Shown here piece by piece: positions 1-64,000 of a DNA stretch of 64,000 nucleotides (its first letter is position 1; each line of letters starts with the position of its first letter). The position numbers and the translations under genes are program-made. This stretch comes from Hormoscilla sp. (GTDB lineage Bacteria > Cyanobacteriota > Cyanobacteriia > Cyanobacteriales > Desertifilaceae): positions 61,192-125,191 of the forward strand of contig JBFRWI010000135.1 in the NCBI GenBank assembly GCA_051439505.1, read 5' to 3'. A model generated the notes under the pieces. The model saw nothing but the letters and a program-made list of their open reading frames with translations. It had not been told where the DNA came from and ran no database searches.

Positions 1-816
1 CCAGCTGATTACGAGACGCAGCAGATTTTCTATAGCAGCAAGGATGGGACCAAAGTCCCGATGTTTATCACCCACAAAAAAGGGTTGCAGTTGGATGGGA
101 ATAATCCTACTTACCTCTATGGCTATGGTGGATTTAATATCTCGCTGACGCCCAATTTCTCCATCTCTAATCTGGTGTGGATGGAGATGGGTGGTGTCTA
201 TGCGGTCCCGAATTTGCGTGGCGGTGGCGAGTACGGTGAGGAATGGCACCAGGCGGGGACGAAGCTACAGAAGCAGAATGTGTTTGATGATTTTATCGCG
301 GCGGCTGAGTGGCTGATCGATCGCAAATACACTTCATCAGCAAAACTGGCCATTGCTGGCGGCAGTAATGGGGGTTTATTGGTGGGTGCTTGCATGACCC
401 AACGCCCGGATCTGTTTGCGGCGGCGCTACCAGCCGTGGGGGTGCTGGATATGCTGCGCTTCCATAAGTTTACCATTGGCTGGGCTTGGTGTTCGGATTA
501 CGGTTCTCCTGACGAGCCCGAGGAGTTTAAGGCCCTTTATGCTTATTCGCCTTTGCATAATCTTAAACCTGGCACGGCTTACCCAGCAACACTGATTACT
601 ACGGCAGATCATGACGATCGGGTGGTTCCTGCTCATAGTTTCAAGTTTGCTGCGGCTTTGCAGGAGGCCCATGAAGGTGAAAATCCCGTGTTAATCAGAA
701 TTGACACTAAGGCGGGACATGGTGGTGGCAAGCCTACTGCTAAGATTATTGAAGAGATTGCCGATAAGTTTGCCTTTTTGGTGCGGGTGATGGATATGAA
801 AATGGCTAATGGCTAA
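1..816 (+). CDS. Prolyl oligopeptidase (S9A), C-terminal part; 5' end lies outside the window
   Basis: GGSNGG nucleophile motif, DHDDRV and AGHG catalytic motifs; frame is open from base 1. Confidence 0.95.
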
Positions 817-840
817 TGGCTAATGGCTAATGGCTAATAG
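800..840. repeat. STRR-type heptamer tandem repeat (AATGGCT)n
   Basis: About 5 tandem copies overlapping the stop codon. Confidence 0.9.
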
Positions 841-925
841 TAGGGTGGTCAAAACCAGTTGGTAGTAGGCTTCACTTTTGACCTCCCCCTACCCCCCATG
901 AGAGGGAAAAAAAATTATTAAACCC

Positions 926-955
926 TTGACAAGTTCCACTTCCGTTAGCTATACT
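926..955 (+). promoter_or_regulatory. sigma70-like promoter
   Basis: TTGACA-N18-TATACT. Confidence 0.6.
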
Positions 956-961
956 TTATTT

Positions 962-1175
962 AGCAATATTGGTTCATGGGGGCTTGGAAAATCAACGTAA
1001 CACAAGCCCAAGCGAAACCAGGGATGCCCGGCCCGGACTGCGCAAAAAGCGCCCTATTTGGGTTAAGCAACGGTTCTGAGGCGTTTTAGCGTAACTCCGG
1101 GTCAGGTAAATCTCTAATTCGCTCACTTCGACTCCACAAGGAGAGCCCTGTGGCAGGGTTCTCCCTGCGCATTTT
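962..1175 (+). ncRNA. Candidate structured sRNA or 5' leader
   Basis: Downstream of the promoter; hairpins at 980-1009, 1012-1122 (long, imperfect) and 1141-1163. Confidence 0.3.
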
Positions 1176-1244
1176 TAAATAATTTTGATAGTGAAGAAGG
1201 GGAGATGCCGCTGCAACTACAAATGAGCCGCACCCGGGTGGGCA

Positions 1245-2435
1245 TTGCCCACCTTACAGCTGACGATTGTTTGGGAAAATATTACCGTGAATGAAGAACA
1301 ACAGCAAATAATAGAAAAAACAGACTCTGAGAATGAAGAGCAAAAATTGACGGCAGTAACAGAAAGCAGTTATGCTGAAAAAACAGACCGGATCCGCTCT
1401 TGGGTGCAACTGATTAAGTCTGTTACCCCGCTAATATGGGCGATCGTAATTTTAGCTGTCCTCTTTCCCCTGCTGGGTCAATTATTTATCTCTCAAGCTT
1501 TTCCTCAGCTCAGAAATGTTCCCGAAAAGACTGAGATTGTGGTTGTGGAAAAGCCTGACTGGAGTCAGGTTGATCGGGCAATAGTCGAGGCCCTGAATGA
1601 GGCCCATGCCAGTGCGGAAAATTATGCCTCGGAACAACTGGATCTCTGGATTGCGGAATTGCTCGATCGGGTGGACAATAACTTTTTAGATTGGTACTTT
1701 GGCTACTTGAACCAGAAGCAAATAGAATTGAAAAGCTTTTTCTGGCAAATATCTTCAGCTGCAGGCCATTTGCTGAACTCAGATAATCCCACTGCCAATG
1801 AAAAAGTGGTCCAAGTGATTACCTCCGATTTCCAGCGCGAATTTGCCAAACGAGTCCTGAGACCAACTATCGCTCAACTGAGACTAGAACGATTAATTCA
1901 AGCTACTGTTAACCTTTACCTGGATGAGTTGAGTGGTAAGATCGAGAAAATTCAAGGAAGTTATAACATTACCCAGGCTGACTGGGATCGATATCTCAGT
2001 GATATTGCGATCGCGATTAATGATACTGATGGGAAGATCTCTAATCTGTCCCTGAAGGTTTTGGCCGCTGGCGGGGGTTATTTGGCACTCAAGCCTTTAG
2101 TTGTTCCGATCGCGGCTAAAATTGGCAGTAAAGTGGTGGCGACCATGTCTGGTAAAGCGGGGGGCAAAATTGCTGCGAAAACCGGTACAGCGCTGGCGGG
2201 CAAAATCGGAGCCCAACTGCTAGACCCGATCGTCGGCATTGGCATTATCATTTGGGATGTCTGGGATTATCAGAACACTGTCAAGGTCGATCGACCGATT
2301 TTACATGACAATATTGCCGATTATTTGCAGGAAGTTAAATATTCTTTGCTCTATAATTCGGAAAATGGGATAATGAGTGCGATCGTGCTTCTGGAGAAGG
2401 ATCTTTCCAAATCACTTAGTGCGAAATCATCTTAG
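1245..2435 (+). CDS. Hypothetical membrane-anchored protein (alternative GTG start at 1287)
   Basis: 396-aa ORF with N-terminal TM segment and a Gly/Ala/Lys-rich hydrophobic C-terminal stretch. Confidence 0.8.
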   Translation: MPTLQLTIVWENITVNEEQQQIIEKTDSENEEQKLTAVTESSYAEKTDRIRSWVQLIKSVTPLIWAIVILAVLFPLLGQLFISQAFPQLRNVPEKTEIVVVEKPDWSQVDRAIVEALNEAHASAENYASEQLDLWIAELLDRVDNNFLDWYFGYLNQKQIELKSFFWQISSAAGHLLNSDNPTANEKVVQVITSDFQREFAKRVLRPTIAQLRLERLIQATVNLYLDELSGKIEKIQGSYNITQADWDRYLSDIAIAINDTDGKISNLSLKVLAAGGGYLALKPLVVPIAAKIGSKVVATMSGKAGGKIAAKTGTALAGKIGAQLLDPIVGIGIIIWDVWDYQNTVKVDRPILHDNIADYLQEVKYSLLYNSENGIMSAIVLLEKDLSKSLSAKSS

Positions 2436-2480
2436 AAGGTGATTATTTGCATGAGTTGGGACAATATTCTCGCTCCCTCT

Positions 2481-2900
2481 TTAAAGAATCGTCAGATATG
2501 TTTGTGTCGGACTAATGGGTAACGGTTCTAACCTTTGGTTCTTTAAGTCCAGTTCTATTCCTAATGCTTCCAGGGGGATGACACCGAGTAATGGAGAACT
2601 CCCACCGGGGAGTTCTAAACATTCAAATGTCCCTTCTCGTGATAATAAGGAAATCTTCGCATCTTGAAATATCCTGGCTTTACCAATGCCACTTGCCGTT
2701 TCCACATCAACTTCTTTTAACAATTCCAGTCCTAAAGATGCGATCGCCTCTTTTGGCAAGCACAACGTGGTGGCACCTGTATCCACGAGCACATTCGAGA
2801 TCGTAATCGATCGGACTTCCTCTGGGCTTATCATATCTCTTGTTGCCAGAATTTGGTCAGCACGATTCGTGACCACTAGCGTTGTTATAATTCTACCCAT
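2481..2900 (-). CDS. Clan AA (retropepsin-like) aspartyl protease
   Basis: LVDTGAT and LLGVIPLEALG motifs. Confidence 0.85.
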   Translation of the reverse strand: MGRIITTLVVTNRADQILATRDMISPEEVRSITISNVLVDTGATTLCLPKEAIASLGLELLKEVDVETASGIGKARIFQDAKISLLSREGTFECLELPGGSSPLLGVIPLEALGIELDLKNQRLEPLPISPTQTYLTIL

Positions 2901-3105
2901 TTGCGCTATGCGGAGTTGATGACGTTTTTACTCCGACCTCCTCTAACTTGATTATAGCATAGAGATTCTGATTATGACGAATACCACTGGATCGCTTGAC
3001 AGGCATTAGTTGATAGTATATCATGTCTATCAAGCGATGGGAGGATACCCGCAGCACGAGAATCCAGTTGATTTGTAACTCTGGTAGTTGACAATGGGCG
3101 ATCGT

Positions 3106-3294
3106 CAATACTTCTCGGTTAACATCTTATTTGTCATTGCGAGGGGGGCGCACCATCCGACATTGTGGAGATCTCCGCGTAAGATCCCCCGAAGCAATCT
3201 CATGCGTTGTCGGGGAGATTGCTAGCCCTCCTGCGTCGGGCCGCTACGCTAACGGGGGGGGGATTGCTTCGTGCGGAGCAACGCTGCGCGACTC
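3106..3294 (+). repeat. TGTC-tagged REP-like/MITE element
   Basis: TGTCATTGCGAGGGGGG...CCCCCGAAGCAATCT followed by an inverted half; same family as 5517-5556, 6483-6720 and 36061-36650. Confidence 0.85.
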
Positions 3295-3297
3295 AAT

Positions 3298-3909
3298 TCA
3301 CAGAGTTACCGTGACTATATTGCTTGGGGTTCCTTCTCCGGCTTTATTAATGGCGATTACTTGGTAAATTAACTCTTTCCCCCGGGGTTGATTGACTAGA
3401 GCGATTTCTGACTCTATAGCAGTGGCCACATCTACCGGCGCGTCTTCGGATGCGGTAATGCGACGCTGCACTTTATATGCTTTTACGGGGCCTCCTTCTT
3501 TAGGGCCTTTCCAATCTAATGCTATCCAGCCCGGTCCTTGAGAGACTATTTCCAGAGAGCGTACTTGCCCGGGAGCCCCTTGGGCACTGGGACGCGATCG
3601 CCCTCCCCAGCCCAATAGTTCCAGCTTTTCATCGCTATAATTTACGGTGTTCTCGGCATAGCGCAATACCCTTTTGAGGTTATCTGTCAGGGTTTCAAAA
3701 GCGTCATTTTTAGTGATTGTTGCCTCTTTGGCGGCGGCGGTAGCAGCGATCATCGCGTTTTGGGTGGCGATCAGGTTGTTAAGGTTAGCTGTCAACTCTT
3801 CTGTTGTCAGTGGTGGTGAGGGATAGACAGTGGTGTTAGCCGTTAATCCGCCGATTACAGCTTGAGCGAGGGCAATAACTTCTGATTCAGATCTTGGAAA
3901 TTTAGCCAT
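3298..3909 (-). CDS. Helical N-terminal + fibronectin type III-like domain protein (paralog of 39241-39849)
   Basis: ATG at 3909 with AGGAAGAGG RBS; C-terminal PGQV..L, LDWK.P, YKVQ, Y.VIAINKAGEG.PSN pattern; no signal peptide. Confidence 0.85.
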   Translation of the reverse strand: MAKFPRSESEVIALAQAVIGGLTANTTVYPSPPLTTEELTANLNNLIATQNAMIAATAAAKEATITKNDAFETLTDNLKRVLRYAENTVNYSDEKLELLGWGGRSRPSAQGAPGQVRSLEIVSQGPGWIALDWKGPKEGGPVKAYKVQRRITASEDAPVDVATAIESEIALVNQPRGKELIYQVIAINKAGEGTPSNIVTVTL

Positions 3910-3943
3910 TTTTGCCTCTTCCTTTACTCCCAATAGGTTTACA

Positions 3944-4174
3944 TTGGCTTTGAGTAAGCTTACTTTGGCTTTGAGTAAGCTTACTTTGGCTTTGAGTAAG
4001 CTTACTTTGGCTTTGAGTAAGCTTACTTTGGCTTTGAGTAAGCTTACTTTGGCTTTGGGTAAGCTTACTTTGGCTTTGGGTAAGCTTACTTTGGCTTTGG
4101 GTAAGCTTACTTTGGCTTTGGGTAAGCTTACTTTGGCTTTGGGTAAGCTTACTTTGGCTTTGGGTAAGCTAGCA
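3944..4174. repeat. 21-bp tandem array, 11 units, TTGGCTTTG(A/G)GTAAGCTTACT
   Basis: 5 A-type units followed by 6 G-type units; A-type units contain the 12-bp palindrome AGTAAGCTTACT. Confidence 0.98.
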
Positions 4175-4367
4175 ATAGTTTATTGTAAGGCGTTGTCACA
4201 AGTCGTTGATAGTCATTTGCTGCCGAGCCCTGTAGGGGCTGAGCTTAGGCGCGTCAATTGTGACATAACTTGACAGATATCCTAGCAGTGATTTTTCCCT
4301 CACGGTATGCAACGCCGGGCACTTCGCGAGGTCTCCCCGTACCAACTGACCCATGACCACACTTTTT

Positions 4368-4396
4368 ATTGTAAGCCAACAATGGCTTATTGTCAA
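4368..4396 (-). promoter_or_regulatory. sigma70-like promoter facing the array and FN3 gene, with an overlapping palindrome
   Basis: Minus strand TTGACA-N17-TACAAT; inverted repeat TAAGCCA-N4-TGGCTTA spans the spacer. Confidence 0.65.
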
Positions 4397-4428
4397 GCTG
4401 TCGTGCTGTTGAAATAGCTGATGACCTG

Positions 4429-4468
4429 AGATTCCTCGCTGCTATCCCGCACTCGGAGCGAGGAATCT
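4429..4468. repeat. Inverted repeat (REP-like hairpin)
   Basis: AGATTCCTCGCT-N16-AGCGAGGAATCT, perfect 12-bp arms. Confidence 0.75.
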
Positions 4469-4615
4469 AGATTGAAATCGTCAAATATGGGCGATCGCCC
4501 CCAAACCCCGGCGACTGGGAGATCCCATGCACGGTGGACTACATGACCTGAAGCAATGGATTGTCACAGATAACTGCCAGTTGATTGCGATGTTGGGTAT
4601 GGGGCCTTGGCAAAA

Positions 4616-4767
4616 GGGTGTGGTCAAAAACAGTTGATCGTTCGGGCGGCCCTCCCAGTCGCCGGATCCCCCCAAACCCCCCTTAAAAAGGGGGGCTTTC
4701 GGAGCCCCCCCTTTCGGGAAGGGGGGGTTTGGGGGGGATCCTTTACAACAAATGCATGACCACACCC
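4616..4767. mobile_element. MITE family A (TIR GGGTGTGGTCA)
   Basis: GGGTGTGGTCA...TGACCACACCC with 9-bp TSD TTGGCAAAA. Confidence 0.9.
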
Positions 4768-4995
4768 TTGGCAAAAGGGCCCTGGCGAGGTGGCCCAAGA
4801 GATTCAGGGTGAGTTTGATGATGTGGTGTGGCGCAGTCTTCGCTCCGGGGCCAGCACGATGGCGATCTGTTGGCAGATTTGCTCTTATTCCTCTCTGACA
4901 AGCCATCGGGAGATGGGACTCTCAACCCCCCTCTCCCTGCTTTGAGCTCCCTGCTCGAAGAAGCGATGTGGGCGAAATATGTGAGTAAGGAACAT

Positions 4996-5050
4996 GTTGA
5001 TGGCGGGGGTGGGAAAGCAACTAAGAAACCCGGTTTCGCAGGAGTTACCG
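4996..5050 (+). repeat. 55-bp direct repeat, copy 1 (copy 2 at 5462-5516)
   Basis: GTTGAT.GCGGGGGTGGGAA...AACTAAGAAACCCGGT...GAGTTACCG in both copies. Confidence 0.85.
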
Positions 5051-5126
5051 GGTTTCTGGGGTATCTTCGAGAGGGGCTGACGCCAGCCCAATGCTATACT
5101 CTTAGCTTGCGATCGCCAAGCCTATC

Positions 5127-5393
5127 CTAATGATATTGCTGGGAGTTGGTAAAGGCATTGAACAGACGGGCACCCAGATCCAAAAGATCTAGAGAGCGCT
5201 TGGTGCCTAATGTTGTGTCTCCGACAATATCACCGTCAGAGTCGATCGCCAGACACTGCACGTCGCCAGTGCCCTGATAGTAGATTAGGAAACCATCAGA
5301 ACATTCGGAAAATCCCAGATAATCGGCAAATGGATGGTACTCGGCCACGGCATTGCTAAACATGCGGTGCAGCATTCCTTCAGCAGCAGACAT
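5127..5393 (-). CDS. Hypothetical 88-aa protein
   Basis: ORF with upstream AGGAG RBS; no recognised motif. Confidence 0.55.
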   Translation of the reverse strand: MSAAEGMLHRMFSNAVAEYHPFADYLGFSECSDGFLIYYQGTGDVQCLAIDSDGDIVGDTTLGTKRSLDLLDLGARLFNAFTNSQQYH

Positions 5394-5461
5394 ATCATTT
5401 TCTCCTGTCCAGATCGCTTTTCACTGATATATCTGGCGAGAGTCAGGCTTCTATGCAGCAG

Positions 5462-5516
5462 GTTGATAGCGGGGGTGGGAAGGTAACTAAGAAACCCGGT
5501 AAAAGATGAGTTACCG
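5462..5516 (+). repeat. 55-bp direct repeat, copy 2
   Basis: Matches 4996-5050; directly followed by a TGTC-REP end. Confidence 0.85.
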
Positions 5517-5556
5517 CAATACTTCTCGGTTAGCAACTTGTCATTGCGAGGGGGGC
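5517..5556 (+). repeat. Truncated TGTC-REP element end
   Basis: CAATACTTCTCGGTTA...TTGTCATTGCGAGGGGGG. Confidence 0.8.
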
Positions 5557-5575
5557 CCAAACCGACATGTCGGAA

Positions 5576-5700
5576 TCGTACAATATGTCAGAGGCTTCAT
5601 CCACTATATCCACTCGTTTGCGGTCTTGACAAGCAATCACGAACTCCGATACCTCCTCGCAGAGCTTTTCGCGGATCTTGTCTGCATGGCCATTTTTGAC
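5576..5700 (-). pseudogene. HisE/MazG-like NTP pyrophosphohydrolase fragment
   Basis: Hand translation DKIREKLCEEVSEFVIACQDRKRVDIVDEASDILY; no start codon; bounded by repeat elements. Confidence 0.6.
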
Positions 5701-5701
5701 T

Positions 5702-5727
5702 ATGCATTTTAAATGCGCGACAGCTTA
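5702..5727 (-). repeat. Dispersed element end TAAGCTGTCGCGCATTTAAA (also 15607-15632 and 59555-59580)
   Basis: Three near-identical copies in the window; two are linked to (TTTTGAA)n tracts. Confidence 0.8.
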
Positions 5728-5796
5728 TTTCCGCAAAATACAACAAGTGGACCGGTCATCTGGGATCTGTTCTGGCATCTGGCGACAGAGGGTAGC

Positions 5797-6062
5797 CTAA
5801 AGGTTCTGATATACTTCATCATCATTACGCTTGCCTACCCTGAAAATTTCCACCTCACCTTCGTCAATTGTGTAAAGAATTCTAAACTCACCTTGGTCCG
5901 GTAACTCCCCTCGTAACCTTCTAATTTTTTACAATCTTGAGGCATCGGAGTTGCTTGAAGAGAAAAATTTTTTTTTGCCACCTGCTTAAACTGCTTAGGT
6001 TGTAACTTATACAAAGTTTTCTCAGCCGCTTTTGTCAGTCTGATAGCGTAACGTTCAGTCAT
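5797..6062 (-). pseudogene. RelE/ParE-family toxin, frameshifted
   Basis: ...KKLEGYEGSYR continues in another frame as DQGEFRILYTIDEGEVEIFRVGKRNDDEVYQNL*; the 266-nt span is not a multiple of 3. Confidence 0.85.
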
Positions 6063-6369
6063 TCATAATACTCTCCATCGTGAAGTCCGTGCCGTGCAAC
6101 TTGTTATAATTGGCAATTAAAGTCTCAGGGGTGACAAACTCACCATCATGTTCGGCTATAGCGCGACGCATGTTCTCTGATTCTATAGCATCTTCTAAAG
6201 CCTCAAGCCGCCGGAGTTCGGAATAGCTAACGATCGCCGCAACTGCCTGACCTTCTCGTTCTATCATAATCCGTTCCCCACTGTCACCCATCATACGGGT
6301 CAGCAGTTCGGCCAAATGGGCTTGCGCCTGCATTACATCTACTACAGTTGCCGTCGTTAACGGTTCCAT
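6055..6369 (-). CDS. Phd/YefM-family antitoxin
   Basis: GERIMIEREGQAVAAIVSYSEL pattern; overlaps the toxin start. Confidence 0.85.
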   Translation of the reverse strand: MEPLTTATVVDVMQAQAHLAELLTRMMGDSGERIMIEREGQAVAAIVSYSELRRLEALEDAIESENMRRAIAEHDGEFVTPETLIANYNKLHGTDFTMESIMND

Positions 6370-6380
6370 AATTCACCTTC

Positions 6381-6429
6381 TCCGCAAAATACAACAAGTG
6401 GACCGGTCATCTGGTATCTGTTCTGGCAT
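6381..6429 (+). repeat. 49-bp direct repeat (other copy ~5730-5778) bracketing the TA module
   Basis: TCCGCAAAATACAACAAGTGGACCGGTCATCTGG.ATCTGTTCTGGCAT in both. Confidence 0.9.
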
Positions 6430-6482
6430 TTCAGTCATTCATAATGCTATCCGACGATCGCCGCTTCCGCCCCAACCGGTGC

Positions 6483-6720
6483 CAATACCTCTCGGTTAAG
6501 GATATAGATTGTCATTGCGAGGGGGGGGGACAACCGCGATCGACAAGCAGGGAAATTGAGTTAACCCCCCCGAAGCAATCTCCCCGACGACGCATGAGAT
6601 TGCTAGCCCTCCTGCGTCGGGCCGCTGCGCTAACGGGGGGATCTTGCGCGGGGTTCCGAACAATGTCGTATGGTGCGCCCCCCTCGCAATGACAAATAAG
6701 ATGTTAACCGATAAGTATTG
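6483..6720. mobile_element. Composite TGTC-REP element with inverted ends (REPIN/MITE-like)
   Basis: Left end CAATACCTCTCGGTTAA...TGTCATTGCGAGGGGGG; right end CCCCCCTCGCAATGACAAATAAGATGTTAACCGATAAGTATTG. Confidence 0.8.
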
Positions 6721-6820
6721 CAACCGGTGCGGTCTGGGTATGGCATCATTTTTTCTTTCTCCCCGATTATAGCTATCCATCTACAATATGGCAAATGGCT
6801 ATATCTCAATTTTATTATTT

Positions 6821-6900
6821 AGCCCGCGCAGGCGGTTGCCGCGCTGCGCTCGCAATGACATTGCTTTGTTTGTGTAGCCCCACCCTTTAGGGTGAGGGCG
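6821..6900 (+). repeat. GTAG-type REP element carrying a 27-bp nested TGTC-REP
   Basis: Compared with the uninterrupted inverted copy at ~25965-26018. Confidence 0.7.
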
Positions 6901-6935
6901 TCGTATACAATAGTATAAGTTTACCATCGATCGCC

Positions 6936-8321
6936 ATGGAATTCAACAGCAATCCTACATCTCTGGCCACTACCCTCAAGCAGCGGCGGCAACGACTTGC
7001 CCAACAGATTGATTTCCCCATTATCCTCTGGTCAGGGAGTCCGAGTCCGCGCAATTTCCCCGCAAATCTTTTCCCCTTCCGCGCCAGCAGTCATTTTCTC
7101 TATTTTGCTGGGTTGCAGTTGGAGAATGCAGCCATTCGCCTAGACAATGGTAAGTTAGAACTGTTTATGGATGACCCGACCCCTGCTGACACCCTCTGGC
7201 ATGAGATCCCAACCAGGTCAGACATTGCCCAAAAAATCGGGGCCGATGCTGCCTATCCGATGACAGAATTAGCATCCCATGGCTCGGGTGCCGCAACTAT
7301 TGCCGTACAGGATGCTAATACTTGTCAGTCCCAAGCCCAGATTTTAAGCCGTCCGGTAACATCCGTTCCCGAAGGAATTGACCTGTCCTTAGCTAAGGCA
7401 ATTGTCTCTCTCCGATTGTATCACGATGGGGCGGCTTTGTCCGAGTTGCGGCAAGGAGTTGCCGTGACAGTCAAAGCCCATCAGGCGGGGATGACCGCCA
7501 CAATGCATGCTGACTCGGAAGCCAAAGTCCGGGGCGCGATCGAGGCTGTTTTTCTGGCGCACAATATGAGTCCTGCTTATGGCAGTATCGTCACGGTACA
7601 TGGGGAAGTTTTGCACAACTTCAAGTATCACCATGCCCTACAGCGGCAAGATTTACTATTAGTAGATGCGGGAGCCGAAACCGCCAATGGTTGGGCCTCC
7701 GACGTAACCCGCACCTGGCCCGTGAAGGGCAAGTTTTCCCCCACCCAGCGGGACTTATACGATCTGGTTTTGACAGCCCATGATGCTTGTATTGCCGAGG
7801 TCCGCCCCGATGTCGAGTATCGGGATATTCATTTACTAGCCGCCTCAGTAATGGCCTCCGGTTTAGTAGATTTAGGCATCTTAAAAGGTCACCCCGCAGA
7901 CTTGGTAGAAATGGATGCCCACGCCCTGTTCTTCCCCCACGGAGTCGGTCATATTCTGGGGCTGGATGTCCACGATATGGAAGATTTGGGTGATTTGGCC
8001 GGCTATGCTGAAGGTCGCCAAAGAAGCGATCGCTTTGGTTTGGGCTTCCTGCGCCTCGATCGCCCTTTAAAACCAGGTATGGTAGTGACAATAGAGCCAG
8101 GATTTTATCAAGTACCCGCTATTTTGCAGGATGCCGATAACCGGGCAAAATATCAGGAAGTGGTAAATTGGGATCGGCTAGCAAAGTTTGCTGATGTCCG
8201 GGGGATCAGAATAGAAGATGATGTCTTGGTCACGGAATCTGGCAATGAAGTGTTAACATCTGCTTTGCCCACATCCCCCGATCAAATAGAAGAATTGGTA
8301 GAAGAAGGAGGTGGTTTCTAA
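6936..8321 (+). CDS. pepP: Xaa-Pro aminopeptidase (M24B)
   Basis: DAGAE, SDVTRT, HGVGHILGLDVHD, TIEPG and GIRIEDD motifs. Confidence 0.92.
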   Translation: MEFNSNPTSLATTLKQRRQRLAQQIDFPIILWSGSPSPRNFPANLFPFRASSHFLYFAGLQLENAAIRLDNGKLELFMDDPTPADTLWHEIPTRSDIAQKIGADAAYPMTELASHGSGAATIAVQDANTCQSQAQILSRPVTSVPEGIDLSLAKAIVSLRLYHDGAALSELRQGVAVTVKAHQAGMTATMHADSEAKVRGAIEAVFLAHNMSPAYGSIVTVHGEVLHNFKYHHALQRQDLLLVDAGAETANGWASDVTRTWPVKGKFSPTQRDLYDLVLTAHDACIAEVRPDVEYRDIHLLAASVMASGLVDLGILKGHPADLVEMDAHALFFPHGVGHILGLDVHDMEDLGDLAGYAEGRQRSDRFGLGFLRLDRPLKPGMVVTIEPGFYQVPAILQDADNRAKYQEVVNWDRLAKFADVRGIRIEDDVLVTESGNEVLTSALPTSPDQIEELVEEGGGF

Positions 8322-8380
8322 GTCTCCTGGCCCGCCGTGGGTTTGAACCCCCGGCGGGCTAACAACGAAGCGAGAAAATT

Positions 8381-8944
8381 CTATTTACCCAATATTTCAT
8401 CAACAGCAAACACCACATCCGGAAAAGCTTGAATAGTCACGGTGTCCCCAAACTCTAGCTTCTGCACATTCTGGTATCCGTTAACAGAAGGTTCGCGATA
8501 AACCTCAAGACATTGTTCGTTGACATTCACCAGCCAGACTTCCGGAATGTTATCTTCAGCATAGAGTGGGATTTTAACCTCCCGGTCTTTTCTAACAGTC
8601 GTATCTGCTACTTCTACTAACAAAAATACATCCTCTGGCCGAGGATGTCCTCCTTTATAAAAATCTGTTCGTCGTCGCAGCAATGCTAGATCTGGTTGCA
8701 GTTCGGATGTCTCGTCTAATTCTACAGGATTTTGGACTCTAACCGTTACCCTTGGAACTAAATGCAGAATAAATAATTCACTAAGACGGTTTACATAACC
8801 AGCATGTAATGGACTAATAGGCGACCTGTGGACAATTTCGCCTCGGATAAGTTCTACCCGATCGCACTCTTTCAAGATCCCCGCTGCTATCATTTTGTAG
8901 TATTCTTCTACCGTAAACAACCGCTTGACTAATGCTACAGACAT
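8381..8944 (-). CDS. Uma2-family PD-(D/E)XK endonuclease
   Basis: FTVEEY, VELIRGEI, QPD, LLVEVAD and YAEDNIPEVWLV motifs. Confidence 0.92.
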   Translation of the reverse strand: MSVALVKRLFTVEEYYKMIAAGILKECDRVELIRGEIVHRSPISPLHAGYVNRLSELFILHLVPRVTVRVQNPVELDETSELQPDLALLRRRTDFYKGGHPRPEDVFLLVEVADTTVRKDREVKIPLYAEDNIPEVWLVNVNEQCLEVYREPSVNGYQNVQKLEFGDTVTIQAFPDVVFAVDEILGK

Positions 8945-9038
8945 TATCACCTCCAGAATAGCATTTTAATTTAAAATAAAAACTTAACAGACTAACCTAA
9001 AGTTGCTTTTATTTGTCGCAACTTTTTATAAAATGCTA

Positions 9039-9095
9039 TTAGTCGGTTTTAACCGACTTTAGCTATTAGCCGGGGGTTTGAACCCCCGGCGGGCT
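9039..9095. repeat. Double-hairpin REP-like element (inverted copy at ~32430-32486, partial copy at ~8330-8360)
   Basis: TTAGTCGGTTTTAACCGACT...GCCGGGGGTTTGAACCCCCGGCGGGCT. Confidence 0.85.
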
Positions 9096-9118
9096 AACAA
9101 CGAAGCGAGAAAATTATA

Positions 9119-9172
9119 TTAACCCAAGATTTCATCCGTAAACAATCGAATTGGCAATTCTACTGACATCAT
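9119..9172 (-). pseudogene. Internally deleted Uma2 paralog (17-codon remnant)
   Basis: MMSVELPIRLFT-DEILG* matches the two termini of the neighbouring Uma2; GGAGG RBS and downstream flank are duplicated as well. Confidence 0.8.
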
Positions 9173-9187
9173 CACCTCCCGAAAATT

Positions 9188-10126
9188 TTACCTTGACGAC
9201 TTCATTTCATTATAGGCTGCATAGACTGCCTTGACATTATACCAATTCAGAAAAATTCTCGCCACTTCCAAGGCTAACTGGGATTTTCCCCGATCGATCG
9301 CCCATTGCAACCCGGGGGCGATCGACCGTTCGTTCAGCCTCCCACCCAAGGATAGCATACCCCAGAGGAACAGATGCAACCAGGTCATTTGAATCATCAT
9401 TCGGACTTCCCAGGTAGGATGTTTTTGATAGAACAAAACCCCCATCCGTCCCCGTTGGATTTCCCGATCGATCATCCCCGGAATTTGGTCCAGGGCGAAG
9501 GGAGGATGCCAGTGATAGCCGACTGCTTCTGGACATTTGATCAGTTTTAATCCCATTTTGTTTAGTCTCACCCCCAGTTCTAAGTCTTCCCAGCCATAAA
9601 GTTGAAACCTGGGGTCGAATAACCCTGCTTCTAATAACCATTTGCGGGCAATAGCGACATTTCCCGTAGCAAAATAGGCAGCAGAAAAATCAGTAATCTT
9701 GTATCGTTCCGATGTAGGATCCTCGAAGTTGCAGGTGTTCACCACCCGACCGTAGGTAAACAGGCGATCGCTTCCTAATTTCTCTCGTCCCCGCAGCAGT
9801 GCATCAGCATGGGATTGCAGGAAAGTTTCCGTAACCACTAGATCGCTATCAATAAAGACGATCGTATCCCCTTGGGCCGATTCTACACCCAGATTGCGGG
9901 CCGCTGCAGGTCCTTGGTGCCCCTGACTGAGCGATCGCGCGTGGGGGAATTCAGTTGCACGGGACTCCAACCAGGGCAAAGTCTCATCTGTCGAACCATC
10001 ATCGACCACCACAACTTCATAACCAGTAACAGCAGCATTAGTAAATTGCTGCCGTTCTAAGGCTTTCAGGCCCTTGGACAGAATCGGCAAGCGATTATAC
10101 GTAGGAATGACAACGCTAAAAAACAC
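9188..10126 (-). CDS. Glycosyltransferase family 2
   Basis: SVVIPTYN, VVDDGSTD, FIDSD and GWEDLE motifs; start uncertain. Confidence 0.92.
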   Translation of the reverse strand: MFFSVVIPTYNRLPILSKGLKALERQQFTNAAVTGYEVVVVDDGSTDETLPWLESRATEFPHARSLSQGHQGPAAARNLGVESAQGDTIVFIDSDLVVTETFLQSHADALLRGREKLGSDRLFTYGRVVNTCNFEDPTSERYKITDFSAAYFATGNVAIARKWLLEAGLFDPRFQLYGWEDLELGVRLNKMGLKLIKCPEAVGYHWHPPFALDQIPGMIDREIQRGRMGVLFYQKHPTWEVRMMIQMTWLHLFLWGMLSLGGRLNERSIAPGLQWAIDRGKSQLALEVARIFLNWYNVKAVYAAYNEMKSSR

Positions 10127-10324
10127 AACAATCAAACAATTGGCAAAATCACCAATATTTTAGACCGCCCAGGGGCGACCGGCCCCGATCGCCCCCAAAG
10201 AAATCCTGTAAGCCTTTCCCCGTAAGCATTTCGGGCCTCAGCAGAAAAAAAGTTCCCAGGGAGATACTTATTTGCTCGCGACCAGATACAATAGCGGATT
10301 AGTCGTTTTTGAGAATGATCGTCT

Positions 10325-11527
10325 ATGGGTCGCGCTACTAAAGTGGTACTCGCCTATTCTGGCGGAGTCGATACATCCGTCTGCATCCCCTATCTCAAGC
10401 AGGAGTGGGGCGTCAAAGAAGTAATTACCCTCGCCGCAGACTTGGGACAGGGTGATGAATTAGGACCAATTCAAGAAAAAGCCCTCAAAGCAGGTGCTAG
10501 CGAATCTCTCGTTGTTGATGCCAAAGAGGAGTTTGTCACAAATTACGCCTTTCCCGCAATTCAGGCCAATGCCCTCTATGAAAATCGCTATCCCCTCTCC
10601 ACCTCCCTCGCCCGTCCCCTGATAGCTAAGCTGTTGGTAGAAGCAGCGGCAAAATATGGCGCAGATGCGATCGCCCACGGTTGTACTGGCAAAGGTAACG
10701 ATCAAGTGCGCTTCGATGTCTCCACAACCGCCCTCAACCCCCAATTGAAAATCCTGGCCCCCGCCCGAGAATGGGGATTTTCCCGCGAACAAACCATCGA
10801 ATATGGCGAACGCTTCGGCATTCCTTCACCTGTCAAAAAGAAATCTCCCTACAGTATCGATCGCAACTTATTAGGGCGGAGTATTGAAGCAGGTCCATTG
10901 GAAGATCCCATGACGGAACCGCCAGAGGAAGTTTATCTGATGACAAAGGCGATCGCCGACACCCCCGACAGTCCCGAATATGTAGAAATTGGGTTCGAGA
11001 AGGGCATTCCCACCACAATTAACAGTGAAACCCTGGCCCCCGTGGCCCTAGTGAGCAAACTCAACGAAATCGTCGGGAATCACGGTTTCGGGCGCATCGA
11101 CATGATCGAGAACCGCTTAGTCGGGATCAAATCGCGGGAAATTTACGAAGTCCCCGGGTTATTAGTATTAATCCAAGCCCACCAGGACTTAGAAAGTTTA
11201 ACCTTAACCGCAGATGTCACGCAATACAAGCGGGGCATCGAAGAAACCTACAGCAAACTGGTGTATAACGGACTTTGGTACAGTCCCCTGAAAGCAGCAA
11301 TAGATGCCTTTATTCAACAAACCCAGGAACGAGTCACGGGGACAGTGCGGGTGAAATTGTTTAAGGGAACAGCAACCATTGTGGGACGCAAGTCAGAGAA
11401 TTCCCTTTACAGTTCCGATCTGGCGACCTATGGAGAAGAAGATCAGTTCGATCACAAAGCAGCGGAAGGATTTATCTACGTTTGGGGATTGCCAACTCGC
11501 GTTTGGTCCGAGAAAATGAAGGGATAG
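10325..11527 (+). CDS. argG: Argininosuccinate synthase
   Basis: [23 protein letters not shown] and [14 protein letters not shown] motifs. Confidence 0.98.
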
Positions 11528-11928
11528 AATTATGAGCAAACCCAGCCATTAGGCTGGGTAAAGCCGTTCGTAGTAAAGACGTAGGGTGGGCACCGCCCAC
11601 CATCGCTCGGTTAAGCTAACTGTGAATGTGTAAATATTTTTTTTCACCTACTTAACGCCTCCAAAAAGCGATTCGTCCGTTGAAATCTGCCATTTCTCTG
11701 TTCAAACATTTGTCCGGCGATCGCCCGTTCTCCAATATTTGCCATCCCCCGGTTTCGCCTCGAATTATATATATCTTCCAAATAAGCCTCATTTTACTTA
11801 CCTTGACGGTAATATTTTATTAACTTATTTTAAGTTTTAAGCGCTCGTCTATAGAAAGTATAAAATTACCGGTTGCAGCTCTTAACTGATGGCAAAATTA
11901 GTTGTGAAGGTTGGAGGAGGTATTCGAC

Positions 11929-12324
11929 ATGCTAAACTATACAACAAACCTTGTAAGTCTAGATCCTGAATCCCTGGTAGATGTCTACCGTTGCACCAAG
12001 GGAGGATTAGAGTGGTGTGCTGGTGGATGGGAAAGCAAGGGTTGCCTTCCGTTGGCAGAGGCACTCGCTATCTGTAGGGAACATCCCGACTATGAAATCT
12101 GGCAAGTCCCTATATCCGACAACCCTTGGACTGTATGGAATTACTTCCAGCATTTTCCCGATCGCTTTATACCAGAAATTTGTAGCTGCTCCCTAGATGC
12201 GGCCAAAAATGCTGAAAAACAATTAGCAACCGCAACCGCGATCGCCCTTTCTGCTTTCTGGAGAAAAAGACTGCCAGGGACTGGAGATCTCCAACCAGAT
12301 TCCTTCGCAACAGTCCAGTTGTAG
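11929..12324 (+). CDS. Hypothetical protein
   Basis: ORF with GGAGGAGG RBS before ATG 11929. Confidence 0.6.
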   Translation: MLNYTTNLVSLDPESLVDVYRCTKGGLEWCAGGWESKGCLPLAEALAICREHPDYEIWQVPISDNPWTVWNYFQHFPDRFIPEICSCSLDAAKNAEKQLATATAIALSAFWRKRLPGTGDLQPDSFATVQL

Positions 12325-12333
12325 CTGCAACTG

Positions 12334-12954
12334 TTAGGAAACGTTCCCCTTTCTCGACTCCCACCAAATCGGCACAACAATCCAGGCAATCACCAGCAAT
12401 AAAGCCCCGACGGCAAATTCAGCCACCCAAGCCACCAATTTCTCTAGAGGCACAATTCGTCCGACAAAGAACGACAAACTTACCATCACGCTGGCCCACA
12501 TAGTGGCCCCCGCCGCGTTACACAGCAAAAATAATCCGTAGGGCATTTCCGCAATGCCCGCGATCGGTCCTGCAAAAATACGTAGCAAGGCCACAAATCT
12601 CCCCAGAAACACGGCTCTGGCGGCGTTGAGGCTGAACTGGTGTTTCACCTCTAACAGCTGCTGTTCGCTGATGCGGAATAGCTTACCCACCCGCAACAAA
12701 ACTGGCCAACCGCCATATCTGCCGATCCAGTAACCGCAGTTATCCCCCAGGACAGCACCAGCGATCGCCACCCCCAGCACCCACCAGTAATTCAACTCAC
12801 CGCTGCCAGCCAAAAACCCACCCACGAGGGTAATGGTTTCCCCTGGCAGAGGCACCCCCGTATTTTCCAGCATGATTCCCAGAAACACTGCCCAGTAGCC
12901 GTATTGATGGGCGATTTCCTTGATTGTCTCCAGTGACAAAAAATCTAATGACAT
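12334..12954 (-). CDS. DedA-family membrane protein
   Basis: ENTGVPLPGE, GDNCGYWIGR and FLGRFVALLR motifs. Confidence 0.93.
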   Translation of the reverse strand: MSLDFLSLETIKEIAHQYGYWAVFLGIMLENTGVPLPGETITLVGGFLAGSGELNYWWVLGVAIAGAVLGDNCGYWIGRYGGWPVLLRVGKLFRISEQQLLEVKHQFSLNAARAVFLGRFVALLRIFAGPIAGIAEMPYGLFLLCNAAGATMWASVMVSLSFFVGRIVPLEKLVAWVAEFAVGALLLVIAWIVVPIWWESRKGNVS

Positions 12955-13326
12955 TATTCTGCTATTTTTTGACAAATCTTTACATTATAGCTATTTTCGC
13001 GCAGTTTGGCAGTTTCTGGCAAACAAATCAATAATTTTTTCCCAAAAACCTGTATGTATATGAAGATTGTGCAAACTTCTTCAACGCAACCAGACGCTCC
13101 GATGGTTTGAGGCTTATATTGCAAACATCAGTCATAACATCAAAGACTCGCCCTGCTAGCTTAGCTTTCGGTCTAGCTTTAAGGAAAGGGATGAGTTGAT
13201 TTTGTAGAACTATATAGGTTAGATGTCAACAAGATTAAAACGCGAACCTTAATGACGTGGCGCTTGTGCGCTAGCAAACAAACATAATTGACACCGCAAA
13301 GGAGATTTATACAAGGAGGCAAAACC

Positions 13327-13692
13327 ATGATAACTAAGCCACTTAATCATACATATGTACTCAGACCTCAAGGGCGTCTAGACCTTCATGGCGGCGAATT
13401 ATTGCAGCAACAGCTGAGGTCGCTCCCCCGAGATTACTATCCTCTATGGATTATCGATCTCTCAGGCATAGACTTTATCGATACATCTGGTTTAGGTTCC
13501 TTGATTTCGGGACTAAATCTTTCCCGTCAACATCAATGCCGTCTCGTCCTCTGCAATCTCCAAGCGGCAGCTAGGCTAATTTTTGAAATCACCCAGCTCG
13601 ATCGGGTATTTGAAATCTTCGATAGTTACGACAGCTTTCTACTAACCATCAATGAACCCATCAACCCTGTTCCGGTTTTGGTAGCAGCCTGA
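13327..13692 (+). CDS. STAS-domain anti-sigma factor antagonist
   Basis: GRLD, IDLSGIDFIDTSGLG, IFEITQLD; AGGAGG RBS. Confidence 0.9.
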   Translation: MITKPLNHTYVLRPQGRLDLHGGELLQQQLRSLPRDYYPLWIIDLSGIDFIDTSGLGSLISGLNLSRQHQCRLVLCNLQAAARLIFEITQLDRVFEIFDSYDSFLLTINEPINPVPVLVAA

Positions 13693-13836
13693 TACTATCA
13701 TATTATAGCTAGTAGGGATCGATCGCCTCACCCCACAGCTGAGCGATCGCATCAGGCCAGCAAGAAGCCTCATGCGATCGGCCTACTGCCATAATAGATG
13801 GTACTGAAAATAAAAACTGCAAAATCGCCCACAACC

Positions 13837-14403
13837 TCATGTTTTTTCTAGTTTTGCCATCTTGGGAGCGTCAGCATCTAAAGGAGGGAAAGAAGGTAAA
13901 TCGATCGCGCTACGGGTTTTGAGAGCCAGACGGTAACTCACACTTTGCAATTCGGCATGGAGTTGACGGTTTTCCCGTTGCAGCATATCCAGTCTTTCTT
14001 TTACCGGTTCTATTCGTTCGGCAAACTTCTGGCGATAGATGTGAGGCAATTCCTGCACCGCCATTTCCAACATCTGACTGCGATCGGTCAATTCCTGTAC
14101 TGTATGCCGCAATTGGTAAATTTCCGCATCCCGAGAGGCAATTTGTTCTTGATAAAATCCGATCTGTTCGGAAAAGCCTCGTAACTGTTCTTGCAGAGCC
14201 TCAATTTGGGCCATATCCCCTGCGGTTTCCGATGGATCGGGCATAAAACTAGCATTGCCTTTCACCAACCGGAAAAGCTCTTGAGACAATTGTTGTACTA
14301 GCTGGTCTCGCATCTGTAACTCTGCGCGCAAGTGAGTTACTTCTGCTTGTAGCTGTTCGAGATTAACAGCATTATCGTCAGTAATATCAGTCACCAATTT
14401 CAT
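13837..14403 (-). CDS. Conserved cyanobacterial coiled-coil protein (Npun_F5560-like)
   Basis: RDQLVQQLSQELFRLVKGN motif; heptad composition. Confidence 0.75.
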   Translation of the reverse strand: MKLVTDITDDNAVNLEQLQAEVTHLRAELQMRDQLVQQLSQELFRLVKGNASFMPDPSETAGDMAQIEALQEQLRGFSEQIGFYQEQIASRDAEIYQLRHTVQELTDRSQMLEMAVQELPHIYRQKFAERIEPVKERLDMLQRENRQLHAELQSVSYRLALKTRSAIDLPSFPPLDADAPKMAKLEKT

Positions 14404-14409
14404 GCTCCG

Positions 14410-15414
14410 TTAACTGACTGCCCCATAGTCTTTTATCTTCTCTTCCCTTCGACGTGCCTGTGATGCACGACGGATATCTCGCCAAATAGCCGTTGCCGCT
14501 AACGTCCCATCTGCCACCGCAACTGACACTTGATTGATACCCACTTTTAAGTCTCCCAGGGCAAATAAACGAGGATGAGAAGTACGACACATATCATAGG
14601 TAACCAAGTTATTGCCCTGCCACTCCAGATCCAGCCCCTGGAGATATTCATTGTGGTAGTGAGAACCCATCGCCACCAGTCCCGTTTCCAGTTCAACTGT
14701 CGAGCCATCGGCCAGTTCTACCCCAGTCATTTCATGATTATGCCCCAAAAATCGCTTGATGGGCTGCTCAACTAGGGGATAGCCATGTTCTGCCAGTTTC
14801 TGACGCATTTCCCTACCGACGGCAAACAACCCCTGAGTAAACACCGTGATGTACGGGGTAAACCAATTCAAGACAAAAGCTGTATCGATCGCGCTTTCCG
14901 AACCAACGAACAACCCACAATTCTTATCCGCCATCTCGTAACCGTCACAGATCATGCAGACATGGAGATTGTATCCAGCATAGTCATAGACATTCTGCAT
15001 ATCTGGTACCTGGGGAAGACGATCGATGATGCCACTGGCGGCGATCAGGTATTTAGAGCGAAATACTGCATTAATGCTATCTTTCTTACCAATCTTCACC
15101 TTAACTGCAAAATTTTCCCCTTCATCTGAGACTTCTTCGACATAACCCCGTAGATGATCGCCCTCCAGAGATAGGAAATGTTTCTCTCCCTGTTGCAACA
15201 TGGTACGCCCTGGTGTATCTGGAGGCAAACCCAGGTAATTTCTCAAGTCCTGCATCCAGAAAGAACGCCCCCGCCCTTTTTCGATTACCAAACAGTTCAG
15301 GCGATATCGCTGTAGGTAAATCGCCGCTGACAGTCCCCCGGCACCACCCCCGACCACGATCGCATCGTATAAATGGGATAACCGCTGGTCTAAGTTATTC
15401 TTGGATAGCTTCAT
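14410..15414 (-). CDS. NAD(P)/FAD-dependent oxidoreductase, thioredoxin-reductase-like
   Basis: GGGAGG, CMICDGYE and ALGD motifs. Confidence 0.9.
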   Translation of the reverse strand: MKLSKNNLDQRLSHLYDAIVVGGGAGGLSAAIYLQRYRLNCLVIEKGRGRSFWMQDLRNYLGLPPDTPGRTMLQQGEKHFLSLEGDHLRGYVEEVSDEGENFAVKVKIGKKDSINAVFRSKYLIAASGIIDRLPQVPDMQNVYDYAGYNLHVCMICDGYEMADKNCGLFVGSESAIDTAFVLNWFTPYITVFTQGLFAVGREMRQKLAEHGYPLVEQPIKRFLGHNHEMTGVELADGSTVELETGLVAMGSHYHNEYLQGLDLEWQGNNLVTYDMCRTSHPRLFALGDLKVGINQVSVAVADGTLAATAIWRDIRRASQARRREEKIKDYGAVS

Positions 15415-15534
15415 CGCCTTTATTCCTTATATCCTACCTTAACGCTAGCTTATCGTTCGCCCATACTTAAAATATAATTTATATCGGCCAACTCTTGCTG
15501 CTGGACGACCGGCTGCCACAGACCGGTGACTAAC

Positions 15535-15632
15535 AAATTCAAAATTCAAAATTCAAAATTCAAAATGGGGAAATTAATTGATTCTTGGGTTTCAGCATTT
15601 GGATCCATGCAATTTAAATGCGCGACAGCTTA
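15535..15632 (-). repeat. (AAAATTC)n tract plus dispersed element end
   Basis: Same layout, inverted, at 59555-59652; related sequence at ~47325-47397. Confidence 0.75.
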
Positions 15633-15913
15633 GCATCAGCGGTTACCAGTCACCAATGTTATGAAATCGGTTCTAGATATCCCGTCCCGCCGAGTCTGCC
15701 AGCCCAAAAATCAAGCCTATCTCTGCTAGTCTAGCGAATAGGAGCAATTTATATCTAATATCTGACTTAATCGCCTTTTTTCAATTTGCGATTTTCAATT
15801 TTTAATTTTTAATGCTATGCTCAGCACCTCTCAATTGCATGAGGAGCGTAAATTAAGCATTTCTCTTCGGGAAGTGCGATCGAGCATCTATTGCTGAAAC
15901 CATTATGATGTAT

Positions 15914-16236
15914 GGGTGTGGTCATGCATAGAGTTGGTTCCGATCCCCCCCAAACCCCCCCTTTTTAAGCTTACCATTACGAACATAATTCTTTACAATC
16001 TTGAAAGCCTTATGAGGCAATGGTTTCGAGGTCTGACGACAGCAGATGGCTTGACTTTTACCACCATCTATGCTGCCGACTGGAAACCCCCCCTCTCCCT
16101 GCTCCCTGCTCCCTGCTCCCTGCTATTTGAGAAATGTTAAGAAATATGTGAGTAAGGCATAGCTTTTTAAGGGGGGTTTGGGGGGATCCGGCGACTGGGA
16201 GGGCCCTAGAACTATCAACGGGTTTTGACCACACCC
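15914..16236. mobile_element. MITE family A with a nested element
   Basis: TIR GGGTGTGGTCA with TSD ATGATGTAT; nested 15970-16162 flanked by the 9-bp duplication CTTTTTAAG. Confidence 0.9.
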
Positions 16237-16322
16237 ATGATGTATGGAATTCAGCCGACATGATTTGGCAGATAGGCCGATCGCATCAATCTGAGAAACG
16301 ACGAAGACGAGAATCAAGATTA

Positions 16323-16448
16323 GGCGTTGCACTTCGACACCGACGACCGGTGATCGTGGCCATGACGTGACCACGTGCCATGCCGACTGACAATTGACCA
16401 ATGACAACCGACAACTGACAAGCATCATCCCCGATCGGGTGCAACGCC
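16323..16448. mobile_element. MITE family B (TIR GGCGTTGCAC), degenerate
   Basis: GGCGTTGCAC...GTGCAACGCC; TSD not preserved. Confidence 0.7.
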
Positions 16449-16454
16449 CGCCGA

Positions 16455-16784
16455 TTATACCGACTCTGATTCTGGAGTCTCTTTGTCGGACTTGACCTCC
16501 TGCTTAATGGTAAGATAGCGAATCACATCCTCACTGAGGCGCATAGAACGCTCCAGAACGGCGATCGCACTTCCATCGGCAGTGTAATTCATTTGGATAT
16601 AGACACCCTCTCGTTGTTTTTTAATCTCATAGGCCAGACGGCGCTTACCCCGGTGCTGGGTTTCGGTGATTTCCGCGCCCATATCACGCAGCAGGGTTTG
16701 ATACTTCTCGATCGCCCGCTCGGTCAATTCCTCGCCCAAATCAGGACGCAGGATGTACATTGTTTCGTAAAGGTAACGTTTCAT
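16455..16784 (-). CDS. rpsF: 30S ribosomal protein S6
   Basis: [23 protein letters not shown] and EDVIRYL motifs. Confidence 0.97.
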
Positions 16785-17007
16785 CGATGGTAGATTCTCC
16801 TTATGGACGAGATGGCTTCCCCGACAGCAGTATCCGAGTCGGTAACTCCGATCGCAGAAGCAAGGGAATTTCTATTGTATATTGTCAAAGCCAGAATATT
16901 CCGACTAAAATCACAACCAAATCTATTTTTGCCCCACACCCTGCCGAGCACCGCCGGTGAGGTGACGGTCAAAAATCAAGTATATAGAATGCCCCGGAGC
17001 TGAGGTT

Positions 17008-17793
17008 ATGGCGCAACGCTACGTCCGAGTGCAAACGACAGAAGGACAGATTTACTACGGGTTGCTGCAACTGAACCGACAGGTGCAGGTACTGGATGCT
17101 CCCCCGTGGTTGCAAGGTCAACCGACCAATCTGTCCCTAGAGTACGAACAGTACCAGGTTCTCGCCCCCTGTGCCCCTTCTAAGATTGTGGCGGTAGGTA
17201 AAAATTATGCCCAACATGCAGCTGAGATGGGAACAGATGTCCCAAAGGAGCCCTTGTTATTTCTCAAGCCATCCACTACAGTGATACCAGCCGGTAGTCC
17301 CATCCGTTATCCATCTCAATCCCAGCGAGTAGACTATGAAGGTGAATTGGCTGTGGTGATCGGCGATCGTTGTCTAGATTGTACCCCCGAGCAAGCTCAG
17401 GCAAAGATTTGGGGCTACACGATCGCTAATGATGTCACTGCCAGAGATCTACAGAAGCGGGACGGTCAGTGGACACGGGCCAAGGGCTTTGATACCTTCT
17501 GCCCTCTCGGTCCTTGGGTCGTGAGAGAATTAAGTCCGGGTGCCCGATTGCAAACCTACCTCAATGACAGCGATCGTCCCGTCCAATCTGTCTCCATTGA
17601 CGATATGGTATTTTCACCTGATTTTCTCGTCTCCTACATCTCTGGGATCATGTCCCTGTTACCAGGGGATGTGATCTTGACTGGTACCCCAGCCGGAGTA
17701 GGCCCCATGCAGATGGGCGATCGGGTGCGGGTGGAAATCGAAGGCATCGGCTTCCTGGAAAATCACGTTATAGCTCGCACAGTCACGCCCTAA
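17008..17793 (+). CDS. Fumarylacetoacetate hydrolase family protein
   Basis: VGKNYA.H, DYEGEL, NDVTARD, KGFDTFCPLGP and LTGTPAG motifs. Confidence 0.93.
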   Translation: MAQRYVRVQTTEGQIYYGLLQLNRQVQVLDAPPWLQGQPTNLSLEYEQYQVLAPCAPSKIVAVGKNYAQHAAEMGTDVPKEPLLFLKPSTTVIPAGSPIRYPSQSQRVDYEGELAVVIGDRCLDCTPEQAQAKIWGYTIANDVTARDLQKRDGQWTRAKGFDTFCPLGPWVVRELSPGARLQTYLNDSDRPVQSVSIDDMVFSPDFLVSYISGIMSLLPGDVILTGTPAGVGPMQMGDRVRVEIEGIGFLENHVIARTVTP

Positions 17794-17832
17794 GTTCCGA
17801 GCTTGGGATCTGCCGGTTGTAACAATCAGATG

Positions 17833-18309
17833 CTAACGGACTTGCATGCGAGCTGCTTCACTGATCAAAGGTATTTCCGAGTCACGCCCCATGACTGACG
17901 ACACGACTGCATACAGGCAGGCGATGACAATCGCCAGAAATATTGTATTGTAAAGCGTTTCTACCACCAAAGGCACAGCAATGGCATTAGCCAAGAAAGG
18001 TACAACCAGACTACAGAGAATCAAAGCGATGTCGATCAGAATCGCCTGCATGGTGTTCAAGCGAATAAAGTAGTTGATGTCAGTATTTCTGACTACCAGT
18101 AAAAATAAAGCAAAGAAAATAATCAGCCCTGCAAATGGCACGCCACGGTAAATTTGCAGCAAAGGCACCAGTGGCAGAAAAATTACTCTCAGAACTGGAA
18201 ACTGCCTAAATAAGAATTCGCCAAACCCCAGTCCATCCATTAAGGGCAGCAAATAAGGCAGGGCCGCAAAAATCCGGTCCCGTACAGTTGTAGATCCTTG
18301 CCAAGTCAT
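17833..18309 (-). CDS. Tic20/Ycf60-family membrane protein
   Basis: RIFAALPYLLPL and FIRLNTMQAILIDI motifs. Confidence 0.9.
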   Translation of the reverse strand: MTWQGSTTVRDRIFAALPYLLPLMDGLGFGEFLFRQFPVLRVIFLPLVPLLQIYRGVPFAGLIIFFALFLLVVRNTDINYFIRLNTMQAILIDIALILCSLVVPFLANAIAVPLVVETLYNTIFLAIVIACLYAVVSSVMGRDSEIPLISEAARMQVR

Positions 18310-18408
18310 GATAATATATCCTCTCCAAGCAGTTGCAGCAGTTAGTTAACCTTTAACATCTACAATAGCGCAACTCCAGGGAATCATCAGCCTGGCCTGT
18401 TGACCCTT

Positions 18409-18606
18409 CTATTCCACCTTGGCCACTCGAAATCCCATTTGACATTCATACTGATCTGGTTGCTGAGGAGCCAGTTTCTGAAGAGCTTGACCGCAACGCA
18501 GCTGGCCGCCATGCCAGCGGGGTTCGCCCCGGCGATCGGCAAGTAAACAGCCTTGACAAACTATTTTGGGAGCGAGGATTTGATCGTCTATTAACATTAC
18601 TAACAT
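18409..18606 (-). CDS. Small conserved cyanobacterial Cys-containing protein
   Basis: CQGCLLAD..G.PRW...L.CG...YECQMGFR; GGAGG RBS. Confidence 0.75.
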   Translation of the reverse strand: MLVMLIDDQILAPKIVCQGCLLADRRGEPRWHGGQLRCGQALQKLAPQQPDQYECQMGFRVAKVE

Positions 18607-18869
18607 GCTTACCTCCAGTACCTCTCTACGAGGCTACTAAGTTTATTTTAAGTGGGTAGTTGTTTAAAGTGGTGTTAATCTATACATAACTTAACATCAG
18701 CGCCGATGGGATTGGGTAAATCTGCTAGCACGTGGAATCAGGGTAATTAGATCCCGATCGCCGGAAAGTCCTTCGTTTTCAGTTATGATGGTTGACTCAG
18801 GAGACCATTGGTGCTTGCGATCGCCGATAGAGGAACCTGAAATTGTGAGTTTAAGGAAAAAAGCTGAGA

Positions 18870-20153
18870 GTGACTTTGACAAACATAGACGAATTGACTA
18901 AAACAGATCCGGCAATTGCTGAAATCATCCAGTCCGAACTACAGCGTCAACGGGATCATCTGGAACTGATAGCCAGTGAAAATTTTACCTCGCCAGCGGT
19001 GTTGGCCGCTCAAGGCTCGGTTCTGACCAACAAGTATGCCGAAGGATTACCCAAAAAACGCTATTACGGCGGTTGTGAGTTTATAGACAAGGCGGAACAA
19101 CTGGCCATTGACCGGGTTAAACAGCTGTTTGGTGCAGCTCATGCCAATGTCCAACCCCACTCAGGCGCTCAGGCTAATTTTGCCGTGTTTCTAGCCCTGC
19201 TGGAGCCTGGCGATGGGATTATGGGTATGGATCTGTCTCACGGAGGTCATTTGACTCATGGTTCCCCCGTGAATGTGTCCGGTAAGTGGTTTAAGGTCTG
19301 CCATTATGGGGTGAGTGAGGAAACAGAGCTGCTGGACTACGACCAGGTGCGAGATCTGGCACTTCAGCATCGTCCTAAGTTGATAATTTGCGGGTACTCA
19401 GCTTATTCGAGGATAATCGAGTTTGAGAAATTCCGGGCGATCGCCGATGAAATTGGTGCCTACCTGATGGCAGACATTGCCCACATCGCCGGTTTGGTTG
19501 CTACAGGTCATCATCCCAACCCCGTTCCTCACTGTCATGTGGTGACTACAACCACTCACAAGACTCTACGCGGTCCCAGGGGTGGTTTAATCATGACTAA
19601 CGATCCCGAACTGGCCAAAAAGTTCAATAAAGCTGTATTTCCCGGTACTCAAGGCGGTCCCTTAGAACATGTAATTGCCGCTAAAGCCGTGGCCTTTGGC
19701 GAAGCCTTGCAGCCTGACTTTAAAAACTATTCCGCTCAAGTGATTGCTAATGCTCAAGCTTTAGCCCAGCAGTTACAGCAGCGGGGTCTGAAGGTAGTCT
19801 CTGGTGGCACAGAGAACCATTTATTGCTAGTGGATCTGCGGTCCATCGGCATGACCGGTAAGAAAGCCGAGCAGTTACTCAGTCAGGTGAATATTACTGC
19901 CAACAAGAACACCGTGCCCTTCGATCCCGAATCTCCCTTTGTCACTAGCGGTTTGCGGCTGGGATCGCCAGCAATGACCACGAGGGGTATGGGCACGGGG
20001 GAATTCACTGAAATCGCTACTATTATTGCCGATCGCCTGACTGCTCCAGAGGATGATAGCATTGCTGGGGAATGTCGGCGTCGGGTAGCTGCCTTGTGCG
20101 ATCGCTTCCCCCTCTATCCACACTTAAGCTATCAAGTGCCCGCCCAGGCTTAA
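18870..20153 (+). CDS. glyA: Serine hydroxymethyltransferase
   Basis: LIASENF, NKYAEG and [14 protein letters not shown] motifs. Confidence 0.98.
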
Positions 20154-20264
20154 ATTCCACCCGCAGTCAGAAGTATTATAGCTTCTGACTGCACATTTGC
20201 CCTAAATTTTCGCTTTTATCTGTAATTGTTCTCTGGCCAACTGTATATATCCTATAATCAAATA

Positions 20265-20424
20265 GGCGTTGCACAATTAGGGGATGATAGAGGTTGTTGA
20301 TGGGAGAGCGTTTCCTGTCATATATGCCTATTAATTGCGGTCTTTGTCTATTAGCAATTAGCCAGAGCGCAATTAGCAAAAGGATAAAATATATCAACCA
20401 TCATCGGTAAAAATGTGCAACGCC
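20265..20424. mobile_element. MITE family B
   Basis: TIR GGCGTTGCACA/TGTGCAACGCC with perfect 8-bp TSD ATCAAATA. Confidence 0.9.
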
Positions 20425-20538
20425 ATCAAATATATATGCCCTATCTTCAGAGATATTAATAGCTTTAATTGAGAACATTAGCTCCCGAAAAGATCGAAAA
20501 CTAGAGTTATATATGTAAACAGTTACAATCGCCAATGA

Positions 20539-21618
20539 ATGGATAGCACCCAAGCTGAATTTCAGATGTATTCCCAGTTATACCATCTGGTTGCCTTTAT
20601 AGTATCCGCCTTGGTTGTCCTAGCAACCACGCCAATAGTCAAGCAAATAGGACTAAAAAGTGGGCGCGTGGATATCCCTGACAAACGGAAAGTTCACTCG
20701 GCGCCAATGGTACGTTTGGGGGGTGTGGCCATATTTTTAGGCACAATTGGAGCCCTATTGGTAGTATGGTGGGCGGGAGGATTTGGAGTTTTGCCCCCAG
20801 ATAAAGAGTATGAGGTTTGGGGAGTCACGGTTGGCAGTCTGGCTTTTTTCCTGATTGGTCTGGCAGATGACCTGTTTGGTCTCTCGCCTTTCTCTAGACT
20901 CCTGATCCAGGTAATCGTTGCTAGTTGCGCCTGGAATGTGGGGGTGCAAATCGAGTTTATCACAATTCCCTTTGCTGGTCTAGTCTCTCTACCAGACTGG
21001 ATCTCAATGCCGATCACCGTGATTTGGCTCGTGGGAATGGTCAATGCCATTAACTGGATCGATGGTCTCGATGGTCTAGCCGCAGGAGTCTCGGGAATTG
21101 CCGCCATGGTCATGTTGGTTGTCAGCTTGTTTATGGATCAACCAGCAGCGGCTTTAATTGCCGCTGCCCTTGCAGGGGGATGTTTGGGATTTCTGCGCTA
21201 TAATTTTAATCCCGCTCAAATCTTTATGGGAGATGGCGGGGCTTATTTTATGGGCTTTACTCTGGCCGGAGTAGGGGTGATTGGTTTGGTGAAAACTACG
21301 GCTGTTACGGCTGTGTTGCTGCCATACTTGATTCTGGCAGTGCCGATTTTGGATATGTCAGCCGTGATTTTGAACCGAGTTCTTGATGGCCGATCGCCCT
21401 TTATCGCAGATAAGCGTCATCTGCATCACCGACTGCTGTCAGCTGGTCTCTCCCATCGTTTAACGGTTTTATTTATTTACACCTTGACTATCTGGGTGGG
21501 AAGTTTAGCATTGGCTGTTGCTGGTATCCCGAGTGGTCTGACTTACGCGATCTGTGCTACCTTACTCTTAGCTTACACTACTTGGAAAGTAAAAAAACAG
21601 GCTTCTTCGTCAGGTTAG
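20539..21618 (+). CDS. WecA/MraY-family polyprenyl-phosphate sugar-1-phosphate transferase
   Basis: NAINWIDGLDGLA, FMGDGG and DKRHLHHRL motifs; multiple TM segments. Confidence 0.93.
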   Translation: MDSTQAEFQMYSQLYHLVAFIVSALVVLATTPIVKQIGLKSGRVDIPDKRKVHSAPMVRLGGVAIFLGTIGALLVVWWAGGFGVLPPDKEYEVWGVTVGSLAFFLIGLADDLFGLSPFSRLLIQVIVASCAWNVGVQIEFITIPFAGLVSLPDWISMPITVIWLVGMVNAINWIDGLDGLAAGVSGIAAMVMLVVSLFMDQPAAALIAAALAGGCLGFLRYNFNPAQIFMGDGGAYFMGFTLAGVGVIGLVKTTAVTAVLLPYLILAVPILDMSAVILNRVLDGRSPFIADKRHLHHRLLSAGLSHRLTVLFIYTLTIWVGSLALAVAGIPSGLTYAICATLLLAYTTWKVKKQASSSG

Positions 21619-21756
21619 TGGCAAGTTGCGATCGCCAAAAATAATGAAGGAAAAATCCCGAACAGATCTTGACATGGACAAGAAAATAAGGGTTATACTA
21701 TTTTAAGAAAACAAGGCTACGGGCAAGATCTGAACAATTAACAATCTCTGTTAACA

Positions 21757-23010
21757 ATGACGGCTGAAATAATCTGCGTGGGAACGGAATTACTTTTAGG
21801 AGATATTCTCAATAGGAATGCCCAATTTTTAGCTCAAGAGTTGGCGAGGCTGGGAATTCCACATTACTATCAAACGGTAGTGGGGGATAATCGGGCACGA
21901 CTCAAGGGGGCGATCGCAGTGGCGATCGATCGGGGAGCGAAAATCTTGATATTCACTGGCGGTCTGGGACCAACTCCCGATGACCTGACCTGCGAAACTA
22001 TTGCCGACTTTTTTGAAGTGCCCCTAGTGGAGGATCCGAAGGTATTGGCAGACATTACCCAAAAATACGCATCTAGAGGGCGTAGAATGAACCCCAGCAA
22101 CCGCAAACAAGCATTGATTCCCCAGGGCGCTGCCGTTTTACAAAATCCAGCTGGAACGGCACCAGGCATTATCTGGCAACCCCGTGGGGATCTCACGATT
22201 CTTACTTTCCCGGGCGTCCCCTCAGAAATGCACCGGATGTGGAGGGAAACTGCGGTACCCGATCTCAAAAGTAAGGGCTGGGGTAAAGAAAGTATTTACA
22301 GTCGGACGTTAAAGTTTTGGGGTATTGGAGAATCAGCCTTAGTAGAAAAGATCCCACCAGACATCCTAGATATGTCCAACCCTACAGTTGCGCCCTATGC
22401 GGGGAAGGGAGAGGTGAAGCTACGCATCAGCGCGAAAGCGCCTTCACCAGAGGCTGCTAGCCAAATGATTGGGCCAGTAGAAGAACAGTTGCGACAGATC
22501 GGCGGACTAAACTGCTATGGTGCTGATGGCGAAACGCTGGCCGAAGTGGTGGGAAAACTTCTGCTGGCGGCGGGTGAAACCCTCAGCGTTGCCGAATCAT
22601 GCACCGGTGGTGGGTTGGGGAGTATGCTCACCACGGTAGCTGGAAGCTCTTATTATTTCCAAGGCGGGATCGTTTCTTATGATAATCGGGTGAAGGTTGA
22701 CCAGCTGGGTTTAAATCCCGCCGATTTGGCCCTTTCGGGAGCTGTAAGTGCTGTTGTCGCCCAGCAAATGGCTGTGGGAGTCCAAAAGTTGATGGGGACT
22801 ACCTGGGGACTGAGCATTACGGGCATTGCTGGACCAGGAGGCGGTACGGAGGCCAAACCGGTGGGATTGGTTTATGTGGGTCTGGCTGCTGCTGACAGGG
22901 TACAAAGCTTCGAGCATCGTTTTGGTTCCCAGCAAGACAGAGATGCAATTCGTCACCGCAGTGCTTGCAGTGCTCTGGACCACTTGCGACGCCAAATGCT
23001 AACCAGATAG
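21757..23010 (+). CDS. cinA: Competence/damage-inducible protein A
   Basis: GTELLLG, GGLGPTPDDLT, AESCTGG and TGIAGPGGG motifs. Confidence 0.95.
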   Translation: MTAEIICVGTELLLGDILNRNAQFLAQELARLGIPHYYQTVVGDNRARLKGAIAVAIDRGAKILIFTGGLGPTPDDLTCETIADFFEVPLVEDPKVLADITQKYASRGRRMNPSNRKQALIPQGAAVLQNPAGTAPGIIWQPRGDLTILTFPGVPSEMHRMWRETAVPDLKSKGWGKESIYSRTLKFWGIGESALVEKIPPDILDMSNPTVAPYAGKGEVKLRISAKAPSPEAASQMIGPVEEQLRQIGGLNCYGADGETLAEVVGKLLLAAGETLSVAESCTGGGLGSMLTTVAGSSYYFQGGIVSYDNRVKVDQLGLNPADLALSGAVSAVVAQQMAVGVQKLMGTTWGLSITGIAGPGGGTEAKPVGLVYVGLAAADRVQSFEHRFGSQQDRDAIRHRSACSALDHLRRQMLTR

Positions 23011-23130
23011 GAGACAAAAACCAGGCTTGTCGATCTCGGAAAAAATTCGTTATGATGAGTAAAGAAGCAAGCGATGACTGTGATCACGCGGATTTGTGAG
23101 AACAGGCTATAGTGAAGGAGCTTTGAATTA

Positions 23131-23271
23131 ATGGACTACATTGACAAGGTACTGGAAAAAATTAAGGAATGGGCTCGCCAGCTCATAGATGCTCTAGTCG
23201 GACCAGATGTCCAGCCAGAACCGGAGCTGATTCCCATCCCAGTCAAAGATCCACACAGTAGGCGTCGGTAG
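23131..23271 (+). CDS. 46-aa small protein (absent from the ORF track)
   Basis: MDYIDKVLEKIKEWARQLIDALVGPDVQPEPELIPIPVKDPHSRRR; AAGGAG RBS. Confidence 0.7.
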   Translation: MDYIDKVLEKIKEWARQLIDALVGPDVQPEPELIPIPVKDPHSRRR

Positions 23272-23299
23272 TTGGTTCCCTTGATTTAGGAGGAGGATT

Positions 23300-23737
23300 T
23301 TGTTAGAGGTTTTAGTACTGCATGGGCCAAATCTAAATCTATTGGGTCAGCGAGAGCCAGAAATCTATGGTAGCTTAACCCTAGAGGACATTAATCGCCT
23401 CCTAGTAGAGGAAGCGCGATCGCTCAATGTCAAGGTGTCAACCTTTCAGTCGAACCACGAGGGTGCTTTGGTAGATGCCATCCATCAGGCTCAAGGTCGC
23501 TATGCTGGGTTGCTGATCAATGCTGGAGCATATACCCATACCAGTGTGGCGCTAGCAGATGCGATCGCGGCAGTGGCCATACCGACGGTGGAGGTTCACC
23601 TCAGCAATATCTATCGCCGCGAAAGCTTCCGCCATCATTCCTATATAGCACCGGTGGCAGTGGGGCAAATTAGCGGCTTTGGCGCTCAAAGTTATCGACT
23701 GGGGTTACAGGCCCTAGTGTCGGCGCTCGGTGACTAG
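23300..23737 (+). CDS. aroQ: Type II 3-dehydroquinate dehydratase
   Basis: [23 protein letters not shown] and EVHLSN motifs. Confidence 0.96.
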
Positions 23738-24042
23738 CGCTCCGTGGCGCAGGGTAAAATCAGGCGCAAATTGAGCGATTCTCGCGTCGCTGGTCAGTCA
23801 TTTTGGCAAACAGCCTGTAGTCCGGGCAGATAGCCTGTCAGTTGACTGTGCGCACAGTCGGGCTGATTGGTGATGCATTAGTGGCTCGCCCTAAAAATGC
23901 TGGCGCTCGTTCACGAAAGGATAGAAGAAAACAGATAAAAGCAAAAGTTAAGATTTAAGAGAAAAAATTGGCAACAGAGCGATCGCGGCAGCTAGCATGG
24001 TGTTAGTTGTCAGTTGTTAGTTGCACAACTAACAACTGACAA

Positions 24043-24456
24043 CTAAGGATTTTGGTGAGGAGTTTTTTTGTTTTTGGGCTTGGCAAGGGGCAAGAATCGA
24101 TCGAGGGCAGCCTTGAACTGTTCGATTTCGACCTCAATATTGCCATCTTTAGCGGCTCGGGCAATACAGTGAGTTAAATGTTCGTCTAAAATAATCCGGG
24201 AAACGCGATCGACGGCACCGCGCACGGCGGCCAGTTGGATCAAGACTTCCGGACAAGGGCGGCTCTCTTGTACCATAACCTTAATACCTCGGACATGCCC
24301 TTCAAGGCGAGAAAGCTGATTGATGATGCGTCGGAGTGATTCTTCGCTGTGGACATGTTGATGCAGGCTCTCGGAGTGGAGATGGTCGGGATCTCGCGAG
24401 GTAGTAGGGTCATTTTGGGGTAGAGTTTCGTTAGTTAAGGGGTTAGCTCCAGTCAT
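24043..24456 (-). CDS. CsoR/RcnR-family metal-sensing repressor (InrS-like)
   Basis: His-rich N-terminus, LSRLEGHVRG, CPEVLIQLAAV, EHLTHC. Confidence 0.9.
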   Translation of the reverse strand: MTGANPLTNETLPQNDPTTSRDPDHLHSESLHQHVHSEESLRRIINQLSRLEGHVRGIKVMVQESRPCPEVLIQLAAVRGAVDRVSRIILDEHLTHCIARAAKDGNIEVEIEQFKAALDRFLPLAKPKNKKTPHQNP

Positions 24457-24678
24457 TATTCTCCACAGGGCAGCAAGGTAAGCGCGCTTCGTGCTTACTA
24501 CAAACCAAATAGTAATCTAGATCTTAACGTAAAGAAGAATTTATGAAAGGTGGGCGGCTATCCTCCCCGAGAAGGAAGGGCTTACCCGCCGCTCTCGGAC
24601 TGTAATTTGGGGATAGTTTTTGTCAAAATTATCAATAATTACCAATAGATAGACTACTAGATAGAGAGGATTGGCACT

Positions 24679-25884
24679 ATGCGGTGGAAAAAAGATTCCC
24701 GCGCCTTACGCCTTGTGGGTACCCATGTTTTGGCCTTCGCTCTAGGAGCATTGCTTGCCCTGGGCGTGGTTTTACCTTCTCAAGCGGATCCAGTGGACTT
24801 ACGGGCGACAGCAAAGATACCGCCATCTGCGGTGGCTCTGCAAATTCCTCAAGCTGGCGCCAACTTTGTGACCGCAGCGGTGCAGCAGGTAGGGCCTGCG
24901 GTGGTCAGAATTGACACGGAGCGCATTGTCACCCGTAGTAATAGTAATTTCGATCCGTTTTTTGACGACCCCTTCTTCGAGCGCTTTTTTGGCGATCGCT
25001 TCTCCCAGCAAATGCCGCGCGAACAGTTGCAACGGGGACAGGGTTCGGGTTTCATTGTCGAACGCAATGGGATCATTTTAACTAATGCCCATGTGGTGAG
25101 TGGGGCGGATAAAGTGACGGTGACGCTCAAGGATGGACGGGAGTTTGAAGGCCAGGTATTAGGGAAAGATGAGGTAACGGACTTGGCAGTTGTCAAGGTT
25201 AATGGTAATAATTTGCCTGTGGCGAACTTGGGAGAGTCCGCTGGCGTTCAGGTGGGTGACTGGGCGATCGCGGTTGGCAACCCTTTAGGATTGGATAATA
25301 CTGTTACTTTGGGGATTGTCAGTACCCTCAACCGTTCCTCTTCAGAGGTTGGCATTCCTGATAAGCGTGTGGACTTCATTCAAACTGATGCGGCGATCAA
25401 TCCCGGTAATTCCGGCGGTCCCCTGTTGAACGACCGGGGTGAAGTGATTGGCATTAATACGGCTATTCGCGCTAACGCTAATGGGATTGGCTTTGCTATC
25501 CCGATCGATAAAGCGAAAGCGATTAAAGATCGGCTGGCCCGTGGAGAAGAGATTCCTCATCCCTATATCGGAGTGCGCATTGCCAACCTGACACCGGAAA
25601 TGGCCAGGGAAAACAATAGCGACCCCAATTCATCCATTGTACTTCCAGAAACTACTGGCGTATTGGTGGTGGGAGTGATGCGCGATACCCCGGCAGCTAG
25701 GGCAGGTTTGCGTCGGGGAGATGTGATTGTCGAAATTGATGGGAAACCTGTTACTACTGCCGATCAGTTACAGAAGATGGTCGATCGCAGTGGTGTTGGC
25801 AAGGTGCTGCAAGTTAAGCTAATACGCAACAACCAAACCCAGCAACTTTCGATTAAGACGGCTCAACTTCAAGATACTTTGTGA
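24679..25884 (+). CDS. HtrA/HhoA-family serine protease with PDZ domain
   Basis: TNAHVV, DLAVV and [14 protein letters not shown] motifs; C-terminal PDZ. Confidence 0.95.
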
Positions 25885-25889
25885 AGATT

Positions 25890-26125
25890 GCGAATTGTGA
25901 ATTGCTAATTGCTAATTGCTAATTGCTAATTTAATTCACAATTAGCTCCCGCTACTCCGCTACCGCGCCCCCAGCCTAAAGACTGGGGCTACACGAACAA
26001 AGCCCGCCTGCGCGGGCTTGATTATTTGATTCGATATTGTCAATGGTGAATTGTTAATTGTTAATTATGGTAAATTGTTAATTGTTAATAACTAGCAACT
26101 AACAAGTAGCAACTAGCAACTCAAA
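25890..26125. repeat. STRR heptamer tracts flanking a GTAG-type REP
   Basis: (AATTGCT)n and (AACTAGC)n; REP at ~25965-26018. Confidence 0.8.
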
Positions 26126-26190
26126 ACTGCAAGACTTTGCCGCATTACTACTGCTATTTTTGTTCTCTGTGAATGACAGTTCTTGTGCTG

Positions 26191-26676
26191 TCAAGATCTG
26201 CCATATCTTCGCTGGGCAAACCAAGTTTGCAGTTGCTGGCGACATTGGGACTCCATTACTCCCGCTATTACTTGCAATTTATGATTTGAACAAGGGCTAT
26301 CGGGAATATTGGCAACGGTACGAATGGCACCTGTCTTGGGGTCGTCAACTCCATACACCAGAAGACCGATGCGGGCTTGCACTATGGCCCCGGCACACAT
26401 GGGACAGGGTTCTAATGTGACATAGAGGGTGCAGTGGTTGAGGTGCCAGTTTTGTAAGGCTTGCCCTGCGGCCCGAATGGCGAGGATTTCTGCGTGGGCG
26501 GTGGGATCTTTGTCCCTCTCTTTGCGGTTACATGCTAAGGCGATCGCCTTTCCTTCCCCGTCCACGATCGCCGCACCTACCGGCACTTCTCCAGCTTCAC
26601 CGGCAGACTGGGCCAGTTCTAGGGCCCGACTCATCCATTGCCGATGTCTCTGATAGGCTGGATCTGCAATTAACAT
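26191..26676 (-). CDS. tadA: tRNA adenosine(34) deaminase
   Basis: GEVPVGA, AHAE and TLEPCPMC motifs. Confidence 0.94.
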   Translation of the reverse strand: MLIADPAYQRHRQWMSRALELAQSAGEAGEVPVGAAIVDGEGKAIALACNRKERDKDPTAHAEILAIRAAGQALQNWHLNHCTLYVTLEPCPMCAGAIVQARIGLLVYGVDDPKTGAIRTVANIPDSPCSNHKLQVIAGVMESQCRQQLQTWFAQRRYGRS

Positions 26677-26685
26677 CTACTGACT

Positions 26686-27000
26686 TTAGCTTGCTGGTTG
26701 AGCTAGCAGAGGATCTAGTTGGCCTTTTGTGTCTAACTGATAGACTTCATCACACCCGCCCACATGCTGATTATTAATGAAAATCTGCGGCACCGTCCGG
26801 CCACCGTTGGCGCGATCGGCCATGCGGTCTCTGGCTTCGGCATCGCCGTCTATCTTATATTCTTGGTATTTTACTCCTTTCCACCAGAGCAGCATTTTGG
26901 CTCGGATGCAGTAGGGACAGGTTTGCCAGGTGTAGATTTCGACGTTGGCTTTGATGCGATCGGGATTACGACCTAAGATGGGATTGAGAAAGTCAAGCAT
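26686..27000 (-). CDS. grxC: Glutaredoxin 3
   Basis: CPYC, TVPQIF and GGCD motifs. Confidence 0.93.
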   Translation of the reverse strand: MLDFLNPILGRNPDRIKANVEIYTWQTCPYCIRAKMLLWWKGVKYQEYKIDGDAEARDRMADRANGGRTVPQIFINNQHVGGCDEVYQLDTKGQLDPLLAQPAS

Positions 27001-27036
27001 TTTCCGAAATTCTGCTGATTCTGCTTACCATTATAC

Positions 27037-27957
27037 ATGATGAACTTGCGCCTCGTTTACCATCCTGATTACGTTGCCCCCTTGCCCGAGGGACATCGCT
27101 TCCCCATGGCCAAGTTTGGTCAACTTTACCAGATGCTGTTGGCTGATGGCGTCGCGGAATTAAGCCAATTTCATACCCCCACCCTGCCCTCACGGGAGGC
27201 GATCGCCCTAGTCCATACCCCAGAATATGTCCGAGCTTACTGTGAAGGGACAGTCGATGTCAAGGCCCAGCGGCGCATTGGTTTGCCCTGGAGTCCGGCC
27301 CTGGCAAACCGGACTTGTATGGCCGTGGGTGGGACTATTTTAACAGCTCAATTAGCCTTGCGTCACGGTTTGGCCTGCAATACTGCTGGCGGTACTCATC
27401 ATGCTTTCCCTAGCTATGGTTCTGGTTTCTGCATTTTTAACGATCTGGCGATCGCCTCCCGGGTGCTGCTAAAACTGGGGCTTGTCCGGCAAATTCTGAT
27501 TGTAGACTTAGACGTGCATCAAGGAGACGGTACGGCCCTTATCTTTCAGGATGACCCCAGTGTTTTCACTTTCTCCATGCATTGTGAAGTTAATTTTCCT
27601 AGCAAGAAGCAAAAGAGCGATTTAGACGTGCCTTTGCCAGCAGGAATGGATGATGATGGCTACCTGCAAACTCTGGCTAAATATTTACCAGATTTACTCT
27701 CCGATGTCAAGCCAGATATAGTCCTTTACGATGCGGGAGTTGACACCCATGTAGGTGATGCCTTAGGAAAATTAGCCATGACCGATACAGGGTTATTTCG
27801 GCGCGAAATGCAGGTTTTGAGTACCTGTGTAGCCGGGGGTTATCCCGTTGCTTGTGTCATCGGGGGTGGTTATGCTAAGGATATGAACGCCTTGGTTTAT
27901 CGGCATTCCTTGCTGCACCGCGCCGCTAGGGATGTTTGTCGCCAGTACAAACTTTGA
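27037..27957 (+). CDS. Histone deacetylase family protein
   Basis: GGTHHA, GFCIFND, DLDVHQGDG and GGGY motifs. Confidence 0.94.
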   Translation: MMNLRLVYHPDYVAPLPEGHRFPMAKFGQLYQMLLADGVAELSQFHTPTLPSREAIALVHTPEYVRAYCEGTVDVKAQRRIGLPWSPALANRTCMAVGGTILTAQLALRHGLACNTAGGTHHAFPSYGSGFCIFNDLAIASRVLLKLGLVRQILIVDLDVHQGDGTALIFQDDPSVFTFSMHCEVNFPSKKQKSDLDVPLPAGMDDDGYLQTLAKYLPDLLSDVKPDIVLYDAGVDTHVGDALGKLAMTDTGLFRREMQVLSTCVAGGYPVACVIGGGYAKDMNALVYRHSLLHRAARDVCRQYKL

Positions 27958-28023
27958 ACGATCGCTATTGCTAATTGCTAATTGCTAATTGCCAATGGTA
28001 ACTTGGGCAATTATTATCAATTT

Positions 28024-28977
28024 CTAGTCTTTAGAGAAAGATTTACGCCAAAAGAAAAAGGGACTTTGGATGCTAGAGATATATAGTTCCAGTTCGCAAG
28101 CTGCAACTATATCGTCGCGAACTGCGGTTTTATACTTGAGCAGATGCCGAATTATTTTGCGCAGATCGTTAACCATATAAGCAGGGAGTGCCAGGGGTCT
28201 TTGCCAAGGTTGAAAACTCAGCATCCGAGTGCGATAGCGACTCAACCCAATGCCCCGGAATAGTTTGAGCAAATATTCTTTTTCTAGACGGGTTTTGGGA
28301 ATTTTGTGATGCAGGATCATTTCGGAATTATACCATATTTCCCATCCTGCTTGCTGAATGTAGAGCAATGCTTCCAAGTCTTCTCCAGCTAACATCGAGT
28401 CCCCCACTCGACCTTGCAGCAAAATATTCTGGGGCACCTTATCCAACCAGACTTGTTTGCGAATAACTAATCCTGCACCTGGAGGGAGAATTTTTTTGTG
28501 GGGTGCGTAGATGCGAGGGCTAGAACCTCTGTCTGTGAGGGCGAGAAAAGCGGCAATTCTCTGAAAGTTTGGTGGTGGAGAAACTTCATATTCAGGGTAG
28601 ATGCGACTGCCATAAGCACCAGCTTGGGGGTTGGCTTCACCAAAGGCAAATGCTGCTGCTACCCAGTTGGGTGCGGCGAGGTTATCGTCGTCGAGAAAGC
28701 CGACATATTTACCTGCGGCTTCTGTAACGGCCCGTTGTCTGGCATGGGCGAGTCCTTGTTGCGATTCAAAGGTATATTTGATGGGATAGGGTTTGTCCCA
28801 GTTTGCTTGGTAGTCTCGCGCAACTTGGGCGGTGTTGTCTTTGCTGTTGTTATCTATTACCAGAATCTCCCAGCTGCAAGATTCTGTATCGGTTTGCTGG
28901 CGCAATCTTTCCAGGACTGCGGGTACTCGCTTGGCACCGTTGTAGGTGCAGATGGCTACTGTTAAATCTACTGTCAT
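28024..28977 (-). CDS. GT2 glycosyltransferase, HpsE-like
   Basis: VAICTYNG, FLDDDN, LPPGAGL and GEDLE motifs. Confidence 0.88.
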   Translation of the reverse strand: MTVDLTVAICTYNGAKRVPAVLERLRQQTDTESCSWEILVIDNNSKDNTAQVARDYQANWDKPYPIKYTFESQQGLAHARQRAVTEAAGKYVGFLDDDNLAAPNWVAAAFAFGEANPQAGAYGSRIYPEYEVSPPPNFQRIAAFLALTDRGSSPRIYAPHKKILPPGAGLVIRKQVWLDKVPQNILLQGRVGDSMLAGEDLEALLYIQQAGWEIWYNSEMILHHKIPKTRLEKEYLLKLFRGIGLSRYRTRMLSFQPWQRPLALPAYMVNDLRKIIRHLLKYKTAVRDDIVAACELELYISSIQSPFFFWRKSFSKD

Positions 28978-29109
28978 TGGAGTGGGAGAGTCAAATGTAC
29001 TGCTGTTAATTATAGCTGCACTGGGGACTGGAGTGCAAGGTTGAGGGGCGATCGGCTATAATCCCAGATGAGGGGCGATCGCAACTTCCGCATAGGAGAA
29101 GAAAGAACT

Positions 29110-29499
29110 ATGAGTGAAATTCGTTGGAAACTGGCTGAATACATGAGGTTCCGGGGCGTCACCTCCGACAAACTGATAGCCACTATGGGGGATACAGTCG
29201 CTCCTGAAATTGTCTACAGACTGGTAGATAACCCTGAAGAACAGCGCCAAATCGACCTAAACATGGTAGCAGCTATCATGGAGGGTCTGATCTTAGTGAC
29301 TGGTTTTCCGGTGGGGGTGTCAGAAATACTGGAATTCGTCCCCCATCTGCCTCAAGAATTTCTGGAAAACTCGCCTTGGCGGGATCTCTTCGAGAAGGAG
29401 TATAACGAACCCTATTATCCCGAAGATGTAGACCAGACAACACTTGGTCAGGCTGTGCGCTATATTCCTGGCGTAGGTCTAGTTCTCTCAGATGAATAG
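29110..29499 (+). CDS. Putative Cro/C1-type HTH protein
   Basis: IRWKLAEYM...IVYRL...IDL...VSEILEF pattern. Confidence 0.65.
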   Translation: MSEIRWKLAEYMRFRGVTSDKLIATMGDTVAPEIVYRLVDNPEEQRQIDLNMVAAIMEGLILVTGFPVGVSEILEFVPHLPQEFLENSPWRDLFEKEYNEPYYPEDVDQTTLGQAVRYIPGVGLVLSDE

Positions 29500-29643
29500 G
29501 ACTACCGGTAGATGGTGGCGACGCTTGTATCTATTTTCTACTTGACAATGCCATGCCCCTACTCCTATATCTTGGAAAGACAGCCCGATCGCTTAAACAC
29601 TTATTGGGGCGCACTACTGCAAGCAATATCTGGAAAACTAGAG

Positions 29644-30030
29644 ATGACAACCAAAACAGCAAACTTTCAACAAGTCGCTACAGCAGCGTCAACACTCACG
29701 CCAGAGGAACAAGCAATTCTGCTGGATATTATCAAGGAGAACATATCAGATTATTTGGCGCAAAGGCGACATGCACAAGCTTGGGAATTGGCACGCATAG
29801 CAGCAAAGCTACTGCGGGAGAAATTTGGGGTGACGCGAGTAGTAGTATTTGGAGCGCTTTTTGAACGCATTAGGTGCGGACACAGCGCGGACATTGAATT
29901 AGCGGCTTGGGGAATTCCCCCAAGGCAATATTTATCAGCTGCGGATACTGTTGCTACCATCAACCCTGAATTCGAGGTGGATCTGATAGATTTAGAAATT
30001 TGTAGTGACTGGGATACCGAAGCGATCTAA
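29644..30030 (+). CDS. Minimal nucleotidyltransferase (MNT)-like protein, possibly degenerate
   Basis: VVVFGA...SADIELAAWG and FEVDLID; canonical GS/DxD residues altered; no HEPN partner seen. Confidence 0.7.
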   Translation: MTTKTANFQQVATAASTLTPEEQAILLDIIKENISDYLAQRRHAQAWELARIAAKLLREKFGVTRVVVFGALFERIRCGHSADIELAAWGIPPRQYLSAADTVATINPEFEVDLIDLEICSDWDTEAI

Positions 30031-30209
30031 GATTATGGAGTCGAGATAATTGGTAATTACCCTAACCCTAAAGTAGAGCTATAATATCCTCATGGAGACT
30101 AATTATCTCATGAAAATATGACGAGGTTTGAGTAAACTTGACGGTGCAGTCAGTGGCGATCGCCTGACTTGCGCGAATTTCCAGAAAAGTTCGAGATCCC
30201 ATACTTTGA

Positions 30210-30341
30210 GCTACATATGAAAAATGTCCCGTATGCTATGGGATCTGGTTTGATGCTGGGGAGTTTAAGGATTTCAAGGAAGAGGGTATTCGCGATCTTA
30301 AGGGCAGAATTATGGATTTGTTGGCCCAAGGGAGAAGTTAA
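30210..30341 (+). pseudogene. zf-TFIIB-like protein C-terminal fragment
   Basis: Hand translation YEKCPVCYGIWFDAGEFKDFKEEG; upstream in-frame stop and no start. Confidence 0.6.
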
Positions 30342-30385
30342 TTGTTGGTTCCGTAGGACAGGCGATCCGCCCGTCCTGCGATGTC

Positions 30386-32392
30386 CTACGATCGCTGTCC
30401 GACTAACTTCTCTCGCAACTGCTTCAGGCGATCGCGATATTTTGCGGCTTTTTCAAACTCCAAATTTTTGGCAGCTTCCTTCATCTGTGCTTCCAATTGG
30501 GTAATCACTTCGGGAATTTGTTCTAAGGACAGATCCTCTACCTGTGCGGAAACTGCTTCTAACTCCCGCACATTCAAGCGCCGGGAAACATCCAGAAATG
30601 CTAATATCGCATTACTGGATTTCTTGACGATCGGTTGGGGAGTGATTCCGTGCATCTTATTATATGCCATCTGAATCCCTCGCCGCCGATCGGTCTCTTC
30701 TATGGCCCGCTTCATGCTATCTGTCATATTATCCCCATAGAGGATCGCTTGTCCCCGAACGTGACGGGCCGCGCGACCGATCGTTTGGATCAGAGAACGT
30801 TCCGCCCGCAAAAAACCTTCTTTATCTGCATCCAAAATTGCTACCAGGGAAACTTCTGGTAAATCTAACCCTTCCCGCAACAAGTTGACGCCAATTAGCA
30901 CGTCAAAATTACCTTCCCGCAAATCCTGCAAGATTTCAATCCGTTGAATTGATTGGATCTCGGAATGCAGATAGCGCACCCGTATTCCTCTCTCTTCCAG
31001 ATAGTCGGTTAAATCTTCCGCCATCCGCTTGGTGAGAGTTGTCACTAACACCCGTTCCGACTTTTCCACCCGGTTTTTAATTTCCCCTAGCAAGTCGTCA
31101 ACTTGACCTGCTGTGGGTCGCACGCTAATTTCCGGGTCGATCACCCCTGTGGGTCTAATTACTTGTTCGATCACCTCATCTTGGGAAATTTCCAGTTCCC
31201 ATTCTCCTGGGGTAGCCGAGACAAATATACATTGATTCACCTTTTCCCAAAATTCCTCTGCTTTTAGGGGACGGTTGTCGGCGGCGCTGGGCAGGCGAAA
31301 CCCATGTTCTATCAATACCTGCTTCCGAGACCGATCGCCATTGTACATCCCCCTAATTTGCGGTACGGTAACGTGAGATTCATCCACCACTAATAACCAA
31401 TCTTTGGGGAAATAATCAACCAAACATTCTGGGGGTTCCCCCGGGTTCCGTCCTGCTAAATGGCGGGAATAGTTCTCCACGCCGTTGCAAGTCCCCACCT
31501 CAGACAGCATGTCGATATCGTATTTTGTCCGCTGTTCGAGACGCTGGGCTTCTAATAATTTACCCGCATGTTCTAATGCTGTCAAGCGCTGTTGTAATTC
31601 AGCTTTGATCTCCTCACAAGCAGCTTCCAGTCGGTCGGCGGGAGTGACGAAGTGACGGGCCGGGTAAATATTTACAGCCTCCAGATCCTGGATGGTTTTA
31701 CCGGTTACGGGGTCAACATAGAGAATAGCGTCTATTTCATCCCCAAAGAATTCTACTCGAATGATGCGGTCTTCGTAAGCGGGTCCTATTTCCAGCACAT
31801 CCCCTTTGACCCGGAATTTTCCCCGACCTAGATCTATATCGTTGCGGCTATATTGGATCGTAGCTAAATCTCGCAGCAGTTGACGTTGGTCTATTTCCGA
31901 TCCTATTCTGAGGGGAATGGAGGCTTTCAGATATTCTGCGGGAATTCCTAATCCGTAAATGCAACTGATGGAGGCTATGACTATGACATCCCGCCTTTCA
32001 AACAGCGATCGGGTGGCGGAATGGCGCAGCATGTCAATTTCATCGTTAATGGAAGCGGTTTTTTCGATGTAAGTATCGCTGACGGGAATGTAAGCTTCCG
32101 GTTGGTAATAGTCGTAGTAGCTGATGAAATATTCTACAGCATTGTTGGGGAAAAATTCTCGCAACTCGTTACACAACTGGGCGGCGAGGGTTTTGTTGTG
32201 GGCCAGAATTAATGTCGGTTTGCCGATTTTTTCGATAACGCAGGCCACCGTGTAGGTTTTCCCCGTTCCCGTCGCCCCTAACAGGGTTTGGTAGCTGTTT
32301 CCCCCTTGGATGCTGGTCGTCAGTTGCCTGATCGCATCTGGTTGGTCTCCCGTGGGTGCAAATGGTGCTTGGATCTGAAATGGTGTCATCAT
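30386..32392 (-). CDS. uvrB: Excinuclease ABC subunit B
   Basis: [18 protein letters not shown] and DESH motifs; C-terminal UVR domain. Confidence 0.98.
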
Positions 32393-32578
32393 AAGTTGCG
32401 AGTTCGTTCAACTCCTTCACTTCGCTGCCAGCCCGCCGGGGGTTCAAACCCCCGGCTAATAGCTAAAGTCGGTTAAAACCGACTAATATAATTTACATGG
32501 TTTTCAACAATTTTTATTTATTTTTATCATAACTTGCGCTTTCAACTCCTTATCTTTGCTTTTATCCCGCCTGGTAGT

Positions 32579-32797
32579 TTAACATTTCAGGCCGCAGGTC
32601 GATCGGATAACTATTAGCTGTTCGGCCCGGACGGCAAAACTGGCGTAGGTACAGCCATCATTGTCGCTGAATTCCACTTCAAAAACATTTGGGGCTAAAA
32701 TTTAGACCACTGTACCAACTTGCCCTCGGCGCAAACCCCGATCGGGCAATTCCTCAGTTAGCGCTACGACATCAAGCATCTGGATGTTCCTCTTCAT
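32579..32797 (-). pseudogene. DUF4926-like protein with an in-frame stop
   Basis: MKRNIQMLDVVALTEELPDRGLRRGQVGTVV*ILAPNVFEVEFSDNDG...; GAGGAG RBS. Confidence 0.8.
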
Positions 32798-32879
32798 TTA
32801 ATCTCCTCGTTCTTTCATGACCGACCTGTACTATAATTATAACGTATTTGTCATGTTTTTGTGTTTTGTTAAAAAAAAC

Positions 32880-33365
32880 GTGAAAACTATATCGCAACTT
32901 GACGCGCCTAGAATTCCCGATCGCAGCTTAGGCGGCTTTGACTTAAGAACGCCTATTCGCGAGTTCAGCGATTTGTTAGTTGGCTTAGGTTCGTGGAGAG
33001 AAGGGTTCTGTGAATTAGCATCAGCCTTTGAAGCCCGATATCGCCTGGGAAAAGGCGAAATCGAACTTGCTGTTGACGTGAGAAATGGCAAAATGTTTAA
33101 GATCGCAGCTTACCCGGGATACAAAGGAAAGCTGTTCGACAAAATTGTTGTGGGCATGAGAGTGAAAGCAGCAATGGAGTATGAACCCAGGTTATTTTAC
33201 AGTGAAGCAGAAGCAGCGATTCTCTGTCAATATTTCCCGGGTCTGACTCTGGACGTTCCTGACATTGATCCGCCACCGGAATTAATCCCAGATATGACGA
33301 TTTCGGCAATTTCCGTACATATTGCAGAACTCTACACTCCGCGAGGAATGTCTGGCGACTGGTAA
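32880..33365 (+). CDS. Hypothetical protein
   Basis: Open frame with plausible composition; start uncertain. Confidence 0.6.
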   Translation: MKTISQLDAPRIPDRSLGGFDLRTPIREFSDLLVGLGSWREGFCELASAFEARYRLGKGEIELAVDVRNGKMFKIAAYPGYKGKLFDKIVVGMRVKAAMEYEPRLFYSEAEAAILCQYFPGLTLDVPDIDPPPELIPDMTISAISVHIAELYTPRGMSGDW

Positions 33366-33410
33366 CCATAGTCTCTCACCCACAAAAAGGGGTGACATTA
33401 CCCCATTTAC

Positions 33411-33821
33411 TCACTCCTCGGTCGATAGCCAGTCTTCTAACTTCAGTCCCGGAACCCGCTGCATGTCAGAATCGTGAGAAACTAGAGTCAAGTCACGGGC
33501 GATCGCCGTTGCCGCGATTAAAATATCTGCATCTCCTATCGGCGTCCCCCTACGCTTTAACGCTGCATGGATCGCTGATGCCCTTTCTACAATTTCCATG
33601 TCATCCAAGAATAAAACTGTCACTTCTTGGCAAAACCTGTTAAAGATAGACAGCTTTCTGGTGGCATTAACGGCTAGCAGTCCTCTTTTAACTTCGTAGT
33701 AAGTTATGCAACTAATTGATACATCTTGCCCTAAACTATCCAACTGCCGGTATTTTTTCTTTACTGGTTCGTTGTTTTTGACAATGGCCGTCACTATGTT
33801 CGTATCCAGCAGATAACCCAT
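33411..33821 (-). CDS. vapC: VapC-family PIN toxin
   Basis: YLLDTN, YYEV, DADILIAATA and LVSHD motifs. Confidence 0.92.
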   Translation of the reverse strand: MGYLLDTNIVTAIVKNNEPVKKKYRQLDSLGQDVSISCITYYEVKRGLLAVNATRKLSIFNRFCQEVTVLFLDDMEIVERASAIHAALKRRGTPIGDADILIAATAIARDLTLVSHDSDMQRVPGLKLEDWLSTEE

Positions 33822-33823
33822 TT

Positions 33824-34123
33824 TTACCATCTCCCTTCTACGGCAGCGTCAAAATTTTCCATTTCTTCTGGACTGAGATCGTCTAACATTCCCGACAACA
33901 ACTCTAGCACCAGCATTTTCTTGATTCTGCGGGTTAGTTCGCGATCGTCGATCGCATGGAATTGCTCCGCCGACAAATTTTCTTCCATTGTTGTATAGAC
34001 TATGGAAATCATTTCCTCTGGATCTAATTCCTGCTGAAATTGGCTATCTTCTTGAATCGCATTTTCTACGATTCCGGATATCCGGGTAAATGTTGCGTTT
34101 TTGCTGGTAGCTTCTGCTATCAT
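33824..34123 (-). CDS. Putative antitoxin
   Basis: Acidic 99-aa ORF directly upstream of vapC; AGGAGG RBS. Confidence 0.7.
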   Translation of the reverse strand: MIAEATSKNATFTRISGIVENAIQEDSQFQQELDPEEMISIVYTTMEENLSAEQFHAIDDRELTRRIKKMLVLELLSGMLDDLSPEEMENFDAAVEGRW

Positions 34124-34182
34124 ACAATCCTCCTAATTATTATGCAATAGAACAACGGTTCTGGCCCCCTTCCTCAAGGATA

Positions 34183-35595
34183 TCAGATAACTTGGGATAA
34201 TGCCTGTAGGAATTCTGCTGCCGTCTTAAAATGGATCTGTGGGTTATCAATTAGGGCCAGGTCTATTACTTCTGCTAGATCCTTGGGAAGGGATGGGTTG
34301 CGCTGTAATATGGGCACCGCATTGGTCTGCAATATTACTAACCACGGTTCTGGTTTAGCATCAAAGTTGCGCGGGTAGGTTCCCGTAAGCATATAATATA
34401 AAACTGCTGCTGCTGCCCACACGTCAACTTCTGGTAAGGCATATTTAAAATCTATTACTTGCTGTCGGGGCATAAAGCAGGGCGTCCCTGCTTTGGTCCC
34501 CGTGGCCGTCAGTCCGCTTAGTCCTGCTAAATCGAAGGCTTTCGATAACCCGTAGTCGGCGATCTTCGCTATGGGAAAACTATCAATATTGGTCAGTAAG
34601 ATATTACTCGGTTTCAGATCCCGATGGACCAATCCTCGACCCGTGTTAACGCGACTATCTGCTAGTTTGACTTCGGGAAGATAGGCGTTGTGGGCGTATG
34701 CTAATCCTTCCAGGACTTGCTTGATAATGGGGATGGCTGTTTCTAGGTCTAGTTTACCTCCCCGGCGCGAGATGAAGTCTGCTAAACTGCCTCCTTCACA
34801 ATATTCTAAAGTAAAGAAGAAGGTGTCTTCACTGTATCCCGCTTCCTTTAGCTGCACCACGTGGGGATGGTTTAATGCTTTCGTGTTCTGGGCTTCCCGC
34901 AGGAATTTATCGATGTTTTCCTGGGCCCCTAAGACTGCGGGTAACATGACTTTTAATGCTACTTGTTCTCCCGTCCGATCGCGCTGGGCTAAATATACTG
35001 CGCCGTTAGCCCCCTCTCCCAGTTGTCTGACGATCCGGTAGCCGCGAATAGCAATGAGTTCTTCGGCGTTTTCCCTTGCCTGCGCCCGCCAGAGTAAATC
35101 CTGGAGTCTTTCCCACAAGTTGGGTTTTCTGGAGGGGATGGTAGGAGGAATTTTCCCTTGGGTTTCTGGGATAATTTTCAGGGTGGGGGCAATTTCCTCG
35201 GTCTCTGTGGGGATGTCGATGGTAACCTGGAATATAGCCTTCCCCACCTTGATGATATCGCCTGTTTTTAAGTCATGTTCGGGAAAAGTTATCCCCGCAG
35301 CGTCTTCGGGAGTTCGATCCTTTGGGCGCTGTCCAATTTTTGCCCCATTCAGATAAGTGCCGTTTTTGCTGCCAAAGTCCCGCACCCGGATGTTGGGAGG
35401 GTTGATGTCTAGCAAACAGTGATAGCGGGAGATGCTGCGATGCTGTTCGTCATCGGGTATTTTAATCTGGCAGTCTTGGGCCCGACCGATGATGCAGGTG
35501 GTGCGTTCTGCAAAGATATATTCCTGTCCTTGCAAGTCTCCTTCCGTGATGGTGAGGGTAACTTTGGCTGACATATTTCTTCCTTCGCTATTCAT
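34183..35595 (-). CDS. FHA-domain Ser/Thr protein kinase
   Basis: IGR..SRYH..SKNGT FHA motifs; GEGANG, ALK, HRDLKPSN, DYG. Confidence 0.94.
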   Translation of the reverse strand: MNSEGRNMSAKVTLTITEGDLQGQEYIFAERTTCIIGRAQDCQIKIPDDEQHRSISRYHCLLDINPPNIRVRDFGSKNGTYLNGAKIGQRPKDRTPEDAAGITFPEHDLKTGDIIKVGKAIFQVTIDIPTETEEIAPTLKIIPETQGKIPPTIPSRKPNLWERLQDLLWRAQARENAEELIAIRGYRIVRQLGEGANGAVYLAQRDRTGEQVALKVMLPAVLGAQENIDKFLREAQNTKALNHPHVVQLKEAGYSEDTFFFTLEYCEGGSLADFISRRGGKLDLETAIPIIKQVLEGLAYAHNAYLPEVKLADSRVNTGRGLVHRDLKPSNILLTNIDSFPIAKIADYGLSKAFDLAGLSGLTATGTKAGTPCFMPRQQVIDFKYALPEVDVWAAAAVLYYMLTGTYPRNFDAKPEPWLVILQTNAVPILQRNPSLPKDLAEVIDLALIDNPQIHFKTAAEFLQALSQVI

Positions 35596-35720
35596 AATTC
35601 GCCATCGGGCTTGCGTAAACCCTATTCGTCAATTATAACTGTAAGGATACGGCATGAAGGGAGCTGATGACATCCCTTTTTTTGCGCGATCGGGGGCAAC
35701 ATTTCTGCATGATGGCTTAC

Positions 35721-36008
35721 TCATAACTCTTCATACAAGTCTTTCCATTCCGAGTTAATACTGTTGACTAAATCAAGTTTTTTCTGCCGAGATCCTGCTT
35801 TAATCTGTTTCTCTCTCGCGATCGCCTCCGTAACATCTTCATAAATCTCATAGTAGACCAATTTATTAATATTGTACCTCTTGGTAAATCCTGCTATCAA
35901 CTTTGATTTGTGTTCGTAAACTCTTCTCTGTAAATCGTTCGTTACCCCCGTGTAAAGCACGGTGTTATGCTTGTTGGTCATTATGTACAAATAATATTGT
36001 TTACTCAT
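35721..36008 (-). CDS. Stand-alone GIY-YIG nuclease
   Basis: YLYI...LYTGVTNDLQRRVYEH, FTKRY, AIAREKQIK, N..WKDL. Confidence 0.92.
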   Translation of the reverse strand: MSKQYYLYIMTNKHNTVLYTGVTNDLQRRVYEHKSKLIAGFTKRYNINKLVYYEIYEDVTEAIAREKQIKAGSRQKKLDLVNSINSEWKDLYEEL

Positions 36009-36060
36009 GGCTGTTCAGTTTGTCATTTCTTCGCTACACATATTTCTCACTCAGTATCTT

Positions 36061-36693
36061 TGTCATTGCGAGGGGGGACTCCGCGATCGACAAGCAGGTC
36101 AACTGAGTAATTCCCCCCGAAGCAATCTCCTCTGTGAGCACATTTGTCATTGCGAGGGGGGTTCCGACGCGATCGACTTACGGTCAATTGAGTCATTCCC
36201 CCCGAAGCAATCCCCTCACCAAGGCTACTTGTCATTGCGAGGGGGGTTCCGACGCGATCGACTTATGCTTCCTTGAGTAATTCCCCCCGAAGCAATCCCC
36301 TCACCAAGGCTACTTGTCATTAAGTTAATCACTACGTTTCCCCCTCGCAATGACAAGTATTGGGTCCACCAGTAGTCGTCTGCCCGACCCCGGAGGCCAT
36401 AGCAATTCCCGACCAAGCAGGAGATTGCTTCGGGGGGGAGATTGCTTCGTGCCTCGCAACGCTGCGCGACTCTATGAAAGCATAAGTTAATCACTACATT
36501 TCCCCCTCGCAATGACAAGTATTGGGTCCACCAGTAGTCGTCTGCCCGATCCCGGAGACCATAGCAATTCCCCACCAAGTAGGAGATTGCTTCGGGGGGT
36601 TAACCTATGAAAGCATAAGTTAATCACTACGTTTCCCCCTCGCAATGACAAGTATTGGGTCCACCAACAGGCGTCTGTCCGACCCCGGAGACC
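36061..36693. repeat. Cluster of TGTC-tagged palindromic repeats (3 forward + 3 reverse)
   Basis: Forward units start at 36061, 36145 and 36230 (84-85-bp period); reverse units end at 36355, 36517 and 36650, each followed by a shared linker. Confidence 0.93.
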
Positions 36694-36871
36694 AGCGTGA
36701 ATGTTTTCCTTTGATTTGAGTTAATTTTCTGTTCTGTTCTATGATCGCCAGTTCCCCTCTCGGAATTTCGCCCCACGGGCGCGGTGCCAGGTATCGGATC
36801 GCTGGAATGCCTATTATGTCGTAAAAAAGTTCCCTTATCTTTTCTTCTGATTCGGCTGTGGCGCTTATACG

Positions 36872-38167
36872 CTACAGTTTACACATCTGTGCGCGAGAGA
36901 AGAGACTCACATACCTTACCCGCCTACCCCGCCACCACACCAAAGCCCCCACCGGGAGATGACCGGTGGGTGCGGCCAGGCCATAAGTCATTTTACTTAA
37001 TAACTGCCATCTTCCTTTTACACGCCATCCGACCCGATCGCCCAGACGGCATTCTGTTTCCCAATCCACTTTTCCTCCCTCTTCCAGCCAGATGCGCTTC
37101 TGCACCGAAAAGCCGAAGCGCCCATTGCTGTATTTTACCCATAGTTTGTCTATTGAGCGCAGGTCTTCACAGGGAAAATTTTCTATATCTTCTTCTCTTA
37201 ACCAACCGTCCTTTTCCCGTCCCGCCACTTGCAGCATGAGGAGGGCCGTTTCTTCGTCCGCCTCTTTCCACTCTCCTGCGGCCAGCAAATCCCGTAATTT
37301 ATGATATCTTGCTGGAACCGGTTCTTCAGATTGGGGAAAAAGCGGTTTGACTTCGCTCACCCCAAGCAACTGCAAGAATTCCGCCACCGACTGGGGCCGG
37401 TCTTGGGGATACAACTCCATCCCCTGAAGAATGGCTTGATTGATTCTATTACTTATTTGGGAATTATGTTGCTGGGGGGGAATGATAGGAACATTTTGTT
37501 TGCGGACTTCCGCTGGGAAGGGTTTCTGCTCCGTTAGCAAATAATATAATGTCGCCGCCAAGGCATAAACATCGGTAAAAGCACCGCGTTTCGCCTTAAG
37601 TTCGTATTGTTCTATGGGGGCGAAGCACTCGGTGCGATAATTAGTCTGAGACATGGTCCGACCATCAATATACTCCCGCGCTAACCCAAAATCAATTAAT
37701 ACTGCTTCCCGAGTATCCCGGCGCAGGACAATATTATGTGGTTTCACGTCCCGATGCAAGAAACCTTGTTGGTGAACGCAAGTCAAGGCTTCTCCCACTT
37801 GGCGGATAATGGTTAAAGCTTCCTCTTCTGAAAATATCCCCCGATCGTCTATATAAAACCATAAATCTTTGCCATCTATATATTCCATGACCATACCCCA
37901 TAGGGCTTCTTCTTGGAATACGTCATAGACTTCCACGATGTGGGGATGACTGCATTTGGCCAGACGAAAAGCTTCTTGGACGAATTTTTCCTGTAGCTTG
38001 GGAAAACCCTCGTCCTCCTGGCGTCTCGGGTCGAGGGTTTTGATGGCTACCTGCTTGCCATCTCGCTGTTGCTTGGCCAGATAGGTGACACCGAAACCCC
38101 CGCCACCTATCCGTTCGGTGATGATATATTTCCCATTTTGGAGTGCTTGTCCCTTTTTCCAAGTCAT
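36872..38167 (-). CDS. Ser/Thr protein kinase with C-terminal GUN4 domain
   Basis: HRDVKPHN and DFG; GUN4 motifs WKEADEET, FPCEDLRSID.LW, GRFGFSVQ, GHLP. Confidence 0.93.
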   Translation of the reverse strand: MTWKKGQALQNGKYIITERIGGGGFGVTYLAKQQRDGKQVAIKTLDPRRQEDEGFPKLQEKFVQEAFRLAKCSHPHIVEVYDVFQEEALWGMVMEYIDGKDLWFYIDDRGIFSEEEALTIIRQVGEALTCVHQQGFLHRDVKPHNIVLRRDTREAVLIDFGLAREYIDGRTMSQTNYRTECFAPIEQYELKAKRGAFTDVYALAATLYYLLTEQKPFPAEVRKQNVPIIPPQQHNSQISNRINQAILQGMELYPQDRPQSVAEFLQLLGVSEVKPLFPQSEEPVPARYHKLRDLLAAGEWKEADEETALLMLQVAGREKDGWLREEDIENFPCEDLRSIDKLWVKYSNGRFGFSVQKRIWLEEGGKVDWETECRLGDRVGWRVKGRWQLLSKMTYGLAAPTGHLPVGALVWWRGRRVRYVSLFSRAQMCKL

Positions 38168-38324
38168 TGTTCCCGCAAATATGGTCGTTGACTATCGATT
38201 ACTAGCATATCATAGCATGTGGTACTGGTTCAGTCTCGTTAAATGAAAGCTCGAATGCCCTCTACCGCATCATGGTTGGAGGCGAGTAGTTAAAAAATCC
38301 GTCAAACCTTTGACTGGCAAGGAC

Positions 38325-38353
38325 TTGATATGAGTTTTTTCGCTCGATATAAA
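38325..38353 (+). promoter_or_regulatory. sigma70-like promoter at the head of the 21-nt array
   Basis: TTGATA-N17-TATAAA. Confidence 0.45.
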
Positions 38354-38354
38354 C

Positions 38355-39213
38355 CAGGGCATTCTCAGTCTCAACGTTTTCAATTCCAGTTTTAACGTTA
38401 ATATGGCCATTTTCAGCATTTAAGCAATCGGCTCTAACTTGCCAATCGCCAGTTAGAACGTTAAAATAGTCTGTGACAAGGTTCAAGTCGCCAGTCTTAA
38501 AGTGCCGATGACCGGTTACAACATGGGTATAGCCAGAATTTATGTCAAAATGGCCATTTTTAGCATTGAATCAGTCGGATCCAACGTAATAATAGCCAGT
38601 GCTAAGGCCAAAAATGCCATTTTTTGCATTAAGCAGTCGGCTCCAACTTGCAAATTGCCAGTTGGAACGTTAAAATAGTCTGTGACAAAGTTCCGATGGC
38701 CAGTTCCCAAGTGCCAATGACTGGCTCTAACATAAGGATAGTCAGAATAAAGGTCAAAATGGCCATTACCAGAATTTAAGCAGTCGGCTCCAACTTGCAA
38801 ATTGCCAGTTAGAACGTTAAAATAGTCTGTGACAAAGTTCCGATGGCCAGTTCCCAAGTGCCAATGACCGGCTCTAACATGGGGATATCCAGAATCAAGG
38901 TCAAAATGGCCATAACCAGAATTTAAGCAGTCGGTTCCAACTTGCAAATTGCCAGTTGGAACGTTAAAATAGTCTGTGACAAAGTTCAGATGGCCAGTCC
39001 CAAAGTGCCAATGACCGGCTCCAACATGGGGATAGCCAGGCTAAAGGTAAAAATGGCCATTTATTGTCTTAAATCAGTCGGATCTAACGTCAAAATGCCT
39101 AGTTTTAAGGGGGCAACTACAGTATTAACGTGAAAATAGCCAAATTTCATGTTAAGATAGTCAAGCATGACGCTAAAATAGTCAAGATCGACGGTTAAAT
39201 AACCAAAGCAGAG
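38355..39213. repeat. Degenerate 21-bp-period array (~41 units) with a 147-bp (7x21) higher-order repeat
   Basis: TTAAAATAGTCTGTGACAA recurs at 38461, 38670, 38817 and 38964; units align in a 21-nt register with two 1-nt slips. Confidence 0.92.
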
Positions 39214-39240
39214 ATTTATTTGTAAATAGGAGAAGAGACA

Positions 39241-39849
39241 ATGCCTCGTTTTCCGACACGAGAAGATGAAATAGCTTCTCTGGCCAACGACATCATCATT
39301 GGATTAGAAAATAACCCCAGTCTTTTGACCGCTCCCATCGTCGATATCCCTACCATGCGTGCCAGTTTAGAAAATTATCGCACGGCTAAAGTCAAAGTCA
39401 CCGCCGCCCAAGCTGCCGTAAAAGAAGCAGTTGAAGAGAAAGACGAATTATTGGCAGACTTGGTGGAAGAAATGAAACAAATCATCCGCCAAGCGGAAAA
39501 CGAAACCCAATATAACGATACCTCCTTAAAGAAAATTGGTTGGGGAGGGCGAACCCGTCGCACCAGCATCGAACCTCCCGGACAAGTGCGGAACCTGGAA
39601 GCACCTCGTCAAGGTGCGGGTTGGGTAGTTTTAGATTGGAAAACCCCCAGCGATGGAGGGAAAGTAGTCACCTACAAAGTGCAAATGTTCGACCGTGACA
39701 CTGACAGTTGGAAAGAGGTCACAAGCACCTTAAACACGGAAGCAACTCTGGTGGAACAAGAACGAACAAAAACTTTAGAATATCGCGTCATCGCCATCAA
39801 TAGAGCAGGTGAAGGAGCCCCCAGCAATACCGTATTAGTTAATTTGTAA
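39241..39849 (+). CDS. Helical N-terminal + fibronectin type III-like domain protein (paralog of 3298-3909)
   Basis: AGGAG RBS; shares GWGGR, PGQVR.LE, QG.GW..LDWK.P and VIAIN.AGEG.PSN with the paralog. Confidence 0.87.
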   Translation: MPRFPTREDEIASLANDIIIGLENNPSLLTAPIVDIPTMRASLENYRTAKVKVTAAQAAVKEAVEEKDELLADLVEEMKQIIRQAENETQYNDTSLKKIGWGGRTRRTSIEPPGQVRNLEAPRQGAGWVVLDWKTPSDGGKVVTYKVQMFDRDTDSWKEVTSTLNTEATLVEQERTKTLEYRVIAINRAGEGAPSNTVLVNL

Positions 39850-40050
39850 ATGGCTAATTGCTAATGGCTAATAGCTAATGGCTAATTGCTAATTGCTAAT
39901 GGCGAATGGTAAATGGCTAATTGCTAATGGCGAATGGCGAATGGTAAATGGCTAATTGTTAATGGCTAATGGCTAATTGCCGCTTGCTAATTGCTAATGG
40001 CTAATGGTAAATGGCTAGAACTAACAATTAGCCATTAACAATTAGCAAGC
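39848..40050. repeat. Long STRR heptamer tract (AATGGCT/AATTGCT) with a short inverted arm
   Basis: More than 20 degenerate heptamers. Confidence 0.9.
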
Positions 40051-40058
40051 GGCGTCTG

Positions 40059-40450
40059 TCAGCTCCGCCGCCAAATCTTGACAGTCTTATCATCGCTACC
40101 ACTGACAAGAGTCTTTCCATCCGACGTTATAGCGACAGCATAAACCCCTGCAAATAAACCAGGGGGTTGCACAGTTAGGGGATGATAGGAGTTGCGGTCT
40201 TTGTCCATTAGCCATTAGCCATTAGCAAAAAGGGAAAATTTATCAACCATCATCGGTAAAAATGTGCAACGCCTAAACCAGAATGTCCCGTCAGGGTACC
40301 CAGTTCCTGGCCCGTAGCCAAATGCCACAGCTCGATCTGCTTGTCATCGCCACCACTGACAAGTATCTGCCCATTCGGACTAATAGCGAGAGCACTAATA
40401 GCCTTTGCATGTCCCGTAAACCTGCGAATTTCTTCTGGAATCTCCAGTAA
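40059..40450 (-). pseudogene. WD40-repeat gene remnant interrupted by a MITE
   Basis: FTGHAKAISALAISPNGQILVSGGDDKQIELW...LTGHSGL[MITE]FAGVYAVAITSDGKTLVSGSDDKTVKIW. Confidence 0.85.
40163..40273. mobile_element. MITE family B
   Basis: TIR GGGGTTGCACA/TGTGCAACGCC, 8-bp TSD TAAACCAG; internal identity with 20265-20424. Confidence 0.88.
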
Positions 40451-40962
40451 AAGTGCATTCTAGTTGCACATTTTGCCAGTTGCGCTCACTTGTATTTGAT
40501 AGTCAGCTGTCTCGATGATGCAGCCCGCGCAGGCGGGCGAAAGTACCTGTAGCCGGACCATGCACGGGTGAGGGCGGGGGAGCCTCCTATCAACTGGTGC
40601 AAGACCACACCCCTCCCGGGAAGTTGATTCCCACCGGCGAAGAGCTGTCAGGCCAGAGTAGTCCGATCTTACCAGTCCCTCCCTTCACTCTCACCGGTCC
40701 TCAATCTTTCCCTTAACATCCACCGGTCACAACTAACATAATTTACAAAAGTTTACATAAATTTCGGTTTTTGTTAGACATTCTAACTTACACTAATAGT
40801 GTATTTAGATTTTCTTAAGAAATAAGAGGGGATCGATCCTGGCCACCACTCGGGCCATCTTCCCAGCGGCGATCGCCCTCGGAGGGGAAGCTGTCAGAAA
40901 AGTTGCTGCGATCGGGCAACTTGGGCAGCTACTTGCAGCATGAAGTTAACACCCAATAGATT

Positions 40963-41394
40963 ATGGCAACAAGGAGCACGAATGGCAAAGCCGCCACCAC
41001 CAAGCGAAGGAGGACTTCTAGGACAAGTCAGAAAAAAACAGCCACAGTAGATAACCTTGAAATTAATGCTAAAGGTGATATGAATACAGCAGAAAATGGA
41101 GTTAAACTTGAAACCATGTCTAACGAAACCGAAAAATCAGTACCTTTACCCCCTCTGCCAGGGAACCGCCCCATTGATTCGAGCAATCTGGAGGTACATT
41201 CCACCCTCGATCCCAGGGAAAAACGCCCGGTCGTCTCTAGCAAAATGGGAATCTCTGAGACATATATGGTCTCGGGAAACCGCCCCGTTGCTCACAGTAC
41301 TATCAACTTTGACAACACAATGAAGATCATGGGAAACCGCCCGATCGCCTCTAACAACATTGATGACGATGACCTGATGGGTTATCTAGATTAA
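40963..41394 (+). CDS. Hypothetical cyanobacterial protein with repeated GNRP[IV] motifs
   Basis: Four NRP/KRP units; C-terminal LMGYLD. Confidence 0.75.
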   Translation: MATRSTNGKAATTKRRRTSRTSQKKTATVDNLEINAKGDMNTAENGVKLETMSNETEKSVPLPPLPGNRPIDSSNLEVHSTLDPREKRPVVSSKMGISETYMVSGNRPVAHSTINFDNTMKIMGNRPIASNNIDDDDLMGYLD

Positions 41395-41427
41395 CCCATA
41401 GGAGTAATCAGAAATAATCGCCTGAGG

Positions 41428-41458
41428 AAATGTCAAAGCTTTTAGCTTTGACATTTTT
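41428..41458 (+). terminator. Putative intrinsic terminator
   Basis: AAATGTCAAAGCT-TTT-AGCTTTGACATTT followed by T residues. Confidence 0.55.
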
Positions 41459-41514
41459 CTCATTGTGAGCTAATTATAGAAACCGACAGTTCCAAATTTT
41501 AGAAAGTACATGTA

Positions 41515-43335
41515 ATGAAATATAGAACTAGACGCCTTCGACAGCAACAATTAAGGGATCAATACGTCCTATCCCGCCGCACCATGCTAGCACTGATGGG
41601 TTTTGCCTGCGCCCCCGGTCTGGAAGCTTTGCTGGACCATAGCAATGAAACCTCAAGGCCCACTGTACCCAGAAATCCCCAGATCCCATCCTTACCCCAA
41701 GACGATCGACCTTTAGTCCGACGGAGACGCCAACAGCAGTTGCAACAGGCACGGGAAGAATATCAGTTAGCGACGAGGCTGCCAAATGCTGTCCGCGTAG
41801 CTGATGTACCTCCCCAAGAAGCCTTTTCAGAAAATTATCAAGCTAACAGAGAAAGCTTGACGTCCCAACTTGCCGCAAATCAAGAGGCATTTCTAGCAAA
41901 TCCCGTGCCTTTTCTCAGTCTGGAGGACTACGCCGCTGTCTTTCCCGTCCTGCCCCTACCAGATATTGCCACTAGCTTCCGCCAGGATGCTACCTTTGCC
42001 CAGCAGCGGCTTTCTGGCACCGATCCCATGGAACTAACCAATGTTTTGGCACTCAATTACCGCCTCCGGGACAAAATGGCCATCACAAATGACATTTTTC
42101 GGGCCGTGGTTGGTGATGATGTTGGGGAAACCCTGAATAGCGCTATGCGATCGGGATCTCTGTTTGTTACCGATTATGGGGTACTAGATAATGTTACCCC
42201 CCAAGCAGGCAGATTTATTACTAGCCCCATCTGCCTCTATTTTGCCGATCGCCGCAACCCCCGATCGCCCTTAATTCCCATTGCGATCCAGTTGGGACAG
42301 CTGCCAGGAGAGAGTTTACTCTGCACGCCTCTAGATGGGGTAGACTGGACCTTAGCTAAGAGCGTCGCTCAGATGGCTGAGTTCACCGTCTTTGAACTCA
42401 TACGCCACCTGGGTCAAACTCATTATGCTTTAGAACCGATCGCACTGGCAACTGCACGGGAACTTGCCCAAAACCATCCCTTGTACGTGCTTTTGCAGCC
42501 CCATTTTGATTTTACGATGGCGATCAATGCCTTTAGCGATCAAGTACTCATCAATCCCGGGGGGTTCGTAAACGTAATTTTTCCAGGGATTTTGGAAAGT
42601 TCCCTCAGCCTTACAAATCAAGGTGTTACCGAACAGTTTAATAACTTCAGTGACTTTGCCTTCCCCAACAATTTGCGCAAGCGCGGTGTCACCGATGGCG
42701 AACAGTTACCTAACTTCCCCTATCGTGACGACGGGTTGCTGATCTGGCAAGCTCTGCGGGACTATGTTACTCAATATGTCAGGATTTACTATCAAACCCC
42801 AAGAGATGTCCGTCAGGATGTCGAACTGCAAAATTGGCTGCAAGCATTACGAACGCCCGTTAGCGATGGCGGTTTGGGAGTAGTTTCCTTGCCAGAACGT
42901 CTGACTAATCGCAACCAGTTGGTCGATCTGCTGACACAAATCATTTTTACTGCTGGTCCCCAACACTCAGCCATTGCCTGGCTTCAATACGATTACTCAG
43001 CCTTTATTCCCAACATGCCTGGAGCCATCTATCAGCCGATCCCTAACGTCAAAGGAACAGTTAGGGAAGCAGATCTCAGTGGGTTTCTCCCTAATACAGA
43101 ATTAACCTTTGCTCAGCTGACATTAATGACACAAATCGGCACCAAGATCGATCCCAAGGCATTTACAAATTTTGGGCGTAGCAGTTTCCAAGACCCCCGC
43201 GCTATTCGGGTGCTGAGAATGCTGCAACATCGTCTCGACAAGATAGAAGAGGCGATCGAACAACGCAATCAACGCCGAGGGGAATGCTACATCGGATTTC
43301 TACCCTCTCGCATGGCGAACAGCACTAGTGGATAG
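41515..43335 (+). CDS. Lipoxygenase-family protein with putative Tat signal
   Basis: FAQQRLSG, IAIQL, W.LAK, ELIRHLGQTH, PYRDDG and TAGPQH motifs; N-terminal SRRTML. Confidence 0.9.
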   Translation: MKYRTRRLRQQQLRDQYVLSRRTMLALMGFACAPGLEALLDHSNETSRPTVPRNPQIPSLPQDDRPLVRRRRQQQLQQAREEYQLATRLPNAVRVADVPPQEAFSENYQANRESLTSQLAANQEAFLANPVPFLSLEDYAAVFPVLPLPDIATSFRQDATFAQQRLSGTDPMELTNVLALNYRLRDKMAITNDIFRAVVGDDVGETLNSAMRSGSLFVTDYGVLDNVTPQAGRFITSPICLYFADRRNPRSPLIPIAIQLGQLPGESLLCTPLDGVDWTLAKSVAQMAEFTVFELIRHLGQTHYALEPIALATARELAQNHPLYVLLQPHFDFTMAINAFSDQVLINPGGFVNVIFPGILESSLSLTNQGVTEQFNNFSDFAFPNNLRKRGVTDGEQLPNFPYRDDGLLIWQALRDYVTQYVRIYYQTPRDVRQDVELQNWLQALRTPVSDGGLGVVSLPERLTNRNQLVDLLTQIIFTAGPQHSAIAWLQYDYSAFIPNMPGAIYQPIPNVKGTVREADLSGFLPNTELTFAQLTLMTQIGTKIDPKAFTNFGRSSFQDPRAIRVLRMLQHRLDKIEEAIEQRNQRRGECYIGFLPSRMANSTSG

Positions 43336-43408
43336 AAAGACCCACGGGAAGGACTAAAGTATTACTACGAACGACTCGGGGTAATACTTTAGTCCTTGGT
43401 ACGAACCT

Positions 43409-44116
43409 CTAGGCCGTGACCAATTCTCGTGCTACCTCTCGTGCTACGGGACGCTTGCTATTGCGAATTCCCTCGATCGCCTCCGCATAATCGGGGGCTT
43501 TGAACACCGCCGAACCAGCAACAATCGCATTAGCACCAACTTCCAACACCTGCCAAGTATTATTTATCTTCAGACCGCCATCCACCTCAATCCAGGGATC
43601 CAGTCCCCGTTCATCGCACATCCGGCGCAGCTTGCGGATTTTATCCACCACTGCTGGAATAAAACTCTGACCGCCAAAACCCGGGTTAACACTCATGATC
43701 AGCACCAAATCGCAGAGTTCCAGGACATACTCAATCAATTCTAGGGGTGTAGAGGGATTGAGCACCACCCCCGCCTGCTTACCCAGTTCCTTAATCTGAC
43801 CGAGAGTGCGATGCAAGTGGGGAGAAGCGTTATGCTCGGCATGGACGGAAATAATATCCGCACCAGCCTTGGCAAAATCTGCCACATACTTCTCCGGCTC
43901 CACAATCATCAAGTGGACATCCAAAGGCTTCTTAGTCACCGGACGCAGAGCATCCACAATCAGGGGACCTATGGTTATATTAGGGACAAACCGACCGTCC
44001 ATGACATCCACGTGAATCCAGTCAGCACCAGCGGCATCGACGGCTTCCACTTCCGCTCCCAGACGGCTGAAGTCGGCTGATAGAATAGATGGGGCGATAA
44101 CAATGGGTTTGGGCAT
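43409..44116 (-). CDS. rpe: Ribulose-phosphate 3-epimerase
   Basis: [26 protein letters not shown] and EVDGG motifs. Confidence 0.97.
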
Positions 44117-44213
44117 GGCTATAGATGTTCTCCTGCTTTCTATCTGTAAGTTTAACAAAATCTTTAGGATTACCCGAAAAAAAATTTATGCTTTTGCGTC
44201 TAAGTGATAACTT

Positions 44214-45857
44214 GTGGGAGGATCTGACTTGAACGGCCAGAAGATATGGAAAAAACTAGCATCCCTGATTGTGGGGTTGTCTACAATGTGCCAGCCTGGG
44301 CTAGTGCTGGCATCAGAGGATTTATCGGTAGGAGCAGCTGGGATTAATGCCCTGCGCCTGCACGCACCGCCCTATGACTTGCGGGGTCGTAAGATCGCGA
44401 TCGGTCAGTTGGAGATTGGCAGACCGGGCAAGTTTGGCATCGACAAAGCTGTAGCCCAAAATCGTGTGGTTTGGCCAGCGCGGGTGTTCTTTCAGAATGA
44501 TGAGGCCCAAACTAATAAGCATGTCGATCGCCACGCCCAAAACGTGGCCAGCATCATGATCAGTTCTGATAAAGCCTTTCCCGGGGTGGCCCCAGCAGCG
44601 AGGCTATACTCAGCCGCAGTAGGTCCGATCAGACGCAGCGGACAGCCACAGGAATGCTTGTCAACTCAACATCTAGCGAGGCAAAATAGTGGTGACCTCA
44701 GAGCGATAAACTTTAGTTTTGGCGAATCTCTACGTCAAGACCCACGACCAAACGCCGTACTGGATGGCAACGCCCTGCTGACCCAATGTATTGACTGGTC
44801 AGCTAGAGTTCACAATGTCCTGTATGTGATTGCTGGCAATCAGGGCCGAGGCGGCATTTCCATCCCTACCGATAACTACAATGGTATCAATGTCGCCTTT
44901 AGCAGGCGGGAACAGGGAGTATTTGCCAAAATCGACTTTGCCAATATCGGTGACCCAGAAGTGGGGATTGCCAAGCGGATTATCGGTCAGGAAACTAATA
45001 TAGACAATCGGCGATCGATCGGTTTGGTAGCACCGGGCAATAGGATCCCCTTAGTCAACTTTGACGGTAGCATTAGCCGCGCCAGCGGCACCAGTTTTGC
45101 CGCCCCCCACGCAACGGCTACCTTGGCCCTGCTACAGGAATATGGAGACAGGCAAATAGCTTCGGAATGGAAATCTTCTGTTCCATCACTCCAATGGACT
45201 TTGGATGCCCGCCGTCACGAAGTCATGAAAGCAGTGATGCTCAATTCTGCTGATAAAATAGAAGACAGGGGTGACGGGTTCAACCTGGGCATGAGTCGTA
45301 CCATTCTCGATCAAAATCACCATTCCTGGTTAGTCTCGGAAGCCTTTTACAATCAAAAAATCCCCCTGGATATTCAACTAGGAGCCGGTCATCTGAATGC
45401 CTATCGTGCTTACCAGCAATTTAGTCCCGGTCAGTGGGGTCCAGAAGCGCCAGTGCCCGCGATCGGCTGGGATTACAATCGGGTAGAGGCAAAAGACGAT
45501 ACCTTTAAGGACTATGTATTGGAGCAACCCTTGGCGTCCGGGAGTATCGTGAATATCACCCTAGCATGGAATCGATGGGTAGAATTGGAAGATGCCAACA
45601 ATAATGGCGAGTATGACATTGGAGAAACCTTTCAGGACAGGGGCTTAAACAACCTGGAATTATACCTGATGCCAGCAGGAGAAAATGACATCAGAAAAAG
45701 TGTTTGGTCCTCTGTGAGCGCGGTAGACAGCGTGGAACATATTTTCCACCGCATTCGGACCCCAGGTCGTTATAAAATTCGCGTCAAGTATCGCCAGCAG
45801 GTTAACGAACCAGAACAACCCTATGCCTTGGCATGGTGGACAGTCCCATCACCTTAA
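44214..45857 (+). CDS. S8 (subtilisin-like) serine peptidase
   Basis: HAQNVA, AGN and GTSFAAPH motifs; N-terminal signal-like segment. Confidence 0.88.
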   Translation: MGGSDLNGQKIWKKLASLIVGLSTMCQPGLVLASEDLSVGAAGINALRLHAPPYDLRGRKIAIGQLEIGRPGKFGIDKAVAQNRVVWPARVFFQNDEAQTNKHVDRHAQNVASIMISSDKAFPGVAPAARLYSAAVGPIRRSGQPQECLSTQHLARQNSGDLRAINFSFGESLRQDPRPNAVLDGNALLTQCIDWSARVHNVLYVIAGNQGRGGISIPTDNYNGINVAFSRREQGVFAKIDFANIGDPEVGIAKRIIGQETNIDNRRSIGLVAPGNRIPLVNFDGSISRASGTSFAAPHATATLALLQEYGDRQIASEWKSSVPSLQWTLDARRHEVMKAVMLNSADKIEDRGDGFNLGMSRTILDQNHHSWLVSEAFYNQKIPLDIQLGAGHLNAYRAYQQFSPGQWGPEAPVPAIGWDYNRVEAKDDTFKDYVLEQPLASGSIVNITLAWNRWVELEDANNNGEYDIGETFQDRGLNNLELYLMPAGENDIRKSVWSSVSAVDSVEHIFHRIRTPGRYKIRVKYRQQVNEPEQPYALAWWTVPSP

Positions 45858-45972
45858 AAATCATGCCCACTCTGGTGGGCATCGTCATCATCATCCGTTG
45901 CGAAAAAAGTAACAATATTGTCATTTTCGGGGGTCGTGTCATCTTATAATAGATAATATATCGGGTGGTAAG

Positions 45973-47250
45973 ATGAACAGAAAAAAAGTGAGATTAGGCA
46001 GTGCGATCGCGTTATGTTTCTTGATGCTAAGTTTATGGGGATGTGTCAAAAATGGAGATGTTGATGGGGCCAAGGCCCGATCGGATGCAGAAAAAATTAG
46101 AGAAAGCCAACCCCAGCCAACAACAATGATAGCAGAAAAACTGATAGCAGCAAATAGCAAATTTGCTTTCAAACTGTTTCAGGAAATTATGCAGAAGGAA
46201 GGCGATCGGGAGAATATTTTCGTCTCCCCTACCAGCGTGGCGATCGCCCTTTCAATGCTATACAATGGAGCAGAAGGTCGGACGGCAGCAGCAATGGCAA
46301 AAACCTTGGAGATCCAGGGAATAGATGACATTAACAAGGGCTATGGAAGCCTGAAAGCAAGTTTAGAAAACCCCGAAGCAGATGTGCAGCTAACCATTGC
46401 TAACTCTCTGTGGGCAAGGCAGGGAGTAAACTTCAAGTCAGAATTCATCCAGAAAACCAAGCAATTCTATGGTGCTAAGGTAACAGATTTAGATTTTCAG
46501 GACAAGGATGCAGTCAAGATAATTAACGGCTGGGTAGCAGATAACACCCAGGGCAAGATCGAGGAGATAGTGGAGGAAGTCAAACCAGATGACGTGTTAT
46601 TTTTAATCAACGCTATCTACTTCAAAGGCAACTGGCAAAATGAATTCGACCAGTCGAGAACAGTCGATCGCCCCTTTTATCTAGGGGATGGCAGCCAGAA
46701 AAAACATCCGAGAATGTCTCAGACAGGCGAATATAAATATTACGAAACAGAGGAGTTTCAAGCAGTCAGCTTGCCTTACTCTCAAGGACGCCTGAGTCTG
46801 TACGTATTTCTGCCCCAGAAACAGAGCAATCTGAAAGCATTTTACCAGCAGTTGGATGCTCGCAATTGGGAACAATGGATGAGCAAATTTAGCAAAGAAG
46901 ATGGGACGATCGAGCTACCGCGCTTTAAGATAGAGTATGAGATCGAACTGAACAATGTACTCAAAGCCTTGGGAATGTCAGTAGCTTTCGATCCCGGTCA
47001 GGCGAACTTTTCCAAGATGAGTGAAATCAAAACGAACATCGATCGGGTCAAGCACAAAACCTTCGTGGAAGTAAACGAAGCGGGGACAGAAGCAGCAGCA
47101 GCGACATCCATAGGCATTTCAGCCACATCAGCACAAATACCATCAGAACCGCCATTTCAGATGATTGTCGATCGGCCATTTTTCTGCGCGATCCGGGATA
47201 ATCAGACAGGTAGCGTCCTGTTCATGGGGTCGATCGTCGATCCACAGTAG
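45973..47250 (+). CDS. Serpin (probable lipoprotein)
   Basis: NIFVSP, NAIYFKG.W, EVNEAGTEAAAAT hinge, DRPF and LFMG; LWGC lipobox-like. Confidence 0.94.
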   Translation: MNRKKVRLGSAIALCFLMLSLWGCVKNGDVDGAKARSDAEKIRESQPQPTTMIAEKLIAANSKFAFKLFQEIMQKEGDRENIFVSPTSVAIALSMLYNGAEGRTAAAMAKTLEIQGIDDINKGYGSLKASLENPEADVQLTIANSLWARQGVNFKSEFIQKTKQFYGAKVTDLDFQDKDAVKIINGWVADNTQGKIEEIVEEVKPDDVLFLINAIYFKGNWQNEFDQSRTVDRPFYLGDGSQKKHPRMSQTGEYKYYETEEFQAVSLPYSQGRLSLYVFLPQKQSNLKAFYQQLDARNWEQWMSKFSKEDGTIELPRFKIEYEIELNNVLKALGMSVAFDPGQANFSKMSEIKTNIDRVKHKTFVEVNEAGTEAAAATSIGISATSAQIPSEPPFQMIVDRPFFCAIRDNQTGSVLFMGSIVDPQ

Positions 47251-47429
47251 AGAGGTTCTCCGTAAGCACGAAGAGTGCTTCGGGGTATACTGGTGGGCGG
47301 TGCCAGCGGTGCCCACCCTGCTAGTATCTAAATGCAGCAAACCCAAGCTGTAAAGAGGTTTCAATATTTTGAATTTTGAATTTTGAATTTTGAATTGCTG
47401 AGGCGGTGCCCACCCTACCACATAATTTT

Positions 47430-47792
47430 ATGAGCAGATATGGAGACCCGTTTGAGAATAAAGACCTCAAGCGGTTACAACTATTTATTTATCTGATTCC
47501 CGTCATCGGTTTCTTTCCCGCCCTCTGGACCCTGTACCGACGCACGGGCGATCGCCGGCAACTTGTTGTGAGTCGCTTAGCAGTGGTACTGGGTTTACTG
47601 TGGGTAGTCAGTCATGGGTTGGTGGAAACTGGAGCGAGCAGTTTTGAGTCATGGAGGCTACCCTGGTTATTAAGCAGTAGTCTGCTGACATCGAGCTATT
47701 TTATGATATCATTCTGGCTGATGGTGCGCGTGTGGCGACGCCAGTCGCTGCGGTTGCCTGGGATGAGTCGCTTAGGCGATCGTCTGCCATAA
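47430..47792 (+). CDS. Hypothetical membrane protein
   Basis: Hydrophobic segments; YLIPVIGFFPALWTLYR. Confidence 0.75.
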   Translation: MSRYGDPFENKDLKRLQLFIYLIPVIGFFPALWTLYRRTGDRRQLVVSRLAVVLGLLWVVSHGLVETGASSFESWRLPWLLSSSLLTSSYFMISFWLMVRVWRRQSLRLPGMSRLGDRLP

Positions 47793-47893
47793 GAGGGACA
47801 TGGGGTTAAATAGTAGGGTGCTGTAGCCGCTGGTAAATTAGGCCCAAGACGATCGGCCAGAGCAAATACCAGTAATTACATTAAGGACAGCGT

Positions 47894-49327
47894 GTGAGGA
47901 AGCAAGTGATCGCTAGAAAAAACATCAATTCATATCATCTGATATCTACCTATTTACAACGTGCTGGTATAAATTTAACTCAACCCAGTACAATCAAGTG
48001 GATATCGATCGGCTTGGGCTTAGCAGGCACGGCCATACTGTCAGCAACAGCAGGAGCATTGCTAGCAGTATCTCTAGTCAGCACTCCCCTGATGCAAACC
48101 AACCTGAGCCCCCAAGAAGCGAAAGTCTTTAACAGTGGAGATCGCATTGCTAGCGGGGATAATTTGCAGCTACCGAAACTAAATCGTCCTGTCAATATTT
48201 TGGTGTTAGGGATCAAAGTGCTCACCTCAGACCTGGACGAACCACCAGCAGAAGATCTAGGATACCATGCCCTAGTGGACTCTTTCGAGGGCCTGAGCGA
48301 TACCATGCTGTTACTCAGGTTTGACCCTAGGAATCATAAGCTAGTAGCCCTTTCAATCCCCCGGGATACTCGTTCTTGGGTAGAAGGATATGGCATGCGC
48401 AAAATTAATGTCGCTAATGATTTTGGCGGTCCGGCCATGTCAGCAACCTCGGTGAAAGATCTGCTGGGAGGTGTAGAGATCGATCGCTACATCCGCGTCA
48501 ATATCAAGGCAGTAGAAAAACTGATTGATGCCTTAGGTGGCGTGACAGTATACGTGCCTTACGACATGAAGTACCAAGATGATAGCCAGCATTTGTACAT
48601 TAACCTGAAAGCAGGAGAGCAACATCTGAATGGCGATCGGGCGCTCCAATTTCTGCGTTTTAGAAACAACTATTTAGGAGATATTGGTCGCATTCAGCGG
48701 CAGCAAATCCTGATGCGGGCCTTGATGGATCAAGCGATTAACCCTCAAATTATCTCCCGATTACCCAAAATTATGGAAGTGATCAAGTCTGACATTGATA
48801 CTAACTTGAGCGTCGAGGAATTGCTGGCTCTAGCCAGTTTTGCTAGCCATACTGACAGATCGAAAATCCAGATGTTGCTGACTCCCGGCAGATTTAGCGA
48901 TCCCAAAGAATACAAGGTGAGCTACTGGTTGCCAGATTATCACCGCATCGACCAGATGATGAACCAGTATTTTGATTTTGGCGATCGCGCGACAGAACCA
49001 GAAGAGATTGACCCAGCTTACCTGCGAGTGGCAGTTCAAGACAGCACTGAAGATTGGATAGCAGTTGATGATTTTATCAACACCATGTATAATGAGGGCT
49101 ATAGTAACGTCTATGTCAGTGGTGCTTGGAGCGAGCCATTAGAAGTGACTCGAATTATCGCTCAATACGGAGACATAGATAGTGCTAAAGCAATTCGTCG
49201 CCGACTGGGTTTTGGAGAAGTGCTGGTGGAGAGCATTGGTAACTTGGACTCGGATGTGACAATTCAATTGGGTCAAGATTGGCTCGCGATCAAAAACGAG
49301 TTGGTCCGCCAATCAGATGATTGGTAG
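47894..49327 (+). CDS. LCP (LytR-CpsA-Psr) family protein
   Basis: SDTMLL, SIPRDT, LRFR and GDIGRIQRQQ motifs; LytR_C-like tail. Confidence 0.93.
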   Translation: MRKQVIARKNINSYHLISTYLQRAGINLTQPSTIKWISIGLGLAGTAILSATAGALLAVSLVSTPLMQTNLSPQEAKVFNSGDRIASGDNLQLPKLNRPVNILVLGIKVLTSDLDEPPAEDLGYHALVDSFEGLSDTMLLLRFDPRNHKLVALSIPRDTRSWVEGYGMRKINVANDFGGPAMSATSVKDLLGGVEIDRYIRVNIKAVEKLIDALGGVTVYVPYDMKYQDDSQHLYINLKAGEQHLNGDRALQFLRFRNNYLGDIGRIQRQQILMRALMDQAINPQIISRLPKIMEVIKSDIDTNLSVEELLALASFASHTDRSKIQMLLTPGRFSDPKEYKVSYWLPDYHRIDQMMNQYFDFGDRATEPEEIDPAYLRVAVQDSTEDWIAVDDFINTMYNEGYSNVYVSGAWSEPLEVTRIIAQYGDIDSAKAIRRRLGFGEVLVESIGNLDSDVTIQLGQDWLAIKNELVRQSDDW

Positions 49328-50227
49328 TCAGGCATTTGCGGCTTGAATCCAATCGAGTAAAATCGGATTAACTAGCTCCGGTGCCTCATCCTGGGGACAA
49401 TGTCCCACACCTGCTAGGGGAATAAACTTCTCTACTGCCGGAAATTCAGCTAACTGACGCCCCATGTCTACCGGTTCCCATGGGTCTTCCGTTCCCCAAA
49501 GGATCAAAGCGGGACATTTTAATTCGGCTAGGAGATCTTCGGGAAGCGGCCCGGAAGAATAGCGGGTGAAAGCCAAAAACACATCCGCAGCACCGGTATC
49601 CCTAGCAGGTGCCATCAGCAAGTCTACCAGTTCATCGGTAACGGCTTCAGGACGCCCGTAGGCTTGCAGGAGAATTTTGCGCACGACTTGCGGCTGGGCA
49701 ATTTGATTGAAAAATAGCTGCCCAATCCATTTAACTGCTAAGATATTTTGCAGGATCGGGGCTCCAAATCGCCGATGCCAGGGTAACCGGTGGCGTCGGC
49801 GGTCGTGTAATAACCGCAGGGAACAGCTCAAAAGCACCACTCCATCAGCAAGATCCCGAGCGTCTACATCTGCCTGCATCATGGCAATACAACCAATAGA
49901 ATTGCCGACGAAAAAAACCCGATCGCCCACGACTTCCTGACAAAAATCAGTCAACTGCTCTCCCCAAGTGGCAAAGGTATAGTCGATATCTACCCCAGGA
50001 GTGGGTTTGGCCGAACCCCCAAAACCGATCAAGTCGATCGCGTAACTTCGACAAGCAGCCCCCAACACTGGCAAGTTTTTGCGCCAGTGGGCGCAGGAAG
50101 CTCCAAAGCCATGCACCATCACCACAGCAGGACCGGTAGTGCCGCAAGCTTGATAGCGGATGGGAAAACCCCGCCATATCCAGGTATGAGTGGTCGTATT
50201 GGCAGTGTCTGCCGATCTATTGGTCAT
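49328..50227 (-). CDS. Alpha/beta hydrolase
   Basis: HGFGAS, DLIGFG, GNSIG and GHCPQDE motifs. Confidence 0.92.
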   Translation of the reverse strand: MTNRSADTANTTTHTWIWRGFPIRYQACGTTGPAVVMVHGFGASCAHWRKNLPVLGAACRSYAIDLIGFGGSAKPTPGVDIDYTFATWGEQLTDFCQEVVGDRVFFVGNSIGCIAMMQADVDARDLADGVVLLSCSLRLLHDRRRHRLPWHRRFGAPILQNILAVKWIGQLFFNQIAQPQVVRKILLQAYGRPEAVTDELVDLLMAPARDTGAADVFLAFTRYSSGPLPEDLLAELKCPALILWGTEDPWEPVDMGRQLAEFPAVEKFIPLAGVGHCPQDEAPELVNPILLDWIQAANA

Positions 50228-50250
50228 GCTCGTGGGTTATAATGGAATAG

Positions 50251-50304
50251 GTAAACGCTTTAGCGTTTACTACAAACGTAAACGCTAAAGCGTTTACTAC
50301 AAAC
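50251..50304. repeat. Tandem GTAG-type REP palindromes
   Basis: GTAAACGCT.(T/A)AGCGTTTACTACAAAC twice. Confidence 0.7.
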
Positions 50305-50592
50305 ATCTGTGAATTATTACCTAGATATTGCAAGCGGAATCTTTATATAACTTAACAAATAAAGTGGGTTGGCGAGATCCCCCCAATCAGAGTATAACCT
50401 AGAAAAGGGGAAGTACAGACTAGCGTTGAGTAACCTGGTGGGCTGAAATTACCGATAACTGGTCACGCTCGGCATCGAGTAGAAGCGCTTAACCGGGTCT
50501 CGAAGTGCCGCTATCAATGAGATATCTTACCCAGACCAGCAAAACCAGACTCTCGATCGACTTTCTAGCCCTCAGAAAAATTATCAACCGCG

Positions 50593-52575
50593 ATGTCATT
50601 GGCGCGAGGAAATTCCATGCAAAAAACTGCGGCAAACATAAACTGCCCCAATTGTCAAACTCCCAATCAGGAGAAAAATGATTTCTGCAATTCTTGCAGC
50701 AGTAGGATACCAAAACGCTATCTGTGGGCTGTAAGTGAAGGGCGCTGTTCATCGACCTTGGGTGACGGACGTTATATACGCAAAGCAGATCGGATTTTTC
50801 TGGACACAAAACCAGGTACACCTCCGGAAGTACCCTCAGAAGATATTCCCGATCGCGTGATACCCTATCTGAGGCTTTTTCCCTATCGATTGCATGTTCC
50901 CCAAGCTTATGCACTGGTATCACAGAAGGGTTCAAAAAAATCAGTCCTGCTGCTGGAAAAAGGACCGATCGACACCTCGAAATTAGAGTCTGGCGAAACT
51001 GGCGATCCATTAATGCCAGAATTAACCCAGGTCTGGAAGCAAGCAAGTGCCATGCGCCAGTTGAATTGGTTGTGGCAAATAGCCCAGCTGTGGAATGCCC
51101 TCAGCAATCAGAAAGTAGCCTCGACATTGCTAGAAGAAAAATTGCTGCGGTGCCGAGGTCAGTTAGTCTGTCTGTTGGAGTTAAAATCAGACCAGAAATC
51201 GGAAAGCAGTCTGAAAAATTTAGGGGAGCTATGGTCGAAATGGGCCCCCGATGCCCAACCACAAATAGCCGAATTTCTCAAAAAACTATCCAGCGAACTG
51301 CTCGAAGAACAATTAGATTGGCAGAAACTGATAGCCCAGTTAGATTATGCCCTAGCTCATTGCTCAGTAGCCCAATCTGTCAAATGCCAGATTGCTACCC
51401 TCAGCGATAAGGGTCCCAGTCGCGGACGCAACGAAGATGCCTGTTATCCATCCAGCGGTACAGTAAAACCAGTAGACAGAAACTATGTTTTAACGCTCGT
51501 CTGTGATGGCATTGGCGGACATGAAGGCGGTAATGTAGCCTCAACTCTTGCGATCGAAACCATCAAGAATCAAATCAATCAGCTTGCTGGAACTGGTAGT
51601 AACCAGTCCAACCTATATCAAACCCTCGACCAGGCAATCCGAAAAGCCAACGATGAGATTAGCGATCGCAATGATAACGAAGACCGGCAGGATCGGCAAC
51701 GCATGGGCACAACTGTGGTGATGACAGTAGTGCAGGATTATGAAACCTACGTCGCCCATGTGGGAGATTCTCGGGTCTATTGGATTACAAAAGATGCTTG
51801 TCATCAAGTAACCCTAGATGATGATGTAGCATCTAGAGAGGTCCGCTTGGGTTATGCTTTTTATCGGGATGCCTTACAACAGATTACATCTGGCTCCCTG
51901 ATCCAGGCATTGGGTATGAGTTCCTCTCAGACACTGCACCCGACAGTAGCGCGCTTGATATTGGATGAAGACTGCGTTTTTCTGCTCTGCTCGGATGGGT
52001 TGAGCGATAACGATCGGGTAGAGGAACATTGGCGCTCAGATATTCTGCCCATTATACAGGGAAATATCGAGCTGGCGACAGCAGCCGAGGGTCTAGTAAA
52101 TATTGCTAACAATAAAAATGGTCATGATAATGTTACAGTGGGGTTAGTCCATTGTCAAGTGCGGCAAACAGATCTCAATGTACAACCTTTAACCGATCTG
52201 GCAGAGTCAGGTCAACTTCCTTTTAAGCAGAAAACAGAAATTGGCCCAGCTTCTGGGTATAGCAACTCGGAGACTACTGGTGGGACGACTCCGACGGTAC
52301 CAACGGACAAAATTGGCGAGCGTCGCTCTGGTGGATGGGCTATATTAGCGGTTATTTTACTCTTGATGGCGATCGTAAGTGGAGGAAGCATATGGACTTA
52401 CTTAAATAATCGGTCATTCCGGGAATTGGTTGACGATCGCTCAACGGAAATGATATGGAAGTTCAAGCGACTTAAAAAGAAACTTCTAGGTATACCAACT
52501 GATAAAGCTCCAGTACCAGAGCCACCAGCGCCAGAGCCACCAGCGCCAGAGCCACCAGGACCCATAATCAACTAA
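50593..52575 (+). CDS. PP2C-type Ser/Thr phosphatase with N-terminal zinc ribbon and C-terminal TM
   Basis: CPNC..CNSC; NED, CDGIGGH, MGTT, HVGDSR, CSDGL, HDN; PEPPA repeats at the C-terminus. Confidence 0.92.
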   Translation: MSLARGNSMQKTAANINCPNCQTPNQEKNDFCNSCSSRIPKRYLWAVSEGRCSSTLGDGRYIRKADRIFLDTKPGTPPEVPSEDIPDRVIPYLRLFPYRLHVPQAYALVSQKGSKKSVLLLEKGPIDTSKLESGETGDPLMPELTQVWKQASAMRQLNWLWQIAQLWNALSNQKVASTLLEEKLLRCRGQLVCLLELKSDQKSESSLKNLGELWSKWAPDAQPQIAEFLKKLSSELLEEQLDWQKLIAQLDYALAHCSVAQSVKCQIATLSDKGPSRGRNEDACYPSSGTVKPVDRNYVLTLVCDGIGGHEGGNVASTLAIETIKNQINQLAGTGSNQSNLYQTLDQAIRKANDEISDRNDNEDRQDRQRMGTTVVMTVVQDYETYVAHVGDSRVYWITKDACHQVTLDDDVASREVRLGYAFYRDALQQITSGSLIQALGMSSSQTLHPTVARLILDEDCVFLLCSDGLSDNDRVEEHWRSDILPIIQGNIELATAAEGLVNIANNKNGHDNVTVGLVHCQVRQTDLNVQPLTDLAESGQLPFKQKTEIGPASGYSNSETTGGTTPTVPTDKIGERRSGGWAILAVILLLMAIVSGGSIWTYLNNRSFRELVDDRSTEMIWKFKRLKKKLLGIPTDKAPVPEPPAPEPPAPEPPGPIIN

Positions 52576-52648
52576 TAGTTGTAGCACCTGGCTGAGAGTT
52601 TATGCCTACATTTAGCCATGACTAAAAATCAATTAGCAATTAGCAAGA

Positions 52649-53965
52649 TCAAGGTTTAATGCGAGTGGCAAAATTCTGCGAGCGGGTAGGAGAAATTTCC
52701 CGAGCCTTCAGAATAGCTGCCGCTAAAAAGGCATAGGATAAAGCTCCGACTAAAGCCAAAACCCAATAACCCAAAACAGCCGAAGAGTTCCAGAGAGCAT
52801 GGAGGATTGAGGAACTTAGATAGCCAACTAAAAGAATGCGCCAACGCTTTTTAGGTCTCAAAACACTGAGGCCAATAAAATACCCAAAATAGCCGCTGTA
52901 CGCCATATGTCCGGCAACGGAACCTAAAACTCTCGGAATTAGCAATTGCAAACCCGCCAATTGTCCGAAACCTTCTCCAGCCTGTTGTGTCACTTGCTCG
53001 ACTATACCCGGGACATACTGTATTAAAGTTTCTGTCAGGGTAAAGCCCACCGCAGAAGCGCTGCCCAACAAGATGCCATCCAGGGGTTCGCAAACACCAA
53101 TTCGCCGTCGCGCACGATCGCCTAGCAGCAGTCCGAGGAAATAAGCCCCAAACACCGGCAATGCTTTCAGCAACTCCTCTAGCAAACCCGCGCCAAAAAA
53201 GTGAGCGATTAAATTAGAGAAAAAATTGGCATCATTAGACAACCCAGCGACATTGCCGGGTAATAAATTCCGAAAGACGAATATAAAAACACTTAGGACG
53301 GGACTGACTATCATCGCGATAGTGATGAGGGCAGCAGCCAGCAGCAACCACCAAGGCTTAGCTTTGCCGCAGAGTTGGTAAACAAAGTAGAACGCCGCCC
53401 CGGATAAGTAAGCTGCTAATAATAAAGCGAAGGCGACAAAATCGCCGATCGCGGCAAACATCGATACCACAAATATAACCGTGACGATACCAGGTACCAG
53501 ATAAGCCTTATCGATCAGAGAAGGTCCTGTGGAGATAATGGGGAGAAGCTGAGTGAGAGACACCGAACTTGTCGTTCTCGGCCCTGATGCTTGTGTAGGA
53601 GAGGATGTCCTTTGCACCTCGAAGAATAACTCGGCGATGTTCTGACCGAGCACGATCCGATCGCCTGGCTGCAAAACCCGGCATCCTGAGATCCGTTGGT
53701 TATTTACATAAGTACCATTAGAGCTATTCAGATCGCAAATTTCCCAACCGCCCGCCCCTGCCAGAGGACGGATAGCAGCATGACGCCTAGAAACACCGCT
53801 ATAATTAGCCGCATCAAGATTAATCTGGCAGCTAGCGTCTCGCCCGATCGCGACCTCCTGACTGCTGTTGAGTTCGATTATCTGTGACTGCTCGCCCAGG
53901 CCAGTCACCAGTCTTAATATACCCTTATCAACTGGATAGTTCGTCATATTAATATTCGACTTCAT
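52649..53965 (-). CDS. FHA + PrsW-family intramembrane protease
   Basis: IGR, SRRH and SSNGT (FHA); EELLK, GF..TE, GHMAYSG and HALWN (PrsW). Confidence 0.9.
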   Translation of the reverse strand: MKSNINMTNYPVDKGILRLVTGLGEQSQIIELNSSQEVAIGRDASCQINLDAANYSGVSRRHAAIRPLAGAGGWEICDLNSSNGTYVNNQRISGCRVLQPGDRIVLGQNIAELFFEVQRTSSPTQASGPRTTSSVSLTQLLPIISTGPSLIDKAYLVPGIVTVIFVVSMFAAIGDFVAFALLLAAYLSGAAFYFVYQLCGKAKPWWLLLAAALITIAMIVSPVLSVFIFVFRNLLPGNVAGLSNDANFFSNLIAHFFGAGLLEELLKALPVFGAYFLGLLLGDRARRRIGVCEPLDGILLGSASAVGFTLTETLIQYVPGIVEQVTQQAGEGFGQLAGLQLLIPRVLGSVAGHMAYSGYFGYFIGLSVLRPKKRWRILLVGYLSSSILHALWNSSAVLGYWVLALVGALSYAFLAAAILKAREISPTRSQNFATRIKP

Positions 53966-54055
53966 CTTGTAGAGTAACTGCCAGAGCCTCTTTTTTTGTC
54001 CAGCTATTCTTTTTATCTATGCAACACATGCTGGCAGGATTAACTAGATCTTACC

Positions 54056-54192
54056 GGGTGTGGTCAAAAGTAGTTGATAGCCAGGTACATGTATAGCCCC
54101 TGCGCAGCGGAGGGGGCCCGGAGCGTGGGCTTTGTTCCTGTAGCCGGGCCCTTCAGGGTTCGGGCTACTACCAACGGGTTTTGACCACACCC
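54056..54192. mobile_element. MITE family A
   Basis: TIR GGGTGTGGTCAAAA with 9-bp TSD GATCTTACC. Confidence 0.9.
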
Positions 54193-54497
54193 GATCTTAC
54201 CATCAATGGCTAGTCCCTGGACCTGGACCACGTGAGTTCGACGGATGGGAAAACCCTGATTTCTCATCCGGTTGAAAATGCCTCAAACCCGCATGATTGC
54301 GTTCGGGAGATCCCCAACTACGAACTACGAACTACGAACTACTTCCCTCACGTTGGACCCTGTCACCCGATATGATAATATCGATCTACTATCTCGCAAA
54401 ACTGTAGCTTTAGTAAATAGATATGACTGGCCATCCAACTCTTTGGTAGACTAATAAAAACGGCTACACCGAATCTACCGTGAGATAATGATATTAA

Positions 54498-56234
54498 ATG
54501 TCTCAGTTTGAGTATCCTACCCTCAGCATTGCGATCGCCCGCATGATGGCGACAGCAGAGAGTTTCTACAGAAACTCGGCACATTTTGCCATCTGGGTGC
54601 TCAAGGCTCCTTATCCAGGGGGTCACGTTCACCATGACTGTATATGGCCGGAGCAGTTGAGTAAAACCTGGCAAGCATGGCAGGAGATGTTTCAGATGCA
54701 AGGGTCGCCTCACCAACTGCACGTGCCACCAGTGCATGTACCAGAAATGGAATCAATCCTAGAAGTGATGGCATCGTCTGGATCGGGCCCAAGCCATAGC
54801 AGTCGCCTGATGCAACAGCTGGGCATGGGACTCTGGCATTGGGTGTATAATGGCCAGATTCAGAGCAGCTTCTCTCAAAGTCTGGGCATTGCCATAGGCC
54901 AAAATAAACCACTGCGGCTGCGACTAGAAATCACAGATCCAAATCTCATCGCCCTACCTTGGGAAACCATGCAACGTCAAGCAGGCAAACAAGTGATTTC
55001 CCTATCCGAACAACTGCTATTTAGCCGCACCACTAGCGATGTTGACCCCCTGCCACCCAGGCGCGACGACCAAGCCTTAAATATATTACTCGTTTTCGGT
55101 CACCCTTCACCGGCAACTATTACATCGGGGCAGCAGGGGAAAAGAAAAATATTCCCAGAATTGCCTGAAGAGCAAAAAACAGCTCGACCGCTATTGCAGC
55201 TGGAGCAGGAAGCAGCCGTAGTGGCTGAAATCATGCAAAAAGCGGCTTCTCCTGAAAGCGCTAATCGCACAAGAGAGGAGACGCAATCTCAACTAGCAGG
55301 AGTTGGTACAGTGCCCTCTAAGGTAGATACCCTCATTCAGCCCACCCCAGCCGAATTGATAGCTTGTCTGGAAACAAAAGCTTACAATGTGTTTTTCTAT
55401 GGAGGTCACGGTGTTCCAGCTTCAGATGGCGGATTGCTGTTTTTGCAACCGGATGTCACCATGTCAGGCACGGAACTGGCTCAGGTATTGACTCGCTCTC
55501 GGGTAATATTGGCCGTGTTCAATGCCTGCTGGGGCGCGCAACCGGATACCGACGGGCGTAGGGTGATTCCCCGTAGCAGTTTAGCAGAAGTGCTGCTGCA
55601 TCATGGCGTGCCAGCTGTTTTGGGAATGCGCGAGGAGATTGCCGACCTTGAGGCCCTCAGTTTTATTCAGGCTTTGGCTGGGGCCTTGACCGAGCGAATG
55701 CCGATCGATCGGGCAGTAGCAGTGGCGCGGCAGCAGTTGGTCACCCTTTATAAATTCAATCAACCTGCTTGGACTTTGCCAGTTTTATATATGCATCCGG
55801 AGTTTGATGGGGAATTGATTATGCCTCTAGAGGAAGGGGTGACCGAATTGCCAGAAAATTCTCTGTCCTGGAGACAGCAAAATCAATCAAACGCTAGCCT
55901 CCGGTCTTTAGGAGATACGGCTCAGGTATGGCAAGTTAAAGGGGGACTGATGCGAGTAGGCAGGCGGCCAGAAAATGACATCATCATCAGTGAGAGATGG
56001 GTTTCTCAGAGACATGCAGAAATAATCTGCCGCGAACCTGTGGGAAATGGGAAGGGGGAGATGACTTACTGGCTGCGAGATTTTTCTCGCTATGGCACCT
56101 TGATTTGCGAGTCCGATGGTTGGCGTAAAATCCATCATCAAGAATGCGAACTCAAATCTGGAGTCAAGCTCAAATTTGGCAGTTCCCAAGGTCAAATGTT
56201 GGAGTTTGTGATTTCAGCGCTCGGAGACCAGTGA
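54498..56234 (+). CDS. CHAT (HetF-like) domain + FHA protein
   Basis: LPWE, YGGHG, FNACW and PAVLGM; C-terminal VGR, SQRH, SRYGT. Confidence 0.9.
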   Translation: MSQFEYPTLSIAIARMMATAESFYRNSAHFAIWVLKAPYPGGHVHHDCIWPEQLSKTWQAWQEMFQMQGSPHQLHVPPVHVPEMESILEVMASSGSGPSHSSRLMQQLGMGLWHWVYNGQIQSSFSQSLGIAIGQNKPLRLRLEITDPNLIALPWETMQRQAGKQVISLSEQLLFSRTTSDVDPLPPRRDDQALNILLVFGHPSPATITSGQQGKRKIFPELPEEQKTARPLLQLEQEAAVVAEIMQKAASPESANRTREETQSQLAGVGTVPSKVDTLIQPTPAELIACLETKAYNVFFYGGHGVPASDGGLLFLQPDVTMSGTELAQVLTRSRVILAVFNACWGAQPDTDGRRVIPRSSLAEVLLHHGVPAVLGMREEIADLEALSFIQALAGALTERMPIDRAVAVARQQLVTLYKFNQPAWTLPVLYMHPEFDGELIMPLEEGVTELPENSLSWRQQNQSNASLRSLGDTAQVWQVKGGLMRVGRRPENDIIISERWVSQRHAEIICREPVGNGKGEMTYWLRDFSRYGTLICESDGWRKIHHQECELKSGVKLKFGSSQGQMLEFVISALGDQ

Positions 56235-56377
56235 GGAACGGGGCTACTAACTACTAATAACTGAGATGGAATCTGTTGAGAATGTTGTGGAGGTTTCCGA
56301 ATCGGTTACGGAAACAGCCGCAATTAAGATGTAGCTACCCATATCCAGTAATAGAGTAGTACAGCTCACATACGGTC

Positions 56378-57034
56378 ATGAACGAAAAATATCTACTATC
56401 CACCACAAACCGCCTTGACAGAAGTGAGGGAAAATTCAATAATCCTTCTCAAGATATCCGGCCACAAACAGATTTTTTAGATTCTCGCTCTGAAGCTGAG
56501 AGGGAATTGTTTCAAGCTCTTTGCTTTAACGAAGCACAAACTTATCCCTGGAGTTTACTGACCGGAGATTCCCAAAGATATTTTGCCGAACTCGAAGCAT
56601 CTACGGCAAGTTTGACAGACAGATCCTCTGAGGAAGTGGCTGCGGGTGCGCAAATATTTCTTGCCCATCTGGATATACTTTGGGATGCTGCGACGACGAG
56701 TGATAATCTTCTGGAAGACCAGTTTGCCAATCTGATCCCGGCAAGTTTAATAAAGACGCTCAAGCACCAGGTGAAATTGCTCCAAGATTCTTCTGTGACT
56801 CTGGCAGAGCAATTAGTACAATGTACCTATGAGGTAATGCCCCAGTGGGCAGTGGAAGATTTGCAGGTTTTGGCCCGTCCTTTTGCCTATGCTATGCGGG
56901 GAACTGAGGCTGATGCTGCTATTGAAGCTATTTTGGACAAGGTCGCAGGTAATCATTGGACTGATTTATCTGAAATCGAACAGGTCCGCTTGTGTTTAGC
57001 TTATACTCGTTATACTTTGGCCAATCTCGATTAG
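56378..57034 (+). CDS. Conserved cyanobacterial hypothetical protein
   Basis: YPW, DLQVLARPFAYAMRG and W..LSEIEQ.RL motifs. Confidence 0.75.
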   Translation: MNEKYLLSTTNRLDRSEGKFNNPSQDIRPQTDFLDSRSEAERELFQALCFNEAQTYPWSLLTGDSQRYFAELEASTASLTDRSSEEVAAGAQIFLAHLDILWDAATTSDNLLEDQFANLIPASLIKTLKHQVKLLQDSSVTLAEQLVQCTYEVMPQWAVEDLQVLARPFAYAMRGTEADAAIEAILDKVAGNHWTDLSEIEQVRLCLAYTRYTLANLD

Positions 57035-57096
57035 GTTCTGCGGGTAAGTTTTATTCCATTAAGGAATAATTATACCATGAATTACTATCCTCGCGC

Positions 57097-57150
57097 AAGC
57101 ACTCTTCGTGCTGACTACGAACAGGTTTGTAGTCAGCACGAAGAGTGCTT
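57097..57150. repeat. Inverted GTAG-type REP pair (possible bidirectional terminator)
   Basis: AAGCACTCTTCGTGCTGACTAC...GTAGTCAGCACGAAGAGTGCTT between convergent genes. Confidence 0.8.
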
Positions 57151-57349
57151 ACCTCGAATTAGCCTTGGCATTGCGAACGGCGGCATAAAACATCAAGCCG
57201 CATAGGGGAATGCTAACTGCTAAGATAATGCTGGTGAGTAGTACTCCCAATTCCGGTTCTCCAGAAGATAGCTCGAAGATGGAACCAACTGCGGCGATCG
57301 CTGCTATGCAGGAGACGGCCAAAAATAATCCACTAGAGTGAGTAAACAT
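57149..57349 (-). CDS. Small two-TM membrane protein
   Basis: AAVGSIFELSSGEP.LG; hydrophobic. Confidence 0.75.
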   Translation of the reverse strand: MFTHSSGLFLAVSCIAAIAAVGSIFELSSGEPELGVLLTSIILAVSIPLCGLMFYAAVRNAKANSR

Positions 57350-57489
57350 CTCTCATATTCAACTAACTGTATTATATACATTTAACACAGAAGTGGTAGA
57401 TTGGAAGCCCGGTTAGAAAAACCGGGTTTCTTTATACGCAGTGCGCGACGCTATTCATGCGCTTCGATGCTTCCCAAGTGAAGTGAAAA

Positions 57490-58053
57490 TCAAGCTACTG
57501 GCTTGACTGCTTGGGCAGAAAAGCCGTTTTTAGCCAGTTCTTGGTTCAAGGCCAGCACATTCTCCACCCTGTCCACGAACATGATGCCGTTGAGATGATC
57601 CAGTTCGTGCTGAATCACTCTAGCTAGTAGTCCTGTTGCTGTCAAGGTCTGGGGACGTCCGTTGACATCTTTGTAGGCTACTTCTATGGCTTCTGGACGT
57701 TTCACATCTAGGAAGACTCCGGGGATGCTGAGGCACCCTTCCTGAAAAAGGCACAGTTCGCGGCTAAATTTCTTGATGGAGGGGTTGAGCAAAATCACTG
57801 GCTGATTATCGGCTTCGTCTGGTTTACAGTCGATCACCAGCAGCTGCTTGAGCACTCCGACTTGGGGCGCTGCTAAACCAATGCCATCGGCACTATACAT
57901 GGTTTGCAGCATTTCTTTGGCTAGTTGCCGGATCTCGTTGTCTACCCGCGATACCCGCTTCGCCGGCTGGCGCAGTACCCGATCGCCCAAGTTATGGATC
58001 TGTAAGGGGGGCGTTTCCAGCTTTTTCTTTTCTACCAGTACTTCAGTAGTCAT
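57490..58053 (-). CDS. def: Peptide deformylase
   Basis: GIGLAAPQVG, EGCLS and QHELDHL motifs. Confidence 0.97.
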   Translation of the reverse strand: MTTEVLVEKKKLETPPLQIHNLGDRVLRQPAKRVSRVDNEIRQLAKEMLQTMYSADGIGLAAPQVGVLKQLLVIDCKPDEADNQPVILLNPSIKKFSRELCLFQEGCLSIPGVFLDVKRPEAIEVAYKDVNGRPQTLTATGLLARVIQHELDHLNGIMFVDRVENVLALNQELAKNGFSAQAVKPVA

Positions 58054-58250
58054 GAATTTCTCACTTCAATGTGGGGCCAATGAACGAACAGTTCTGCTCA
58101 CTTCCATCTTAATATTTCTTTGCGTTCTCTGGCTAGGGCAGGCAGGAATGTCCTCTGGGACAAACCGCGAGTTGGACCGGTGACGCAAGCTACCCTGGGA
58201 GGGGTGGGGCTAAGTTATAATGTGAATGGAACTGAAGGAGGATGACAGCC

Positions 58251-58356
58251 ATGGCATTTATTAATCCTAAAATCGATTTTGCCTTCAAAAAAATCTTTGG
58301 CTCTGACGGCAGTCAAGATATTCCGATCGGTTTTTTGAATGCGATTATTTATGGCG
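58251..58356 (+). pseudogene. Rpn-family (PD-(D/E)XK nuclease/transposase-like) N-terminal fragment
   Basis: MAFINPKIDFAFKKIFGS...FLNAIIY, then runs into the HIP1 array. Confidence 0.8.
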
Positions 58357-58503
58357 CCGATCGCACCTCTATTGCGCCCCTGGTACAACTGGCAATCCTG
58401 CTTCCAATAGCCCCGGGAACATCGGGCGATCGCACTTTCCCCGGCCTCTGGTACGTCGGGCGATCGCACTTTCTCTTGGGTACCACAGGCGATCGCACTT
58501 TTT
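58357..58503 (+). repeat. HIP1-anchored array 1
   Basis: GGCGATCGCACTT with HIP1 at 58426, 58460 and 58489, plus degenerate upstream units. Confidence 0.8.
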
Positions 58504-58522
58504 CACGGCAAGCATCCAAGCA

Positions 58523-58922
58523 TCACGGAATAAACAACCGACCGACTCCCAGATAGTCTTCCAGATCGATTACAATCTCTACAAGCCTTTCTACACAAGC
58601 GTCTCGATATTCATATTCCGATACTCTCGTCCGATCGCCAATCGTAATAATGGGTAACGATGTCGGCGTATTTTCTTCACGCACGCTGCGCTACCCGTTC
58701 CAACGAGTCCTCACCTTTAGCATTGCGGTTTGCCGTCAGCAAAAGCATCCCGTTAGTTTGGGCAAATTGCCATACAACCCGATCGTTGCTATTGATAGGC
58801 AGTCCCATCTCCCTAAATGTTACGAACTGAATTGAAACGAGGCTCGACCACCCTCTAGAATTAATTGTTCCAGAAAATACGAGCGCTTCCCGATTCAAAT
58901 TGTGGTCAACTCAAACAATCAT
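58523..58922 (-). pseudogene. DUF5615/PIN-like toxin with a premature stop and a frameshift
   Basis: ATG ATT GTT TGA GTT GAC CAC AAT; removing GCGCAGC near 58684-58690 restores ..SLERVVREENTPTSLPIITIG...GVGRLFIP*. Confidence 0.8.
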
Positions 58923-59296
58923 TTCTTTTTTGCTTCCCGCTCCATTCTCTGCTTGATAATCTTGATGCGAGCAGCTTCGTTCCCGGAACGGGGAGGTTTT
59001 GCTGCTATGCGTGCAAAGTGCTCGCGGTTGCGTTCTTCCCAGTATTGTCGGGTCTCTTCTGCTTCACGCAAAATTTCTTGATACTCTTCCTCTACTGCTA
59101 TTGCATGGGTTTCAATATAAGAAAGAGCCCCATCGATCTGCTCGTCCGTCAGCATGAAAGCATCCCGAATGAATTTGCGCGGATACTCAGCCTTGAGATA
59201 ATACATCACATCGTATATGGTGATCCGCGTCCCCGCGATCGACAATCCCCTTTCGGTACGGATAATCATCTCTTGTTCTTGAACTTCTGATGTCAT
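58919..59296 (-). CDS. DUF433-domain protein (putative antitoxin)
   Basis: IAGTRITIYDV and LTDEQIDGALSYI motifs. Confidence 0.88.
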   Translation of the reverse strand: MTSEVQEQEMIIRTERGLSIAGTRITIYDVMYYLKAEYPRKFIRDAFMLTDEQIDGALSYIETHAIAVEEEYQEILREAEETRQYWEERNREHFARIAAKPPRSGNEAARIKIIKQRMEREAKKK

Positions 59297-59376
59297 ATCC
59301 TATCTCCTGTGCTATAGAATCTCCTACTTTCCACTGCCTCAATCATTATAACATGTCTGAGCGAGTGCGATCGGGG

Positions 59377-59535
59377 GCCATCGCCCTTTTCCTGGGAGAC
59401 GGCTGGCGATCGCACTTTCCCCAGCCTCTGGTACGTCGGGCGATCGCACTTCCTCCCTTGGTACGGCGGGCGATCGCACCTTTTCTGGTCTGGGGAACAG
59501 CGGGCGATCGCACCATCATAACTTCCTGGGACTGT
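59377..59535 (+). repeat. HIP1-anchored array 2
   Basis: HIP1 at 59406, 59440, 59470 and 59504; variant at 59377. Confidence 0.8.
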
Positions 59536-59670
59536 GCCTGCACTTGTTCCCTCCTAAGCTGTCGCGCATTTAAATTGCATCGGCCAAAAAGCTGAGCTCC
59601 TTGCCCGAAAGGGCTTTCCCAATTTTGAATTATGAATTTTGAATTTTGAATTGTTTACTCTCACGGGACT

Positions 59671-60144
59671 TTACTGGTACTGACTCAATAGGGACTGAAT
59701 CAATTTTTCCGGGACAAAAAATGTTGTTTGCTGGAGACGGCAAATCGCATCTGGAAAGTTAATCATATTTTGTTGAGCCCCATTATTTAATACCCCAATT
59801 ATTCCCGTGACTCTTAATCCTCGGGCACGGGCAATTCTTCTACCTACACCATCATCTATTATCACTAAACTTGCTCCTCGATCTTCTGCTAACATAATAG
59901 CTGCTTTTTCTCCAGCATCTAAAACTTCTAACTCGGGATCGTCACTGTCATTGACATTTTCTATTATTAACCAATTTGGCGGATTATTAATCCATTCTCG
60001 CACTACATCGGGCGATCGCCTGTCTGCAAGTTCCTGTTGCACGGTTGTCGGAATCAGCACTTGACCGTAAAGCTGAGGCAATAACTCGATTTCTCCTATT
60101 AGCAGTAAATAGCAAATTGGTGAAGTATCTGAAATAATAATCAT
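59671..60144 (-). CDS. DUF3368 PIN-domain protein
   Basis: ISDTSPI, LDAGEKAAI, IIDD and VTGIIGVL motifs. Confidence 0.9.
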   Translation of the reverse strand: MIIISDTSPICYLLLIGEIELLPQLYGQVLIPTTVQQELADRRSPDVVREWINNPPNWLIIENVNDSDDPELEVLDAGEKAAIMLAEDRGASLVIIDDGVGRRIARARGLRVTGIIGVLNNGAQQNMINFPDAICRLQQTTFFVPEKLIQSLLSQYQ

Positions 60145-60425
60145 ATTGCTTTTAGTTTTCCTTCTCGCCGCAATTCCTCGTGGGTTTGTTTATCCGCCTC
60201 TACATCCGCTTCGTCGTAAGCTAAATGAATTCCTTTGGCTTTCAGAAACCCATCCGCTTCCAAGCGCGTATTCATTCCCAGCAATTCTCGCACTTTTCCC
60301 CCACTGATCGTACCTTCCCTATATGCTTCTACCACGATCGCTTCTAATGTTCGACGCTCTATATTACCCCATTTTGCTTCTAGATGCTTTGCTATCTTAT
60401 CTGGCAATGAAATCGTGATTTCCAT
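60141..60425 (-). CDS. UPF0175-family protein (putative antitoxin)
   Basis: AYREGTISGGKVRELLGM; ATGA overlap with the DUF3368 gene. Confidence 0.88.
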   Translation of the reverse strand: MEITISLPDKIAKHLEAKWGNIERRTLEAIVVEAYREGTISGGKVRELLGMNTRLEADGFLKAKGIHLAYDEADVEADKQTHEELRREGKLKAI

Positions 60426-60510
60426 CTTTTTCCCCCTATTCACTTAACTCTCTCCTCATTCTATCACATGAGAACTTCGGTTTTCATATCCCTGCCCTCC
60501 GGTTAAACGG

Positions 60511-60648
60511 GCGCTCTCACTCTCCGGGCACTACAGGCGATCGCACTTCCCATGGCCTCGGGTTATATGGGCGATCGCACTTTCTCTGGTGTTTGGTTTG
60601 ACCGGCGATCGCATTGCTAACGGGGTTCTTCGGGCGATCGCACCTTTT
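60511..60648 (+). repeat. HIP1-anchored array 3
   Basis: HIP1 at 60537, 60571, 60605 and 60634; variant at 60511. Confidence 0.8.
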
Positions 60649-60697
60649 ATTTTATTTGATTTTATGGCACTCCTCGAACAAGTTATAGCAAGCAAAT

Positions 60698-60731
60698 AGC
60701 CCCCGAAATCATTAACAAGATTTCGGGGGCT
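60698..60731 (-). terminator. Putative terminator hairpin
   Basis: AGCCCCCGAAATC-N8-GATTTCGGGGGCT downstream of the large surface-protein gene. Confidence 0.6.
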
Positions 60732-60775
60732 TGCAAAGCTGCAATTGTTGGCTTTAAGCGGTGCGTTCTACAAGC

Positions 60776-63700
60776 TTAGGGAAGGAAGCTAACGTTGACA
60801 CTACCAGTAACATTATTAGCTGTATCAGTGCCAGACATGTTAGTAGCTGAATCTAAGGGATCCAGACCTGCAAGATCCTCAAAGTTGGCTCCCAGACCGG
60901 CTAAACCTCCTGGAGCATCCAGGGTTCCAGAACCTAAATTCACTATGGTGCGAGCAGCATCGGTAATGTTGACAAAGAAGTTGCCGCTGACTGTAACGTT
61001 ACTGACATCAACTTCTGCATCCCTGACATACAACCCATTCAAGGTGTTTTCAATTCTGTTGGTTGTTACAACCACTGTACCAGCCCCGAGTTCCGCTCCA
61101 AATGGAGAATTCCGCAGTCGGATCCCAGAGTTTGTGGGATCGTTGCGTGTATTAATATTGTCCAGGACGTTTTCTGTGATGGTTACGGTACCACCAGCGC
61201 CGATACCAGCAACCTGAATGCCCTGGCTAGCAATGTTAGTGAGCGTGTTACCCTGAACCAAAACATTCCCCGTGACTGTATCGAGCAATATTCCCGGGTT
61301 ATCCCCAACTGTGATATCCCGAACCACATTTCCAGTGACCGTCAGACCATTAACCTCTTGCAGGATCATGCCTCGGCTACTACCGTTGGGATTACTTATG
61401 TTCTCGATCAGGTTGTTCTCGATCACCAAATTGCTCACATCAGCAAATAACGGATTGTCCTTGGGAAAATTCCTGATCGCATCGTTATTGCTGCCCGTGA
61501 TCACGTTGTTGCGAATTGTTGTGTTTGGGCCACCGTTTGAAGTGTCGATCGCGGCTCCAGCACCTGGACCAGCACCCTCTAACCGGAAGCCATCAATGAT
61601 CACTTGTCCTGCACTTGCGCCATCTAGAAGCCCGATGCCAACTGCTGCACCAGTGATGATAGCTTCATTCGCAGGAGCCCGGGATGCGTTATCCCCAGCG
61701 ACACCTGCCTGTGGTCCGATCAGCGATACCGGTTTGCCAATACCGACGATTTCGCCATAGGTGCCAGCAAACACCTGCACAACGCCCGGATCGGCGTTAT
61801 CAGTTTTTACTGCTGTGACCCCTTCTCCGATCGTTGGGAAGGCATTGATGCCAAATACTCCATCTCCCATTGCAAATTCAGTCCCAGGATCACCATCGGG
61901 GTCTACGTCATCTCCAATGTTTAAATTGGCCCAGTCGTCGTCTACAAAAACCCGGGACGGTGGTTCGACATTTACTGTGAATGAGCCGCTATTATTTGTT
62001 TCGGCATTACCATTAGCGTTGCGTTCGGCAATATCGTTTCCTGGATCCACCACCGCCGTGTTCGTCACCTCAGCAGTCGCACCCGCAGCGTTTGCTAAAC
62101 CTACAATGGTCAGAATTGCCGATTCCCCAGTATCCAGAGTTCCCCCGGTGAATGTAACCGTGTTATTCACCACAGGCTCAAGGGTAAAGTCACCCCCTGT
62201 AATCGCATCCATATATATGAAATTACTGGGCAGAGCATCTTGCACGACTATGCTATTTTCTGGGGTCGCTGCATCGCCGTCGTTCCTGACCGTTATGGTG
62301 TAGGTGAGGGTGTCTCCTGCTTGTAATGTCCCGCTCGGGTTGCCCGACTTGAAGATTGTTAGGTCCGGTAAGCCTACCGTAGTGGTAAGCATCTCCGTGT
62401 TGTTGTTGTCCCCTTGACCAGTTTCTAAGATGTCTCCATCTGGATCGACTATTGCCGTGTTGATGAGGTTCCCCGAGACATCTGCTGATACTGTACCCAC
62501 AATCGTCAGAATGGCTGAATCCCCACTGGCCAGACTTCCTCCTGTGAAGGTGACTAGGTCGTCCGTTTCCGTTCCAACCTCAAAGTCGCCTCCAGGAATA
62601 GCATCGATAAAATTAAAGCCTGATGGTAATTCGTCTCGCACCTCAATGCCACTGGCTCCTCCCGGCCCGTCATTTCTGACTAGCAGAGTATAGGTAACTG
62701 TCTCCCCCGGTCTGACTGTGGTCGGGTTGGACAGCAAGAAAATTCCTAAGTCTGGACCTTCACTAACGCTAATCGTGGTGTTGTTTACGAAGGTATTGTT
62801 GTCCTCGGGGCCTCCTTCCACCACATTATTGATGTCGCTAGGATCTACCACTACCGTGTTAACGAGTGTCGCGGTTTCAAGGTTCGCGACTGTACCCGTG
62901 ATGGTCAGAATGGCTGACTCCCCGCTAGCTAGACCATTCCCTGTGAAGGTAATAACGTTATTGTCTCGGGAGGTTTCTTGGAAGTTGCCCCCAGGAATCA
63001 CACCATTTGTACCAGCGAAAACGCTGAAGTTAGCATCCAGGGTATCTCGCACTACAATTGGCGTATCATCGCTGATATCTTTGGGCCCATTGTTTCTGAC
63101 CAGTATCGTGTAGGTGAGGGTGCCTCCTGGGGCCACTGTGGTCGGGTTGGAAAGCGTGGTCACAATCAGGTCCGGCAGCAGATCGGTATCCAGAGTCGTG
63201 GTGGTAGTGACTATGTTGTTGTCTTCATTAGCTTCTGTGATGGCATTATCTGGATCTACCACCGCTATGTTTGCGACCTCGATGTCCCCTGCTGTGATTT
63301 CAGTGGTTCCCACAATGGTGAGAATGGCTGACTCTCCGATGCCAAGGGTTCCTCCCGAGAAGGTGATGGCATTATTTTCATCTGCTATTCCGGTGGTTGT
63401 GAAGTTACCCCCGGGAATAACGTCGTTAGACATCACGGTAAAGCCATCCGGCAGACTGTCTCGCACTGTGATGTCAGTGGCGGTGGCCTGCCCATCGTTT
63501 CTGACTAACAGCGTGTAGGTGATCGGGTCTCCTGGGGCCACTGGATCTGGGCTGTCCAGCTTGAAAATCCGCAGATCCGGACCGAGGGCAGGATCGATCG
63601 TGGTGACCAGAGTTGCTGTGTTGTTGTTTTCATTTGTACCTTCATTTACCGCACCCCCGGAAGCAATAGGCGGATCGACTACCACCACGTTCTCGATACT

Positions 63701-63997
63701 GCCCGTTGCGTTCTGGGGTGCCGTACCCACGATCGTCAGAATGGCCGATTCATTAGGTGCAAGGGTACCACCTGAAAAGGTCACAACACCCTCTGGCGAT
63801 ACACCGTCATCGATGAAGTTGCCTCCGGGAATTCTGTTGGCGACATTGAAGCCTGGCGGCAGGGAGTTCTCAACTTCGATGCCAGTGGCGGTTGTATCGC
63901 CGAAATTTCTTACGAACAGGGTGTAGGTGAGGGTGCCTCCAGGGCCTACCTCACTACTCGGGTTGCCGAGAATAAAAACTCGCAGGTCAGCAGTCAT
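60776..63997 (-). CDS. Acidic surface protein with five DUF11-like Ig repeats and a C-terminal beta-helix; may start outside the window
   Basis: Repeated PDL.I....P..V.PG..LTYT..VRN.G...SAILTI.G units; I..N repeats in the C-terminal part. Confidence 0.85.
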   Translation of the reverse strand: MTADLRVFILGNPSSEVGPGGTLTYTLFVRNFGDTTATGIEVENSLPPGFNVANRIPGGNFIDDGVSPEGVVTFSGGTLAPNESAILTIVGTAPQNATGSIENVVVVDPPIASGGAVNEGTNENNNTATLVTTIDPALGPDLRIFKLDSPDPVAPGDPITYTLLVRNDGQATATDITVRDSLPDGFTVMSNDVIPGGNFTTTGIADENNAITFSGGTLGIGESAILTIVGTTEITAGDIEVANIAVVDPDNAITEANEDNNIVTTTTTLDTDLLPDLIVTTLSNPTTVAPGGTLTYTILVRNNGPKDISDDTPIVVRDTLDANFSVFAGTNGVIPGGNFQETSRDNNVITFTGNGLASGESAILTITGTVANLETATLVNTVVVDPSDINNVVEGGPEDNNTFVNNTTISVSEGPDLGIFLLSNPTTVRPGETVTYTLLVRNDGPGGASGIEVRDELPSGFNFIDAIPGGDFEVGTETDDLVTFTGGSLASGDSAILTIVGTVSADVSGNLINTAIVDPDGDILETGQGDNNNTEMLTTTVGLPDLTIFKSGNPSGTLQAGDTLTYTITVRNDGDAATPENSIVVQDALPSNFIYMDAITGGDFTLEPVVNNTVTFTGGTLDTGESAILTIVGLANAAGATAEVTNTAVVDPGNDIAERNANGNAETNNSGSFTVNVEPPSRVFVDDDWANLNIGDDVDPDGDPGTEFAMGDGVFGINAFPTIGEGVTAVKTDNADPGVVQVFAGTYGEIVGIGKPVSLIGPQAGVAGDNASRAPANEAIITGAAVGIGLLDGASAGQVIIDGFRLEGAGPGAGAAIDTSNGGPNTTIRNNVITGSNNDAIRNFPKDNPLFADVSNLVIENNLIENISNPNGSSRGMILQEVNGLTVTGNVVRDITVGDNPGILLDTVTGNVLVQGNTLTNIASQGIQVAGIGAGGTVTITENVLDNINTRNDPTNSGIRLRNSPFGAELGAGTVVVTTNRIENTLNGLYVRDAEVDVSNVTVSGNFFVNITDAARTIVNLGSGTLDAPGGLAGLGANFEDLAGLDPLDSATNMSGTDTANNVTGSVNVSFLP

Positions 63998-64000
63998 AGT

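Follow-up and report, generated by a model that had tools for sequence, protein, structure and literature searches.

In eight named phyla, tandem arrays with a 21-bp period lie upstream of genes for a small protein with a helical N-terminal domain and a C-terminal FN3 domain, and residue 6 of this protein covaries with the letters of the repeat. On balance, we favor a two-part module in which an array of palindromes is read, as duplex DNA, by the helical-FN3 protein acting as a two-fold dimer, with residue 6 at base pairs 3-4 and 13-14 of each unit; that the protein binds the array at all we regard as distinctly likely. An array-reader module with a one-residue code is apparently undescribed, as no account of a palindrome array paired with a helical-FN3 protein was found in a body of literature that for the most part excluded subscription journals and bioRxiv supplements.

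The window, a 64,000-nucleotide stretch of DNA from Hormoscilla sp., holds two such loci, with the following features.

3298..3909, minus strand: gene P0001, 203 amino acids, with an N-terminal arm (F4-P5-R6), a helical hairpin containing a 53-residue helix, and a C-terminal FN3 domain
3892..3894, minus strand: codon 6 (Arg) of P0001, the family's candidate specificity residue
3925..4176, minus strand: main array of locus 1, 12 in-register units, each a 16-bp imperfect palindrome plus a 5-bp spacer
4179..4364, no strand: 186-bp interruption, made of a 175-bp insert and one copy of an 11-bp direct repeat
4363..4404, minus strand: two displaced array units, jointly spelling a TTGACA-17-TACAAT promoter-like site (4396-4368)
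about 38368..39207, plus strand: array of locus 2, made of 40 degenerate units and including a 147-bp (7x21) block present about three times
39241..39849, plus strand: paralog P0002, 202 amino acids, with Thr at position 6

The main array at locus 1 consists of a divergent first unit, 10 near-identical core units and a degenerate last unit that extends into the ribosome-binding region of P0001. A preliminary description of this DNA had counted 11 near-perfect 21-bp units that end 35 nt before the ATG of a 203-residue protein without a signal sequence, helical in its N-terminal half and FN3-like in its C-terminal half, and had suggested a structure prediction. All of these points held up: TRF reports a period of 21 with 11.0 copies and 99% matches (3939-4170), the final full unit stops 35 nt 5' of the ATG at 3909, Pfam fn3 covers residues 115-201 (E 3e-6), the N-terminus as read from the sequence has no hydrophobic leader, and the AlphaFold model (pLDDT 92) has helices at residues 8-24, 36-88 and 93-97, with FN3 strands after them. 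Near-perfect repeat identity is atypical for the family: mean unit identity at locus 1 is 0.97, ranking second among 61 arrays whose median is 0.62.

A TTGACA-N17-TACAAT promoter had also been described as pointing into the array. The site is present on the minus strand (11/12 matches; the sole site in 3000-4700, a region that when shuffled yields 1.8 sites at the scan's looser threshold), but it is formed by the first two units of the locus 1 array, whose right arms supply the hexamers and which an insertion has split off from the remainder. The 11-bp direct repeat (4189-4179 and 4375-4365) brackets the insert, pieces of which match 28 places on 26 contigs. With the 186 bp removed, the two displaced units join the register of the other twelve, and the uninterrupted unit order is present in the Hormoscilla locus L003. 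The promoter-like site is built from units 1 and 2 at locus 1 and in Hormoscilla, falls within the arrays as called at L002-L004 and immediately before the one at L001, and occurs with at least 10/12 matches at 9 of 61 array loci. There is no family-wide sigma-70 signal, the ratios of sense to antisense being 27:22 in the 5' flank (n=75), 27:27 in the arrays (n=88) and 22:24 in the 3' flank (n=62); strong promoter scores inside arrays number 8 in sense and 3 in antisense. The site may be functional at locus 1, but it is not a family trait. A separate upstream promoter is not supported, given that the hexamers belong to array units and that sense and antisense score alike across the family.

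At locus 2, the preliminary description had proposed the same order of elements (38325-39849), and this was borne out for the array and the paralog, but not shown for the promoter. P0002 is 42% identical to P0001, and identity within the array at lags of 21, 42 and 63 is 0.48, versus 0.26 +/- 0.009 in 1000 shuffles; the promoter scan of the locus found only weak sites within the array or gene, and none at 38325. The 147-bp (7x21) super-repeat occupies 38629-39061 in 2.9 copies, starting after a one-base slip near 38640.

To place the two loci in a family, we fetched 77 loci from species genomes, drawn from the best 80 of 374 matches, and a further 79 from metagenomes, drawn from the best 80 of 498, a choice that leans the set toward close homologs. 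Among the 174 distinct proteins, 141 had sufficient upstream DNA, and 88 of these 141 genes have a 21-periodic array within 900 nt upstream, compared with 13 of 140 downstream (a count that leaves out stretches preceding a paralog) and 3 of 87 control windows. At the median, an array comprises 11.7 units and stops 69 nt 5' of the ATG. In the species-genome set, mean identity at lag 21 is 0.40 upstream (73 loci) versus 0.28 downstream (68 loci), on a background of 0.26. Array and gene are thus linked across the family, and the proposal that the array is a functional partner rather than incidental slippage is sustained by the comparison of homologs and their upstream periodicity that the preliminary description had suggested.

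An array within 900 nt upstream is absent in the other 53 genes, and 17 of the 49 examined genes of this kind carry a downstream array, 9 of these preceding a second paralog. Within the source genome, the paralog on contig C198 is preceded, at a distance of about 340 nt, by a short array that the contig end truncates, and the paralogs on C77 and C227 have no array in 1.2 kb. The C77 gene (L084; G000:C77:19586-20274, minus strand) is a K6 paralog disrupted close to codon 29, where it has a stop and an insertion of about 100 bp that contains heptamer repeats. The closest named homologs, among the matches listed, are from Hormoscilla and Okeania and suggest a filamentous cyanobacterial host; no family member was found in 300 other genomes sampled from the host's phylum. 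A search of 1.84 billion proteins was swamped by multi-FN3 proteins, so that its reach ended short of distant subfamilies. One protein, P0272 (293 amino acids), has an N-domain profile score above that of every 202-residue member and possibly contains a duplicated N-domain.

The surroundings of these genes bear on what the module might do. Clustering of neighbors found no recurrent partner gene. The nearest neighbor is a polysaccharide-synthesis gene at 10 of 77 loci, mostly in Planctomycetota (L006, L008, L014, L022, L025, L032, L037, L055, L068 and L077), and other loci adjoin restriction, PIN, integrase, AbiJ or housekeeping genes. In the partition systems TubR-tubC and ParR-parC, tandem sites are covered by a small dimeric protein whose gene lies next to them and is usually under its control. 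A credible, though unlikely, alternative is built on this likeness: it shares the binding step with the explanation that we favor and differs in role alone, the tract being a centromere-like or anchoring site and the protein an adaptor that uses its FN3 domain to recruit a motor, membrane anchor or defense effector of the host encoded elsewhere. Centromere-binding proteins, according to the available portion of PMC6009700, sit on iterons next to their own gene, and here too the tandem sites adjoin the gene for a candidate binding protein, a resemblance in layout only. The strongly conserved surface-type residues of the FN3 domain and the restriction, PIN and AbiJ neighbors at some loci would suit such an adaptor. 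Nonetheless, no ParA-, ParM- or TubZ-type family is found among the 117 nearest neighbors of the 77 loci, no partner gene is conserved, PADLOC has no match for P0001, P0002 or P0013, and the gene has no match in the 72,556 plasmids or 50,697 phages searched (viral contigs gave one full-length match). The 21-bp palindromic period and the FN3 domain also set the module apart from TubR-tubC and ParR-parC, as does an N-domain with no clear wHTH or RHH match (best Z 6.1).

The arrays form a palindromic lattice. Their sequence varies widely from one to another, and the best dyad of the unit, an imperfect 16-bp palindrome plus a 5-bp spacer, falls in a common 16-bp register in 76 of 88 arrays and in another register in 12, locus 2 included. 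The highest mutual information lies between mirror positions 3/14 and 4/13 (563 units from 49 of 61 arrays, 12 being dropped for another or unclear register).

Such symmetry could also belong to RNA. The array might be transcribed as a leader that folds back or pairs with an antisense transcript, the dimer reading duplex RNA to control translation or to form an RNP. The array does lie on the 5' side of the gene and often reaches the ribosome-binding site, an array that is symmetric can pair with itself in any register, and the residue-base covariation described below is silent on DNA versus RNA. Even so, we consider this unlikely, as the arrays give no signal of RNA structure: units show no within-unit pairing covariation (25 of 49 arrays above the between-unit shuffle), G-T mismatches are not in excess of A-C (277 versus 405 at pairs 1-6, and 365 versus 470 in a second count), keeping the units in their native order gives no better folding than shuffling them (mean z -0.2), neither strand is favored in folding (sense lower in energy in 25 of 50 arrays), and Rfam has no match at gathering score. 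The covariation, G-U and folding tests lend no support to either a hairpin per unit or a long fold-back, and the repetitive leader RNA entertained in the preliminary description is not supported as a structured RNA. Furthermore, a period of 21 is closer to two turns of B-DNA than to two turns of A-RNA.

An indication that the array is read by the protein encoded beside it comes from residue 6, which follows an invariant FP. This residue is the best predictor of half-site positions 2-5, with an R2 of 0.54 at position 4 (88 arrays). In the code table of 76 in-register arrays (12 of the 88, locus 2 among them, being left out for another dyad register), comparison of residue 6 with base pairs 3-4/13-14 pairs Lys or Arg with G in 47 of 51 cases and other residues with non-G in 24 of 25. 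Resolved further, R6 goes with TG in 22 of 24, K6 with AG or GG in 23 of 27, I6 with T at base pair 4 in 11 of 12, and the remaining residues with non-G in 13 of 13. At locus 2, outside the table, the units beside the T6 protein have, by eye, TT around an AACGTT center, matching the code.

Shared ancestry was considered with a quick maximum-likelihood tree from which the N-terminal arm, residue 6 included, was excluded. Residue 6 changes 31 times on this tree and base class 29 times; for basic versus non-basic residues and G4, eight independent pairs on well-supported branches gave about seven concordant changes and none opposite (p=0.016), and the finer distinctions of R versus K (3:0 of 4 pairs, p=0.25) and of I (4:0 of 4, p=0.125) are not significant on the tree. 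The identity-stratified score is 0.60 for residue 6 and 0.22 for residue 7, the next best, compared with a mean of 0.02 (sd 0.07) over 131 columns. GC content differs little across residue classes (0.48-0.54). Residue and base thus covary, and with residue 6 changing in step with the repeat letters, the protein probably acts as a rod-shaped dimer that binds the array beside its gene.

Nine loci have the order gene-array-gene (L092, L108, L109, L110, L130, L131, L133, L156 and L157), and in these the intervening array fits the downstream gene in 9 of 9 and the upstream gene in 2 of 9; as the downstream genes are already among the 76 rows, the upstream mismatch alone is new information. The upstream paralog (FPKKE/FPKSx) has K6 in all nine, regardless of the array, and is possibly an accessory or heterodimer subunit.

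Exceptions to the code are a cable-bacteria clade (K with TT, 4 of the 27 rows), L019, L163 and locus 1, which is one of the 2 in 24 that break the R-TG rule. The ten core units of locus 1 keep G4/C13 and have lost T3/A14, which are present in most units of the Hormoscilla arrays and of two sister arrays in the source genome (C2 and C147). Locus 1 is a recently expanded, partly off-code variant: its variant letters, taken with its high unit identity, look like the product of recent slippage expansion.

Could array and gene 5' end simply travel together by recombination, the array being a selfish minisatellite or a host-factor site that the protein does not read? The source genome has 63 21-periodic regions of several families, and a blast search with the locus 1 array, itself freshly amplified, matches six other contigs, where sister arrays stand without the gene (those on C2, C147 and C185 have no paralog nearby); 21-bp arrays are also common in cyanobacteria where the helical-FN3 gene was not found. 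Given this abundance of other families, the protein cannot be credited with all 21-bp repeats. For the arrays beside the gene, however, co-travel is decidedly improbable. Their position is polar and holds across phyla, and the array is tracked by codon 6 alone (codon 7 weakly) and not by the bases lying between the two: scores stay at or below 0.09 both in the 30 nt 5' of the ATG and at wobble positions other than those of codons 6-7. The residue 6 signal is therefore not linkage of the gene's 5' end, and hitch-hiking is not supported. Likewise, the three-unit locus 1 pattern occurs 28 times per strand in the source genome and in 2 of 300 other genomes, on one strand only in each. A loose ACGT lattice pattern matches 36 of 301 genomes with its reversed control matching equally often, which makes that co-occurrence test uninformative.

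Translation of the array, either into a peptide of 7-residue repeats or as an extension of the protein's N-terminus, is scarcely credible and was rejected: one locus 1 frame is open from 4176 into the ATG and each frame taken singly is open in 10-14 of 49 arrays, but the open stretch has no ATG or GTG start, stop codons occur in all six frames of the arrays at a rate of 2.7-6.4%, the synonymous share of single-base differences is neutral at 0.24-0.30 (49 arrays), and all three frames occur relative to the ATG. Non-coding arrays with no RNA-structure signal point to double-stranded DNA. As the symmetry is kept in the consensus rather than in each unit, the selector would be a two-fold symmetric protein on duplex DNA. 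Of the options raised in the preliminary description, a phased DNA-binding platform therefore fits best, in light of the palindromic register, the non-coding state, the lack of RNA signal and the residue-base covariation, with binding itself a probable step read from these sequences.

The predicted structure is compatible with such a selector. A two-copy prediction for P0001 gave an antiparallel coiled-coil dimer with a score of 0.70, versus 0.00 for the best of 3 controls; among solved pairs 20 of 30 attain the score mark, and among single chains 1 of 23, figures that are only rough for the alignment used. Dimer contacts agree by at least 68% between runs, with pLDDT of at least 85, and P0001 is accordingly predicted to be an antiparallel coiled-coil homodimer. 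The predicted contacts include 46-70, 60-60, 74-11 and 81-18, and their list places the dyad near residue 58 and packs helix 1 on residues 74-82 of the partner. Arithmetic on the contact list, made without coordinates, puts residue 6 near residues 67-70 of the partner (K67 is invariant) and some 15 A off the dyad; the two arms would then be separated by about 30 A (9 bp), equal to the spacing of base pairs 4 and 13, and the 53-residue helix would measure about 80 A, compared with 71 A for 21 bp.

The predicted N-domain is a helical hairpin with a long helix and no strands. It has no Foldseek match at E<=0.001 and a best VIA Z of 6.1, ordinary for helical hairpins; the lack of a solved-fold match does not show a new fold. 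Full-length fold searches returned FN3 matches only, and the ESM Atlas unnamed clusters only. By sequence, 53 N-domains weakly match 35 Pfam families (best E 0.0018), with no HU among the 25 listed. The search for known effector families in P0001 gave Pfam fn3 only and no NCBIfam match at cut-off, weak matches to the PQLLE family and DRA0282 lying far below it. Points against the binding model include the acidity of the family (median net charge -7), the lack of a match to solved DNA-binding folds, the departures of locus 1 and the cable-bacteria clade from the code, the 53 genes that lack an upstream array, and the many 21-bp arrays in cyanobacteria where the gene was not found. Conserved basic residues are R3, K67, K79, R83 and R104, with several more in FN3.

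We propose that the non-coding 16-bp palindromes placed every 21 bp directly upstream of the helical-FN3 gene are the target of its product. One coiled-coil dimer would occupy each palindrome, its two N-terminal arms, carrying residue 6, likely reading base pairs 3-4 and 13-14. As the rod (about 53 residues and 80 A) is roughly two DNA turns long, dimers would tile one face of the helix and build a phased nucleoprotein tract, about 12 units long, that leaves the FN3 domains exposed. Least certain are the final steps, in which the tract would cover the gene's own 5' region and limit its expression, and the gene-less sister arrays would offer the protein additional places to land, marking or stiffening the chromosome there. 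Self-limitation combined with chromosome marking is the most likely role, and the least certain part of the model; autoregulation gains no support from the sigma-70 comparison, which gave no family-wide signal. Going further, one may tentatively imagine a new class of DNA-coating protein, a coiled-coil ruler on two-turn palindrome lattices that is retargeted by one N-terminal residue, displays FN3 domains and seeds satellite-like arrays that organize or mark the chromosome, although we would put this somewhat below an even chance.

Fixed-length bacterial repeats have been described by Subirana and Messeguer, mainly in Bacillus; the available part of PMC8161180 presents them as non-coding, with a constant length of 20-21 nt and variable sequence, notes the correspondence to two helix turns and proposes that an unknown protein polymerizes on the repeats. 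The arrays studied here share with them a constant 20-21-nt period with letters that differ between families, the lack of protein coding, and several genome-specific families of dispersed copies. Unlike that description, as far as the available text goes, our arrays come with a partner gene, a palindromic lattice and a recognition code. The many cyanobacterial 21-mers where the gene was not found imply that the module explains only part of this class. If binding is true, part of a repeat class that lacks an explanation would for the first time have a named partner, the helical-FN3 protein, and the published idea of a protein polymerizing on repeats would become testable with one small soluble protein. 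The module would also represent a DNA-reading architecture without a clear solved-structure match in our searches, its one-residue code visible in natural variation, and the compact pair of array and protein could display fused domains on DNA at 7-nm spacing.

Two other systems resemble the module in part. HU-HIG proteins, which are Ig-fused HU proteins, combine a DNA-associated N-domain with an Ig-like fold, as is proposed for the helical-FN3 family, and likewise show patchy lineage expansions and occur in tandem pairs with no conserved operon, a likeness again of layout only; they are judged unlikely to be sequence-specific, and the available text on them mentions no repeat array (PMC5499826). 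The helical-FN3 family differs in its residue-base code and in an N-domain predicted as a coiled-coil hairpin, with no HU family among the Pfam matches listed. VIPR, a repeat-RNA-guided silencing system whose arrays act as guide RNAs on phages, also pairs a short-period array with one small gene and has stand-alone arrays, to judge from the accessible portion of its description (10.64898/2026.10.15.759431). The units here differ from those of VIPR, as described there, in being palindromic and at times identical, with no RNA signal and with the gene not found in the phage collection. Compared with VIPR, CRISPR and TIGR, P0001 contains no known effector family, and the units at locus 1 are near-identical.

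Several further repeats in the source genome (G000) deserve mention. Gene-less arrays with ACGT-centered dyads occur on C53, C66, C75, C92, C93, C148, C151, C157, C227 (6.1k) and C228 (26k); an array on C100 (59k) resembles that of C198, and one on C228 (89k) resembles the locus 2 array. Two more very homogeneous 21-bp families are present at 10 or more sites each, one on C9, C38, C42, C54, C85 and C94 and the other on C26, C63, C102, C125 and C207, among others. Just 3' of P0001, window positions 3100-3297 hold a repeated element found at about 205 places on 105 contigs, and an 85-bp tandem at 36060-36321 resembles it by eye. Genes near the two loci include a lipoxygenase (41515-43335, plus strand), a stand-alone aspartyl protease (2481-2900, minus strand) and a Phd/YefM antitoxin (6055-6369, minus strand).
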